Shown here: positions 1 through 64,000 of the stretch, piece by piece
Numbering within the stretch: position 1 is the first letter of the stretch
How the letters are laid out: each line of letters opens with the position of its first letter
Origin: Savitreella phatthalungensis
Lineage: Eukaryota
NCBI GenBank assembly: GCA_051599415.1
Contig: AP039696.1
Coordinates: forward strand, 1 to 64,000
Direction: 5' to 3'
Length of the DNA: 64,000 nt
The notes under the pieces: model-generated
Told to the model about the DNA's origin: nothing
The model's input: only the letters and a program-made list of their open reading frames with translations
The model's database searches: none
Translations under genes and position numbers: made by a program

Positions 1-55
1 CAGTTACGTATTGCTAAGGTTAAGACTACTTTCTGCCTTTGCGAGAACAGCACCT
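1..55 (+). other. Oxford Nanopore ligation adapter remnant plus native barcode (sequencing artefact)
   Basis: CAGTTACGTATTGCT (1-15) is the 3' end of the ONT adapter. AAGGTTAA (16-23) and CAGCACCT (48-55) are the native-barcode flanks around the 24-mer GACTACTTTCTGCCTTTGCGAGAA, which I recognise as barcode 06. Confidence 0.95.
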
Positions 56-215
56 ACCCTAACCCTAACCCACCTAACCCTAACCCTAACCCTAACCCTA
101 ACCCTAACCCTAACCCTAACCCTAACCCTAACCCTAACCCTAACCCCCAACCCTAACCCTAACCCTAACCCTAACCCTAACCCTAACCCTAACCCTAACC
201 CTAACCCTAACCCTA
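56..215 (-). repeat. Telomere, (TTAGGG)n, read as (CCCTAA)n on +
   Basis: About 26 tandem CCCTAA units with two variant units, near 69-75 and 144-150. The C-rich strand at the contig start is the expected left-end orientation. Confidence 0.98.
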
Positions 216-1430
216 TGCACTACATTTGTCCGCACGCATATGCCCCTGCTGGTCTTCAACATCATCATCATCTTGCTGTCTCCTTGCTCTCCTTGCTGCT
301 GCTCCTCTCACCCCGCTGTACTACTGCTCTCAATCCCTCATCTATCTGACACTCTTCCTCCCGTTTACCTGAAACATTCCATGCCATTTGCCCTCCTCAT
401 TCCTACTCTTAAAAACCCTGCCATCTATTTCATCTGCAACTGCACCGTCACCTGCCAAATGCCAAATGCTGTTTTCTGCATCTCACCTGTCACCTGTCAC
501 ATGCTCTTACCTGCATGTCCGCTGTCAAATGCTGTTACCTGAACTGTCACTTCCCTAACACTGTTATCTGCCCTGCCGCCTGCCAAATGCCATCACCTGC
601 CAAATGCCATCAACTGTCAAAATCACTCATCAATCCCAACACCTGCCCTGCCATCTCTCATTTGCCATGACACACCCTGTAACCCTCACATGCTCTCACC
701 TGCCCTGTCTCTGTCAAATGTTGTTACCTGCCTGGTCTCCTTCAAATGCTGTCATTTGCACTGTTGTCTGCCATGTGCTGTTGCCTGCACCATCATCTGT
801 CACCCGGTGTTATCTGCACTGTCATTTGTGTCATCATCTCTCAAATACCGTTACCTGCGCTACTACTTGCCTCATTGCCCTGCTCTGTGGCCTGGCATTT
901 GTCAAACCCTGGATCAGCCAATTGCTCTTCATCTGTCATCTCCTGTTTTCTGTTCTTGTCACTCACTGTTGCCCGCACTGTACCTTGTTTCATTACTGCA
1001 CTGCCATTGGCTGAATGATGTCATCTGTTAAACACTGCAACATCACTTGATATATCTTTCCTGCACTGTCACTTGTCACTGTCATTTGTCACCTGGCCCT
1101 GCCACTGACTCTGTCTTTGTTTGTTATAAACACCACTTGCTTGGCCCTGGCCCTACCCTGTTGCCTGCATTCTCTTTCCTCTGTCTGTAATTGGCACTGC
1201 CGCCTGTTGTGCAACATCATTTGACTGCAGTTGACTGCAATTGACTGCAATGTCACATGGCATGCACTGTTTCCTCCATTGTTGCTTGTCAAATCCGTTG
1301 CTTGTGCTGCCCTGTGCCCTTTTCTTCACAATGGACTCAAATTCTCTGTCACTTGCTCCCATCGCAATGGACCATATTGTACAACTGTCACCTTTGCGTA
1401 CTCTATGTCATGCAATATGTCCCTCAATCA
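216..1430. repeat. Subtelomeric degenerate/cryptic repeat region
   Basis: C/T-rich and G-poor on +. Recurrent TGTCAY, CTGCC and GYCAAATGC motifs, and TTGACTGCAR x3 at 1221-1250. No credible ORF. Confidence 0.7.
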
Positions 1431-1877
1431 ATCGTAAGTGCGCTGAAAGTTGCTTCGTCTTATGCTTGTTGCGATATTGTTCTTGCTTATGCATTTTCGG
1501 GCTTCACCTGTATCGTGGTCTCGCCTGCAGCTGCTTGGAGATGCCTGCGTTCACAGCAACCGGATGCTTGCGTGGCCGCTCGCAGAGCACTTGACCGCGT
1601 GCAGCTAAGATATCTGATCGTACCGATTGAGGCACCAATGAGTGAGTTTATTGCCGCATATCTCGACGCGGTCAACCTGATGGCCGCATGATCTCTATTC
1701 GTTCAGGCGGGCTGCGCTGCTTCCCTTGGCTGTATGACGCTCATTCGTCCGCGATCTTCGGCAAATGCCTGTGACCAACCCTAAGTGACCAATTGTAGGC
1801 TCGCGTAACCTTTCGCCCAACAAACCCTTCGTGCGAGAGACGTAGCGCAGCTGTGCTTTCCGAGATCAGGAGGTCTG

Positions 1878-2495
1878 CTACTCCTTGACTTGTTTATCAA
1901 TGCGATCAAGAAGGCCTTGTGCATATTGCACGGCTTCCTTGCGCTTCTGTCGAAGTTCAAGTCGCTGGTCCTCTGCGAAAGTCTCAGTCGCGACAATGCC
2001 ATCGAGTAGAAATAGCTTCTGTAGAAGGAGCTCAGCGAGTCGGTCGTGCTGCTCCTTGTTCTCTTCTGCCGCCAAGTAGCGCTCAACTTCAGGCTCAATA
2101 TCGCGCTCGATGCTCCCGCGCAGCTTCAAAAGCGCCTCGATCGGGTTGTTGCGTGCGTTTGCGAGTTCCCGTTCTTTGCGCTCGGAAGCGTCGTTCCCGC
2201 CATTTCGAGGCAGATTCTTCGTCGCCATACACAACACCTTGCTCCCACTTCGAATTCCGACGTCCGAAAGCTTGACTGCATCTTGCGACAGTAGCTTGCC
2301 GCGATAGAGTAATCTGATTTGCTGTCTAGGCGCCTTGGTGAATTCCACGCAACTGTCGCGCAACTCGCCAACAGTCACTCTGCCACCCTCAACTTGCCCA
2401 GGTTCGAACTCAACGTCGTACTTCTCGTTGCCATGTGCAACTGTGATCACGCCGTCGCGTACGGAGGAGAAGAGCTTGTTGAAGAAAGACTCCAT
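1878..2495 (-). CDS. BAG-family Hsp70 co-chaperone (ubiquitin-like + BAG domain)
   Basis: Ubl signature IRLLYRGKLL...GSKVLCM, then BAG helices ELLLQKLFLLDGI...RQKRKEAVQYAQGLLDRID. Confidence 0.85.
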   Translation of the reverse strand: MESFFNKLFSSVRDGVITVAHGNEKYDVEFEPGQVEGGRVTVGELRDSCVEFTKAPRQQIRLLYRGKLLSQDAVKLSDVGIRSGSKVLCMATKNLPRNGGNDASERKERELANARNNPIEALLKLRGSIERDIEPEVERYLAAEENKEQHDRLAELLLQKLFLLDGIVATETFAEDQRLELRQKRKEAVQYAQGLLDRIDKQVKE

Positions 2496-2615
2496 CTGGT
2501 CTGGTTTTTTTTGAGCAGAACGGATGTCGTCAGAGCATTTTTAGGTTACGCACGAAAATGATAAAAGCGGACACGCGCGCAAGCGCGTCTGTATATTGAG
2601 GCGACAGGCCCAGCG

Positions 2616-3386
2616 ATGGACCGACCTGATTCTGTGCTGGACTACTATGCAAGCTATAGCGACAAGGAAAACAGCACAGATCCTCTAAATGCACCACTAA
2701 ATGGATCGAAGGGTCCGCGTAACCTGCCAAAGTCGCGATCCGTCAAAACGCTGGCAGGTCATTCGTCAGCGGGTTTGCGGCGATCTGTGTCGGTGTCTGC
2801 TGAGCTCGAAAGGCGTTCACGAGCCACACATGGGCCGCCGCCTTGGCTCAGCAAGTTTGCCCCAGACCCGCGGCTTCCGCCTGATCAACAGCTGCTCCCG
2901 ACAGTCGCGCGAGAGCTTGCTCGCGAGCGATGGGCAAAGGAGCATGGCACGACGGATGGATTTGAAGAACTTTGGATCATGAATATGGAACTACTGGACG
3001 AGTCGCGCGCTGATGAGCACGAGCTGAAACGGCGCAGCGTCTCGGACACTTTCCCGAGCGAGCCAAACCGACCGGTCGTTAATTTCTCAAGACGTTCGAG
3101 GCTGCCGTCCAGCCGCTCACTCGCAGAGGCAAGTCAATCGTCTGACACTCCCGATACTAGGAGATCAGTGCAACATGTGCTCGGTCATGATAGCGAACCG
3201 GATATGCCGCAAAATGAGCCGCTGGCCCGCGAGTTCGACGCAGAGGAAGCTGAAGCGCACCGTACAATGCTGAAAAACATCGCCGACCAGCAAACTGAAT
3301 CGACTGTTCGGAGACATTCGCTACATAAAGTGCCCTCTACGCGCAAAACTTCCAGCAGCTCACCGCGATGCTGCGTGATAATGTGA
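2616..3386 (+). CDS. Prenylated cell-end marker anchor, TeaR/Mod5-like
   Basis: Mostly disordered 256 aa with the motif PPWLSKFAPDPRLPPDQQLLPT, which I recall from fungal TeaR-like proteins. Ends in CCVIM (CaaX plus an adjacent Cys). Confidence 0.6.
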   Translation: MDRPDSVLDYYASYSDKENSTDPLNAPLNGSKGPRNLPKSRSVKTLAGHSSAGLRRSVSVSAELERRSRATHGPPPWLSKFAPDPRLPPDQQLLPTVARELARERWAKEHGTTDGFEELWIMNMELLDESRADEHELKRRSVSDTFPSEPNRPVVNFSRRSRLPSSRSLAEASQSSDTPDTRRSVQHVLGHDSEPDMPQNEPLAREFDAEEAEAHRTMLKNIADQQTESTVRRHSLHKVPSTRKTSSSSPRCCVIM

Positions 3387-3476
3387 CTTAATCTTCACAT
3401 GCTGGACAAAGATATATGTTCACGATCAAATAGACGACAAAATGACCCACACGCAATACTAGACGCGATTTTCCAC

Positions 3477-4424
3477 ATGGACTTGACGGTCCGCGTACCA
3501 TCCTATCACGAACTCTCGCTACCAGCGAAGCACATAGTCTATCAAGTAGACGTTCAACTGTCCAGCTCATTGCAGCAGTATCGGCTGTCGAAGCGCTACT
3601 CTGATTTCGACAGACTCGATCGGGAACTGCGCACGCGTCATGGAAACATACCGACACTGCCTCCAAAGCGCCTGCTCTTTTCTCCAAAGCTGGAAGACCG
3701 GCGTGCTGGCCTAGAGCGCTATCTCAGACAGGCATGCGCCGGTGTATGCGCGGGCGATAAAGCCCTTGTCTCTTTTCTGGAGATCCCTGGCCGGCAGAAC
3801 TCGTACCAACAGAGGGAAGGCGAAATCGGGTTCTACGACGGGGTGCGCGATGTCCGCCGGGAGTTGCAAATAGCTCGTCGCTGGCTTACCGATCCGCCGG
3901 ATGCCGTCACTCCTCCAATCGCTGAGGCGAAACGTCACATAGCACGCGCCGATCGATTCCTAGGCAAGGTTCGGCATGACGGCCAAGATAAGATCTCAAG
4001 ACAAGAAGGCCTGCGTCGGCAGGACATCGTCGAATCGCTTGGGAGGGAGATCATGGCCTTGGTAGAATTGGCAAGCGCTCGTCGAGACACGAATGATAAA
4101 GCCAAGCAGGGGCACCAGGGAAAGAAACAGCAAACACAGGCCATTACGGGACGCGTGCTCGGTCAACAGCAGGAGATGCCAGCAACCTTGGCTCTCGACA
4201 ATCAGGGTTTGCTACAGCTGCAAAACACTCAGATGCAGCAGCAGGATCAGCTTCTGGAGACGCTGCTCCCGATCCTGCAGCGGCAGCGTGAGCTTGGCGA
4301 AACGATCGCCCGGGAGGTCGAAGGTCAGGACGAGGTGCTAGAGCAACTGGATGGAGGTCTCGGGTCCATGCAGAGTAAGATGCAGCGAGGTAAGCGCGAA
4401 ATGCGTCGCCAGCAAGGTTCTTGA
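3477..4424 (+). CDS. VAM7: Vam7-like PX-domain Qc-SNARE
   Basis: PX domain (KRYSDF...LPPK...RRAGLERYL) plus a C-terminal SNARE coil (QQDQLLETL...REVEGQDEVL), no TM. ATG 3477 preferred because it sits at the PX start; upstream in-frame ATG at 3399. Confidence 0.85.
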   Translation: MDLTVRVPSYHELSLPAKHIVYQVDVQLSSSLQQYRLSKRYSDFDRLDRELRTRHGNIPTLPPKRLLFSPKLEDRRAGLERYLRQACAGVCAGDKALVSFLEIPGRQNSYQQREGEIGFYDGVRDVRRELQIARRWLTDPPDAVTPPIAEAKRHIARADRFLGKVRHDGQDKISRQEGLRRQDIVESLGREIMALVELASARRDTNDKAKQGHQGKKQQTQAITGRVLGQQQEMPATLALDNQGLLQLQNTQMQQQDQLLETLLPILQRQRELGETIAREVEGQDEVLEQLDGGLGSMQSKMQRGKREMRRQQGS

Positions 4425-4426
4425 CA

Positions 4427-5296
4427 TTATCGATCTTGTTGCTGGCTAAATAAGCGCAAATGCGAAGTAATGTCTGCCTGGAACGCTGCGATATTGCCCT
4501 CGATCAGATTTGGCATGACAGCGTCTCCCGAGAGAGTCGTCCAGAACCGCTTGCCAGCGCGATTCATGCTCTCGTGCACAGTCTTATTGATATTAATCTT
4601 CGCGATTCCTGCCGCAATGCACCTTGTTGTCAGATCGTCGTCAAAATCGCTGTAGCCGTGCAAGACTAGTGGAGTTTCTGGGAGTTCCCGGGAGATAGCC
4701 TCGAGACGGTGCACCTGAATAACCCGTCGGGGCGACATGTTGCGTGGGTAGTTGCCATGCAAATTACCAACAGCTGGGGCGAGCATATCGACCTTTGTGC
4801 TATCGACGAAGTGGCGGGCTGCAGCCGGGTCCGTCAAAATGGCTTGCATCAGAGGTGCATCAACGACACCCTCCTCGCTGCCGTCAATTCTCCCCATCTC
4901 AGCCTCCACGGCGATGCCGTTCGCGTGTGCCTCCTGCGTCAGGCTGCTGGTGAGCCTGATATTGTCTTCGTGAGAGTGGTGGCTCATATCGACCATAATT
5001 GAGTCAAAACCGAGTTCGATTGATAGCCTGACATCTTCGATTGTCTGAACATGGTCGATGTGGGCGCTGGTCCAGGGTGAGGTCGAAGCTGCCAGGACAG
5101 CGCACCGCGCGAGCAAATGGCTTGGTGCGGCATGCAGTGCCCATGGGAAGACCTGCACGATTGCCGGTAAGTGCGCTGCTTCTGCAGCGGCGACGGTCGC
5201 AATCATTGCCTCATAATTGTAGCAATTGACCGCGGCAACAGCGCAGCCGCTGGAGCGAGCTAACCTGAGGAGCTTCAAAGTCTTGTTGGCATCCAT
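4427..5296 (-). CDS. Class II ketose/fructose-bisphosphate aldolase
   Basis: HIDH, DSIMVD, VEAEMG, GNLHG, LVLHG and KININ motifs. First ATG at 5296. Confidence 0.9.
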   Translation of the reverse strand: MDANKTLKLLRLARSSGCAVAAVNCYNYEAMIATVAAAEAAHLPAIVQVFPWALHAAPSHLLARCAVLAASTSPWTSAHIDHVQTIEDVRLSIELGFDSIMVDMSHHSHEDNIRLTSSLTQEAHANGIAVEAEMGRIDGSEEGVVDAPLMQAILTDPAAARHFVDSTKVDMLAPAVGNLHGNYPRNMSPRRVIQVHRLEAISRELPETPLVLHGYSDFDDDLTTRCIAAGIAKININKTVHESMNRAGKRFWTTLSGDAVMPNLIEGNIAAFQADITSHLRLFSQQQDR

Positions 5297-5344
5297 TCCG
5301 AATCGGCTGATACGTGCAATGTGTCGCGTGGGATCTTTTATAAG

Positions 5345-5800
5345 ATGAAGGAAACGCAAAACGAATCGGCGATGCTACTAGCTCTTCCGAATGAGCTGTT
5401 TGGCGATATTCTACAGCGCCTGGACATGCGTTCTGTGCTGCGGTTGACGAGGACATCACGTGATGTCAAGGCCAAGATAGTCCGGGCCGGACATTTCCCC
5501 GGCGACTTCGACCTGGTGCGCAAACAATACCTGAGAAATTGCTTGTGCGAGGGTTGCCACGTTTCGACATCACTCCTCGGTCAACTGTTCGACATCGGGC
5601 CGGAGCGGCACGAGATCTGGAAGAACAACTTTCTAATGCTCTGTGATGATTGCGGCCTCTCGGCTATGAAGTGTGAAGAACATGCGCGCATGTGCGCGAG
5701 GATGTATTACTTCTGTCGACCGCAGATGCTTGCTCATTCGGACAAGCTGAAGAGGGAAAACGGACTCATGTCGACCAGGAGATCATTCTTCATCGTATAG
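5345..5800 (+). CDS. Small F-box protein with Cys-rich C-terminus
   Basis: F-box pattern LLALPNELFGDILQRLDMRSVLRLTRTSR, followed by CxxC pairs (CEGC, CDDC). Confidence 0.7.
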   Translation: MKETQNESAMLLALPNELFGDILQRLDMRSVLRLTRTSRDVKAKIVRAGHFPGDFDLVRKQYLRNCLCEGCHVSTSLLGQLFDIGPERHEIWKNNFLMLCDDCGLSAMKCEEHARMCARMYYFCRPQMLAHSDKLKRENGLMSTRRSFFIV

Positions 5801-5908
5801 TCAAAATTCTTTGTAGGTTCTCGATCATTTATCATGCACAGATGTGACGCAAACGCAACAGATCTATACCAAATGAGCATGAACCTTGTGGGATAGGAAT
5901 GCGAAGAT

Positions 5909-8900
5909 ATGGCCAAGAAGAAAAAGGCTACTGCGAGCAACAGCCGCGGCTTCGCAACGACTTCTGTGCCATCAAAGGTCCCTGTCAGGCCCCCGGATGC
6001 AACGCCTGAGCCCGGAGCAAATGTCGCGACCCAGCATGCCTCCTCAATCGATGATCACCCAGCCACAACAATCTCAGGGCATGATGATGGCAAGGTTCAC
6101 GATCCCTTTCTTGAGTCTTCAACCGTTTATGAGACTGCGCTGCGTTCTTCCACCAAATTTTGGACCGATGTCGATGTCGAAAGGCGTTCCCGGAAGAGTT
6201 GCATATCGCTTACCCTGCCGGACGATATCGTGCAACGTGCGCTGACACTCGAAAGGACGACACGAGACGTCAAAGATGAGTCTGTCACCACTATCCTTCG
6301 ACAGGACATGCTGCTCGAGAGAGCCGGGCTTTCAAAAGAGCTCACGCGCACTATGCTGGAGACCTCGCCCAGTGTCGGCGATGCTGAGGAACTTCTTTTC
6401 GAGCTCGCGCGGCTTCACGGAGGCAACCTCTTGTATGAGGATCAGCCTGTCGTGAAGCAACTGCAATCACACACACCTGAGGAGCTTACGCCGCCCAGCT
6501 CGCCCAAGTTGCGGCCGTCTAGGATGACTGAGCTCCTCTCGGACGAGAGTGACCAGGATGACATCATGGAAGCGCCGACACGGTACTACATTGATAATCA
6601 GCTTGAACTACTTGCATTAAGAGCGCGTGCCAAGAAAGACCGAGACCTGCAGACCAAGGTTACTCGGCAGGAGAAGCGGGTCAGGGTGATCGAACAGCAA
6701 CATGGCTTCGACAAGAAGACGGCAACGCAGGAGGTGCGCCGGCAGCTCCAAGGCGGCTACCTGGAACGCGCAGCCGAGGAATGGAAGTCGACCTCAAAAG
6801 TAGCCCGCCCCGAGCCAGTGATCGCAGCGGAAACAGCCACGCCGAGTAGTGGCGTGTCTGATATCGACGAAGAAGGATGGCTGACGATACATAAATCCTT
6901 GTCGGACTTGAGCGAGGCTAATCAGCAGGGTCTCGATCAGATTGAGACGAAAGCTGCGGCAGAAAATCCGGCTGGGGACGAATCCGGCGACAGCTTGGAG
7001 ATCGGCGCACTCTTTGAAAAGTCTCTCGAGGAACCAGAAGTTGTTGAGACACTACCTTTCTTTCCGCTTACCCTTCGTGGAGGCACAGGTATCAGCCCTG
7101 TCAAGCTATTACAGACCCATCTCAAACGAGCTGACAAAGTTGCCCGTGATGAATTCGACGGTGCATGTTCTACGCTAATTCTGCGCTTCACAAGTTCCAA
7201 GATCTCGCGCCGGAAAGTGGTGTTGAAGAGCGATGCTTGGCGTTTCGCAGATATGGAAACGGCTCGTAACTACCTCTCGATGAAGGCACTATTCGACGTT
7301 CCCGAATTGCAGGGGGATAAGGCAGGCGTACGATTCGCAGGTGTCTACAAACAGGCATGGAATATGCTTCAGGAGCAAGAGCGTCTCGCACAGCAGGTTC
7401 AGATGAGAGATCGCGTCAATTCAGCTGAAGCGCTCCGGAATGTGCGCCTTCGCCGAGAGGCCGCTGCACCGTCATATCAATCGATCACAGTCCCCAACGA
7501 CGCCCCTAGGCAGGCTCGCCAGGCGCGTGAAGATTATGACTCTGCGTTCGCTTTGTGGCAGCAGTATTCTGGTTCACCTGCGTATGACCGCATGGCTGCC
7601 TATCGCGCGACTTTACCGATCGCAGCTTTCCGAGCGCCTATTCTCGATTCCGTGCGCAACAATCAGGTGACAATTTTGTGCGGTGAGACTGGTTGCGGCA
7701 AGTCGACGCAATTACCGACTTTTATACTTGAGGAATTCTTATCGCTCGGTCTCCCATGTAAGATCTACGTCACGGAACCACGACGTATATCGGCTGTATC
7801 GCTAGCCAACCGCGTCTCTGCCGAGCTCGGAGAGCCACGGCGCGCTCTCGCTGCGGGCGAGTCCTTGCTCGGATTCTCTATTCGGCTCGATTCTCAGGTC
7901 AGCGAGACGTCCCGTCTCATCTACGCAACCACAGGCATCGTGCTACGCATGCTCGAGGAGTCCCCGGAGCTTGGCGAGCTCACACACTTGATCATTGACG
8001 AGGTGCACGAACGCAGCATCGAATCTGACTTCCTGCTGATTGTGGTTCGCCGACTGCTGCAAACGCGGCGAGATTTGCGTGTCGTCCTGATGAGTGCGAC
8101 TTTGCAGGCGGAAAAGTTCAATGACTACTTCGGTGGCCATTGCTGCATTTTTCAGGTGCCTGGTCGCACTTTTCCAGTCGAGCAGAGGTTCCTCGAACAT
8201 GCCGTCGAAGAGACTGGGTTTGCGCTGGAAGAGGTCGCACCAATGACTGAGTCTTCCTGGGACGTCGAAGAGCTCAGCGAAGAATTCTCAGAGCGGACAC
8301 GAAATGCGGTGATGCGAATGGATCCGTACAAAATCCATTTCGACCTCATCATTTGCCTGCTGGAGCACATTGCGAAGGATGTAGCTCAATCTCAGGCTAT
8401 CCTCGTCTTTCTGCCAGGTCTCGGCGAGATTCGCCGTCTACTCGATCTGCTGACGGCTAACCGAACCTTCGGAGACTGTCGCAGATGGGTACTGTACGCC
8501 TTACACTCCACTGTCAGCAGTGAAAAGCAGCAGGCAGCGTTCGACGTTCCACCGCGTGGCACGCGTAAGATTGTTCTGGCTACCAACATTGCCGAGACCG
8601 GTATCACAATTCCGGATATCACCTGTGTTGTGGACGCGGGAAAGCACAAGGAGTCGCGATTCGACGCGCGACGACAGCTTTCCAGGCTCGTCGAGACCTA
8701 CGTTGCTAAAGCCAACGCCAGACAGCGCATGGGCCGTGCTGGACGTGTCCAGCCAGGCATTTGCTATCATTTGTTCACGCGCGCACGTTTTGACAAAATG
8801 GCGGAACACCAGTTGCCGGAGTTTCAACGGCTCAACCTGGACGAGCTTGCGCTCAGAGTCAAGACTGTGGGCCTCGGTAAGATAGATGAGGTCCTATCAG

Positions 8901-9916
8901 AGGCGCTCGACCCGCCAACTGCGGACAACATTCGTCGATCGATTGACAGCCTTGTGGGTGTCGGAGCACTCGACCTTCGGCACGAGTTGACGCTTCTCGG
9001 CCGTTATCTGGCCCGTTTACCCGTCGATGTCATTCTCGGGAAGCTGATCGTGTATGGTCTATGCTTCAGCTGCCTGGATCCGTGCTTGGTCATTGCTGCC
9101 TCGCTGTCTTCGAAGTCGCCATTTGAGACAAGTTTGGAGCGTGAGCGCGAGGTACAGCAGGCGAGGACATACTTTGAGCGCGGCCAGTCTGACTTCCTCA
9201 CCATCTGGACGGCTTACAGGAAATGGAGGATCGTATGCCAGGAGAATCCTCGCCACGAAGCTAAGTTCTGCCGAGACAATTGCTTAAGCATGAAGAATCT
9301 GGGCGCTATCGAAGAGCTTCGATTGCAGTATATCAAAGTGCTAGTCGAGAGCGGGCTGCTTTCCGTGGATCGGCCCATTCAGCGATTGCGCTTCGTCTCT
9401 TCGCGCGATGGCTTTGTCTCCCTACCCAAACATTGCCAAACGAACGAGTCCCAGCAGGCATACATCGAGCTGTGTCTTTGTGCAGCTTTCTATCCAAATC
9501 TCGTCAATGTAGACGATGGCTTCCGGACCGTGGCTAAGAACCAGCCGATCGTCATTCACCCGTCCTCGGTAAACTGCCGTCGAGCAAACTACCCGCGGCG
9601 CTGGCTTTACTTCTACGCACTGCTCAAAACAAAGACGGCCACGCTGGCGCATGAAACCGGGCCCGCGGACGACATTGTGGTGGCTTTGACATGCGGCGAC
9701 TTCGAGGTGAGGCCCTTCAGTGGCATTGTCAGCCTTGACCACGGTCGCGTCAAATTCGCCGTTCCTGATCTGAGGACTCTTGTGGCGATTAGCCTGCTTC
9801 GAGAACACCTCGAAGCCACATTTGCGTTGTTTTTAGAGGGCATTCGACGGCCGTCCGCGGCGGAAGACTGTTTGCTGTTGCTCCGGGATCTTGTGACGAC
9901 ATGCGAACAGCTATAG
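5909..9916 (+). CDS. DEAH/RHA RNA helicase, DHX29/DHX57-like
   Basis: GETGCGKST, DEVH, SAT, TNIAETGITI and QRMGRAGR motifs, with HA2 and OB-fold tail. 1335 aa, intronless. Confidence 0.92.
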   Translation: MAKKKKATASNSRGFATTSVPSKVPVRPPDATPEPGANVATQHASSIDDHPATTISGHDDGKVHDPFLESSTVYETALRSSTKFWTDVDVERRSRKSCISLTLPDDIVQRALTLERTTRDVKDESVTTILRQDMLLERAGLSKELTRTMLETSPSVGDAEELLFELARLHGGNLLYEDQPVVKQLQSHTPEELTPPSSPKLRPSRMTELLSDESDQDDIMEAPTRYYIDNQLELLALRARAKKDRDLQTKVTRQEKRVRVIEQQHGFDKKTATQEVRRQLQGGYLERAAEEWKSTSKVARPEPVIAAETATPSSGVSDIDEEGWLTIHKSLSDLSEANQQGLDQIETKAAAENPAGDESGDSLEIGALFEKSLEEPEVVETLPFFPLTLRGGTGISPVKLLQTHLKRADKVARDEFDGACSTLILRFTSSKISRRKVVLKSDAWRFADMETARNYLSMKALFDVPELQGDKAGVRFAGVYKQAWNMLQEQERLAQQVQMRDRVNSAEALRNVRLRREAAAPSYQSITVPNDAPRQARQAREDYDSAFALWQQYSGSPAYDRMAAYRATLPIAAFRAPILDSVRNNQVTILCGETGCGKSTQLPTFILEEFLSLGLPCKIYVTEPRRISAVSLANRVSAELGEPRRALAAGESLLGFSIRLDSQVSETSRLIYATTGIVLRMLEESPELGELTHLIIDEVHERSIESDFLLIVVRRLLQTRRDLRVVLMSATLQAEKFNDYFGGHCCIFQVPGRTFPVEQRFLEHAVEETGFALEEVAPMTESSWDVEELSEEFSERTRNAVMRMDPYKIHFDLIICLLEHIAKDVAQSQAILVFLPGLGEIRRLLDLLTANRTFGDCRRWVLYALHSTVSSEKQQAAFDVPPRGTRKIVLATNIAETGITIPDITCVVDAGKHKESRFDARRQLSRLVETYVAKANARQRMGRAGRVQPGICYHLFTRARFDKMAEHQLPEFQRLNLDELALRVKTVGLGKIDEVLSEALDPPTADNIRRSIDSLVGVGALDLRHELTLLGRYLARLPVDVILGKLIVYGLCFSCLDPCLVIAASLSSKSPFETSLEREREVQQARTYFERGQSDFLTIWTAYRKWRIVCQENPRHEAKFCRDNCLSMKNLGAIEELRLQYIKVLVESGLLSVDRPIQRLRFVSSRDGFVSLPKHCQTNESQQAYIELCLCAAFYPNLVNVDDGFRTVAKNQPIVIHPSSVNCRRANYPRRWLYFYALLKTKTATLAHETGPADDIVVALTCGDFEVRPFSGIVSLDHGRVKFAVPDLRTLVAISLLREHLEATFALFLEGIRRPSAAEDCLLLLRDLVTTCEQL

Positions 9917-9949
9917 AGATTTCGAGGCTAATGTTATTGTAAAATATAA

Positions 9950-10795
9950 CTACTGGTTCTTCTTGGCCGTGGCAACCAACCGCCGCCGAGAGACGTTGCC
10001 AAGCTTCAGCGACCAGAAGCCCAAGGAGCGCACTGTTTGCAGTACAAGCTGAATGAGCGTAACGAGAGCACGAGCTTCATCGGCCGACAAATAGATCTGC
10101 CGGCGAGAGGCGAGTTTCCCGAATGATATAAGGTGTAGCAACTCGTTGAGAGTGCGGTTGGTGCCCCGGCTGAAGGCGTACACTGCGGAGAGCACGAACG
10201 GTCCGTAAAGGTCCCACTCCGCTCCAGAAACTCCAGGAGCAGAGATGTGCCAGACTGGTGAGAAGAGGTCCAAGAGAGACAGGCTAGCATATCCCGCGGC
10301 ACCGACCAGCCCGCCAGCAATGGTAGGAGCCCAAGGGTTTGCACGGACGGCGGCCGCCTTATGGATCAGAGCAAGCTCGGTGCCAGCTCCAATCATATTG
10401 GCAGTCTTTAGAATCGCATCTGCGGGGAGCGTCGCTAAGTCGACGACGAGGGGAGGCAAGCTCAGAAGAACGTCGCGTATAGGCTTGACGATGTGTAGTG
10501 TCAAATATACTCCTGCGTAAGTCGGAACAACATAGGGTGAAGCCAGCCATCCGGGAGGAGCATTGGTGAGCAGAATACTCGTGACGATGCCTCCACTAAG
10601 AGGGACAATCAGCACGCTAATCAAGCCTTGCAGCCAGGATGGACGCGACGCTGCCGGTCCGCGGTGCGCTAATGCGAAATAGGCCAATGTTAGCCGTACA
10701 GCATGGAAGACCAAGAGTAGTGGAATCTTCGTATTGGGCACTGTCGCTGTGAGTGCGACATGAAGCAGCTCCTCCAAATATTGCACGTTCACCAT
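9950..10795 (-). CDS. Polytopic membrane protein, possibly TRIC/TMEM38-like
   Basis: About 7 hydrophobic segments, SGGIVTSILL..PPGWL motif, a second Gly-rich helix AGGLVGAAG, and C-terminal KKNQ (KKxx ER retrieval). ATG 10795 avoids overlap with the upstream gene. Confidence 0.55.
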   Translation of the reverse strand: MVNVQYLEELLHVALTATVPNTKIPLLLVFHAVRLTLAYFALAHRGPAASRPSWLQGLISVLIVPLSGGIVTSILLTNAPPGWLASPYVVPTYAGVYLTLHIVKPIRDVLLSLPPLVVDLATLPADAILKTANMIGAGTELALIHKAAAVRANPWAPTIAGGLVGAAGYASLSLLDLFSPVWHISAPGVSGAEWDLYGPFVLSAVYAFSRGTNRTLNELLHLISFGKLASRRQIYLSADEARALVTLIQLVLQTVRSLGFWSLKLGNVSRRRLVATAKKNQ

Positions 10796-10880
10796 CCTCA
10801 CCTTGTCTGTTGCCCTCGTATATCGCAAGAATAAGTGCACGTTCGACGTCATTAATTGCATTTTAACTACCGTGGACAGA

Positions 10881-11831
10881 TCAATCGTCAAACCCGGCAA
10901 AGTCAGACGACTCCGCCGGCGGCCTGCGCTCAGTCTGTCGATCCATCTCAACCTGACCAGCCGCGAGGCATGTGATGCGAACGAGCAGTTCTGCCGACGC
11001 AAGCTCGCGCCAATCATCTGTGTGCCATAATTTGAGAACGCCATCACTGCTGCCTGACACTAAATAATGACCCACAGTCGCCAGACTTTTGATTCGTGAC
11101 GCATGACTTCCAATGATGCTGCCAGTCATCGTCGTAGCGTCGATTCGCTCCAGCTGACCATCTTCACGACCGAGCAAGACTGCATCTTTTGAAACTTCGA
11201 TGCAGTGAAGTCTCGAACTCCTGTCATATGAAGCACTGTGGACGACCTTGCCCGCTAGAAAGATTTTCAAGGTAGTGCTGCTGATGACCACATACCTTTC
11301 AACATCCAGCCACCTACAAGCCAGAGGCTCACCGTCGTTGAAAGCATGAGCGGCTGCTTTTTTACCAGTCACAAGATTCCATAACCTCACCTGCTTGTCG
11401 TCTCCGACCGTGATGGCCACTTTTCCAGTCTCGTGAATCGCTAGGCCATTGCATCGTCCGTGTCGCGTCGTCACTCTGACCTGTGCAGTCCAGTCGCCAG
11501 CCCGCCACATCACCAGCTTGTTGGCGTCATCCGCACTGAGCAAATGAGTCGCATTCTCTGTAAAGGCAAGAGCGGTGACGCCGCCGTCATGCTGCAATAA
11601 GCTTCCGAGATCGCGCTTCCTTTTCAGATCGTAAAGGCGGATTACTTCGTCCGCACCACCGGATGCTAGATATCGACCTCGGATCGCCAGAGATTTCACG
11701 GCTGCTGTGTGCGCTTCAACAAGAAACGATTGCTTCAGCGTGCCATCGAGAATATCGAAGCCATGTAATACGTGGTTGTACGATCCAACAACAACGCGCA
11801 GAACAGCACAATTATCGCGTTTTCGCTTCAT
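10881..11831 (-). CDS. MAK11: WD40 protein Mak11/PAK1IP1/Skb15 (60S biogenesis)
   Basis: VVVGSY..VLHG, AH..AVKSLA..RYLASGGADEVIRLYDL.RKRDLGSLLQH, and further WD repeats. Confidence 0.85.
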   Translation of the reverse strand: MKRKRDNCAVLRVVVGSYNHVLHGFDILDGTLKQSFLVEAHTAAVKSLAIRGRYLASGGADEVIRLYDLKRKRDLGSLLQHDGGVTALAFTENATHLLSADDANKLVMWRAGDWTAQVRVTTRHGRCNGLAIHETGKVAITVGDDKQVRLWNLVTGKKAAAHAFNDGEPLACRWLDVERYVVISSTTLKIFLAGKVVHSASYDRSSRLHCIEVSKDAVLLGREDGQLERIDATTMTGSIIGSHASRIKSLATVGHYLVSGSSDGVLKLWHTDDWRELASAELLVRITCLAAGQVEMDRQTERRPPAESSDFAGFDD

Positions 11832-11963
11832 GAAAGCTGTGCCTGTGTGCAACGACCAAGTTCTGCCGGAATCTATGTGTAAATTTATATCTATTAGAAC
11901 CCATTGCGACGTCGCGTTTAATTATTTGACTTCTACAGTGCATGTCGTTACCCTTTGATTTCG

Positions 11964-13175
11964 TTATTGGTGCTGCTTTTGGTCCAGGCTTCCACTGAGC
12001 ATACACAGAGCTTCAACAGCTTCTCTATCCGCATCAGAAGTCTGCACAGCGGGCGACCGAGGTGGTCCGGCTGCAGGTTCTCGACGAACGCGCGATGCCG
12101 GTCCACCAGTCTCGCGCATGTGACTCAGACCGCCCTTATTGCTGCTGGAGAGAGAGGTCGTGCGAGCCTGCGCTTTCTTAGCGAAAGACATGTTCGTAAA
12201 GCTTGGTGTTCGACTACTGTTGCCAGACAGGCTGCCCAGCGATGGCTTCATCTGGAAGACGCCAGCACTCGACTTGCGACGCATCGGATAAGGACAACCC
12301 GCATGGAAGCTTTGAGCGAACCGGGCTGGAGAGCCGGAGAAAGAAGGTGAGACAATTGCAACACTGGAGGAGAGCTGGGACCTCGATCTCAATCCTTCAG
12401 GTCCAAGCGCTTTCCAGTCTTCTTCATCAGTCTCGGACTCGTCACCTTCCTCTAAATCGAGTGGGTCCACATCGATATCCTCGTCCTCGGGCGGTTGACC
12501 GCTCATTGACAGAGCGGGAGAGAACATGAAGTCCGCAGAATAGGAGGTGCCGAGTATAGACGGGGTCATGGAAGGACGCTTGCCAGCTGACATGGCCATC
12601 GAACCTCGAGAGGGTGCGGTCTCTGGTGTAAAGACCGCGTTGAGGGGCTGACCGCGCACGTTTCCCTCAAGCAAGTTCCATCTGCCCCATCCTACCTTTT
12701 CGAAGAGGACGCCCTGCTTCAATTCAAGAGCCTTGACAACCAGCCGACGTCCTCGAACCGGTGGAATAGTACCGAAATGAGGGTCCGCTTTTGCTAGGGA
12801 AGCTGCGATGTGTCGAGCGGCGAGAGCGCCGTACTGCCGGAAAAGCGCCGGCAAAAACCGCTCTGCCAGGATTTGCGGATCAAGTACAATGTTTCCGTCG
12901 GAGTCAACCACGTTGTAGGATTCCTCTATGTCGCGCCGGCCGCTTGCATCGATGCCCTCCATCTCCAGGTCATCTGTCTCATCTTCACTGCCATTACGCA
13001 TCTGTTCTGATTGTTGCACACCCGGTGAGATAGACCCAGGAGGAACCATTCTGGGGCGAGTGCCTCCTGAGCTTGAGAATCTGCCTAGCGCAGGCATAGT
13101 GCGACCTCCATTTGTCGAAATACCCAGACCGACGCCCTTGCCTGGTGTCGATGACGCGCCTTGAGCTTCAGACAT
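11964..13175 (-). CDS. STB3: Stb3-family Sin3-binding transcription regulator
   Basis: LP....G.LA.RHI...RRLVVKALE..FEKVGWGRW domain, TDEEDW..LG...LR motif, and C-terminal EAVEAL helix. Confidence 0.85.
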   Translation of the reverse strand: MSEAQGASSTPGKGVGLGISTNGGRTMPALGRFSSSGGTRPRMVPPGSISPGVQQSEQMRNGSEDETDDLEMEGIDASGRRDIEESYNVVDSDGNIVLDPQILAERFLPALFRQYGALAARHIAASLAKADPHFGTIPPVRGRRLVVKALELKQGVLFEKVGWGRWNLLEGNVRGQPLNAVFTPETAPSRGSMAMSAGKRPSMTPSILGTSYSADFMFSPALSMSGQPPEDEDIDVDPLDLEEGDESETDEEDWKALGPEGLRSRSQLSSSVAIVSPSFSGSPARFAQSFHAGCPYPMRRKSSAGVFQMKPSLGSLSGNSSRTPSFTNMSFAKKAQARTTSLSSSNKGGLSHMRETGGPASRVRREPAAGPPRSPAVQTSDADREAVEALCMLSGSLDQKQHQ

Positions 13176-13947
13176 ATGGTCAAATGCGTGAGCGGGTGTC
13201 GAATATCGCGCAACTGCTCAAGTCGATAGTCTGTTGTGTTGCACGAATGACAGATACTAGGTTTGTCGGATACTAGATATGATGTCGCGCTCCCTTGTGG
13301 TGCGCACCGGAACAGCTTCGGGCTTCCTATGTATGACACCAGAGACAAACAATGCGCACCTGCCAAGGTGCCAGAGAAGACTTCAGGCCGCGTGAGCAGC
13401 TTTCCAGTCCTCCAAGGATGAACTGTCCGGTTCTGTTGTCGCGCCGGCGCGCCGGCTCAAACATAGAAGATTGGTCAGTGTACTTGCTGCTGCTACTGAG
13501 GCAGCGGCGGCGGTGTTGCGGAGCTGCTACACAGGGCTATACAGTTCTTTCCGGGTTTCCACAAGTGTGACTCGCAACTCTCAGCCACGAAATCAGACCT
13601 TATAATCTGAAACAGGTTCAGCTGATGAGCGCGATTCGGAGCATTTCCCACAGCTGATCACCTTTATTCTTTGTCGTTTCGAAGAGCTGAAATCCGCCCA
13701 ATCATTTCAGCGGATATGACTTTCAATTGTGTTGGATGAAGCATCATCTGTGCAACCCTGCAATTGAGTCAAAGGCTGCCTTCCCCATTCATACCACGCG
13801 TATGCACAAATAACCGTTTCGACCGCTGAATCGAAAGCAGAGCGAGCCGCGACCGAAGAAGGGGCCCCTCGACCAATACATCGTTGCGCCACGAATCCTT
13901 CGTGTTGTTCGCAATGAAGGCTGCTTATGATCACTCGAATGTCCAAT

Positions 13948-14565
13948 TCAATCGCTTGGTTCATAAAGATCCAGATCCAGATCGAGCGGTATCGCTGTCG
14001 AACTTGCTTTTGCCTCGACTTGATCTATTGGTCTCTCAGCTGCCGAAGATCTCTTTAAGTCATCTTCGTTCTGGTCGCCCGTGTTCTCATGTGCCTCAGA
14101 AGCATGATCTCGACCGCTCGCCAATCTACCACGTCGCATGACATCTTCTGTCGGCCAAGGTAAATGAGTCGATGTCACTCGGTCGTGTTGAGCGCTCATG
14201 CCGACAGGAGCCTTCGAGTGCCGCGACACACGATTTGCCAACTGTGTCAGGATGCCATAGTCGACCTTTTCGTGCAAGACTTGCGCCTGCCCGGGCATCA
14301 GTGGTAGCCAAACGCGCTCGTGCGATCGTTGCATTTCAGCGAGACCTGTTGCAAGCTGTTTATTGATCGCCGCAAGCTTCTCGGCTAGTTTTTCGCATTC
14401 CAAATGAAGAGCGTGCCGTCGCGCCCCTACAAGCACTTCTGTCTCATATGCAGCCTGCGCTTCGAGAAAACGGGCATACGATTTCTTGACATCATCCTGA
14501 TCGATGGAGTCAATCAAGGACACTGTAGCCCGCTCATATGCATCGACGAGCGAGACAAGAGACAT
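13948..14565 (-). CDS. MED4: Mediator subunit Med4
   Basis: Coiled-coil N-half, PWPTEDVMRRGRL signature, and acidic LDLDLDLY tail. Confidence 0.8.
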   Translation of the reverse strand: MSLVSLVDAYERATVSLIDSIDQDDVKKSYARFLEAQAAYETEVLVGARRHALHLECEKLAEKLAAINKQLATGLAEMQRSHERVWLPLMPGQAQVLHEKVDYGILTQLANRVSRHSKAPVGMSAQHDRVTSTHLPWPTEDVMRRGRLASGRDHASEAHENTGDQNEDDLKRSSAAERPIDQVEAKASSTAIPLDLDLDLYEPSD

Positions 14566-14793
14566 GGCCAAAGGCGTGGTTACGGCTGTATGTGCACAAG
14601 TAAAATTTTGTCCGCGCCCTCACGTGTGAATATTCATGTTGCCAAAAATAGAAGCCCCTTTCGTCATTCGTTCTTATGCCCACGATCAGTGATCATCAAT
14701 GCAAGCGGTTCCTGCAAGCCGTCACGCAGGACAAAGAAAGTTGACACAACCTACTAGATAAGGAGCTGCACCGCTCTATTCCCTCCATAGTCA

Positions 14794-17583
14794 ATGCCTG
14801 ATATCATTGACATCATTCGCAACGCGAATACCGAGCAACGCGGCAAGTTCGATATCAAGTCGATCCTGTCATCGGTCGGGTTCTCGCTCGGCGTCTCGAT
14901 CGTGCTACTTCTTGCATTCTCCGTACTGAGACCACGCAATACGGTCGTCTATGCGCCAAAGGTAAAGTACGCTGATGAGAAACATCAACCTCCGCGGCTC
15001 CGGGATACTCCATGGGCATGGATACGGCCCATTTTAACACTCCGAGAAGACGCTCTTGTGGATAAAGTTGGGCTTGATGCAATCATCTACCTGAGATTCT
15101 TGCGCATGTGCCGCAACTATCTGGCCCTAGTCTCAATTCTTGGCGCAGGCGCGATCATTCCAATCAACATCATCGGTACGAATCAAACGGCAAAGAGTTC
15201 TTCGGACAGCACAGGCTCTCTGAACCCATTACTACGGCTTACTGTATCAGGCCTGACGGGTAATTGGATCATCCCGCACATCGCGTTCAGTTATGTGTTC
15301 CTGGCCATACTCCTTGTCTTTATATGGTTCAATTACCGGAGGGTATGCAGGCTCCGCCAAAGGTACTTTGCAAGTGATGAGTATCAGAGCGCACTTGCTA
15401 GCCGCACTCTGATGATGATCGATCTTCCGTCTCGTGACCGCTCGGATGACACTCTGGCACGTCGAGCAATGTCACTAAAGAGACCCGAGCCGTTCTCACA
15501 AGCACAAGTAGGTCGGGATGTCGGCAAATTGCCCGTGCTTATCGATAAGCACGAAGATGCGGTTCGTGAGCTTGAGTCTGTCCTTGCCAAATATCTGAAG
15601 AATCCGCACAAGCCTCCTGCAAATCGCCCACTCAAGCACGGCAGAGACGCGATAGACCTTCTCACGCATCGTGTTCAGAGTCTCGAGCAGCAGATCTCGG
15701 CCGCTCGCGAATCCTACGAGTCTTTAGGTATGAAGCAGTACGGTTTCGTCTCGTATTCCAGCATTCCTGCAGCTCACCGGGTCGCCAAGGCCAATAAGAC
15801 AAATCACGACGTTTTCCTGGCGCCCAGGCCCAACGATATCCTTTGGCGCAACGTTGCCACAGCGCAAAGCAAGCGGAATGCGAACAAATTTTTCGGCAAT
15901 CTGCTCTTCGTTGCGCTCTGCATTCTTTGGACAGTACCCAATGCGCTTATTGCGACCTTCATCAGCAATATTTATAACCTCGGTGCCGTATGGCCGTGGT
16001 TCCAGAGCCGCATTAATCAACATCCCACCCTGTGGGCTGTGATTCAGGGCGTCGCGGCACCGATCCTTCTTGCACTCTTCTTCCTCATTTTGCCGAGCCT
16101 GATGCGCCGTATCACGCAATTCGAAGGAGCCTTGACCAAGAGCGCAAGAGAGCGTACCGTTTTCCACAAGCTCTTCTTATTCTTCTTCATCAATAACTTC
16201 GTGATATTCACGCTGTTCGGAGTCATCTGGAACTTCGTACAGTCGACAGTCATCGTATCCGCTCAACAGTCCGCCGGCTTTTCAGGCTTCTGGGACGCTC
16301 TGCGCAACTCTTATTTCCTGCTGGGACTCACGAATGCCGTCACGTCAACCTCGACATTTTGGATTATCTACGTTGCACAGCGCAACCTAGGTTGTCTGCT
16401 GGATCTCGTCCAGGTGTTCTCTCTCCTGCAAAAATGGTTCAAGAGGACATTCATGTCACCGACGCCTCGAGAGATGATAGAGTGGTCTGCGCCAATTCCT
16501 TTCGACTATGCCTCATACTACAACACTTTCCTCTTCAATTTCACCATCGTCCTCAGTTACGCTACGCTGGCGCCACTGATTCTACCATTCGGATTCCTCT
16601 ACTTTGTCGTCAGCGGTGTCTCATACAAATATGCACTGCTTTATGTCAATGTCACGAAAGTTGAGTCCGGTGGCTCTTTCTGGCGGATATTGGTCAATCG
16701 CCTTCTACTCGTTTCGGGTTTCAGCAACCTCGTCCTCTTCGTCATTGTTTGGGCAAAGACGACTGTGTTCACTGCGATTGCAGTCCTCCCAGCTCTTGTC
16801 ATCATTGTTGCGTTCAAGCTCTATCTTCTGAAATTTGTCGAGCCTCGCTTTGCGTATATCGAGCTGGAGAGCGGGAGCGACGATACCGGTGCACCAATTG
16901 TGCGGCGCAGTGATCAGAAACGTGACCGATTGAGATCTCGGTTCGGTCATCCTGCTTTGTCGCATACTCTGATCGTGCCGATGGTCCACGAGCGGTCCCG
17001 TCATCTCCTGAAGGAGGTGTACCGTGGCAGATTGTCCGATGCGGATATGGAGTCTACCCCTATCAATCACGTTGAGGAGCATTTCGAGGTGGTCCCAGAG
17101 AATGCTCTAAACTTTGACCAGTTCAAGCTGCGCCCAGAATTCGCAGAGGAGCACGGGGACATCTACAGCGTTGCGGATACGGCCGATGACACGACAATCT
17201 CCCACCAAGAATCTCAGGCGCGCAGGCCATCTGCTCGTCCCTACCAATCTTACATGAGCGATGGGTCCACCCTGGGTCTAGCCATGCACAATCACGAGGA
17301 AGCCTACGAAATGGGATCTTTCAGCAGGCAGCGCGATGGGTCACAGGAAGATCTGGCGCACCTGCTTCCACTGAGCTCATCTACACGTTTGACACCGCGC
17401 AGGCGCAGCGTTGAACAAGTCGGGCCCATTAGTTGGCCTGACACACAGTTGCTGCCAGAAGAACAGATCTCGCAACAAACTTTGCAAATAGGTCCTGCGC
17501 CGTACCACGAACGACGATCGGGATTGGACGAACGAGATGCCTCGCTGTACTCGACGGCATATAGACCGCCATCACGGCGATGA
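14794..17583 (+). CDS. OSCA/TMEM63 (Csc1/Phm7/Rsn1, DUF221) cation channel
   Basis: VYAPK, GLDAIIYLRFLRM, APRPNDILW.N, APLILPFG and ESGG.FW motifs, with about 11 TM segments. Confidence 0.92.
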   Translation: MPDIIDIIRNANTEQRGKFDIKSILSSVGFSLGVSIVLLLAFSVLRPRNTVVYAPKVKYADEKHQPPRLRDTPWAWIRPILTLREDALVDKVGLDAIIYLRFLRMCRNYLALVSILGAGAIIPINIIGTNQTAKSSSDSTGSLNPLLRLTVSGLTGNWIIPHIAFSYVFLAILLVFIWFNYRRVCRLRQRYFASDEYQSALASRTLMMIDLPSRDRSDDTLARRAMSLKRPEPFSQAQVGRDVGKLPVLIDKHEDAVRELESVLAKYLKNPHKPPANRPLKHGRDAIDLLTHRVQSLEQQISAARESYESLGMKQYGFVSYSSIPAAHRVAKANKTNHDVFLAPRPNDILWRNVATAQSKRNANKFFGNLLFVALCILWTVPNALIATFISNIYNLGAVWPWFQSRINQHPTLWAVIQGVAAPILLALFFLILPSLMRRITQFEGALTKSARERTVFHKLFLFFFINNFVIFTLFGVIWNFVQSTVIVSAQQSAGFSGFWDALRNSYFLLGLTNAVTSTSTFWIIYVAQRNLGCLLDLVQVFSLLQKWFKRTFMSPTPREMIEWSAPIPFDYASYYNTFLFNFTIVLSYATLAPLILPFGFLYFVVSGVSYKYALLYVNVTKVESGGSFWRILVNRLLLVSGFSNLVLFVIVWAKTTVFTAIAVLPALVIIVAFKLYLLKFVEPRFAYIELESGSDDTGAPIVRRSDQKRDRLRSRFGHPALSHTLIVPMVHERSRHLLKEVYRGRLSDADMESTPINHVEEHFEVVPENALNFDQFKLRPEFAEEHGDIYSVADTADDTTISHQESQARRPSARPYQSYMSDGSTLGLAMHNHEEAYEMGSFSRQRDGSQEDLAHLLPLSSSTRLTPRRRSVEQVGPISWPDTQLLPEEQISQQTLQIGPAPYHERRSGLDERDASLYSTAYRPPSRR

Positions 17584-17840
17584 ATGCTGCCCAATCAAGG
17601 ATGAATGTATAGACCTCGTGCTCATCGGCAAATTTCGCCAGTATTCAGTTTTGTAATGGCGAGGTTAGCCGACAAATAGAAACTTCTGCCTAATTAGCTG
17701 CAGGCTAACCGTTGCCAGCGCATGCATGACATGTGGTATTCGACCAGATTGGCTGGTATGACGTCGATGACCTTTGCGTTTTCGTCAATATATAGAGGAC
17801 ACTATGTCGCCAACAAAGCATTGTGCTCATTCTCCAAAGC

Positions 17841-19586
17841 ATGTTTCTTTTCCTGCCCACGGTGGTCGCTGGAGCAGTGCTCCAGGCTCGCCAGGTCAGC
17901 GTGCCGGAGTACTTCCAAACTTCGCCTGAAATCTTCGCTGGCCCGACACCCACAGGGTTCGTGCCGTTCCTCGTCGCAACCAATCCGGTCGCCTTCCCAG
18001 GACAGACTTATTTACCAGCGAATCCGATCCAGACTCAGGAGTACATCTCTGGGTATCCTACACCCACGGGTAGCGTGACTGGCCCCGGTTCTGCTGCTTC
18101 GGCAACGGCCGATGCAAATATATTCCACCTCATGGGTCAGCTTTCTCCGTACTTCGTTGCCCCAGGTTTCGGTGTAGACGAGCTGCCGTTACCTTCAGGC
18201 ACGAATGTCACATGGCTTAACATGTTATCACGCCATGGATCGCGCTATCCAGCAGGCGGTGGTAGCACGCAACAGCTCGCGAACAGCATCAACAATGCGA
18301 CAGGTAGCAACATCACTTTCACTGGTCCGCTGAGCTTCCTCAATACCTATAAGTACCCGCTTGGTGCTGAGATTCTGACCCCGAATGGCAAGCAGGAACT
18401 CTTCGACTCGGGAACAACTCACTATTACCAATATGGCCGTCTTGCGCCAAACAACGGCACTAAGATCATTGCTCGATCTACTCATCAAGATCGTATGACT
18501 CAATCGGCGGAGTATTTCCTAGCTGGATTTTTTGGGCTTGGCTGGACGAACAACGCCACCCTTGAGTTGTCTCTCGATCAAACGCCATTCAACAATTCGC
18601 TCGCAGGATACAACGCCTGCCCGGCGTCGAATGACAACCGGACGAATGTAGGTGTGGCTGGCTCTTACAATCAGTGGATATCATTGTATTTGCGCAACGC
18701 TACCCAACGTCTGAATCGATATTCGAATGGTTTCAACTGGACGACGTCTCAGGCGTATGCCGCGCAGCAACTTTGCCCATACGAGACTGTCGCTCTCGGT
18801 TATTCGAGCTGGTGCGACCTCTTCACTTATGAAGAATGGCAAGGGTATGAGTACTCGGTAGATCTCGACTTCTCGGCTGTGTTCGGATTTGAATCGCCTG
18901 TCGGCCGCGCGATTGGCGTAGGTTATGTTGCCGAAGTGCTGGCACGTATCAATAATCATCTCATCACCAGTCCAGTTGGAGACCTCAACATTACGCTGGA
19001 CTCAATGCCATCGACCTTCCCGACCAATCAACCAATCTACTTTGACTTCTCCCATGATGTCAATATCTTCTCAGTGCTGACCGCCTTTGGTCTGACTCAG
19101 TTCAAGGGCGTCCTGAATCCGACCAGCATTCAGAAGAATCGCACCGCTATCGTGTCCAACATGACTCCGTTCGGCGCCCGTTTGGACATCGAAATCATTA
19201 ATGCCCCTTACCCCGTCTCTGCTTCGCGTACACTCGCACAGTTGCGCAGCAACTCAACTGCTGTTTATGACTACGGCGGCAATGCGACCCAGTACATACA
19301 TTTCCTACTCAATCAGCGCACTGTGCCACTCGGTCGCTCCTACGCCTTGTGTGGCAATCGTACGGATGGTTGGTGCGAACTCGGAGCATTCTTAAACGCG
19401 ACTGCAAACCTTACTCAACAGGCGAATTTCGATTACGCTTGCTTCGGAAATTACACTCCACCGGCCTATGGCCAGATCACAAACGGAGCGATCTTTGCGA
19501 ACGGATCGGCTGCATCGAGGTCGGCAGTCTCTAGCGCCTCGTCGTCCGCATATTCAGCAACAATCTCAGCATCCACTAGAAATTAG
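17841..19586 (+). CDS. Secreted histidine acid phosphatase / 3-phytase
   Basis: Signal peptide, RHGSRYP and FSHD catalytic motifs, many N-glycosylation sequons, and a Ser/Ala-rich tail. Confidence 0.92.
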   Translation: MFLFLPTVVAGAVLQARQVSVPEYFQTSPEIFAGPTPTGFVPFLVATNPVAFPGQTYLPANPIQTQEYISGYPTPTGSVTGPGSAASATADANIFHLMGQLSPYFVAPGFGVDELPLPSGTNVTWLNMLSRHGSRYPAGGGSTQQLANSINNATGSNITFTGPLSFLNTYKYPLGAEILTPNGKQELFDSGTTHYYQYGRLAPNNGTKIIARSTHQDRMTQSAEYFLAGFFGLGWTNNATLELSLDQTPFNNSLAGYNACPASNDNRTNVGVAGSYNQWISLYLRNATQRLNRYSNGFNWTTSQAYAAQQLCPYETVALGYSSWCDLFTYEEWQGYEYSVDLDFSAVFGFESPVGRAIGVGYVAEVLARINNHLITSPVGDLNITLDSMPSTFPTNQPIYFDFSHDVNIFSVLTAFGLTQFKGVLNPTSIQKNRTAIVSNMTPFGARLDIEIINAPYPVSASRTLAQLRSNSTAVYDYGGNATQYIHFLLNQRTVPLGRSYALCGNRTDGWCELGAFLNATANLTQQANFDYACFGNYTPPAYGQITNGAIFANGSAASRSAVSSASSSAYSATISASTRN

Positions 19587-19590
19587 GATA

Positions 19591-22260
19591 CTAATTTTTC
19601 TTATCGTCAAGCAGTCGGATGCCCGTGACATTCTCGATCGAGATCAATCGCGCAAGGTCGGCAAGTGTCAAGCGCTCCCGAGCGCTGTATTGTAGCGATT
19701 CTTGCTCGGCAGCTATCGATTCAGCAACGCTGACGACTTCGGCAGGGATTTGGGCCATACGAGCGACATTTAGGCCATAGGATTTATCAGCAGCTCCACG
19801 AGTCAGCAAATACAGGAAGACAATGCGTTCTCCAATCGATCTGTAGCCCATGTGCCAATTAGAAACTTTGCCGAGCAGGAGCGCCTCCATAGATGCAAGC
19901 TGGCGGTAATGGGTTACAAATAGCGTTATGCAACATGTATCTGTCACGAGATGTCTGAGCACCGCGGATGCGACAGCTAGACCGTCTTGAGTCGAGGTTC
20001 CGCGACCAAGCTCGTCCATTATTACCAGAGATCTCTCTGTTGCCGAGGACAGAATTCCTGCCGTCTCATGCAGCTCGACCATGAAGGTGGACTCGCGACC
20101 GATCCAATTGTCACTGGCTCCCATGCGACAATAGATTCCATCGAGAACGGGTAGCGTTGCACGCTCAGCCGGTATATAGCAGCCCATTTGCGCCAGCAAA
20201 CAGCAGATGGCGATTTGTCTTATCATGCTAGATTTGCCACCCATGTTCGGACCGGTGAGAAGCATACAATGCGGTCGCACGAGAAAGACATCATTAGGGA
20301 CAAATGGTGCTGAGGCAAGCTTTTCAATGACTGCATGACGAGCTTGCTTGATATCGATAGGCCCATCTGCGGTCATGCTCGGGAGAGAGTAACCAGGCTG
20401 ACTCGACACATGGGCTAAAGACAGGAGTCCATCCAACTGAGCGAGCGCTTGAGCGACAGACCTCAGTTGGTCGTACTTTTCGCATACGCGTGTGAGGAAG
20501 TCGGCGAATGCCTTGTCGCACTCCTGAGCGAGTAACTCCTTCCTTTGCGCGCGTTCAGCCAGGAGGCGTAGCACGGTCGGCGTGTGAAAGCGCGAAATCG
20601 CCTTCGTACCATTCACCTTTATCCAGTCACGCGGCGCGTGCTTTGCTTTGTCGTTCGGCAGCTCTAAGAGGTATTCGACGCCGGCAACAGTCATATATGC
20701 TAGCGATGGATACTGGAGCTCAGTCGCGAGACAGCTCAAGTGCTCATCAAGGTCGCTCTCGACAATTAAGATGCCCAACTTGTGATCGGCAATGCGATCG
20801 AGATTCGCTGACTCTTTAAACGTGTTGTAAAGGTCGTTCGCAGAGGCCGCCTCAATATTCAGCTCGGCAAGCAAGTCGCTCACCGGAGCGTGTGAAAGAC
20901 TTCCGAAGAGTTCGTCCAAATTCGCGCTGCCTAAGGCGAAGTTTTCGCCATCGAAGGCCTTGTTTACTGCGTCAAAGGCTAGCAAGGATTCCAGGGCTTC
21001 CGAACGCGAGCTTTTCTTATGCAGCATCTTGTTGAGACCGCGCTCCAGATCCGGCAAACGACGCAGCAGACGTTTCAATTTCTCGATCTGCAATAAAGGA
21101 GTCCCGTGCGCATCCACTAGAGATCGTACGGCCGCGTGTCGCGCCTCAATCTTTGAAAGGTCCACAAGAGGGGCAGCAAGCCACTGTCTTAAGAGTCGAC
21201 GACCCGCTTGTGTCACCGTGTGGTTAAGCACCCAAAAAAGCGAGCCTCTTTCCTGTCCGTCGTGGGTGTTGTGGAACAACTCAAGGGCTGTCAAACTTGT
21301 CACAGGTAGCTGCATGCTCATGCGGTCCCTGAAAGGGGTGAAGAACGGCTCAAGTCGTAGGATCTTGTCAAGACCAAATTCTGCGAGATATTTGCGAAGC
21401 GTGGCAAAGCAATCTACTAGGGCCGGCGTGAGCACTGACTCGTCCGCCGGCCCATGCTCGTGCACTAGAGAGACGTGAGTAAGTCTCCTGTCGCTGCGGG
21501 AGAGAATCTGCAACGCTGTCGTGGGAATTTCGCTGGCAGCGACAACTTCGACGACATCAATAATTGCCAACCTGCGGTCAAGCTCGCTATAGAGGCGGTC
21601 GTCCTCGAATTCGTCGTACAATATTTCACCGGTCTCAATCCGCACTGCTACCAGTGCAAACTTGCGTCCTTGACTGTATACGCAGACGATCCAGCCAGAG
21701 TGGGCACTGTCCCCCAGATATGTGCCGCGTGTGACAACCTCACTGAGCTCGCGCTCAAAAGTTTTGCTCTTATTCTCTCCCGCCGCTTTTAACGCAGCAG
21801 TCTCGGTCTGGTGCACGACTCCCACTTTGTGACCAGCCTGGACAAGACGATTGACGTGTACATCGAGCCGATGCACCGGTACGGATGCAGTAAGGAACGC
21901 TCGCGATTTGAAGCATGCGATGCCAAGCACATCAGATGCGACACGCGCGTCTTGCCCGAAGAATTGGAACTTATAGCCGACTTCAATGAGCAAGAGGATG
22001 TCGGGATGCTTTGCCTTGAGTGCAAGAACTTGTTTCTCTAGTGGGGTCAACTCCGCGCTTGCTTCCTCTACGGTCTGAGGTGCCTTATAAGCGAGCTTTT
22101 CCAAGAAACGCTTCCTGAGATGAGGATCCGGCACTGCAGCCTTCTGCACACGTGCGATCGCTTCATTTTTGCTTCCACCTTGAGAAGTGGAAGAATGTGC
22201 TGTCTTTTGCTTCTTCGCCGCTGCAGGACCAAAGAAGGACGAGATGCTGGATTGTGGCAT
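19591..22260 (-). CDS. MSH3: Mismatch repair protein Msh3
   Basis: PIP-box QSSISSFF, LTPLEKQ, EVGYKFQFFG.DA (Msh3-type), TGPNMGGKS and DELGRGTST. Confidence 0.93.
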   Translation of the reverse strand: MPQSSISSFFGPAAAKKQKTAHSSTSQGGSKNEAIARVQKAAVPDPHLRKRFLEKLAYKAPQTVEEASAELTPLEKQVLALKAKHPDILLLIEVGYKFQFFGQDARVASDVLGIACFKSRAFLTASVPVHRLDVHVNRLVQAGHKVGVVHQTETAALKAAGENKSKTFERELSEVVTRGTYLGDSAHSGWIVCVYSQGRKFALVAVRIETGEILYDEFEDDRLYSELDRRLAIIDVVEVVAASEIPTTALQILSRSDRRLTHVSLVHEHGPADESVLTPALVDCFATLRKYLAEFGLDKILRLEPFFTPFRDRMSMQLPVTSLTALELFHNTHDGQERGSLFWVLNHTVTQAGRRLLRQWLAAPLVDLSKIEARHAAVRSLVDAHGTPLLQIEKLKRLLRRLPDLERGLNKMLHKKSSRSEALESLLAFDAVNKAFDGENFALGSANLDELFGSLSHAPVSDLLAELNIEAASANDLYNTFKESANLDRIADHKLGILIVESDLDEHLSCLATELQYPSLAYMTVAGVEYLLELPNDKAKHAPRDWIKVNGTKAISRFHTPTVLRLLAERAQRKELLAQECDKAFADFLTRVCEKYDQLRSVAQALAQLDGLLSLAHVSSQPGYSLPSMTADGPIDIKQARHAVIEKLASAPFVPNDVFLVRPHCMLLTGPNMGGKSSMIRQIAICCLLAQMGCYIPAERATLPVLDGIYCRMGASDNWIGRESTFMVELHETAGILSSATERSLVIMDELGRGTSTQDGLAVASAVLRHLVTDTCCITLFVTHYRQLASMEALLLGKVSNWHMGYRSIGERIVFLYLLTRGAADKSYGLNVARMAQIPAEVVSVAESIAAEQESLQYSARERLTLADLARLISIENVTGIRLLDDKKN

Positions 22261-22328
22261 CACACTGCCTCAGGAATCATCATAATCAATCAGCTCGCTA
22301 TAGGCATTACGTGGTCTGATGTATGTTT

Positions 22329-23247
22329 TTATGGAGCCGCAGATCTTAATGCATCGTCGACAATTGTCGCCATGTCACAATCAATGCGCTGATGAGCATT
22401 GAGTAATAGCTCTCGATCAAGGTCCAGCTGCGCGAGCTTGACACTGTGCCAGGCATTGATATTTCCGCCATGCCTCGCACAGCGCTTGAGCGGAATTTCA
22501 CATCTCCTTGGAGACGCAGCTTGCTCCAGATCCTCGTTGTTCATATCGAAGCGCACATCGTACCCGCAAAGCTCCTTCTCTTTTGCAGCTTTGAGCGCGT
22601 GATTTTGAGCGAGTGCGAATGACCTAGCTTGCTCTAGCAAAAGCGCTCTGCGGTCAATGCTCTGGATCTGATCCATCAAAGATTGCTGCTTACAAGCCAG
22701 ATCCGAGACCCGCGAACGATCTGTAAGTGTAAGCTTGACGCTTTGCAAAGGTCTTCGAGTGCCAGCCAATCGAAAGTCATCTGCAGATTCTGTCGCTAGC
22801 CGACGGAGGATCGAAGCATCAACGACCGAGCGCCGTACCAAGTCCCGCATGTACGACACGCCATGATCTCGAGAGCAATACTTTGATTCCTGAGTTGTGG
22901 CTCTTCGACAGCCCGCGAGCCGGCATTTGCGTTTCCATCTCGTTTTGCCGTGTCCATCGCGTTCGCAACGAGGGCAGTAGAATTGAGCAAGCAGATGCTC
23001 ATCGGTGCGTGAAACGCGGACGCAGCTACCGTGATACCATTCTTCGCACGCGTCGCAGCCTATCATCCATCGACCCAAATCGCCTCGACGACATATGCAG
23101 TAAACATTGTTGCCGCGCTTGTCCAATTTTGAAAGCGTGCGAGCATAGTAACCTTCTAAATCAGGAAATGGCGGTACTATCTCTCCTTCGAAAGTCTCAG
23201 AAGTTCGAGTGTGCGAGCTCGCGTAAGAATAACCGTCAATTTCCAGT

Positions 23248-23281
<34 letters not shown>

Positions 23282-23453
23282 TGTCATTGCTACCGCGGTA
23301 CCCTGCAGGTTGACGAGCTTGAGCGGGATGGGGACCAGCTATTGAGAAGCTATTTTTGGCCCCGGGCGTGGTATGCCCGTTTTGAGCGACTCCAGACTCA
23401 CCATCAGGATCATACTTGGCGCGGGATCGCGCCATCGCCAAGCGTAGCGACAT
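22329..23453 (-). CDS. SPP1: COMPASS PHD-finger subunit Spp1/Cfp1
   Basis: YCICR...MIGCDACEEWYHG.C...FYCPRC PHD, then WKRKCRL..C...SKYCS.DHG. Poly-Asp encoded by (TCG)11 at 23248-23280. Confidence 0.85.
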
Positions 23454-23802
23454 GCTTTCACGCGACTCAGGAAATGCTACTCGAATGCAATGTCATGGGC
23501 AGGACCTTCTTCGACTGAGCCCTTAGAGCGTGGTCACGAAACAGCAGCTGCTCTTATTCGGCATATCTTGCAAAATGTACTCGGCATGCACGTTAAATGT
23601 TTGATTTGTCGACATAAATTTATATCTTCGAATTCAGAACGACATATGTCAGGACAGTATTTGATGTCATGTTTGCACGTGTATACAGCTGAATGAGTGT
23701 GGTGGAACTGGTACATATAGTATTATAGACCCCTACTCATGGAGCTTGTCCGCCGAAATGTGCCATGCGTGCGCAGCTTTGTACGGTGTCCTATCGGCGG
23801 CT

Positions 23803-25203
23803 TCACAATGACTGAAATACACGGCGGATCTCCCTGTATGCGCCGTGGAGATGTTCGAGCCTTGTATGCGGAGATGCTGAGACCACGCGAATGACAAATT
23901 GGCCACTGAGGATAGTGCTCGTGAGGAATAAACGTCCTTCAGTGTTGATACGCTCGTAAACGTTTTTCGTGACCACGTCGCCCGCCTTGAATCGGAAAAC
24001 TGTCAGCGCAAATCGGGGACTCGCGGCAAGCTCCATGTCGGGATCAGTCTTGATGAGCTCTGCGAAGGCCTCACCATATTCAATGTGTTGCCGAATATGC
24101 TTTTGCATGCCCTCTAGACCGTACGTGCGCAGCACGAACCAAAGCTTGAGAGATCGAAAGCGGCGCCCGAGTGGTATTCCCCAGTTACGATAGTCCGTCA
24201 CTCGACCTTGATCGCTATGCTGATTTCGTAAATATGACGGAGTAATGTCCATGGCTTGCAACAAGTACTTTCGCTCGCGCAACCACGCACACGAGCAATC
24301 GAAGTTCGTGAGTAGCCACTTGTGAGCATTGATGTCAATCGAATCGGCTTTCGTGAAATCTGCGTGATACTCGGGGCAGATCAGAGCAGCACCGGCGTAA
24401 GCAGCATCGACGTGAACCCATGCGTCGCGTTCAACCGCGACTTTGTGAACAGCGTCGAGGTCATCTACTGCACACGCATTCGTGGCACCGTACGATGAAA
24501 CGATCATGAAAACGTGTCGTCCAGCTTCTTGTAGTGCAATTGCGAGATTGTGCGAGGTTATTCGATAATCATCCTCGGCTTGGGTCTTTACCTTCACAGA
24601 TCGGAGACCTAGTAAGTTGGCCGCCTTTTGTGTTGACGAGTGCGTCTGATCCGAGAAGATGACTGTCAGAGCTGTAGCATCTGGATGATTCGATAGGTAA
24701 CGATCTCGTGCGGCAATCATGATTGTAAAAACGGCCTCGCTCGCCGTTCCGAACAGGACGCCACCGCCAGTACCCTGAGATTTGAAGTCGCCTCCCAGAC
24801 CAAGGCCGTCCGCAAGCATATCAAGCACGATGGTCTCTAGCTCGGTGACTGCGGGGCTTGCCTGCCAATTGAACGCGGCACATGTCAGCATGTTCGAATA
24901 CATGTCGCCCAACATCGCTGGGTAGGTACTGTTAGCTGGGAAATAGGCCATGAAATTCGGCGACTGCCAATGTGTAATTCCGGGCATTATATGCTGTAGC
25001 ATATCCTGCTGCAAGGCCTCGAAGGGCTCGCCCCGCTCAGGTATCTCCCTGCCAATAGCACCTTCCAAATAACCCGGCTGAACCTGTGAAATAACATGCG
25101 GCGACTCTTGGCTGACTGGTTTAGTAGCAGCCAACGCTTCGTTATATGCGATGATGTCCTCTATGACCTTATGTGCGGCTATTCTAAATGCCGCGCTATC
25201 CAT
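23803..25203 (-). CDS. Aromatic-L-amino-acid decarboxylase (group II PLP)
   Basis: PGITHWQSPNFMAYFP, SPAVTELE, HVDAAYAG, NAHKW (PLP Lys), YLRN and PLGRRFRSLKLWF. ATG 25203 matches the family N-terminus; upstream ATG at 25311. Confidence 0.93.
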   Translation of the reverse strand: MDSAAFRIAAHKVIEDIIAYNEALAATKPVSQESPHVISQVQPGYLEGAIGREIPERGEPFEALQQDMLQHIMPGITHWQSPNFMAYFPANSTYPAMLGDMYSNMLTCAAFNWQASPAVTELETIVLDMLADGLGLGGDFKSQGTGGGVLFGTASEAVFTIMIAARDRYLSNHPDATALTVIFSDQTHSSTQKAANLLGLRSVKVKTQAEDDYRITSHNLAIALQEAGRHVFMIVSSYGATNACAVDDLDAVHKVAVERDAWVHVDAAYAGAALICPEYHADFTKADSIDINAHKWLLTNFDCSCAWLRERKYLLQAMDITPSYLRNQHSDQGRVTDYRNWGIPLGRRFRSLKLWFVLRTYGLEGMQKHIRQHIEYGEAFAELIKTDPDMELAASPRFALTVFRFKAGDVVTKNVYERINTEGRLFLTSTILSGQFVIRVVSASPHTRLEHLHGAYREIRRVFQSL

Positions 25204-25667
25204 ACTTTCAAGCAGCGTTGTGGCTAGCACAAGAATGAAAGATTGGATCACTTGGACTCCACGGTCATTGTGCACATTGATGAACGATACGGCGAGCACT
25301 TCAGATGTCATGCACCGATGGGCTCAGCTGTGGCTGATGAGTAAATCGGTCCACATGCCACATGCCACGGGCCACATGCAAGAGCTCGAGCTCCCTTTTT
25401 AGTGCTCAAGAATTATCGGATTTCAGGGCAGCCCTGGCTACGATGCTTCGATTCTTTACTCGCATTTAGCCAACCAGTCGCTCGCTGAAACGGGAAAGGT
25501 TAGCCGAGTAAGAAATCTCTGATTGGTGATAGTGCATCGAATAGCGACGGCGAGCGACGAATTGCAACCAGTGACATCACATGATCAAGGAGAACAAGAA
25601 GCAGATATATAATCTTCGAGGCAATAGTTAACGACGCTGAGAGCTCATTTTACAGACCGAAGTGAGA

Positions 25668-26639
25668 ATGCTGTCAGTGCCACTCTGCTATGCAACGCCG
25701 TCTCTCGGCATGCACCAATCCCACTCGCTTGAACGCAAGCTAAGGGCGATCAGAGACGCCGGTTTTGCCGCATGCGAGATCGGAATGCCGGACCTCGAAA
25801 ACTTTGCAAAATCGTCTGGACAATCTGTAGAACAAATTGCTCCCAAGGTCGGCCTGATGTGCAAACAACTCGATCTGAAGGTGCTTGTGCTACAACCGCA
25901 TAGTCAGTTCGAAGGATATCAGGGAGCCAAACACAGAGAGAAGCTTGAGCGAGCAGAGCGCTGGATTAGGCTGTTAAGTCCACTTGGCTGTGATATGCTG
26001 CAGGTCGGAAGCAACGACGACACCGATTCGTCGGGCGATTATCGGATCATCGCAGATACACTACGGGATTTGTGTGACATCGCATCAAAGTATCATTGCA
26101 GGATTGCATACGAGCCATGGTGTTGGGGCGCGCATGTCAATACATGGCTGCATTGCTACCACGTGCTCCAGAAGGTCAATCGTAGCAATTTTGGACTCTG
26201 TTTGGACACATTTCAGCAGGCTGGCGGCGAGTGGGCTGATCCGGGCCGCGACGACGGTTTGTTGCCAAAGGGTGAATGGACCGCATCCCTTGCACAACTG
26301 GCCAAGATCGATCCAAAACATATATTCTTCCTCCAGATCAGCGACGCATACCGGGTTCACATTACCCCAAATCACCCCGATTGGACCGAGGATACTCCGG
26401 GAGCGCGCGAAATCTGGTCTCACTCTTATAGACCACTTCCTTTCGATCAGTCACGTCCGGGGTATTTGCCCGTCGTGGATTGCATCCGTGCAATTCTCGC
26501 AACTGGTTTCCATGGCTGGTTCAGCTACGAAGTCTTCTTGGATGAAATGAAAGAGGAGTCGTTCAATCTTGAGGCCTTCGCACAACTAGCCATGGAGAGC
26601 CATCGCAAAGTTGTACGCTGCATCGAGCAGAGTGGCTAG
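25668..26639 (+). CDS. Xylose-isomerase-like TIM barrel, 3-dehydroshikimate dehydratase (QutC/Qa-4)-like
   Basis: SLG...H.LE.KL, AYEPWCWG, NFGLCLDTF, FFLQISDA and WS...RPLP...GYLPV motifs. Confidence 0.7.
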   Translation: MLSVPLCYATPSLGMHQSHSLERKLRAIRDAGFAACEIGMPDLENFAKSSGQSVEQIAPKVGLMCKQLDLKVLVLQPHSQFEGYQGAKHREKLERAERWIRLLSPLGCDMLQVGSNDDTDSSGDYRIIADTLRDLCDIASKYHCRIAYEPWCWGAHVNTWLHCYHVLQKVNRSNFGLCLDTFQQAGGEWADPGRDDGLLPKGEWTASLAQLAKIDPKHIFFLQISDAYRVHITPNHPDWTEDTPGAREIWSHSYRPLPFDQSRPGYLPVVDCIRAILATGFHGWFSYEVFLDEMKEESFNLEAFAQLAMESHRKVVRCIEQSG

Positions 26640-27562
26640 GTAACAGCGGACGTGCTGCATATCCAGAAGCCAAGCTCTTTATTGCCTGAATCCTGTCGCA
26701 GGCTGATGAATGCGTTGATGTCATCAACAGCGTCAATTACGACCTCTGCAGCGTTTCGTTCGCGCGTCGCTAGTTCGCCTCCATAGCCGCAGGTGACGAT
26801 AGCGAGTGCAGATGCACCTGTGCCATCAATCGTGGGACCACGTGCACCAATCAATAAACTCGCACATCTGACAACTCCTGTCGCTGCGCTAAGAGTCAAT
26901 TGGATGTCGTGAAAGCATGGATTTTCCAGTCGCACAAGTACGCCGGTACTGGCCAGACGTTTCATCGTAATATTGGGAAGAGTATCGAGAGCACTCTGTC
27001 GCTTACGTTCGAAGAATAAGACAGTCCGACAAGCTCGACAACGCTTCCGTCTGCGAGCGCGCAGGATCGGAGGCAGTGGTGCTTTCACAACGTCATGCAG
27101 ACCCTGTGTCACCCAATCATCGCGCGCTTGGTACCTACCTTCTGAATGATGTCTTTGAAGGAGTTGTAGTGTCTCGGATCCAGCATGCTGCAAATTGTCG
27201 AGGTTACTTGCGAAGCACTCGTCCTCGGCAGCTCGCGCTTCGCGTGCTCGCCCTTCCCGAACAAAATCGCGTTGAAGACCCCCCATCTGCCAGGAGCAAT
27301 GCAAGCATTTCAGCATGTACTTCTCGTCCCGCACAATCTCTGTTTGAGATCGACACAGTGGACATCTAGCACACCCTGCAGCGCAAGTCAGTGCATCTAC
27401 TTCACTGGCCTCCCTCCGGCACGCTGAGCAGAAGATCGAGACAATCTCGTCGATAGTGCAGCTGTCGCATCTCAATGCATAGCATTCATCGCAGAAATAG
27501 AGAAGATAGCCCTCTGCTGTCGTATCTCCGCATGAGCAACGATATAATGCTTCTCTCTGCAT
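26636..27562 (-). CDS. Dynactin p62 subunit (DCTN4-like)
   Basis: YRCSC...LYFCDEC..LRC..C...EI...FC..C...C...C.RCPLC zinc cluster, and LRARRRKRCRACR motif. Confidence 0.8.
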   Translation of the reverse strand: MQREALYRCSCGDTTAEGYLLYFCDECYALRCDSCTIDEIVSIFCSACRREASEVDALTCAAGCARCPLCRSQTEIVRDEKYMLKCLHCSWQMGGLQRDFVREGRAREARAAEDECFASNLDNLQHAGSETLQLLQRHHSEGRYQARDDWVTQGLHDVVKAPLPPILRARRRKRCRACRTVLFFERKRQSALDTLPNITMKRLASTGVLVRLENPCFHDIQLTLSAATGVVRCASLLIGARGPTIDGTGASALAIVTCGYGGELATRERNAAEVVIDAVDDINAFISLRQDSGNKELGFWICSTSAVT

Positions 27563-27721
27563 GCCATTCCGTCTCAGCAGTCTTGTAGCACACGTACGTA
27601 TGTGTCGAGCATTTGCTAAATATGTTTTCAATTTTGCATTTTCCCCACCCTAGCGTTTTGATGTCATCAGGTGCGATCGACCTCTTGAGATAGTGGATCA
27701 ACTACTAGTATCGTACATGCT

Positions 27722-28597
27722 ATGTCGCGATATGCTGAGCTGGAGCGCCAGATCGATCGAGCGCTGCATGACTACGAAAGGTACAAGGGCGACGTTGCTC
27801 ATGATGTTCGACAGGCACAGGTGCCAGTGACGACAGACTACGGGCCTCGAGCCGCATCGATGCGCGTCTCAGAGCAAACGTTCTCCGGAAAGACTGGCCG
27901 AAATGCTAGTCAGGGCTCGCATACTACGCAGGACAGCAAAGCTAGTGCTGCGGGGGAGCGAAAGGTCGCTGCCGTCGATGATGGTCAAGCACGAGCACAA
28001 GCGAAGATCCCGAGCGACTCGGCCTTCGCAGCATTTGTTGTAACCGCTCAGACCTATGAATACCGCACTTTTGCAGTCGATTTGGACTTCTTACGCGATG
28101 TAGCGGGTGGTAGCAATGTCCTCAAGGCTATAAAAACACGCGACAAACTGCGGCGATCGTTATGGAAGGACTATACCGCAGACATGCAGGCGATGGCTGT
28201 CAAATTCAAGAGGACCGGCCATACTGGAGTAACTCCGGGACTTATCCCTTCAACGACACAGACTAGCTGGCATGCAGCCGAGCAATCAGCATCCCGAGCA
28301 AAGTCTGACTTACGCCGAGCGCTGGACAGTGTGTCTGCGAGCGAGCGAACGTGCGCCGAGACGCTGGCCGACGCATTGGGCCAGATGCGCAGACAAGCTT
28401 TCGAGGATATTAATCTTCGCTATGATGGCCCGTCGCCGATCGAGGACAAGGTAACGCCTGTAATCACACATAATCACCGGATAAGGGCGTTCAACGAGGT
28501 TGTCAAATTCGTCGCAGATGATCTACGGCAACACAATTCTCCTGCTGTAGGTGCGGTCGAAGCACTCGCTGTCGCCGACTATCCGCCGTACAAATAA
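27722..28597 (+). CDS. Hypothetical protein, 291 aa
   Basis: Long ATG-initiated ORF filling the gap between two genes, with gene-like composition. No motif recognised. Confidence 0.65.
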   Translation: MSRYAELERQIDRALHDYERYKGDVAHDVRQAQVPVTTDYGPRAASMRVSEQTFSGKTGRNASQGSHTTQDSKASAAGERKVAAVDDGQARAQAKIPSDSAFAAFVVTAQTYEYRTFAVDLDFLRDVAGGSNVLKAIKTRDKLRRSLWKDYTADMQAMAVKFKRTGHTGVTPGLIPSTTQTSWHAAEQSASRAKSDLRRALDSVSASERTCAETLADALGQMRRQAFEDINLRYDGPSPIEDKVTPVITHNHRIRAFNEVVKFVADDLRQHNSPAVGAVEALAVADYPPYK

Positions 28598-28638
28598 GGG
28601 GAAGACCAGTATTTCAGATCTTCCTGACACTGAAAGAG

Positions 28639-29772
28639 CTACGCATACGAGCCCGGCGCATAGGCCTTCAGCCAATCGTTATAATAGGCATATGCAATGC
28701 CCCAAGGCGGTTCGAAGCATGCCCAATAATCTTTCGGCCACCATGGTCCGGCTGCCCACCAGGATGCCCCGAGCCAAACTTCAGAATTGACCACCAAGTG
28801 CTCCATCGCGCCTTGCAGAGCCTGCTTACAGGTTGGATTGGGTCCTCCGGCGAATTCTCCGAGGAAACCTTTAAGGCTGTTCTGTTTGAGCCATACAGTG
28901 GCACCAGCAAGCCTCTCAACACCAATATTCTGTGATACGCAGGTCGCAGAAGTTCCCGAACCGTCAGAGTCAAGATATTGATGCATTTCGAAGACGATGT
29001 CGTCCAGGGGATCTTTAAGCGCAGCCATCGGCGTGTTCGTCTGATTCCAATACCATGCGCCCGACCACTGATTACCCTCGACAAAAATAGTGGATTTTGC
29101 TCCGGCACTACGAATGCCGTCGATTGCGGCCTGCACCATCATCACAACGTTCTCCTCTGTCTCGTCGTGCCACTCATTCTGAACGTCATAAAGCACTTTA
29201 ACATCAGCGGCAAAAATCCCTGCCACTTTCTTCCAGAAATGCTCGAAGGCCGTGGTGTTCGTGAAGATTGATCCTCCGAAGCGACCGAAATTATGCGGGT
29301 CGACAAGGACGTGCACGCCCATGCTGGTTATGTTGGTCACAGTCTGAACATAAAGAGCCGAATACTCCTCGTCCAAGTGTCCAGAGCCCATGTCCGTGGG
29401 AATCATGCGCTCCATCAAGAAAGGGACACGAAATAGATTGTATCCGTCCGAAACTAGCTGCGCGACTGCAGACATGTTTGGAAAGACGTAATTTGTATTG
29501 TATACGCCAGGGATGACCTCCTTGCCGAATTCTGCGCCACTCAGGTTTACGCCGATGTATCTTAGTTTCCTTGCGTGCGTTTTACTATGACTCTGAGGCG
29601 TGCTTGTTACGCTACTTGGCGTACTCAGGGTTGGCGCAACCGTGGAAAGCTGAGCGACGGTGGCGTTCACGGTCGTGGAGCCGGTCAAGTGCGATGCCAT
29701 TGAGCTGCTTGTATCACTGAAGGCATGTCCCATCATTGGCAGTCCGGCAGTAAGCACGACTGAAAAATGCAT
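28639..29772 (-). CDS. Secreted GH5 endo-beta-1,4-glucanase (GH5_5-like)
   Basis: Signal peptide, S/T-rich linker, GAEFG, FRVPFLMER, DPHNFGR, NE (acid/base), EMHQYLDSDGSGT and GEF (nucleophile). Confidence 0.92.
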   Translation of the reverse strand: MHFSVVLTAGLPMMGHAFSDTSSSMASHLTGSTTVNATVAQLSTVAPTLSTPSSVTSTPQSHSKTHARKLRYIGVNLSGAEFGKEVIPGVYNTNYVFPNMSAVAQLVSDGYNLFRVPFLMERMIPTDMGSGHLDEEYSALYVQTVTNITSMGVHVLVDPHNFGRFGGSIFTNTTAFEHFWKKVAGIFAADVKVLYDVQNEWHDETEENVVMMVQAAIDGIRSAGAKSTIFVEGNQWSGAWYWNQTNTPMAALKDPLDDIVFEMHQYLDSDGSGTSATCVSQNIGVERLAGATVWLKQNSLKGFLGEFAGGPNPTCKQALQGAMEHLVVNSEVWLGASWWAAGPWWPKDYWACFEPPWGIAYAYYNDWLKAYAPGSYA

Positions 29773-30225
29773 CGAGGACTAGTCCTTGATGTCTGTTCCA
29801 CTCATGAGAAGCAATGGCTACATTTATAAAGTTTGCTCAGCTCGTGCTGATGCGAAGGCAACATGTTTTCAATCTCCGCTGAAATGAAATTCACATCAAA
29901 CGCATTAACTGTGATTTGACGCACCGCCACGCGTCGTGGTCTGGGATACCTATCAGTCAATCCAGCTCGCACAGCCAATGTATCACCACAGTAGCGCCCG
30001 CTATGGTCGACCGTTGAATTGCTTGTCGAGTGACATCAAATCCGGTATTTACGTGATGCTTGGCTCATGGTCAACAAGTAGAGTGATCATTACACAAAAT
30101 CGCCCGACTGCTAGGAGTGGTCAGGGCAGGAGGAGGTAGAAAATCTTGTAAAGACGCATCGATTGAAAATCTAAGTATTTTGGTGAGCGTCAATCGTGAC
30201 TCAACGTCATCGAAGTTTGCGTAGT

Positions 30226-31608
30226 TTACTTCTTGAGAGCCTTGGTTGCAGCCTTGGTGGTCTTTCCAGATGAAGCAGCAGCAGGGGTGACCGACTTGAT
30301 GACACCGACAGCAACGGTCTGACGCATGTCACGGACGGCGAAACGACCGAGCGGAGGGAAGGTAGAGTAGGACTCGACGCACATTGGCTTGGTGGGCGAA
30401 AGCTTGGCAATGCAGGCGTCGCCAGACTTGACGAACTTGGGTGAAGCCTCCATGGTCTTTCCAGAACGACGGTCGATCTTCTCGATGAGCTCCTCGAACT
30501 TGCATGCGATGTGCGCAGTGTGGCAGTCAAGCACAGGTGCGTAACCAGCACCGATCTGTCCTGGGTGGTTGAGAATGATGACCTGCGCGGTGAAGTCAGA
30601 AACACCTGTTGGTGGCTGGTTCTTCGTGTCACCGCAGACGTTACCACGGCGGATGTCCTTGACGGAAACGTTCTTGACGTTGAAACCAACGTTGTCTCCA
30701 GGAAGGCCCTCTGGGAGGGTCTCGTGGTGCATCTCGACAGACTTGACTTCAGTGGTGACGGCAGACGGGGCGAAGGTCACGACCATACCAGCCTTGATGA
30801 CACCAGTCTCGACACGGCCGACAGGCACGGTGCCGATACCACCGATCTTGTAAACGTCCTGGAGGGGCAGACGAAGCGGCTTGTCAGAAGGACGAACCGG
30901 TGGCTCGATGGCATCAATGGCATCGAGCAGGGTAAAGCCCTTGACAGTGTTGCCGCCCTTGACCTGCTTGGTCCAGCCCTTGAACCAGTCCATGTTAGCA
31001 GACTTCTCAATCATGTTGTCACCAGCCCAGCCAGAAATCGGGACGAAAGCCACGGTGGCAGGGTTGTAGCCGACCTTCTTGACGAAGTTGGAGGTCTCCT
31101 TGACAATCTCCTCGAAACGAGACTCGGAGTACTTGGTGGTGTCCATCTTGTTGACGGCGACAATGAGCTGACGAACGCCGAGGGTGAAGGCGAGCAGAGC
31201 GTGCTCACGAGTCTGGCCATCCTTGGAGATACCGGCCTCGAACTCACCCGTTCCACCAGCAATGATGAGGATAGCGCAGTCAGCCTGCGAGGTACCGGTG
31301 ATCATGTTCTTGATGAAGTCACGGTGTCCAGGAGCATCGATGACGGTAACGTAGTACTTGGGGGTCTCGAACTTCCAGAGAGCAATGTCGATGGTGATAC
31401 CACGTTCACGCTCAGCCTTTAGCTTGTCGAGCACCCATGCGTACTTGAAGGAACCCTTGCCGAGTTCAGCAGCCTCCTTCTCGAACTTCTCGATGGTACG
31501 CTTGTCGATACCACCGCACTTGTAGATCAGGTGGCCGGTCGTGGTCGACTTGCCGGAGTCGACGTGGCCGATGACAACGACGTTAACGTGAGCCTTTTCC
31601 TTGCCCAT
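30226..31608 (-). CDS. TEF1: Translation elongation factor 1-alpha
   Basis: [30 protein letters not shown] and NKMD. Intronless CDS with strong codon bias. Confidence 0.99.
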
Positions 31609-32229
31609 GATGTTCAATGTGTTGGATAATGAGAAACGGTCAGGTCGACTTGATATACTGTAAGTAGGTGTGTCGGTGAGTCTAACCGGCCATAGGACAC
31701 TGTGGTCACAGAGAATGAAACAATCGGCACTGACAGAATGTGGCCAGGGTCACAGGTGTCCACCATCGCACCCTTCCAAGAGCATATCTGCGATCGTGAG
31801 AATTGCAAAAGCTAACATATCGACAGCATCCAGATAGGGTGACTGTGCCACATCATGCCAGCCAGCACAATAGAATTTGGAAGAATGAAAAAATTTGTTC
31901 TCGATTAGTGGCGAAATCGGGAAAATTCACTCTAGATCAATGCATGCTTCACAAGAATTGAATCCAGCATTATACGCTAGGAGTCCACTACAGGGATGGC
32001 ACTGTATCCGTAGACACTGTACAGAATTGATCTGCCTCACAGCTGACATGCGAAGCGATGCATTCTGGTGTACCAGTGGATACCATGATCATGAATGACT
32101 CGAATCAAATCAAGTCAGGCACAGAACAATTCTGCAGCCACCTGATTAATATGATCGTGGCATGGCTACCATACACCGAGCACAGCACGAGCACTCTCTC
32201 TGAGCATTAGAGCTTCAAACCAACGAAAA

Positions 32230-32272
32230 TTGATTCATTGATTGATTGATTGATCGATTGATTGATTGATTG
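32230..32272. repeat. (ATTG)n imperfect microsatellite
   Basis: attgattcattgattgattgattgatcgattgattgattgatt. Confidence 0.85.
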
Positions 32273-33392
32273 CTCGATCGATATAGTTTTCAGCCTTTGC
32301 AGTCAGTGACTTGGTTCCATTCACGGCCCTCCAAACTTCACTCCATGCACCCGGGCCATATATGTTTCAATGTACAGTGTATTTCCGGAAAAGAACAATT
32401 GACCAGCGAGCTTCCATGCTGGCTGCGTGGCAAACTAATCAACAGGGTAGCACTAGTCGAATATACCAATATGCAATGCACGCTATACTAGCGCGCACCC
32501 GTTCGTGCTGGCGATGAACTTCGTCGCATCCAGACTGAATTCTTATCGTCTGCGGACTGCGCTGTGAATTGCCTGAGTGAGCGACAACCCGCACCGATGA
32601 AGAAATTGGGAAATAAAAGTTGCAAGTCGGCTTCAGCTGGATACTTCAGGCAGCGCAAGCGTCTCAGCTGTACCGTGTTACTATCGAAGAAGTTCCGTGA
32701 ATAGCGGTCCTCTGCGTGGACAAATTGTATGACTGCATGCATTTCATCAGTCAGATGACAGCACCAAAGTCGACCATGGTTTCCACGATCACAAACCGAG
32801 GCCAGTGCAAATCACGACGTCTATCCTTGAAGTTCTGAACCCATGGCTGGTCTGTGCCGACTTGTCAATGCGAATCAAGCACAGCGCGGAGGCCGCTGAA
32901 ACGACTGAAGGACATCTCAGCGAATGCCTAAGCATCCTGAACCATCATTTGGCATCTTGGCAGAACGAATGCATGAAAGGCCGTTTTGCACGGGCTTTCA
33001 CAGCAAGGATAGAGATATGCAGCGTGCTCCTTGGAATGGAGCTCTGTGCGCCGATACCCAGACCGATGTGATGCAAAACATGAGCCAGACGCTCGCACGG
33101 AATGCATGTATAGAGCGACTATGTTATGATGTTCTGAAGTTGGGTTGAGATCGGCGGTCGTCCACACTCCGAAACAATTTGTGGCAAAGACATGCGCCCT
33201 CGCTGTCTGCTCCAACAGCATACGCCCAAGACTTATGGTACTATGCATGACAAGAGGCCGCAAGCAACAGCCTGCATGGCTGCTTGAGCAACTCCTAATC
33301 AAATGATGTATGTATTGACGGTCACGATAAAATGAGGATGTGCATACGTGTAATGGTGGCAGCAAAGCCGCCGAAGTTCAAATAGGATCGAT

Positions 33393-36068
33393 TTAATCAG
33401 TGACCTCATCAGCTGTTTCGTCCGAGTCGCTGCTCTCGTTTGTCAATATCGAAGCGCTTGCATTGTCCATCGGGACTTCGGCAATGTTGAGCTTGTCGAG
33501 CGCCATCGTCGCATTGTGTGTTTCTCCATCTATATCTTTCACTTCATCCTGTTGGTTGACTACGTCAGCCTGCAGCCGATCGACGCTCGTGGCGAAGCGC
33601 TGTAGACCCCGACGAGACGTAGCATCCGAACAAGCATTCGTGCAGCGATCAGCCGCCGCGGCTAAAGACTGTAGGGTTTCGATTGGCAGCGTTGGTGGCA
33701 AATAGCATCGATTCAAGGCCGAGACTAATGCACGGTATTCTTCGCGAGGAGGATCGCTTAGGTGTAAGCGCTTCAGCAACTCATTCGCGACGCTCAATTG
33801 AATGTCATCATCTGTGCCAGGCTCTCCGGTCGAACTGAATGATTGTACTGCGTTGCGCGAGACGAGCTTCAGTGGGTTCGTCCAGTCAAGCAGCTGCGCC
33901 GCCACAGCTGATAGAGATAATCCTTCCCCATCTGTCATGGCAGCTTCATCTCCATCTTCAGAGAATCGTCTCCGCTGCTTTGCAACGCGCTTGAGCACAG
34001 GCACGACGACTGTAGCAAGAGAGCGCATATTGGCCGGCGAAGACAATGCGAAGCACGGGAAAAAGTAAGTCAGCGCTTGTCGCAGTGCCGGCCTGTCTGC
34101 TGAGGCGGAGTCGTAGTACAGACCACACATTTCCTTCAGGAGACCAACAGCGTTCTCAGTCCCGGGCACAATTCTGCCAAAGAGAAGTAATTTTGAGCAA
34201 GCAAGAGCAGCGGTAGCTTGAACATCTTCGCTGTCTGAGCTGAACGCTTTGAGATACACACGTAACAACGCGGTTTCACGATCCTCCACGAGTGATGGCT
34301 GACACAGCATTATGTCCGTCACGATCCGCAATGCAGTGACTTGCAGCTCGTCGTCCCCGCGAGCATAGCATACCATGAACATTTCGAGCGATTCCAAAGC
34401 AATTTCTGCATCGAGTAAAGAGACCAGGCCGAGGCACTCGATCGCCTTCTCTCGAACGGGCGCCTGGTGTGATCGAATCGCTGGCTGAATCACCGATCCT
34501 ATCAAGCTTTCGAGTGCAGCATTGCTCTTCGGACTGCTGCCCACATTCGCTAGCAGTGTCGCGACGATGCCGAGGCATTTCAGGGTAATCATGAAGCGTC
34601 GGGCTGCAAGCGTATCATCATCGTCATGCGATACGTCGGCTGTGGCCGCTGGAGCAGCCGTGCTACTTTCTTCGTCCGCTGAGGAACTTGCAATCTCGGA
34701 GACCTCCAGTTTGTCGAAAAGATCAGTCACGACCTCTCGTACAAGCTCAGCATACTCGTGCTCACTGAACGTCAGCTTAGCCAGGAGCTCTGTGGCGACC
34801 ACGACTATCGTGTCGCTCAGGTCGTGTCGCAATATCTCACGCACATTCGAAACGATCCGACGTCGGCCGATTTCATCGCTGAGGTCGTAGCGGCTGACGA
34901 GCCGTAGAAGGTTCTCGACCACGAATTCCGCTTCCGCTTTGTCTTCGTCTTCGAGCCGCATCGCCTGCGCAACATGCTTATTGATAAGGGAAGAGATCGT
35001 GGAGAGTTCTGGCAGCCTGTCGGCAATATCTATCGATTGCTTCGCGCAATAATCGTTCAGGCAACGGACAAGGAAAGATGATTCTGGGTTCAGTTCCTGC
35101 CAGAAATTGTCGTCGAGCACGAATGCCTGAATGAACTCGTATCGGGTTTCGAAGAATGCGTTGACTGCGTCTTCGCTGACAACTGAATTAGTCACGTCAA
35201 GACGCTGGAGTAGCTCGAGGATTGATCCACCTGCGAGATTCAGCCAGTCCACACCAAACATTCGTTGAGCGGCGTGACGAACGTTTTCGTCTCGATCTCT
35301 CAAGCCCCATTTGAGCAGCTTATTGCGCTTTGAAATCGAAAGGGGTTTGAAACCGTTTACAGCGGGCATGACGGTCGTGTAGATCTGCTTGCGCAGCACC
35401 GAATCAGTATCCCTGGCCCTTTCGAGCAGGAAGGGCAGTGTTGCACTGGATTGGTTGAGATGCGTGAGGACTGCCCGCCGGACTTCTGCAGCAGGATCAT
35501 GCTGCAGCAGGTGAAGGAGGACTTCGCTGATCTTTTCCGCGCTTTCGTCTTCACTGTCGTCAGCATCGTCGGAGAGGTCGGCCTGAAATCTCGCTAGGGC
35601 AATGACGGCTTGGACGCGAACGCTGGCCTCCTTGTCACGGACGCGTTTGACCAGGGCGGTCTGCAGGGCCTCGAACAAGTCTTCGTCAATCTCGGATAGA
35701 CCGGAAGACATGATATACGCCAGTCCCTGTGTACATCTGTATCGGACGGACTTGTCCCTCGCCTCAAGACCTCTCATGAGATGCTGCACGACGCGTTTGC
35801 TAAAATCGCCGAATAGTGTAGCCTCTCGCGATCCTTCGGGCGCCTCAAGCAAGGAGATGAAGAGAGCTGTGAAGCGCATGACCCGATCGGCGCTGTTGTC
35901 TGTGCGCTTGCTCAGAAGAGCATGGTTCAGGCAGTTCAGGTAATGACGCGTGAAACCTGAGGTCTGCAGAAGATGCTGCTTCAAAACGACAGCATTCTTG
36001 CGCGACGATCTCGTCTGCTGTACCTCGTGAAGCACCTCAGTGACGACATCACGAGCTGGCGCTACCAT
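33393..36068 (-). CDS. YCG1: Condensin HEAT subunit Ycg1/Cnd3 (CAP-G)
   Basis: EARDKSVRYR, RVRDKEASVRVQAVIAL, DPAAEVRRA, ERARDTD, DEIGRR and LRQALTYFFP motifs. Confidence 0.92.
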   Translation of the reverse strand: MVAPARDVVTEVLHEVQQTRSSRKNAVVLKQHLLQTSGFTRHYLNCLNHALLSKRTDNSADRVMRFTALFISLLEAPEGSREATLFGDFSKRVVQHLMRGLEARDKSVRYRCTQGLAYIMSSGLSEIDEDLFEALQTALVKRVRDKEASVRVQAVIALARFQADLSDDADDSEDESAEKISEVLLHLLQHDPAAEVRRAVLTHLNQSSATLPFLLERARDTDSVLRKQIYTTVMPAVNGFKPLSISKRNKLLKWGLRDRDENVRHAAQRMFGVDWLNLAGGSILELLQRLDVTNSVVSEDAVNAFFETRYEFIQAFVLDDNFWQELNPESSFLVRCLNDYCAKQSIDIADRLPELSTISSLINKHVAQAMRLEDEDKAEAEFVVENLLRLVSRYDLSDEIGRRRIVSNVREILRHDLSDTIVVVATELLAKLTFSEHEYAELVREVVTDLFDKLEVSEIASSSADEESSTAAPAATADVSHDDDDTLAARRFMITLKCLGIVATLLANVGSSPKSNAALESLIGSVIQPAIRSHQAPVREKAIECLGLVSLLDAEIALESLEMFMVCYARGDDELQVTALRIVTDIMLCQPSLVEDRETALLRVYLKAFSSDSEDVQATAALACSKLLLFGRIVPGTENAVGLLKEMCGLYYDSASADRPALRQALTYFFPCFALSSPANMRSLATVVVPVLKRVAKQRRRFSEDGDEAAMTDGEGLSLSAVAAQLLDWTNPLKLVSRNAVQSFSSTGEPGTDDDIQLSVANELLKRLHLSDPPREEYRALVSALNRCYLPPTLPIETLQSLAAAADRCTNACSDATSRRGLQRFATSVDRLQADVVNQQDEVKDIDGETHNATMALDKLNIAEVPMDNASASILTNESSDSDETADEVTD

Positions 36069-37003
36069 TATCAGCAGTGCGTGGGACGTCAGATACTGGA
36101 TTGTTTATTTTGAGTAAGTCCTCGAAAGACGCTAGAGGTGGACCACGTGCGACTGTGTCTTCCACAGTGTCTTACCTCAAATGAAAATAAACAAACCAGA
36201 TCAACCTTTGGACACGTCGAAATGCATGTGCCGCGCGTTCTATGTTTGATCGTATTCATCTAGCTAGATTTCACTACCGGATGCAAGGATTGCTCGCACA
36301 AGCTCGAGCTGTGTCGAAACGATGATATTATCGATCTCCGACCTATATAATTCGAGGAAGTATGTAAATTAATGGGCAGATTGGATTGATTGAATTCCTT
36401 GTCAATATCGGTAGGAATAAGAAGATCTCTGATCATTATCGATAAAATCGTAGGACTCATTAAGGCGAAGCCCGGCCAATTTCCTTTGCTGAAATCCTTG
36501 TCATGAGTCCAATAAACTTTTGTGAATCGCTCTCGAGGGATGTTGATGTTTTGGTTTTCTAAGGGCTATTGCTCATGCATTCCTTCAAAATTGGCTGTGA
36601 AGGGCAATTTGTGCATCTGATTGAGGACCAGGGTCAAAGTCTAGAAATGCACGGGTTCGCCAGCGCTTGTGAGGGTGTCTGTCGTGGAAAGTCAGCTTGC
36701 CAGTCAAGAGTCTTGGAGGATCGAGCAATACGCGAGTCAGTGAACTGGATCCGATACAGACGGAATCTCTCAGACTTTAGGCTATTTGCTGTCACAGCCA
36801 GAGTTTGGGATTCTGTTCTCCCCATCATTGCCTAAGAAAGATTCGACAGCCATCTAGGCGCGCCGGTCTTACGCAGGGCTCGGCGTAGGGACCGGTGGCT
36901 ATACACAATACATGCTCTTGGTGCAGGTCAAAGTGTTCCCATGCTAGAGTTGTATTCGAGTTCCAAACGCGTTATTCTGTTCTATTGAGGACATATCGCC
37001 AAG

Positions 37004-38602
37004 ATGCATCGCTTTTATAACGAACAGCTACCTGCGTCAAGACTGAAAGTCTTCGATCGGAGGAGTGCCGGAAAAGAGTATCTTCCTGCTGATGCTCTGC
37101 CGCCAGGGGCCATCGTGACACCGGGAACAAATCCGATCATCCAGGTTGGCACACGCGAGGACGGCACACCGATCTTCAAACGTAGGCGTGGAAGGCCGCC
37201 AAGGCAGCAAAGCGCGACTCCGATTCCGCTTGAGCCGGTGCAAGAGGTGCGTGGAGTGCGCGAAATTGGACCTATATCAGACTCAAATGCGCCAACCTCC
37301 CTGAATGGGGACAGCACAGGCCATCTGAGCCACGCCCATCGCGGGCAAACGACGTCGGTTACGAACAGCAAGCGCGATTGGTATTCTGGAATCTCGATAC
37401 CTCCGCCAGGGCTTGAAGAACCCCTGCTTCCCGATGCGGAAGATGACCATCGTGCAGCGGTCGAGAGGTCACAAGAGCATGGAGAACCCGATCGCTCGGA
37501 GGAAGAAAACGAGCGATGGCAACTGCTTTCTTCATTTGGCGATGTTGTCTTCCATCTACCGATAGAGCTGTACAGATCGTGCGCTTTTATCAGGAAAACC
37601 AATTCCGAGTACATGTGCAGAGTTCAGCAAATGGATAATCTTTGCCTAGATCTACAGGGCCCGATAGAAGAATCGCAGGCCGTGCTGGTCCGACAGACAG
37701 TGCTTAGATTGGCACGAGCGGCTAAAGAAGATAGACAGGAGGCCGTCGCCGAAATCTTCAAGCTGCAGAATGCCGTGGAGACGCAAATAAGTTCGCTCTG
37801 CTCAGAGATTGAACGCCTTGAGGGTCCGAAGGGCAACGACGGAAAGCCACTAGAGCCCGCAAGGATCGCGGCATCAGAATCGACACCTATATATGTTAAG
37901 CCGAAGATTCACAGCTCACCGCATATCCGACTTAAAGTCATCCCACCTCAAGCACCCGTCGAACCCGATCGCTCTGTAGTGCGCAAACGTGGGCGCCGGG
38001 ATGAGGGCCCAGTCGATCCACTTGTCTCTTCTCCACTGCGCAAACGTACTGTCAGAGAAGCGCGATCGATGCCGGAAGGACACGATGTCATCAGCACGAC
38101 GGTTTCGTCGGCGCCTGAAGAGCCGGTAGCAGCTTTAATTGGCGTATCGCTTCCTCGTCTTCGGGAACGAGTCCCAGAGCACGAGAGGCCTCTCGATGTC
38201 CCTATCGACGACGACGAACCTCTCTATTGCTATTGTCAACGTGTCTCGTTCGGCAAGATGATTGCATGTGAGAACGAGCAATGTCAAGGTGGCGAGTGGT
38301 TTCACTTTCCTTGCCTTGGCATCAATACCGCACCTCATGGAAAATGGTATTGCGATACCTGTCGGAAGCTTGGCATCGATCGTGTGGCGAATACAAAGCT
38401 GCTGACGAGATCGCATCGTGCGCCACTGACAGCTGATTCGGAGACCACAAGAAACGAGGCAGTTCAGGACAATACTTCAGTTACCCCCCGTCAAAAGGCT
38501 CAGCTTCGCAGAGATGCAGCATTAGAGAAGCGCGATCGCATTCGTCACGAGAATCGCGAGCGCGAGCGCTTACGGAGACTTCGGCTGAAGTCTCGGCGCT
38601 AG
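37004..38602 (+). CDS. ING-family PHD-finger chromatin protein with an AT-hook-like motif
   Basis: ING-type [21 protein letters not shown]...WFH..C...KWYC, ING N-terminal helix ([12 protein letters not shown]), and KRRRGRPPR. Confidence 0.8.
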
Positions 38603-38837
38603 ACTCCTGTAAATCAAGAATGACATCTCGAACGTATAGAGGCACCATATGCCGTCTAATCGGACTGTAGAGCTCATTTGTTGTACTAAAATCCGTATTT
38701 ATTTGAGTGCATGGTGTATGACGTACATACGTAAACACGTCTGTATCTGTCTAACGACTACAAATACTGTTCTGACCGGGCCCGAAATGTCGCTGGTTGA
38801 TAAGCTCGCATGCGCTTGAAGCATTTCATGCTCCTCG

Positions 38838-39836
38838 ATGTCACCTCTGGCACAGTCTGAGCTGGACGCTTTGCGGACAAAAGGCTATGTGGCGCTTTCG
38901 TCTGATCGACTAGGACACTGTACAGGTTTGTTCGCAGCTGCGAAGGAATTCTTCGAGCAGCCCGAGGACTCAGAGGATAAGTGTCGCTACGCAGCGACTA
39001 GTGGTCCCACTGCTAGCGAGGAGGGTTACTTGCACGTCCTTGGCGAGAAACGGCTTTTCACAGTAAAACGCGCAAGCGAGACTGCTCATTCGTTACGCAG
39101 ACCAGCGGCAATCTGTTGGTCCGCGGCCGGTGACCTCCTGTTACAAATTGCCAGGCAAATTGCGAGCGATATGCACTTCAGCAGCGACTGCTTCGATAAG
39201 ATGATTGTGCCGTGTATGACCCTGCATGAGCAATTGGCAACTCCAAGCCTCTTGCGTCTGTTTCGATACGACAGACCAGACCATGACAGCCTCGCAAAGC
39301 TCACAGCTGAGCCGCATCGTGATCTAGGACTGCTTACAGTCGTGTTCGGATCATCCGCAGGGCTCGAAGCTTGGGATCCGTGTAATAGGCAATGGGATAC
39401 ACTCGGGGGACCCTCGAGCACGACCGTTACCGTGCTTGTGGGCCAGACACTGCGCTACCTCACGCATGGCACTTACATGGCGGGCACACACCGCGTGCTT
39501 TGCAAGCCCGTGCTTTCTGGCACTATTGACGAGCAGCTGCATCGATACTCCATCGTCTTCGCCCTGCGTGGCTACGAAGCGCCGCTACACCTACGACAAT
39601 ATACATCAGACTTGACTGGGGATTTCTCAGCAGCTGACTACGATTTACTCGACGGCAAGCCGGCAACTGTGCTATTGCGGCGCATCTCCTCGCAACACTT
39701 CAATATTAATGCCGATCGCGCAACAAGGGAAGCACAACGCCATCATGTGGTAGAACGCGTATGCGGCAGGATCTACGAAGCACCATTAGGACCTCCAACA
39801 TCGCATGCATCGCCATTGCTTTCCCATAATCTTTGA
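38838..39836 (+). CDS. 2-oxoglutarate/Fe(II) dioxygenase (IPNS/DIOX-like)
   Basis: HxD (PHRDLG), distal His (THRV), RxS (RYS) and LLRLFRY. Confidence 0.85.
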   Translation: MSPLAQSELDALRTKGYVALSSDRLGHCTGLFAAAKEFFEQPEDSEDKCRYAATSGPTASEEGYLHVLGEKRLFTVKRASETAHSLRRPAAICWSAAGDLLLQIARQIASDMHFSSDCFDKMIVPCMTLHEQLATPSLLRLFRYDRPDHDSLAKLTAEPHRDLGLLTVVFGSSAGLEAWDPCNRQWDTLGGPSSTTVTVLVGQTLRYLTHGTYMAGTHRVLCKPVLSGTIDEQLHRYSIVFALRGYEAPLHLRQYTSDLTGDFSAADYDLLDGKPATVLLRRISSQHFNINADRATREAQRHHVVERVCGRIYEAPLGPPTSHASPLLSHNL

Positions 39837-40242
39837 GCAATCGCAGCCCATGGCTGATGTGTCGCAGCACAGCGTGTGCTGAGAGGCTCGTCTAACGCAC
39901 CGTTCGCCGGCCGGCTACACGCTACACTGGCTTGACCGAATCATAAGCCGATATTTGTAACTTTCATCTGCAAACTAATTATCTCGAGGCCAGTTGGGAG
40001 AATCAAGAAGTCGCCGATTGTGTCACGCCGATCGAGTCAATAGATGTGCACGTCACGGTCGAGCCTGTGTGCAGATCGCCAGACGTCGCCGCTTATGGAG
40101 AATATTCAATTCCAGTGAATATGCACGATCCATGAATGCTGAAGAAAAAAGTTTATGCCTGTAGTCAAGTATGACAGCACCACTTCCGTGACCTCCTGGC
40201 AGAGCAGTGTTTTCGACCTACAGACCGAGTTATTCGAGCTCG

Positions 40243-43200
40243 ATGTCTCAAGGACGATCTACAGAGAGTTCTGCAAATACTGTACAGGGCGCAGTGCAAC
40301 CTCAGGAGAATCAGCAAGCTCGTAAAGCGGAGGAGGAAGCTGCTTCGAGCGATGTTTCCGCTGTAATGCAGATCACCATCACACTACCACATACAGACTC
40401 GAAGCCCCTTTCGATTCAAGTTGGCGGCAGTGAGACAGTCAACGACATTCGACAGTGCATCACGGACGTGCCCTCCACGGCTATCTACACGGCATTTCAC
40501 TTTGAGCACGAGGGAAAAGTGCTTGATGATTTGACCGAGGTTGGCTCCCTAAGCCTCAGGGATCAAAGCGAATTAGTCCTCGTGGAGGATCCCTACAATG
40601 AGCGTGATGCCCGCATTCACCTTGCCCGCATGGTTGATCTCCTTTCCGGTAACAAAGATGTCGGTCCAGGTGGCAAAACGCTATATGATTGCTTACGCCA
40701 CGACAGCACGGCGGTTCCACTGCTTAGCGCCCGTGTTGCAGAGCCAACAACGAAATTGTCAGAGATGCATGTCAGCGTTCCAAAGTGTTTGCGATCTATA
40801 AGCTTGTCTGGCTGGAATCCTGCACCAGCTCAACGACGCCTCCGTGGTGACCTCTTCTATATTCTGGTCGAGACCCTGGAAGGCGACCTATTTCACATTT
40901 CGGCCACCAACGCAGGATTCCATCTTAATGGCAGTGGTAGCACAACTTTCGATCCGCTCCCTACGTCAGAGACTCATCATTCACTTGTGCGTCTCTTGAG
41001 AAGCCTCAGTGCGAATTTCAGGGCGAATTTTGAACATCTACTGACCTACATGGGTTCACGAGAACCCCTTCTGACCACGCCGCTTGTAACTGCAAGGCCT
41101 GCACAGGCTTGGATTGGCAAGCCAGATGATGTGCAAATTTCCGCGTTGGCTGTGCAACGACCTTGGCTCGAGCGCGGTTTCGAGAACAACGACTCCCTCC
41201 GTGATTGGAACGAGGAAATCCAGAATACGCGTGAGCTGCCTGTTACTTCTCTGACGGAGAGAGTCTCGCGTGCGAGATTGCTGCACAAAACGCTTTTTGA
41301 CTACTCCCTGGCCGCAATCGAGGGAGCTGAGCTGCTCGTCAAAGGCGAACTTTCAGCTCTCAACCCCGGAGAAAATGCGGCGGCACAAATGTACATTTAC
41401 AGCAACATTTTCTTCAGCCAGGGTCTTGACGGTGTCGGCACTTTCCATCGCGAGGGCGGAGACTTCGCTGCTCACAAGGCTGTAGCTCTCGATGTCAATG
41501 GTGTTCGAACAATTTCAGCTGTGGACGTGGACGGTCTTTCGGTTCTTGGAACTTGTATCGTCGATATTGCCGGCAAGCGAGTGGTTGCGCAGAGCATTGT
41601 GCCTGGAATCTTCAAGCAGCGACCAGAGGACGAATCACAAATTGTGTACGGTGGCGTAGACGGTCGGGACGTGGTTGCGACGGATGCCGGCTGTGAAGCT
41701 CTGTTTGCTAAAGCAGCATCAGCGCTGCATCTTCGTCGGCACGCAGTTTTCGAGACCAAGGACGACGTTCGCAAAGAGCTTGAGCTGAGTATCGAAACCA
41801 AGGGACTTGCCGGTGCTGATGGGCGCTTTTATGTCTTGGATCTTTACACCCTTACGCCTGTCGATATCCGTTTCCTTGAATCAGAGTGCATTGAGCGCAA
41901 TGAGACCGAATATGATCTGACTGCCGGAGAGACAGCGCATTTCGGCACGGATAAGTATCCGCACAGGTTCGTCAATTTCCGCCAAGAATTTGTGCAAGGG
42001 TACTGGGAGCTCAAGCTGAATGAGTATGTGCGCGACAAGATTCGAGAAGATCAACAGGAAGAGCCAACCAACGACACAGAGGAGAAGCGAAAGGTCGATC
42101 TTTCCGGCTTCAATCTTAGCTTTAACCCGGATACTTTCCTGCTACGGGTACCAACGGATGAATCTTCAGTCGACAAGGCTGCTCGCGAACGAGACGAGAT
42201 TCTTGTTCGCGAGATGTCGGCTCATCTATGGGAAGCTGTCATACCCCAGTTTGTTGCAGACGTAAGCGACAGTCGATTGCAGTGCCCGATCGACGGTGAG
42301 TCGCTTTGCAAGCTGCTTCATAGACGAGGTATCAACCTTAGATATCTTGGAGCGGTTGCCGAACTTGCCGAGAAGAAGGGCGCCTCGATCAGCAAGGCCC
42401 GGACCTTGCTGTCTATCGCGCAACGCAGCATTATATCGCGTGCAGTTAAACACGTGCTGCGGCAAGCAGCACGAGACGTCCCATATGGTCTTATGTCTGA
42501 CTTATACGCTCATCTACTCAACGGAGTGTTCAACAGCGCAACTACAGCACACGCGGCTGATTCGCTAGAGAGACTATATCAGACCAAAGTCGCCGCCTTC
42601 CGCTGGCTGCATGAAGAGTTTGTCATACGCATCAGGTCTACAGCGAAACAGCTCTATCGATACGACCTCCCGCAGGATTGGGCAGAAGAACAACGTGGAC
42701 TTCCTCTCCTACGCGAGATCTGTTTGCAGCTGGGCATAAAAATCCAAGCTAGAGCCTACTTCACATCTCAGCCAAACAACACGAGCGAGCAGGAGGTAGT
42801 TGGACCGCTCGTGCAGACCAGGACCAAGAAGGGCAAGGCGTTCAAGGAGTCTTCAGCGCCCAAAGCGACATCGAAGCTGCGCACTGGCATGTTCGAAGCC
42901 GCCGATATTCTTGACATCATTCCCCGCGTCAAGGAATCGTCACCTCGCTCAGGTATTGCGGAAGAGGCTCTAGAGGTCGGACGTCTCCACATCGCTGAAG
43001 GACAGAAAGACCTCGGTATTGAGCTCGTGCGTGAATCCATCTCGTTGCATGAGCAGATTTACGGAGTCCTGCATCCTGAGACAGCGAGGGCCTACAATCA
43101 GGCCGCAATGATCTGGAGCAATCTTGACCAACCTGCCTTGGCGCTTGATTTTGCGCAAAAGGCTGTCATTGTTAGCGAGCGAACTGTTGGTCTCGATAAC

Positions 43201-43935
43201 ACTGAGACCACGTTATACTACCTCAATCTGGCATTATTTGAACATGCGGAAGGTCAGACGCTACAGGCACTCGCTCACATTCAGCATGCTTTGACACAGT
43301 GGCGACTAGTCTACGGCGTTGCGCATGAGCATCCAGATCTTCTGACAACTCTCAACAACGTGGCTGTCATGCTGCAGTCGATCAAAGAGTATGAAGCTTC
43401 GCTTGCCTGGTTCGAGCGGGCTCGTGAGCTTTGCGTATCGCTCTACGGAGATTCATCAATCCACTGTGCTTCGATTTATTTCCAGCTCGCCCAGGCGCTC
43501 ACTCTTGTGGGTGACCACAATCGCTCGGTCAAGCGCATGCGAGACGCCTACCAAATTTTCCTCAAAGAGCGCGGTGCCGATGATACAACCACGAAGGAGG
43601 CTGAATCCTGGCTATCCCAGCTCACTTCGAACGCAGTAGCTGTCGGACGACTGCAGCGCCAAAGTACTCATCTTACTGGGCGACTCGGGGGCACAGCTGG
43701 CCGACAGGCATTGCAGCCTACTCCTGGGCAAGCCCTCAACGGTACCCATCCAGGGCCCGGGCCTGCTGCAGCAGCAGCTGACAAAGGCTTGTCAGATGGC
43801 TCTGCGTCGATCGGCAGTCGAGGCGACATGGCTGTTGATGACTTGGTCGCGTACATCAACGGCAGTGCATCGGCTACTGAAAACAGCCAGACTAGCAAAG
43901 CGGGCAAGAAAAAGGCCAACAAGCGACGTGCATGA
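40243..43935 (+). CDS. CLU1: Clustered mitochondria protein Clu1/Tif31
   Basis: SGWNP.P..RRLRGDLFY, RDWNEEIQ, AQSIVPGIF, HRRGINLRYLG, and C-terminal TPRs. Confidence 0.95.
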   Translation: MSQGRSTESSANTVQGAVQPQENQQARKAEEEAASSDVSAVMQITITLPHTDSKPLSIQVGGSETVNDIRQCITDVPSTAIYTAFHFEHEGKVLDDLTEVGSLSLRDQSELVLVEDPYNERDARIHLARMVDLLSGNKDVGPGGKTLYDCLRHDSTAVPLLSARVAEPTTKLSEMHVSVPKCLRSISLSGWNPAPAQRRLRGDLFYILVETLEGDLFHISATNAGFHLNGSGSTTFDPLPTSETHHSLVRLLRSLSANFRANFEHLLTYMGSREPLLTTPLVTARPAQAWIGKPDDVQISALAVQRPWLERGFENNDSLRDWNEEIQNTRELPVTSLTERVSRARLLHKTLFDYSLAAIEGAELLVKGELSALNPGENAAAQMYIYSNIFFSQGLDGVGTFHREGGDFAAHKAVALDVNGVRTISAVDVDGLSVLGTCIVDIAGKRVVAQSIVPGIFKQRPEDESQIVYGGVDGRDVVATDAGCEALFAKAASALHLRRHAVFETKDDVRKELELSIETKGLAGADGRFYVLDLYTLTPVDIRFLESECIERNETEYDLTAGETAHFGTDKYPHRFVNFRQEFVQGYWELKLNEYVRDKIREDQQEEPTNDTEEKRKVDLSGFNLSFNPDTFLLRVPTDESSVDKAARERDEILVREMSAHLWEAVIPQFVADVSDSRLQCPIDGESLCKLLHRRGINLRYLGAVAELAEKKGASISKARTLLSIAQRSIISRAVKHVLRQAARDVPYGLMSDLYAHLLNGVFNSATTAHAADSLERLYQTKVAAFRWLHEEFVIRIRSTAKQLYRYDLPQDWAEEQRGLPLLREICLQLGIKIQARAYFTSQPNNTSEQEVVGPLVQTRTKKGKAFKESSAPKATSKLRTGMFEAADILDIIPRVKESSPRSGIAEEALEVGRLHIAEGQKDLGIELVRESISLHEQIYGVLHPETARAYNQAAMIWSNLDQPALALDFAQKAVIVSERTVGLDNTETTLYYLNLALFEHAEGQTLQALAHIQHALTQWRLVYGVAHEHPDLLTTLNNVAVMLQSIKEYEASLAWFERARELCVSLYGDSSIHCASIYFQLAQALTLVGDHNRSVKRMRDAYQIFLKERGADDTTTKEAESWLSQLTSNAVAVGRLQRQSTHLTGRLGGTAGRQALQPTPGQALNGTHPGPGPAAAAADKGLSDGSASIGSRGDMAVDDLVAYINGSASATENSQTSKAGKKKANKRRA

Positions 43936-44184
43936 TGAAAAGCAGTGTCTGATTGTCTCGTCACACTCACCGAATCATTCGCGAGTCGCTTCCTGAACGC
44001 CACTGTCACTCGCGCAGATAGCATACAACGGTAAAGCACAGCATATCCCGAACTTGAAGTTGATTAAGATCAAGAATTGCCTGACAGTGATTATTGCAAG
44101 GTTTTTGGATTGTTTGATCAACGGATAATTACAAAGACTGCCTGTCTATCATGTGAAGCGATGGCCGAGTACGGATGAGAACTT

Positions 44185-44610
44185 TCATGCCGCTCGATAT
44201 GTTAGAACCCGAACGATGACGCCTTCTCCGCCGATCTCGACAACCTTCTCGTGCCAGCTGAGGAGAACTGCGCAATTGTTTGCAGCAGGTGAGGCGAGTC
44301 CCTTGTAAATCGCCCGCATGAGCTGATCGAGTTCCACTCGGGAGAGTTGTGCTAGCACTTGAGGGATTTCTGTTGATTTGATGGAGGATAGGCATGAGAG
44401 TGCCGCAGTCGGGTCAAGATCGGCGATCCCAAGACCTTGCCTCAGTCCACCCGACGCATCACCTCTGGCAATTGCCTGTCTGACCGCGGCAGTGACGACG
44501 GATGCATCTGTCGTCTGAGGCGGTCTAGCGTTCGTAAAAAGCTCTGCAGCAGTGAGTTTGTCCTCGTCGAATTGATCGACGTCTATTCTTCGCCAGTCGA
44601 TTTCTGCCAT
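44185..44610 (-). CDS. ARC15: Arp2/3 complex subunit 5 (Arc15/ARPC5)
   Basis: WRRIDVDQFD, DQLMRAIYKGL and LLSWHEKVVE.GG.GVIVRVL. Confidence 0.92.
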   Translation of the reverse strand: MAEIDWRRIDVDQFDEDKLTAAELFTNARPPQTTDASVVTAAVRQAIARGDASGGLRQGLGIADLDPTAALSCLSSIKSTEIPQVLAQLSRVELDQLMRAIYKGLASPAANNCAVLLSWHEKVVEIGGEGVIVRVLTYRAA

Positions 44611-45557
44611 CGTGCCGGTATGTGGGTGTGAGAATGTGTGCCTGGTGTGGCTACGGACGTGTCTGCGATCGAGTTCCTGGCCAATCTCTTGATCGAAGGG
44701 GTAGATCTATTACTTAGAGGCGAGCAAGAAGATGAAGATGCTCCTGGACTTTCCTTTGTCTTCACCTCGCTCGATACCCTAAAGTCAGATGTTGTATAAT
44801 CGAACGTAGAATCGAACGATCGACTGGTGCAATGAATGAACGAATCGATGAATGATGATGATCCGAATGAATGGACGGGTGAATGAGTGAGTAAGCGTGC
44901 GTGATCCCGCTTTGGTGTGATGGTCACCGAACGGTCATTCGTAGGTTGACTTGATTTCGGGCGGTGCATATGAGGACAGCTTAGTTGAGCAATGATGACA
45001 CTCTGGCCATGCTGGCAATGAATCGCAGGCGCCTGCATCTTGAGATGCATAATTTAAACGTTCATTTTGTTGCACAGAAATCTGCATTAATAGATAAATT
45101 ATATCTATGCTTCAATCAGAACTTTTGAATTTTTACCGGATTTAGAATGATCGATCTAGAGTTTGAGCTATAAATCAGCAATACATTAAACTCATACGTA
45201 CGACCCCGTACGTGTGCGTACATGCAGTAATGTACGTATATGCAAGCAATTGGATCAATGAATTCGAGAAGTCTGATCGAGTGTCTTCATCGATCATGCA
45301 TATAGAAAATTGATCAAGGTTGATTGCGTATCAACATGTGGAGGGAATAGGTTGGATGCACGTACGTACGTGTACTGACCTACACCATGCATCATTAAAT
45401 TTCGAATTCTTCGATCGATCATGCTCCACGAATAGATTCGAACTTTTGATTTTAATGCACATGCATGCAACGCAGCCTGGGTAAAGTCCGTATCCAGTCT
45501 TGCATGATCTCCAATACAAAATAAAAATCTGGCTTTCTCCAGAACACTACAGCAAAA

Positions 45558-45647
45558 GGAGGTAGACTCGAAGATATACTGTACGTAAATCTATTTTGAC
45601 ATGGAGGTAGACTCGAAGATATACTGTACGTAAATCTATTTTGACAT
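45558..45647. repeat. Perfect 45-bp tandem duplication
   Basis: GGAGGTAGACTCGAAGATATACTGTACGTAAATCTATTTTGACAT at 45558 and again at 45603. Confidence 0.95.
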
Positions 45648-45904
45648 ATTCCGAATCTCACATCGTATGCTTAATCGGAGCTCGAAGCCTATAAGGAAAG
45701 ATATTAGGAGTAGAATTACCGGCAAACGCACCTACACGCGACACACCAAGAAGAAAAAAAGGTACACGGGTATAGAGCACTGCTGCAACAGATTAGAGTA
45801 GCCGTTGCACTGGTCTCGTCGGTCTCGCTGCTGTTGAGCTTCAACTAGGTAGAAAGTCCTTGAATTGGGAAGCTCAGATATACGGTCACAGAGCTTTTCT
45901 CAGC

Positions 45905-47413
45905 ATGGGCGACCAAGCCACCCAGACAAGCTCACAGCCCGTGGAACCTCATGGGGAAGCAAATGGTGTCCAGGCGGCAGAGAGTAATGGCAAGCATCAA
46001 AATGGAGCGATGAAGCGTGCTCCCATCACATCGGCCGAATCTCTCGCGGAAGCCGAGAAGCACAAGGCAGAAGGGAACGACTTCTACCGCGCAGCTCAAT
46101 ACAGTATGGCTGTGCGCTGCTATACACGTGCACATGAGCTGGCTCCCGACAGTCCTACATTTCTCAACAATAGAGCTGCTGCCTACATGCTCATGGGCGA
46201 GTTCGAACGTGCTCTTGCGGATTCACACCTTGCAGAGTCCATTGCTCCAGGGAACCCGAAAACTGCTGCCCGTATCCAGCAGGCGCAGTCACATCTCTCC
46301 GTCCTTGGCCAGGCAAACCATTTCCTGGAGGCAAAGAATCCCGGCATGGCGGTGAACTGCATCGACCGTCTGGAACGTCTCCTCTCTGCCAAGGCTACAA
46401 TTCCCACAGTGTGGCGACGACTGCGTGCGGAGGCTATGCTTCAACAGGGTCAGTACGAGCAGGCTGGCAAGATTGCAGGCGAGATCTTGCGTGTCGATAG
46501 GACAGACGTCGATGCTCTCGTGCTCCGTGGCCGCGTTATGTATATGGCTGGGGACAACACGACAGCTATCAACCATTTTCAGGAAGCCCTCCGGCTCGAT
46601 CCGGATAAGAGCTTGGCGCGCACACTCTTCAGACAGGTCCGTAAGCTCGAGGAGCTCAAAACGCAGGGCAATAGCGCCTTCAAGAATGGTCGCCCGACAG
46701 AGGCAGATCGCTTGTACAGTGAAGCTCTTGAGATCGATTCAACCAACATCGGGACAAATGCTAAGCTGTACAGTAACCGAGCTCAATGTAGGCTCAAGCT
46801 CAAACGGTACGATGAGGCTGTGGCAGATTGTGACAAGGCACTTGAGCTCGACTCGGCCTACACAAAGCCCGTCGTGACACGTGCCAAGGCCAAGATCGCT
46901 CTTGAACGTTATCAGGAAGCTGTTGACGACCTGCAGGCTTGTTGTGAGACCAATCCAAACGATCAGACGCTACAACGCGAGCTCAAGCAAGCACAACTTG
47001 AGCTGAAGAAGTCACAACGCAAGAATTATTACAAGATTCTCGGAATCGCCAAGGACGCAGGCGATCAGGAAATAAAGAAGGCTTACCGCAAGCAAGCTCT
47101 CCTATCACACCCGGACAAGAACCCGGACGATCCGGACGCGGAAGCCAAGTTCAAGGACGTCGGCGAGGCTTACCAGATCCTTAGTGACCCGCAGCAGAAG
47201 GCTCGATATGACTCCGGTGTCGACCTCGAGGACGGTCCCGGTGGTATGGGTGGTGGCGGCTTCGGACCGGGCGGAATGGGCGGCATGGATCCTCAGGACA
47301 TATTCCGCATGTTTGCTCAACAGCAGGGAGGTGGCGGTATGGGCGGAGGTCACCCCTTCGGTGGAATGGGCGGTGGACACAGTCACGGCCACGGCAATCC
47401 CTATGGCTTTTAG
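45905..47413 (+). CDS. TPR + J-domain co-chaperone (DNAJC7/Tpr2-like)
   Basis: Two TPR clusters, J-domain YYKILG...HPDKN, and a G/M/F-rich tail. Confidence 0.92.
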   Translation: MGDQATQTSSQPVEPHGEANGVQAAESNGKHQNGAMKRAPITSAESLAEAEKHKAEGNDFYRAAQYSMAVRCYTRAHELAPDSPTFLNNRAAAYMLMGEFERALADSHLAESIAPGNPKTAARIQQAQSHLSVLGQANHFLEAKNPGMAVNCIDRLERLLSAKATIPTVWRRLRAEAMLQQGQYEQAGKIAGEILRVDRTDVDALVLRGRVMYMAGDNTTAINHFQEALRLDPDKSLARTLFRQVRKLEELKTQGNSAFKNGRPTEADRLYSEALEIDSTNIGTNAKLYSNRAQCRLKLKRYDEAVADCDKALELDSAYTKPVVTRAKAKIALERYQEAVDDLQACCETNPNDQTLQRELKQAQLELKKSQRKNYYKILGIAKDAGDQEIKKAYRKQALLSHPDKNPDDPDAEAKFKDVGEAYQILSDPQQKARYDSGVDLEDGPGGMGGGGFGPGGMGGMDPQDIFRMFAQQQGGGGMGGGHPFGGMGGGHSHGHGNPYGF

Positions 47414-47551
47414 ATGTAGTCCCACGATGAAATTGATCGGGCGACCCTGGTTGCGTGACCGTGCAATCGTGACGAGCTACACCACACGAAGCTCGGACTA
47501 CAAGCAGCGAACGGAAATTTCGAAAAATCCGATCATCATTATCTTTGTCGT

Positions 47552-50500
47552 TCAGGTATGCCCTGAATTGATGGACGCAATGTAGCGGTCGCAGTCGAGA
47601 CAGAATTCTTCGTCAAACTTTGGCGTCGAGTCGCTCTGGCTCTGGCCCTTGGCGCACTGCTCAGCGACAGAGACGACAAACTGCTCCCAACCAGCCCTCA
47701 CAATTTCGCGGTCCATACGATTCAAGAGCCGCATGGCCACCATCAAGTCATGTCTCTTTCTTGCGAGATGCTGTCGCTCTTTGCGCGTAGCTCGGGCGAA
47801 ATCATCCATCAATCGGAAACTGTCATTTGCGGTCGACTCCTTGACTGGCAATTCCGGCAGGAAGGAATTGGATGAAAGGTCGTCCTGTAGCAGTGGAGAT
47901 TGTCTGAAGACTTCGTAGCAGATCCCAAATGGTTGACTGTCGATCTCGTTGTCCTCCATCTGCTTAGATACTGTTTGATAGGTGAAGACATCGAGATCCT
48001 TGACCGTGACACCATGCGTGATGAACCCAAATGGGCGCATGTCGATCGAGTTCAGAAGCGTATCAGCTCGTCGGTGTTGCCAATACTGCCCTGTAGCTCT
48101 GCCTGTCAGCCAGAGGTTCGACAGGGCAAGGATGATGATGATGCCAATGAGGAATGAGTGCGTCGTCACAAAAGCTGAGACGTGATTAAGGACATGCCAG
48201 GTTGATACAGAGGCTTCAGTGATCAGGGAGTTGAGGAACACGCGGGGGTTAGCTCTAGCTAACCCAAATGCCGTAAATCTGCGGATGGTTGGATTGGCAG
48301 CCTTTTCGCCACTCTTCGAGCCTTTGCCGTGGCCTCCACCATCTAAATACATGGTGTCGCCTCGCCCGATCACGCGCCCGTATATTCGTACTGCCTTTGA
48401 GGTTTTGCTCTGGAGTCCCAAGCGGTCCAAAGCTTCTCGTTCAATGAAGTGCTGTACTGTAGGCATCGCCACCAGTCGTGCAGACTGCAGGAAAGCTTGG
48501 CTGATGACTCCACGCAATAAGCGATTTGTACCCTGCCAGTCAACGCCGATCCAAGCGCGTAGTCGTGCTTTTTGCTTCGAGACATAAGTGATATTCCACT
48601 TGACATGCATGAAGAACTTGTCGCCGTCGGGCATATTGAATGGTCGACGGTAGAAAGTCACGACATAGTTCAAGTGCTCCTCGCGCTTCCAGATCTTGTG
48701 GAAATCCGACCATTCGGAAGTTTTCGTGCGTCCATCAGAGCCAACGATGGTGAGCTCGTATTTGTACGCCCGTGCCAAGGTACCATCTTCGATTGTCTGC
48801 CATGGACCCTGCTGCACATCCTTGAATCCAAGATCAGCATAACTCCGAAGCCATACGGGCGTACGATTACCGAAGAGCAGGTGAAAGAGGCCTTTTGCGG
48901 TAACCATATACTCCCGGTCAAAGATTTTGCCATACATCTGGTCATCGGCTTCGCCAGCAACAGGCTGATTGGGTAGCTTAAGGCGAACACCATCAATCTT
49001 CTCAATCCGCTTTCCTGCGTCATCATCATCCGCGTCCTCGTCGTCTGAATTCTCTGCAACCGGAGAAGCAGCAGCCTCTTTCAGTGGACCCGGTGCGGCG
49101 GTCTGCGGATTTGGTATCTGTGACACGCTACGCACGCGCGTGTCCGAAGGCAGAGCGTTGCGCAACAATTTGAAGACTTCTGCACAACCGAGCGGCTCGT
49201 CTGCAATGTAGTTGCCCAGAAGAATCTCGATCCGTTTCTTCGCCAGTCCGCCTTCGTCAAGATACAGAACCAGCTCTGCCTCGCCGAGATCATGGATGTC
49301 AAAGATGAGTACGTCATGAGTTGACCTCTTCTTCAGCCGAACACCCAGCATTTCACTGTACATGCATGATTGGACCAAAATCATGCCATGCGAATTGGCG
49401 TAAAGGTAGCATCCGCGTAATGTGAAGTAGACACGGGCGCTGAAACTTCCGTCATACGCGCTCAGCGTGCGATTTCCCCGAAGAACCATTAGGACATGCT
49501 CATTGCGCGCTTGCGGGAAAAGGGACATGAAATGAGCATCTTGACGGCGTATTTCCTGCGGAAAGTCCGGCGGATACTCCTTCGGCCCTGCAACAGTAGC
49601 TGCAGGCGCCGTGTGTAGCGATTTCTCTTCCCGTGCTCGCTTCGACATCATGCTGTACATGGCTGAATCCGGCGAGCACAGCAGCTTGGCCATAGCTTTT
49701 GCATCGAGCTGCATCGAAGCTGTCTGGCTGATCATGCCATAGGCGACACTCCCCCAAAAGTTTGCCTGAGCAGCCGAAGGCGTGTCGGTCAGCGTTGCGT
49801 TTCCCAATATGCTTTGATTCGTGAGAGCCGTGCACAAGGGAGATGGAGCCAATGTCGTCGGTGAGAGTGGATAGACATCCACGAAGACGTCGAAGGGGTT
49901 GTCCAGGCGCGATTGATCGACATGCGAGATCGAGCCTCGAGGAGCTGTGAGCGTAGCTACTCCGCTTGCCGCCGATATAAGAGCGCTTAGGCCGGTCGTT
50001 CCGCCCGACTCACTCTTCGCATGGGACATCCGACGCGTTGACAGCGCTGTGTTGTCCAGACCATGTTCGTCTGGCGTAGCGCTACCGATGGCAAACGCTG
50101 GACTAGCTTTGTCGATGCGTGATGCATGAGAGCTGGATTCTGGTGTTGAAATCGCCTCCTTGCGCACATTGTCAAAGACATCGAGCCAAGCGGAAGCCTC
50201 TGCATCGCTTTCAGCTTGTAGCAGGATCGTGGTATCCTTTGTTACCACCTCGAAGCAGAACCGGCGTTCTTCCTGCTTCGACGCCCGCACGTTGCACAAT
50301 AGAACACCGAGGTGTTCACTTTCTTCCACGGCGCCTGTCTTGCTGTTGTTCGCCAGCCATCCAAAGACGCCGTGCTTGACGAAAAACCAGCGCCGCGTCC
50401 ACGTGTAGCGCGTAGGTTTGCCGCTCACGAGTCTCACCAGGAGCCATCCCTGCTTGGCGTTGGCCGTTGTTACGGCTGCTCGTCTTAGCCCAGAGGGTTG

Positions 50501-51352
50501 AGTATGAACGGACTGATATTCTGTTAGATCGCGTGCGGGGCTGACCATTCTTATAATTTCGTCTTCGAGGTCAAACCTGATAGAATGTAAGTACTCTTCG
50601 CACTGCCTGGCCGACTTCGACATCTCATTCGTCCAGTCTGTGACCATGTCCAGCCGAGGACGCGAATTGTAATCCGATGCAAGGGCCCCAGTATGATGAA
50701 CGGCATTGTTGAATCCGCGCACAAAGCTCTGGACGAAGGCCTGATCCACAGCAGATTTGAACATACTCATCTTGATGACATAGTCGAATGATGCCTTGAT
50801 GTAGGCCTTGCGTTTCTCGAACAGCTGAAATGCGTCCTCTCGCAACGACGACGCCTCTTTCGTCTTTGGCTGTGCGAAGTATTGCTTGATCTGGTCATCG
50901 AAGGCTTTCTGCGTGCGATAGAATTCGTTGCGGAGGTGCTTAACCTCTCTCAATTCGGTTTGCTGCAAACGCATCATCGGCTCCGACCACGTTGCCTCCA
51001 TATTACGTGCGTGCTGGAAGATCTCCTGCCAGTATGCATTGTTGGCTTCCGAAAAGCGCAGCATTGCAGTGAATGTGTAGTCAGCATCGATGATACCACT
51101 TTCCATGAATGTCGGCGCATTGCGGACCAGATCAAGTGCCTGAGACTCGAGGCGTACAAAAGCGGTGGTGAAATCTCTTAGGCCCCGGATGGAGCGCGTC
51201 AACCATGCATCAAGAGCTTCGATCTGATCGTCAAAGTGTTTGGCATGTGCGCGAAATGAGACACTGTCTATTACGGACTCCCGGAGAAGGATCGGTGCCA
51301 GGAAATTATGCCCTTCCACAAAGATGCGCGCGTCCTCTCGGCGCAGTGCCAT
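47552..51352 (-). CDS. SIP3: Sip3/Lam1-like sterol transfer protein (BAR-PH-VASt-TM)
   Basis: DSVSFRA BAR start, PH domain (KQGWL...RRWFFVK...ERRFCFEV), VASt region (AKGLFHLLFG), and a C-terminal TM. Confidence 0.85.
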   Translation of the reverse strand: MALRREDARIFVEGHNFLAPILLRESVIDSVSFRAHAKHFDDQIEALDAWLTRSIRGLRDFTTAFVRLESQALDLVRNAPTFMESGIIDADYTFTAMLRFSEANNAYWQEIFQHARNMEATWSEPMMRLQQTELREVKHLRNEFYRTQKAFDDQIKQYFAQPKTKEASSLREDAFQLFEKRKAYIKASFDYVIKMSMFKSAVDQAFVQSFVRGFNNAVHHTGALASDYNSRPRLDMVTDWTNEMSKSARQCEEYLHSIRFDLEDEIIRMVSPARDLTEYQSVHTQPSGLRRAAVTTANAKQGWLLVRLVSGKPTRYTWTRRWFFVKHGVFGWLANNSKTGAVEESEHLGVLLCNVRASKQEERRFCFEVVTKDTTILLQAESDAEASAWLDVFDNVRKEAISTPESSSHASRIDKASPAFAIGSATPDEHGLDNTALSTRRMSHAKSESGGTTGLSALISAASGVATLTAPRGSISHVDQSRLDNPFDVFVDVYPLSPTTLAPSPLCTALTNQSILGNATLTDTPSAAQANFWGSVAYGMISQTASMQLDAKAMAKLLCSPDSAMYSMMSKRAREEKSLHTAPAATVAGPKEYPPDFPQEIRRQDAHFMSLFPQARNEHVLMVLRGNRTLSAYDGSFSARVYFTLRGCYLYANSHGMILVQSCMYSEMLGVRLKKRSTHDVLIFDIHDLGEAELVLYLDEGGLAKKRIEILLGNYIADEPLGCAEVFKLLRNALPSDTRVRSVSQIPNPQTAAPGPLKEAAASPVAENSDDEDADDDDAGKRIEKIDGVRLKLPNQPVAGEADDQMYGKIFDREYMVTAKGLFHLLFGNRTPVWLRSYADLGFKDVQQGPWQTIEDGTLARAYKYELTIVGSDGRTKTSEWSDFHKIWKREEHLNYVVTFYRRPFNMPDGDKFFMHVKWNITYVSKQKARLRAWIGVDWQGTNRLLRGVISQAFLQSARLVAMPTVQHFIEREALDRLGLQSKTSKAVRIYGRVIGRGDTMYLDGGGHGKGSKSGEKAANPTIRRFTAFGLARANPRVFLNSLITEASVSTWHVLNHVSAFVTTHSFLIGIIIILALSNLWLTGRATGQYWQHRRADTLLNSIDMRPFGFITHGVTVKDLDVFTYQTVSKQMEDNEIDSQPFGICYEVFRQSPLLQDDLSSNSFLPELPVKESTANDSFRLMDDFARATRKERQHLARKRHDLMVAMRLLNRMDREIVRAGWEQFVVSVAEQCAKGQSQSDSTPKFDEEFCLDCDRYIASINSGHT

Positions 51353-51645
51353 CTCGGCAATGCGAGAGCTCCTGTATTTGTGAACGAGGGCACAAGAGCA
51401 GTGAGCGGATCTATGACCGCATACTCAATATAGCGTGCCCTAGCACTCGAGCGCGCTCGATGGGGTTTGACCACTTATATGCATATTCTATATTGCCTTT
51501 ACGTAGCTCTCCATCTTCGTCATGCATTTCATACGTGCGTTACAGTTCCCGATCAATATCCAGTCAAATCTGGGAATTGATCGGCGTCACATGCGCACGC
51601 GTTGGAGCAATAATGAGAGATGAGCACGCAAGCCAGGACGTTTTG

Positions 51646-52725
51646 TTAGTGAGCAATGGGCCGACGTATCTCACGAATCGCGCTCGATTCGTTTCGACGA
51701 CGTGTTTGCGTCTCATCCCGATGCGCGTTTCCGCGAGAATCATCTGCCTGCGATTGCTGAGTTGCGTCTTCTTTCGCGTATTCTAGTGTATCGGAGATAA
51801 TTCTGCGAAGGCGCTCGTCGGAAGCCGGTGCGTCATAAATAGCCTGACACATCCTCACGAGGCCGTCCGAATTCTCTAAGGTCTCAAGTCCGCCTCGTGG
51901 TCCAATGAAGAGATTGTGTTCGCCATCGAGCGATTCTGTATCCTTGATTCGTTCAATATACTGTTGTCGATGGAGTTTTTGGAGCACATCGATCAGAGGT
52001 CCAGCGGGCGTATCCATCCCCCACTCTAGGCGACCCAACAGGTTAGACAAGCGGCTTTCTGCTAGGACCTGCCCATCCGACAGGCTGATCAGAATTAAAA
52101 TGACCCCGAGAACTGCGTTAAAGGCGATATCGAGCTGGCTGAAGACGCGGGATGAAATGTCGCGCATTGGTGTAGGGAGCAACGATTGAAGGACATACGC
52201 TCGATTCTGTGCGACAGAGCCATTCAAAGAGGTCTGTGTCGATGCTGAGGTCAATTTACTGCCCTGAGGACCCAGAGATACTTGTGACTGTGCCTGCTTG
52301 CGCTGCTGCGTTATTGTCATGTGTCTTTGCCGATCCTTGCCAGGTAGCGCAACAAGATGCACTCCGAAGATGTGTCGCAATTGCTTTTGAGCCAGCTCAA
52401 AGACCACGTTGAAGCAGCGCTTGTGATTGTTGACGACAATTTTCTTAGCAAAGTCGTCTCGCCTGATTGGGGTGCGCGTATGTTCTTGAGCTAGCGCGAG
52501 CCGGACTAGATTCTTCACCATTTGCTGTAGATCGGCCGCTGGAATTTCCTTTCTGCTCACCGATGCGTCCGCCGCGACTTCGGCATTGTCGCTCAGCTCA
52601 TCGGCATCATCGTCGACAGACGTGATATTGACCGCTTGTACTTCGGACTGCTCGGCTGCCCCTGCCGCGGTACTTGTCTCTTCCTCGGGCTCGGCAACGC
52701 GACGCAATCTCTTCCTTGGATGCAT
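51646..52725 (-). CDS. NSE3: MAGE-domain Smc5/6 subunit Nse3
   Basis: MVKNLVRLALA.EH.RTPIRR, AQ.QLR.IFG..LV.LP and GPRG motifs. Confidence 0.85.
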   Translation of the reverse strand: MHPRKRLRRVAEPEEETSTAAGAAEQSEVQAVNITSVDDDADELSDNAEVAADASVSRKEIPAADLQQMVKNLVRLALAQEHTRTPIRRDDFAKKIVVNNHKRCFNVVFELAQKQLRHIFGVHLVALPGKDRQRHMTITQQRKQAQSQVSLGPQGSKLTSASTQTSLNGSVAQNRAYVLQSLLPTPMRDISSRVFSQLDIAFNAVLGVILILISLSDGQVLAESRLSNLLGRLEWGMDTPAGPLIDVLQKLHRQQYIERIKDTESLDGEHNLFIGPRGGLETLENSDGLVRMCQAIYDAPASDERLRRIISDTLEYAKEDATQQSQADDSRGNAHRDETQTRRRNESSAIREIRRPIAH

Positions 52726-52989
52726 CTCGTTATTGTGTTATGCTGACAATCGTCAACACTGATCTACGATGTCGTGCGCGCCCCGGATGCTTATTGCTTC
52801 GCGACTCGACCGAGCAATGTACTGTCTTGCATTTGTTTTGGGCGTGTCAGTCATGGACCCCATGAAATCGCTTCTGTCAAGCTGTCCACGGCTTATGCTT
52901 TGACGACGAATGCAGCGTGCAGCAAGTTTCAAACAGCGCGAATTATCCACAGTGGGGCCCCTCATCATGATCAGGTAGAGTAACGCTTG

Positions 52990-54066
52990 CTAAAGGCTCA
53001 GATCAAAAACTACCTTCTGCACCTTGCGCTTATCAAATTCCTCGTATCCATCAACGGCTTTGTCGATCGGAAGCACTCGGTCAACAAAGCCTTCAAAATC
53101 TTTCTGGTGATCTGCCATGATTTCGATCGCTTCAGGCAGAATTGACCTGACCGGACACCGACCGTAAATCATGGTGATGTTCTTGCTGAAGCAGTCTTCA
53201 CCGGAATACGGGAGTGGAGCGTTATGAACGCCTACCGATGACAGGATCCCAAATGGACGTACGCTGTCAAAGGCTAAGCGCAATGCTGATTCGTGGCCAA
53301 CCACCTCGCAAGCCGCATCAACCCCACGACCCTGAGTTCCTTCTTTGAGTCGCTGCACTACCTCGGCCGGTTGTGCCATATTTAGCTCGAGTGGATGTGC
53401 ACCAAGAGAGCTGGCTTTCATCAGCCGACTTGCAACGGAGTCTATCGCGTAAATCCTGGAACCTTGGCCGAACTGCCGGAGATAGTGCTTCGCGGCAATG
53501 ATCGCGCACAATCCGACTGGCCCGCAACCAAAAATAGCAAGGGTCACGTCGTCTTGTTTTCGCAGATTTTGCAGGGCATTCTTGACGCAATACATTCCCG
53601 TTGGAAAGATGTCGCCTAGAAAGAGGAGAGTCCGCTTGTCAGCTATGTGCGGGGCATCTCGCAGGCGTAGTAATGTGGTACCCGCATACGGCACTCGCAC
53701 AAACTCTGCTTGACCGCCATCGAGTGAGGGACTTCCAAACAAAGATCCATGCTGGCATCTTGCGCTATAGCCTCGCTGGCAGAACCAGCATATACCGCAG
53801 CTCGTGGTGAACGGAGAGACGACCTGTTCACCTATCTTCAGATCTGTGACCGCGCTACCGATTTGCTCAACAGTGCCGAGGAATTCATGGCCCATGATAA
53901 AACCCGTCGAAGCTACTTTCTCAACGCCTCTGTAGCTGTGGAGTTCTGACCCGCACAAGGCAGCATACTGTACCTTGATAATAGCATCTGTAGGGGCACG
54001 AATTTCCGGCCTCGGCCTTTCCTCAACGGCAATGTGGCCAATGTTCTTGAAAACGATGGCACGCAT
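52990..54066 (-). CDS. Zn-dependent medium-chain dehydrogenase (formaldehyde-dehydrogenase-like)
   Basis: LCGSELH, GHE, CGICWFC...C, DIFPTG and GCGPVG. May have an upstream micro-exon (see findings). Confidence 0.92.
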   Translation of the reverse strand: MRAIVFKNIGHIAVEERPRPEIRAPTDAIIKVQYAALCGSELHSYRGVEKVASTGFIMGHEFLGTVEQIGSAVTDLKIGEQVVSPFTTSCGICWFCQRGYSARCQHGSLFGSPSLDGGQAEFVRVPYAGTTLLRLRDAPHIADKRTLLFLGDIFPTGMYCVKNALQNLRKQDDVTLAIFGCGPVGLCAIIAAKHYLRQFGQGSRIYAIDSVASRLMKASSLGAHPLELNMAQPAEVVQRLKEGTQGRGVDAACEVVGHESALRLAFDSVRPFGILSSVGVHNAPLPYSGEDCFSKNITMIYGRCPVRSILPEAIEIMADHQKDFEGFVDRVLPIDKAVDGYEEFDKRKVQKVVFDLSL

Positions 54067-55323
54067 GTAGAAGTCGCGCGTGTTTACCACCTGTAAGTCG
54101 ATCTGGGTAAGTCTGTGCTGGATGAGGCTCGGTACAATTCAACCCTGTAGTGTGCTGCGAGAACGCCTGCCAAAAATAGATCTCCATCTGCGCATCACGT
54201 CGGTAATGCTGCTGCTGTCAAGAAATAATAATTTGGCAACCCTTTTTACCAATTCATTTGAAAAGAACTTTTACCATGCACTGCGTGGATTGCGTGTGCT
54301 AACAAATTTGGTTTTAAACACAATTGGCGACTTGTAATACAGTCATTCATTTGTGAATCTACACAACACTGGAGCTACTCTCGAACTCCGGCTGATGATC
54401 CGCTCGAGAATAGTCATATGAGCTTGAAATGGTCATCTCCGCTTCAGCGACCCGAGCACTTATATGCTCTCTATATATGTATATCTGGATATTCCAACTG
54501 CGGTGAAGCATGTGACAATCCTATCTTTGGGTCTTGTAAATTACATGTCCTGTATGCGTGGTACTTGTGATTCGGATATCTGAAATTTTGGTATTTTTAT
54601 CACCTTGATCATTCGAAGTGATACACCTTGGAAGTCAAGAATCTGAAATTGTGTATACCTACGGGCGAACTGTATCTGCGACATGCATGTGACATTGTTG
54701 TCTATGCAAAAACATTTGATTTCGATGAGATCATGGTACAATTAATTGATTGATTCATATTTAATATCATTGACTTTCTCTCAGCTTAGGCGAATTAGCA
54801 CATAGGTTCAGTCTTGGCACCGCGAGCAATAGACAGACGCAGCCCAGGTCTGAAGCCGGTGACTCAAATTCATCCTCAAGCTATATGCAGAGAAAATGCA
54901 TGTCCGGAGGTAATTGATGGTGGACTGAACCATTCGAAACTTACCTGATCGGCCATGCTGCATCATCGGCACCTCAGATCGGTTTAGGCCTGGTCAGGCG
55001 AAGTTGGGCTGCATATGCTCACGCAATCCGACGAACGCTTCACACCACGCGTCCGCAACGCTCAATCTTTCCAGACAGGTTAGCATCACGTCAAGCGCGT
55101 TTCCGGTGGCGTTCTGCCGTTTGGTATTTGCGTCAGAACACTAGCTATAGTAGGCGCAACCATAATCGCTTGCGCACGGTCGTCGCACATTGCTGTTTCA
55201 ATAACAGCCCGAGACAACGTACACATTATCGATTGCTGCGCATCGTTTGCGGAAATTTCAGATACCGTTTGCCTTCAACAACACCGCTCGTAAACAACAG
55301 ATACCAGCGCCAGCTAAGTGAAT

Positions 55324-56067
55324 ATGAGTGGGCGCGCAGCAAATGTCAAGCTCGTACTGCTTGGTAAGCTTTCTGCTCCCCTTAGATGTGACGAGCCCCA
55401 CTGACTGTTATCACAGGGGAGGCCGCGGTAGGCAAATCTAGCCTATGCTTGCGCTTCGTGCAATCCGACTTCCAGGAAAATAAGGAGCCGACCGTAAGAA
55501 GACTTGAGAAAGGAATGAACGAGGACTGACCAGTAGATTGGCGCCGCTTTCCTCACGCAGAAGTGCCAAATCGAGAATAGAACTGTCAAGTTCGAAATTT
55601 GGGACACCGCTGGCCAGGAGCGCTTTCACTCTCTCGCCCCAATGTACTATCGCAATGCGCAAGCTGCTGTTGTGGTCTATGATATTACGAAGGCATCTTC
55701 GCTGGAGAAGGCCAAATCATGGGTGAAGGAATTGCAGCGCCAGGCGTCGCAGAACATCGTCATCTGCTTGGCTGGCAACAAACTCGACCTTGCTGACGAG
55801 GCAGGCGATGATGCTGAAGGCGCTGGAGAAATCTCACATCGTAGGCAGGTGCCATTTGAAGAGGGCAAGGCATATGCAGATGAGCAGAATCTCATCTTCT
55901 TCGAGACCTCGGCGAAGACAGGAGAAGGCGTTCAGGACGTCTTTGAGAACATCGCACGTGCTATTCCCGAGGAGGCCCCTGTCAGAAGCAGTGCCGGCCA
56001 ACGTGAAGAGCGGGTCAACCTTAATGCCGCCCAGGGAGAAACGCGGCAAAACGCATGCGCGTGCTGA
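55324..56067 (+). CDS. VPS21: Rab5-family GTPase, Vps21-like; exons 55324-55363, 55417-55493, 55537-56067
   Basis: Manual splicing of two GT-AG introns gives [14 protein letters not shown]...[14 protein letters not shown]...[18 protein letters not shown]...GNKLD...ETSAK...CAC. Confidence 0.9.
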
Positions 56068-56864
56068 AACATTTCGACCCGGCACAAGGTAGTCCACTCT
56101 TCATCATGAGGATTTTTGTCTTAGCGAGAGGATGACACCCTCTGAATGTATGATACGACCGCGCGGAAGGCTCCAGTAAGATGTTTGTTTATGCAAGATG
56201 TTTGTTCATGCGCAGCACTTCACACTAGACAGATTTTCGCACACAGATTTTCGTTGTACTGCTGGTTAGAGCACGCTATGCCATACCATGTCGAGATAGG
56301 TCAAGACGATCAATCCAATGACCTGCCCGTTGCCTTGGACGTATTTGTGAACATGGCTGTGCATATGCGCCTGAATCGAATCCCAACGGTCTTGCATTGA
56401 CAGATCTCGGTTCGAGGATGTGGTAGCAACGGAGCTGTACCAGGATGAATGGATCACGTGTGATACGCCGCAATGACTTCCGTGCGTGCACTAAAAAATG
56501 TCGTGGTTCTATCAAACAATTCGCTCAACTGTGCTTAGTGTCAGCACCGGACGTCAAACTCTGGGGCGCTTTCAATATTAGTCCTGATGAATGTGGCTGG
56601 AGCATTTTTCCAACCAACTTCCATTCTTGGTCATAGGTTCGACCCTGCTAAGTATGCACGTGCCGCGAGGTGTTGCCAATATTTCCTTCCTTTTGGCCGT
56701 GGGCAAATGATCACTTTTGTATTCTGTCTTGTCAGTCTGGGAAGTTCTTCCCTCTCCCGTTGCAGGGTACGCAGCGTCCGGACGTGGCAGTGGAGACTAC
56801 CAAGAACAGCGGCTTGATTGAAAAGTTGTGCTACACTCGATATCGCCTGATATTCCAAAGCGAC

Positions 56865-57776
56865 ATGTCGGCCGCAAACAAGATCACCAAGGTCACTCAG
56901 GACCCAATTGAGCTCACCGTAGCTCAGGCGCTCTACGATCTCGAGACGTCGGTTGCAGATCTCAAGGCGGACCTTCGTCCTCTTCAGATCTCTGCTGCTC
57001 GTGAGGTCGATGTTGGCGCCGGCAAGAAAGCGATCGTTGTCTTCGTGCCTGTACCACAGCTCAAGTCTTTCCACAAGATCCAGCAGCGCTTGACACGCGA
57101 ACTCGAGAAGAAGTTCTCCGATCGTCACGTCGTCTTCGTTGCTCAGCGCCGAATTCTGAAGAAGCCTGGACGTCGCAGCCGTACCACACAGAAGCGTCCG
57201 CGTTCGCGCACGCTGACTGCAGTCCATGAGAAGATCCTCGAGGACCTCGTCTTCCCAACGGAAATCGTCGGCAAGCGCACCCGCAACCTCGTTGACGGTC
57301 GCAAAGTTCAGAAGGTGTACGTTCTCCTCCCCCCGATCCCTGCACTGACATCCTCGAATTGCTCCGTGACCTCTTTTTGCTCTTTCTGCGCGATGCCCTG
57401 CTCGGTCTTATCATACACCGGCCTCGCACTGACGGAATGTGCGAGGGAGTTGTCGAATTGAGTACTGCGTCATTCTGTATTGAACTCGACATCCTCCCCG
57501 CACAAGGATACGCCCTTGCACTTTGCGGGTTACGTCTTCTTTGTTCCGTCACCGAGATGTCGCTATGGCAAGCATCGAGGCCTCTTGGACGATTGACCAG
57601 GACATCTCTGCTCTTCTGTTCCGTGTGATCATGCCATGCTGACTTCAATTTCTAGCTTCCTCGACCAGAAGGACGCCTCGACCGTGGATTACAAGCTCGA
57701 CTCGTTCTCCGCCGTCTACAACAAGCTGACGGGCAAGACGGTTGTGTTCGAGTTCCCCGCCGTTCAGCAGGAGTAA
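56865..57776 (+). CDS. RPS7: 40S ribosomal protein eS7; exons 56865-57316, 57656-57776
   Basis: [12 protein letters not shown] and [13 protein letters not shown]. The intron GTACGT...GCTGAC...TAG joins in frame to FLDQKD...[23 protein letters not shown]. Confidence 0.97.
57391..57577 (+). ncRNA. Candidate structured cis-regulatory RNA in the RPS7 intron
   Basis: Five mutually compatible stems plus an 8-bp loop pseudoknot, found by eye (see findings). Function not established. Confidence 0.5.
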
Positions 57777-58089
57777 GTGGCAGGCCTCATACCATCAACG
57801 CTACTGCAATCTTCGACTTCTTATGATGTAGATCTCGCGAGAGCTACGTATACAAAAGCATACCGCATGATGACCCTATCTTTATTGTTCTTCATCTTCG
57901 CTTGCCCTCACCAGGTTGCTAAATATGTGCGTCGTGAAGAGTATTGATTTTGAAGAGTTTGTGCATCTTATGTTCTCACTGTTCATTGTCTGCGACTCGA
58001 CGCTCCTTCAGTCGTGCGGCAAATTATCAATGCACATTAGAACTAAAGAATCTCATTAGCACGCGCCTGCGTGGTTTGGCACAGTCGTC

Positions 58090-59373
58090 ATGCGGCCTGT
58101 CGTGCGACTGCTGTTTGTGATGCTGATGGCCATAAGCGCTCTGCTTGGCGTCCGCCATCTACTCCATCGTCTTGACGATCTCTCTCGCGCTCGCAAAGGT
58201 GCCTCGCCTGGCGCTGTCGATCATTTTGTAAGTCTACATCGTGCGGCGAAGAAAGATCGTCGCGGTCGTCTACTCGTTCCTGCCACCGCTCCTCCGTTGT
58301 TCGCTATAGCAGACATTCATGGCGATCTTCCGCGTGCCAGACGGGCGCTAGCACATGCTGGCGTGGTCTCGCCAAAGACAGGCGACTGGACAGCTGGTGC
58401 TGCAACCCTCGTGCAGACTGGTGATATCGTTGATCGTGGCCCGGACACGCTTGCGATCTATAATATGACGGCGACGCTTGCGGCACAAGCGTCGGAGCAA
58501 GGTGGCAGCGTCGTCCGTTTGCTCGGCAATCACGAATACATGAATGCGCTGCTCGACTGGCGCTATGTCGATCCTGCGGATACCGCCAAGTATCCGCATC
58601 CGTCAGCGAGCAATCGAGTCGCAGATTGGTCGGCTCGTCGGGACTTTCCTGTGCTACCGAGCTCGGACAATTCTATGGAGTCGAGCACGACTGGCGAGCG
58701 TATGCTAGTCGATTATGGCGTTACGTACTTAGACCCTGTGTATGGCGCGCACTTCATGCATGCAGGACTTTCCCGCGGCGTCGTCGAGGCGGGAATGCGA
58801 GTCGATGCTATTGGTCAAGAGTTCCTGCACGGCGTGCTGACCGGTCGGCTAGAGCGAAACTCTCCCCCTTCTGGAGCCGATGATCCGTCGCGGAACAAGT
58901 CACCACACCCTAGTCCATGGAAACCCAAGCATCGCGCTTTCTGGGCGGGAGAAGAGGGTCCTATGTGGTACCGAGGCTTTGCGGTCGACACCAATGAGAA
59001 GCGTGTATGCGAAGAGGCGGACTGGGTGCTTGACAACCTGTGGAAAACAGCACCAGGCGTGAAAGAGAGATCCGCCAAGCTCCGGTTCCGCCAGGGGAAT
59101 TTTCTGGTTATGGGTCACACACCTCAATTCGATGGCGCCCTCGTGCGATGCAGTGGTCGGGTCCTGCTTATCGATACTGGGATGTCACGCGCTTATGGCG
59201 GCCGAGCGGTCGTACTCGAGCTCGCACCTTCACCGCAGCCATTGGGACACAGGCCAAGCTTCGAGTTGGAGGAACCTGGTGATGACCAGGTTGAGTGGCG
59301 GGAAGTCGGTGTTCGACTCCACTACGATGATACTAAGACCGCACAGCACGTTCCCATTCATACAGAGCTCTAA
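58090..59373 (+). CDS. Calcineurin-like metallophosphoesterase, Shewanella-like (SLP) type, N-terminal signal anchor
   Basis: DIHGD, GDIVDRG, GNHE, HAG, GHT and IDTG motifs. Confidence 0.85.
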   Translation: MRPVVRLLFVMLMAISALLGVRHLLHRLDDLSRARKGASPGAVDHFVSLHRAAKKDRRGRLLVPATAPPLFAIADIHGDLPRARRALAHAGVVSPKTGDWTAGAATLVQTGDIVDRGPDTLAIYNMTATLAAQASEQGGSVVRLLGNHEYMNALLDWRYVDPADTAKYPHPSASNRVADWSARRDFPVLPSSDNSMESSTTGERMLVDYGVTYLDPVYGAHFMHAGLSRGVVEAGMRVDAIGQEFLHGVLTGRLERNSPPSGADDPSRNKSPHPSPWKPKHRAFWAGEEGPMWYRGFAVDTNEKRVCEEADWVLDNLWKTAPGVKERSAKLRFRQGNFLVMGHTPQFDGALVRCSGRVLLIDTGMSRAYGGRAVVLELAPSPQPLGHRPSFELEEPGDDQVEWREVGVRLHYDDTKTAQHVPIHTEL

Positions 59374-59430
59374 ACGATTTACGATATTTGACGTAACGTT
59401 CCTTTATGACATTAGTGGCGTTTCTGCCAA

Positions 59431-61437
59431 TCACCTGCTCTTGCGTGACTTGCGCTCGACCGCGATTGAATTTGCTCCTGAAGATTTGGAATGACGCGCT
59501 TTCTTTCGCATGGGATGCTGACCGGAAGCAGCTGCCTGGGCAGCCTGTCGTTCCGCTTCTAGTTGGGCCCATCGAGGCGCGTTTGACCAGAGCTGCTTCT
59601 GGAATTGCTTAACGCGTTTCTTTGCACCATACTTTTTGGCATCCTTGGCTTTGCGATCGTCAGGCCGGAAAGGCGCGAGCTTCTTCAGTCCGACATGCTC
59701 GTTGAGTTCTTTATCGTCCGCAAATAGGATATCCTCTGTCGTGAGACCATACGTCTCTGGCTCCGTCTTACGATACCTGAATCGTGTCGAGCCAAGCGGT
59801 CCGCTAATAGCAGGTAGAACCGCTAGATCATCATCCGCGTCTGGAACAGCCTGATGGCGGCTGTGCATGGCGGCGCTGATAGCCTCAGACTTCGCTGTAG
59901 CAATGACCCTGTCGTGCTCAGCATTCAGAGATGCGTCGACCAAGTCGTCAATTTTCCGTTTCCGCTTCTCTCGCTGCTTACGTGACAGCCCGGTGTCGAG
60001 CTCGCGGCCATTACCTTCGTCAACCGCCCGCTTTTTTGCTTTGCCGACAACTTCACCAGAGTCATCGAGGCCAAGGTCGCCAATGTCGATGTCATCGTCC
60101 CATTCCGGCTTCTTGTCATCTTCATCACCGTCATAGAAGCCGTCATCGAAGTTTTGTCGCATTTTCGTATCCCATGTGTCCGGGTCGAAGTCTCCATCCA
60201 CGTCAATCTGATCGAAAGCCATGCGCCGACCTGTTGCTTGCTCGATCTTGCGTAGCTTCTGCTCGATCTCTGTTCGCTTCAAGTTGCGTAGGCGAGCAAT
60301 TTCCTCGTCCCGTTGTCGAGCCTCTTCGCGACGCTTATCTGACTTTGCTTCACGCTTGTTTTTGCGACGTTCATCCTTTCGGCGCACACTGACCATGTCT
60401 CGTGGATGGGAGACAATCTCTGCAGCTCCCGGCTCCTCGAATCGAAAATTGTATGCTGTTTCAAACTGCTCGGCCCGTTCTTCGAACTCGGAATCGTCCT
60501 CGTCAGTGAGGTCGACCTCAGTCCCGCCATTTGACTTTTCGACCCAGCCCCGGTTCAGCATATAATTCATCAGGAAACCCTCTCCATCGGCGACTGCCCC
60601 ATCGTCTTGTATCTCGATCGTTTCACCGGCCTCGGCAAGCTGCTGTCTGAGAAACTCCTTGTAAGCGTCAGCTTCCTTCATCTCCTCGTCGGATGTTCGA
60701 GCCTTCTTGACGAGCAAATCCTCATCTTCGCTCGCATCATGTTCATCATTCTCAGCGACCGCTTGCTGAAAGGCAGCCTTCAGAGCTCGCTCCTCCTCCA
60801 CATTTGTCATGGGATGCGCCGAATCTTCTTCGTCAGAATCATCTTCCGGCTCGACGTTTCCCTTGCCAGAGAGCAAGGTGCGCCTGTGGACGTCAGCGAT
60901 CGTCACTGGCTTCTCCTTCTTTGTGTGCTTTGCAGATTTTCCGTCAGCAGTCAATTCATCGTCATCTTCTGGGACTTCATCGAAGAACTTGGCCTCGGAG
61001 TCATATAAGGAAGCATCCTTTGACTTTAGCTTCGAAAGCATTCTGAAGATGGCAACGTCCATGTCCGGCGTATCGAGCTCAGCCTGTTCATCCTCTTCCT
61101 CACTCGACGAATCATCGTCCTCGTCCTCGTCCTCGTCGATGTCATCGTTCCGGTCACGCGCTTCGCTGCTGCCAGCTCGCAGGGATGCATCGTTCTTGTA
61201 CTTCTCCTGCAATCGGTGCAAGTCTTCGCGCTTCTTGTTGTGCTCGAACCGTTTGGCATAGTCCGCATTGATTTTGAAGTCAGAATCAACGACGTCGTCA
61301 TCCACATCGTCGAAGAGCGCTACAGCCGCGGAGGATTTGGCTTCATGCTTCGAGCTCGATTCTGCAGTGGCAGTAGACGCACCAGCTCGAGCAGCCTCCT
61401 CTCTTGCCTTTTTGGCCGCGCTTTTCTTCCTCGCCAT
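59431..61437 (-). CDS. KRI1: Kri1 40S biogenesis factor
   Basis: FKINADYAKRFEHNKKRE, FETAYNFRFEEP, RLRNLKR and FRYR...YGLT.EDIL.ADDKELN..VGLKKLAPFR. Confidence 0.95.
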   Translation of the reverse strand: MARKKSAAKKAREEAARAGASTATAESSSKHEAKSSAAVALFDDVDDDVVDSDFKINADYAKRFEHNKKREDLHRLQEKYKNDASLRAGSSEARDRNDDIDEDEDEDDDSSSEEEDEQAELDTPDMDVAIFRMLSKLKSKDASLYDSEAKFFDEVPEDDDELTADGKSAKHTKKEKPVTIADVHRRTLLSGKGNVEPEDDSDEEDSAHPMTNVEEERALKAAFQQAVAENDEHDASEDEDLLVKKARTSDEEMKEADAYKEFLRQQLAEAGETIEIQDDGAVADGEGFLMNYMLNRGWVEKSNGGTEVDLTDEDDSEFEERAEQFETAYNFRFEEPGAAEIVSHPRDMVSVRRKDERRKNKREAKSDKRREEARQRDEEIARLRNLKRTEIEQKLRKIEQATGRRMAFDQIDVDGDFDPDTWDTKMRQNFDDGFYDGDEDDKKPEWDDDIDIGDLGLDDSGEVVGKAKKRAVDEGNGRELDTGLSRKQREKRKRKIDDLVDASLNAEHDRVIATAKSEAISAAMHSRHQAVPDADDDLAVLPAISGPLGSTRFRYRKTEPETYGLTTEDILFADDKELNEHVGLKKLAPFRPDDRKAKDAKKYGAKKRVKQFQKQLWSNAPRWAQLEAERQAAQAAASGQHPMRKKARHSKSSGANSIAVERKSRKSR

Positions 61438-62611
61438 GCGAAGATATCAACGCCGCTAGACGAGCCACCGAGAGCTGTCCGCTTTGTTCAGTGGTGCGTT
61501 GAATGGTGGGATACTCTTCGATACTTGTCGAAGGCACAGCTGGTCAGGTACCGATCACTATGCATCACGGCCCTTGTGATCAATCGATCAATCAATTGTC
61601 TACTCCATTACAACCGTTCGTCGACGTTGAGTTTAATTTTGTGGATGCATGAAAGCATCGATAATTATATACTGACACGTGACTTTATTGCTGGATTCGC
61701 CAGATGGTCCTGAGACATCGAGACCGCGCTGGGTGATGTGCCTCAAGGGGTACCTTCAAGGGCCTCGACATCATAAAATCGAGCCGAAACGTAGCATCGT
61801 ATATGTACTTCTGTGCACAAGATCTGATTTTTGTCATTTGATCTCACTAGGTCGGTATGATGAGACAGGAAATTGCAAAAGCCCAAAGCTGCGCACACTC
61901 TTCAGAGCTAGCCGGATATCGGAGATTCCTGATATCTCTGCAGATTCAACCGAATTCTAATGTCCTATGACGTCTTCTTCTGGTATTGATGACTCTGTTT
62001 CTCATGAGAATGCCACAAGTCATGCGGTGATGTTCAACACATATATGTTACAGCTCTCTCTTCATTGTGAGATCGCAATCCCCAATGCACTCCGCTCATC
62101 AATCTTCGAGTACCAGTTGTCATTGCAACGCTTGCACCGAGGTTCACGAGGGTATGCAGGAGGATCTGGTAAGCAGCTTACAAGACTTCGGCTCTAATCT
62201 GACTTCGTTTGTCAAATCAAATGCAATGATTCTACAATTTATTTCTGTCGTCTGTATGCTGACGTGAGTGCGATCGAGAAAGGCCTACCGTCTGACGTTC
62301 GCATTCTCAAACATGTTCGGAACTACTTCATCTTGCAGTGTTGCATGTGACAGGATGACTGGATGAACCAGTTGGCGGAGCAGTGTGAGGGAGGAGTGGT
62401 TGAACGTGCGAGGGGCGACTATTGAATTGACTCATGCTCTAGTCCCACCCTGACATGGACTATTTCATCAATGGAAATCGCGCCAGGGCTGATCGAGTGA
62501 TAACAAGCCCGATCAGAGTTTTAGTGCTGTATCTGTATCAGGTCAAATACTATACCGATCTGTGGCAATCAGCCATTTGTCTGCTATAAATGAGCCTTGT
62601 GTTGATGGATA

Positions 62612-62652
62612 TATGCATATGCTATATAATTTATGCATATGCTATATAATTT
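62612..62652. repeat. 20-bp tandem duplication, AT-rich
   Basis: ATGCATATGCTATATAATTT at 62613 and again at 62633. Confidence 0.9.
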
Positions 62653-63151
62653 CGATTGAATGCAGATCGAACGCCCATACTTACTTCATCTAATTTGACT
62701 GGCTGGATTTCGCTTCCAATTCTTATCATCTATTATCCTTTCCTAGAAACCTCTGTCGCTAGCCTTCTTCCATAGAATTCATGATATATCCGTTCCTCGC
62801 TACTTTAATCGGTGGCCTGAAATGATGGCGGTCAACGGTCGAACGTGATCGAATGAGTGATCAATCACGGTAATTGTTAACAGTATCGTTCGAGCTCTGA
62901 ACCATATGGACAATAACTCTACCGTGCACGGGATTCTGGCCAAGCACGGCAGAGAGTAAAGCAGGTTGCCAAGAAAGCGCCCACTGCCCTGCCCAGTCCA
63001 GTCACTTCACCAAGGTGACGTCCTCAAGCCTTAAGGAAGCTACGACAACTCTTAATTGTCGAGGAAGAATACACTGTGGAAGTCCAGCTTCCAGAGAGTG
63101 ACTGAGGCTTGACCTGAGCACCACCATCACCACGCCTGAACTAGGATTGTC

Positions 63152-64000
63152 ATGACAGGCGGGCTTGTGCAAAGCTATAGCGATTCGCCGCTGCGGCCGC
63201 CTACACAAGCAGGCCCAGCGCATGAAGCTTCATCATCTCAGGCACCACAGCAACAGTTGACAGGCACGGCCGAGGCAGCAAGACCTGCGCAAGCTCCTCC
63301 AACCTCCGCTGTTGCCAATGTATCCTCAGCCAAGAACGACTCTATCAGCAACAACCCATACACACCAGCATCAGCACCTGTAGGCCATGCATATAGCGGT
63401 GCATCTGGCCATGCGTCGATTGCGATTAACGGTGCTCTACCGAACGCTGCCGCTCCACAGATCCCCGGGCAACCATACGACCCGGTCGGGCAAGGACTCT
63501 CTAACCACTTTTCAACACCCCCGAAAGCTGATACAGGCCTACCGCCTCCACCGCCACGCTCTGGATCGAGGCCATCGACACCGAGTCGTGCAACCTCTTC
63601 CGTCAGCGGCAAATACGTCGCCGACCCGAGCATTTCTGGCAGTAACGCAGATATGTATGGGCACGCAATACCGGTGCAGCAGCAATCGCAGCCTGCTTAC
63701 GGCGGATATGATGCTCAGCAGGCATACGGTCAGCAGGCAGCATACGGCCAGCCTCAGGCGTACGGCCAAGCGCAGGCATATGGCCAGGTGCAGGCTACAG
63801 GAGGTGCTAACCTGATCTCTCCGGCCGGGTACGCTCAAAATCCATTGGCGACTGGTCACACGTCTTCTGGCGGGCGCGATACGCCTGGAACTGCCGGGTA
63901 CGGCGGTACCGGTGGTGGCGGGCTATCGGCCGTGGATGGTTTCAACGAAGTGCTCGGAGGAGACAAGACTGCAACCGAATACGCCAAGGAAGTCTACTCA
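63152..64000 (+). CDS. Low-complexity Pro/Gln/Gly/Tyr-rich hypothetical protein, truncated by the window end
   Basis: Manual translation from ATG 63152 (MTGGLVQSYSDSPLRPP...) stays open for 283 codons to base 64000. Absent from the ORF track because it has no stop. Confidence 0.8.
   Translation, partial: MTGGLVQSYSDSPLRPPTQAGPAHEASSSQAPQQQLTGTAEAARPAQAPPTSAVANVSSAKNDSISNNPYTPASAPVGHAYSGASGHASIAINGALPNAAAPQIPGQPYDPVGQGLSNHFSTPPKADTGLPPPPPRSGSRPSTPSRATSSVSGKYVADPSISGSNADMYGHAIPVQQQSQPAYGGYDAQQAYGQQAAYGQPQAYGQAQAYGQVQATGGANLISPAGYAQNPLATGHTSSGGRDTPGTAGYGGTGGGGLSAVDGFNEVLGGDKTATEYAKEVYS

Follow-up and report, generated by a model that had tools for sequence, protein, structure and literature searches.

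The eS7 (RPS7) gene on the forward strand of the 64,000-nt stretch of DNA analysed here (the window) contains an oversized intron, which raises the question of whether that intron holds a structured RNA and of what such a structure might do. The host is Savitreella phatthalungensis, a fungus that we take to be a basidiomycete and to belong to another subphylum than S. cerevisiae. A preliminary description of the locus had proposed a pseudoknotted, multi-hairpin RNA inside the intron, acting either as a feedback splicing switch or as a hosted non-coding RNA. All positions given below are those of the window, and all features lie on the + strand unless another strand is named.

The eS7 gene and its intron

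The coding sequence starts at position 56865, and translation gives a first exon (56865–57316) of 150 codons plus the first two nucleotides of a valine codon and a second exon, stop codon included, at 57656–57776. Both translations matched the Pfam family Ribosomal_S7e, exon 1 with an E value of 7.8e-66 over profile positions 4–148 of 182 and exon 2 with an E value of 3.3e-10 over positions 150–182 of 182, so that the protein runs unbroken across the exon junction (profile position 148 to 150). The single spliceosomal intron of the gene (57317–57655; 339 nt, phase 2, GUACGU...UAG) splits this valine codon, and its 5' splice site GUACGU occupies 57317–57322. Judging from its position, the GCUGAC at 57638–57643 is presumably the branch site used, and its branch A, at 57642, would precede the 3' splice site by 13 nt. 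The two introns of the VPS21-like Rab gene, at 55364–55416 and 55494–55536, measure 53 and 43 nt, and the borders and lengths read from the sequence bear out the earlier statement that the eS7 intron is oversized by comparison. Retention of the intron was also correctly said to create a premature stop codon at 57459–57461, the read-through open reading frame ending at 57461.

The hexamer ACUGAC, which is the branch-site hexamer of both neighbouring VPS21-like introns, occurs at two decoy positions inside the eS7 intron. The first copy (57344–57349) lies 21 nt past the 5' splice site hexamer, is followed by no AG for 94 nt, and its pairing depends on the sequence context that is folded. The second copy (57428–57433) would place a branch A at 57432 and is followed by two cryptic AGs, at 57444–57445 and 57448–57449, situated 13 and 17 nt past that A; a reading of the sequence indicates that use of these AGs would bring a stop codon in frame. 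Both cryptic sites read GAG, which makes a poor 3' splice site. The three CTRAC motifs present in the intron do not represent a significant enrichment, as 103 of 1000 shuffled sequences reach this number.

Predicted fold and its stability against chance

Ensemble folding predicted a closed, Y-shaped domain of 122 nt at 57430–57551, in which one helix (P1) encloses two hairpins (P2 and P3). P1 is a nested helix of 9 bp between UGACGGAAU (57430–57438) and GUUCCGUCA (57543–57551), with a pair probability of 0.94–0.96 in the intron and pre-mRNA contexts and of 0.99 when the core (57385–57585) is folded alone. P2 (57439–57503) is an inverted repeat forming a long hairpin of 21 bp with an 11-nt loop (P 0.99–1.0), built from the stems GUGCG/CGCAC, GGGAG/CUCCC, UGUCGA/UCGACA and AGUAC/GUAUU. 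P3 (57504–57541) is a weaker hairpin (P 0.6–0.83) made of AAGGA/UUCUU, ACG/CGU and CUUGCA/UGCGGG. Five of the 46 base pairs of the domain are G-U. P1 and P2 keep probabilities of 0.94–1.0 in the intron alone, in the segment 57200–57720 and in the whole pre-mRNA, and the pairings flanking them vary with the context. One of these, the 6-bp stem CCUCGA/UCGAGG (57352–57357/57575–57580), has a probability of 0.89–0.91 in the intron or in 57200–57720 and is lost in the whole pre-mRNA.

The second decoy branch site lies partly in P1, and in the three contexts its probability of being unpaired was 0.00 for 57431–57433 and 0.05–0.21 for 57430. Behind it, G57445 and the AG at 57448–57449 had a probability of 0.00 of being unpaired in all contexts, and A57444 was unpaired. 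Burial of this ACUGAC had been ascribed to the first hairpin of the preliminary description (hairpin 1); its last four bases are indeed predicted to be paired, but within P1, hairpin 1 having a probability of 0.0.

The earlier drawing of this region consisted of two outer stems enclosing three hairpins, with the loop of the first hairpin pairing to a downstream strand in a pseudoknot. Each of the nine stem pairs named there is a perfect complement at its coordinates, including the proposed pseudoknot strands UGACGGAA/UUCCGUCA; the latter, however, are predicted to pair as the nested closing helix of the domain (P 0.94–0.99) and not as a pseudoknot. The UGUCGA/UCGACA stem was recovered as a part of P2 (P 0.99–1.0). 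The ensemble pair probability was 0.0 for hairpin 1 (CCUCGCAC/GUGCGAGG) and for the outer stem CUCGGU/ACCGAG, and likewise for the CCCGCA/UGCGGG register of hairpin 3, although the strands of that hairpin are complementary as described. The other outer stem, CGAUGC/GCAUCG, reached 0.63 with the core folded alone but was absent from the intron or pre-mRNA fold. A second UUCCGU does occur at 57619–57624, but the 6-mer match that would make it an alternative partner is at chance level. For 57385–57585 the minimum free energy (MFE) was −75.7 kcal/mol, compared with −69.6 kcal/mol for the optimal fold under the constraint of hairpin 1 and −52.3 kcal/mol for the nested stems as first drawn; the assessment of the pseudoknot consisted solely in adding the energy of the isolated duplex (−10.7 kcal/mol) to constrained nested folds. 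Under this folding model the five stems with their pseudoknot are not the preferred architecture, hairpin 1 and the outer stems being either disfavoured or dependent on context.

Comparison with shuffled sequences located the source of the stability. The MFE of the Y domain was −52.1 kcal/mol, against −31.8 ± 3.4 kcal/mol for its shuffles (z −6.04, equalled by none of 300), and P2 taken as 57438–57504 gave −32.3 kcal/mol (z −6.15, again none of 300). P3 alone is not above chance (z −1.29, 32/300 shuffles), and P1 with P3 in the absence of P2 gave z −3.05 (1/300). The intron deprived of the Y domain showed a z of +1.04, 169 of 200 shuffles folding as well, and the 5' and 3' parts flanking the domain gave +0.97 and −0.27, respectively. 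All the excess predicted stability of the intron sits in the Y domain at 57430–57551. Structure beyond that of shuffled controls was seen for this domain and for the core 57385–57585 (z −3.6 and −3.9 in two runs), the whole intron being marginal (z −1.9 and −2.0, with 5 of 100 shuffles reaching it in one run). On comparing strands, the core gave −3.87 in the sense and −2.65 in the antisense direction, and the segment 57401–57601 ranked second among 319 non-overlapping 201-nt windows in the 64 kb (z −4.3). Chance alone is expected to yield many six-base stems, and 31 inverted pairs were found in 471 nt.

The graph distance separating the 5' splice site from the branch site, which like all distances through the intron was taken from MFE folds only, has a value of 22, which 75 of 100 shuffled introns equalled or undercut. 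As a selected property, neither a zipper nor compaction came out above shuffles. Complementarity of the exon tail to the intron was discarded as chance: the best duplex reached −31.3 kcal/mol against −27.0 ± 3.0 for shuffles (49/500), and forcing it costs +5.4 kcal/mol.

Known RNA families and other eS7 loci

The claim that the structure belongs to no recognised RNA family agrees with our searches, since Rfam 15 returned no match at the gathering score over the whole window, rRNA families included. When E values of up to 10 were admitted for 57250–57720, the only match was RsmY on the minus strand, with an E value of 1.5 and 12 bits where 57 are needed. ARAGORN found no tRNA in the window, and an origin from a tRNA or SINE was discarded. 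The domain is, by its folding prediction, a very stable structure without a known RNA family, and it may do no more than make the intron compact.

A box C/D snoRNA carries a C box (RUGAUGA) close to its 5' end and a D box (CUGA) close to its 3' end, which a terminal stem joins; no such C/D pair spaced 50–200 nt apart was found on either strand of the intron. Two C-like words with one mismatch each occur on the sense strand (57625–57631 and 57636–57642), situated downstream of, or overlapping, every CUGA, and CUGA is absent from the minus strand of the intron. With regard to box H/ACA, where two hairpins with guide pockets flank an H box (ANANNA) and ACA stands 3 nt from the 3' end, the sense strand of the intron has no ANANNA word, and the bulges of P2, of 1–2 nt, provide no guide pocket. 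On the sense strand, a canonical snoRNA can be excluded. ANANNA words do occur on the minus strand, antisense to the host gene.

A metagenome scan with exon 1 retained 80 loci of 268 relatives, the best protein identity being 78%, and brought up no close relative at the genomic level. The closest loci (L001–L006, L009 and L012) are intronless and look like transcripts, L009 ending in poly(A). Of 77 distant eS7 loci having both exon parts, 24 carry a GT..AG intron at the same position, 23 of them with lengths of 25–134 nt and one (L047) of 338 nt. No excess structure was detected in 23 distinct same-position fungal introns (z −0.98 to +1.53). The 338-nt intron of L047 is spliceable by its signals and also lacks excess structure (z +1.2 and +1.06); it is long yet unstructured, and therefore a long intron at the eS7 position needs no such fold. 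Rfam gave no match in five loci with longer same-position introns, and similarity between our intron and the 64-kb window or the 80 loci was limited to chance matches of 11–16 nt. Within the same species, one contig (X3) is identical over 57274–57429 and unspliced across the 5' splice site, and another (X4) shows one difference over 57326–57493. Contigs of presumed relatives (four runs, 80% likeness) cover the exons and end before the intron.

In the main texts that our literature search covered, the only fungal eS7/RPS7 intron structure found was that of the probed S. cerevisiae RPS7B (PMC12350175). Candidate structured motifs of fungal ribosomal protein (RP) genes described by Li and Breaker (2017; PMC5640933) comprise rpl7, rpl7-l8-s3, rps0, rps2, rps20 and rpl30; rpl7-l8-s3 consists of two long hairpins found mostly in RP gene introns, and the motifs were defined by conservation over 9 to 26 species. 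The main text of that paper does not contain the word 'rps7', and the eS7 domain is set apart from these motifs by their descriptions, not by their consensus sequences.

Origin and possible consequences of the domain

The explanation that we tentatively prefer, giving it somewhat less than an even chance, is that the domain is a structured, lineage-specific insert which makes the intron more compact and conceals a consensus decoy branch site, with a passive effect on splicing. An ancient eS7 intron would have grown in this lineage to some six times what is usual at its position, and the enlargement would have brought in the self-contained 122-nt RNA domain. The insert may have derived from local duplication or palindrome formation: short repeats of 7 nt are in excess both as direct copies (12 against 5.4 expected, reached by 38 of 1000 shuffles) and as inverted copies (8 against 2.5 expected, 21 of 1000 shuffles), as local duplication would leave them. 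An origin by insertion is a conjecture, since neither terminal inverted repeats nor, in the 64 kb and the 80 loci, any other copy came to light. The domain would fold by itself while the pre-mRNA is made, burying the decoy ACUGAC at 57428–57433 and the AGs just behind it, and the spliceosome would then take the distal GCUGAC and UAG, giving productive eS7 mRNA. We infer that the fold forms in the cell and that masking of the decoy is relevant.

This preferred reading has its nearest parallel in budding yeast. RP introns of S. cerevisiae, such as those of RPL28 and RPS17B, contain zipper stems and long stems as well as multiway junctions, and the roles proposed for their structures in the main text of Rangan et al. 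(2025; PMC12350175) are compaction and the protection of cryptic sites; consensus-type cryptic 3' splice sites, with a protection figure of 53/183 (29.0%), are called more protected there. A zipper stem is defined in the same text as having at least 6 bp, its links with the 5' splice site and with the branch point adding up to 42–85 nt (PMC12350175). The CCUCGA/UCGAGG stem of the eS7 intron has linkers of 29 and 57 nt, that is 86 nt, one over this limit. The eS7 intron resembles the yeast ones in being a long RP intron of an intron-poor fungus with long stems and a three-way junction, features that set it off from coding sequence. It differs from the probed yeast introns in having no sequence relation to them and in that its fold is a predicted one, and also in that its zipper-like flanks are no better than shuffles, the internal domain alone standing out.

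It is less probable, though an appreciable share of our confidence goes to it, that the structure arose incidentally, from a recent palindromic insertion or inverted duplication that the intron tolerated, and has no consequence at all. Equally stable 67-nt hairpins (−30.7 kcal/mol or below) are found at nine sites along the + strand over the 64 kb, about one per 8 kb and in all kinds of sequence, which gives a chance of about 4–5% for a given 339-nt stretch. The region had been chosen in the preliminary description after a scan of the whole window. The enrichment of direct as well as inverted short repeats, the 23 distinct same-position fungal introns without excess structure and an antisense strand that also beats its shuffles are all compatible with such debris. 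Against it, the domain is not one simple palindrome, P1 and P3 exceeding most shuffles without P2 and the three helices nesting into one domain; moreover, folding is better in the sense than in the antisense direction and the region ranks near the top of the window. A neutral palindrome would give the same picture. A mobile origin, by which a non-autonomous element (a MITE or an introner-like element) landed in an old intron, seems to us the least probable of the readings weighed here. Introner-like elements are described as having stable secondary structure, and the intron has about 290 nt of extra sequence between two copies of CTGAC (57345–57349 and 57639–57643). Such elements would be expected in several genomic copies, with terminal inverted repeats and a target-site duplication in the case of a MITE; at 57350/57638, however, terminal inverted repeats are not to be seen, the 64-kb window and the 80 loci contain no second copy (best chance matches of 12–14 nt) and the position of the intron is itself old.

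Readings that assign an active function to the domain are unlikely. Elements of the RPL30, RPS14B and RPL22B type bind their own protein, whose rRNA site they usually mimic, and lie at or near the splice signals that they control. The eS7 domain is like RP autoregulatory elements in being a structured RNA with alternative pairings in the intron of its own gene, and unlike them in that it overlaps only the decoy branch site and none of the splice signals used. A regulated switch would alternate between the Y fold and the hairpin 1 fold, with eS7 or another factor causing retention, or use of the decoy and cryptic AGs, and hence a premature stop and decay; we regard this as unlikely. The strand GUGCGAGG is able to pair with either CCUCGCAC or CCCCGCAC, forcing hairpin 1 places the fold only 6.1 kcal/mol above the MFE, the decoys are perfect in consensus, one of them with AGs 13 and 17 nt behind it, and intron-mediated autoregulation is described for several yeast RP genes, namely RPL30, RPS14B, RPS9 and RPL22B, in a review (PMC8047918). 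Against this, the passages of that review naming eS7 or RPS7 mention no autoregulation of eS7, the alternative fold has an ensemble probability of about 0, 107 nt separate the 5' splice site hexamer from the start of the domain and 86 nt its end from the branch site, the pairing of the exon tail with the intron is at chance level and the cryptic sites are of the GAG type. Its more specific form, in which the Y domain acts as the sensor in a structure-gated switch to unproductive splicing, being opened or remodelled by excess free eS7, temperature or growth state through the CCUCGCAC/GUGCGAGG hairpin, is slightly more doubtful still; if true, it would be the first intronic eS7 feedback element and, among basidiomycetes, the first RP switch of this sort. 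We consider it improbable, a little more so again, that the intron hosts a stable non-coding RNA of an undescribed kind, released from the lariat and protected by the closed three-way structure. A compact, closed domain of high predicted stability in the oversized intron of a ribosome-related gene, where the other introns seen measure 43 and 53 nt, would suit such a product, which would be new since no Rfam family matches it. The comparable setting is that of the snoRNA-host introns of intron-poor fungi, RPL7 with snR39/59 and NOG2 with snR191, as reported by Lim et al. (2021; PMC8476143): like these hosts, the eS7 gene is ribosome-related and has kept an oversized intron, but that intron has no C/D pair or H box on the sense strand and no guide pocket in P2. 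The domain, moreover, contains no nameable protein-binding motif and is missing from all 23 distinct introns at this position in other fungi, the majority being of insufficient length for it.

The locus bears on the question, still open, of why intron-poor fungi keep the few introns that they have, many of them in RP genes. Introns are known to be kept as hosts of snoRNAs and, in budding yeast, for structures that adjust splicing. Were the domain unconserved, it would show that a palindromic insert in an intron can mimic a designed RNA, a caution for scans of this kind. The buried consensus branch site offers a simple and testable case of structure-guided branch-site choice, and a stable, lineage-specific eS7 domain would carry the picture of structured RP introns from yeast to a distant group of fungi.

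The eS7 gene and its intron

The eS7 gene is split by an intron of 339 nt (57317–57655, forward strand) that starts with GUACGU, carries GCUGAC at 57638–57643 and ends with UAG. Exon 1 (56865–57316, +) matches positions 4–148 of the Pfam profile Ribosomal_S7e (E 7.8e-66) and exon 2 (57656–57776, +) positions 150–182 (E 3.3e-10), so that the profile is continuous over this single intron. A Val codon is divided after its second base (phase 2), and the ORF read through the intron ends at 57459–57461, where the preliminary description had placed a premature stop. Direct reading of the neighbouring Rab5/VPS21-like gene (Ras family in Pfam) bore out its short introns, of 53 nt (55364–55416) and 43 nt (55494–55536), both with the branch-site hexamer ACTGAC.

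A metagenome scan with exon 1 provided the best 80 of 268 eS7 loci (protein identity of at most 78%), of which 77 contained both exon parts. A GT..AG intron at the exact position and phase is present in 24 of these 77 loci and absent in 52, several of them transcript-like; the gap in the remaining locus, L069, is ambiguous. That 24 of 77 loci from diverse fungi carry a phase-2 intron interrupting the Val codon that follows residue 150 indicates an old position. The introns found there in other loci are 25–134 nt long, with a median of about 60 nt, apart from a single one of 338 nt; the Savitreella phatthalungensis intron is longer than usual by a factor of about six. Excess structure is absent from all 23 distinct introns of these distant fungi (protein identity of at most 78%), whose z (fold energy against shuffled sequence) lies between −0.98 and +1.53. 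The 338-nt intron (L047:677–1014) is A+T-rich and unrelated in sequence, with a z of +1.2 and no Rfam match. Its presence at the same codon position in an unrelated fungus implies that enlargement occurred more than once and, being long but unstructured, it indicates that an intron at this position can be long without excess structure. Relatives' contigs (80% likeness) end ahead of the intron, which is covered only in part, and by same-species contigs alone. Split exon-1 matches in many of the 80 loci reveal further introns more upstream, which this organism's eS7 gene is without.

Predicted fold and its stability

The nine pairings named in the preliminary description are all perfect complements, although chance alone should produce six-base complements in numbers (31 inverted pairs in 471 nt). 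Pair probabilities and energies of the predicted folds showed that the arrangement drawn from them, with outer stems around three hairpins and a pseudoknot, is not thermodynamically preferred. The same helices dominate in three folding contexts (the intron alone, 57200–57720 and the complete pre-mRNA). P2, a long hairpin (57439–57503, +) made of GUGCG/CGCAC, GGGAG/CUCCC, UGUCGA/UCGACA and AGUAC/GUAUU, is predicted with P 0.99–1.0; together with a weaker predicted hairpin, P3 (57504–57541, +; P 0.6–0.83), it is closed by a 9-bp helix, P1, formed by UGACGGAAU and GUUCCGUCA (57430–57438/57543–57551, +; P 0.94–0.96). The strands of the proposed pseudoknot do pair, but as this ordinary nested helix. 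Since GUGCGAGG pairs downstream in the predicted fold, the hairpin drawn at 57422–57429/57439–57446 is not formed; in the fold of 57385–57585 its pair probability is 0.0, as are those of the outer stem CUCGGU/ACCGAG and the CCCGCA/UGCGGG register. The other outer stem, CGAUGC/GCAUCG, reaches P 0.63 in that fold but is gone in larger contexts. For 57385–57585 (+), the nested stems as drawn give −52.3 kcal/mol, the best fold with the first hairpin forced −69.6 kcal/mol and the minimum free energy (MFE) fold −75.7 kcal/mol; the isolated pseudoknot duplex gives −10.7 kcal/mol. The comparison is approximate, the pseudoknot being judged by its duplex energy added to constrained nested folds.

The expectation that the RNA folds better than shuffled sequence held for the core (57385–57585; z −3.6, 0/200 shuffles as good; −3.9 in a second run) and for the Y domain formed by the three helices (57430–57551, +; z −6.04, 0/300), whereas the intron taken as one piece shows a marginal effect (z −1.88, 5/100; −2.0 in a second run). 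For the core, the antisense strand likewise folds better than its shuffles, though less strongly (z −2.65 versus −3.87 for the sense strand). P2 alone gives z −6.15 (0/300), P1 and P3 without P2 −3.05 (1/300) and P3 alone −1.29 (32/300); the intron minus the Y domain gives +1.04 (169/200), its 5' part +0.97 (251/300) and its 3' part −0.27 (113/300). The finding therefore comes down to a single module of 122 nt, the outer stems and zipper-like flanks being at chance level in this dissection. Under the published zipper-stem definition the intron is borderline, with a 6-bp stem and linkers that, at 86 nt, exceed the limit of 85 by one, and depends on folding context.

When the + strand was cut into 319 non-overlapping 201-nt windows, whose z has a mean of −0.10 and an sd of 1.12, only a palindromic intergenic stretch at 45201 scored more extreme than the window starting at 57401 (z −4.3), which takes second place. 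On the + strand of the 64 kb, nine places, P2 included, have 67-nt windows of −30.7 kcal/mol or lower, so in this G+C-rich DNA a P2-like hairpin is found roughly every 8 kb, and the Y domain does not stand far apart from the hairpin background of the genome itself. We judge the predicted fold to be real, and unusual at a level of roughly 1–5% for a region of such size; that level is not overwhelming because the region was picked after a scan of 64 kb.

The most structured 201-nt window of the 64 kb lies in 45150–45450 (+; z −5.2 over 201 nt, −5.6 over 301 nt), between ORFs that end at 45050 and start at 45860. This A+T-rich stretch is dense in GAUCGAUC words and in palindromes of the ACGUACGU/GUACGUAC type, and it resembles palindromic DNA of low complexity more than a defined RNA. 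The strongest single 67-nt hairpin is at 63873–63939 (+; −37.1 kcal/mol), with further strong ones at 12053–12119 (both strands), 43714–43780 (−) and 10874–10940 (−).

Decoy branch sites and possible roles of the Y domain

Over its first 33 nt, in which GUACGU is followed after 21 nt by ACUGAC (57344–57349), the intron resembles the front half of an ordinary short intron of this genome without its AG, and the 94 nt that follow contain no AG. Behind a second perfect ACUGAC (57428–57433), AGs stand at distances of 13 and 17 nt from its A; the nearer has the same spacing as the 13 nt from the presumed branch site at 57638–57643 to the 3' splice site. The presumed branch site GCUGAC is one base off the hexamer of the neighbouring introns, which both internal ACUGAC words match exactly. 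Read from the sequence, splicing to either cryptic AG would result in an in-frame stop. In the second decoy, the final four bases, the potential branch A among them, are predicted to be paired with P ~1 in all three contexts, as are G57445 and 57448–57449 in the cryptic AG region. Repeated 7-mers in the intron number 12 direct against 5.4 expected and 8 inverted against 2.5, a pattern that local duplication would leave. The consistent pairing of decoy and AGs and the enrichment of short words point to the Y domain as a lineage-specific structured insert, a reading that we put forward tentatively. It would fold on its own, looping 122 nt out of the intron and hiding the consensus decoy at 57428–57433 with its AGs, in a passive structural role. 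Such a role has been proposed for long stems and junctions of yeast ribosomal-protein introns in a portion of PMC12350175. A stronger claim has evidence against it: compaction is not special, because 75 of 100 shuffled introns place the 5' splice site at least as close to the branch site, and the count of branch-like words is not significant (reached in 103 of 1000 shuffles).

Neutral palindromic debris, which we regard as a weaker yet real possibility, would fit both the background frequency of hairpins and the absence of structure in other fungi's same-position introns. Autoregulatory ribosomal-protein elements are defined by protein binding and rRNA mimicry. The eS7-dependent splicing switch first suggested is unlikely: there are genuine alternative pairings, with two partners for GUGCGAGG, and the forced alternative fold lies only 6.1 kcal/mol above the MFE, but its predicted occupancy is about zero, the Y domain is distant from the splice signals in use and exon–intron pairing is at chance level. 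The tail of exon 1 (57279–57310) has three complements in 57517–57556, a perfect one of 8 nt and a pair of 11-nt ones at 91%; this pairing just upstream of the 5' splice site was dismissed as chance, 49 of 500 shuffles giving as good a duplex. The portion of the review PMC8047918 that was consulted does not mention eS7 autoregulation.

A new intron-hosted ncRNA, in a setting like that of the RPL7 and NOG2 introns of intron-poor fungi (part of PMC8476143), is more doubtful still, as every defining box is absent: a C/D box pair and any H box are missing from the sense strand of the intron, and P2 has no guide pocket. Rfam 15 gave no match at gathering score in the whole window, in line with the family-free character initially proposed, and at E up to 10 over 57250–57720 the sole match was RsmY (12 bits, minus strand). 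The intron RNA was thus rejected as a C/D or H/ACA snoRNA and as a member of any Rfam family, and ARAGORN found no tRNA. A mobile element, with a flanking CTGAC pair as the sole point in its favour, is the least probable origin; the 64-kb window and the 80 eS7 loci hold no second copy of the intron.

Place among structured ribosomal-protein introns

In the literature searched, an eS7 intron structure was found described for S. cerevisiae RPS7B only, and rps7 is unmentioned in the main text of the fungal motif survey of Li and Breaker (PMC5640933). Of what is known, the long structured introns of yeast ribosomal-protein genes come closest, the structure here being a predicted one, and we would file the intron with the Y domain as one more structured long intron of a ribosomal-protein gene.
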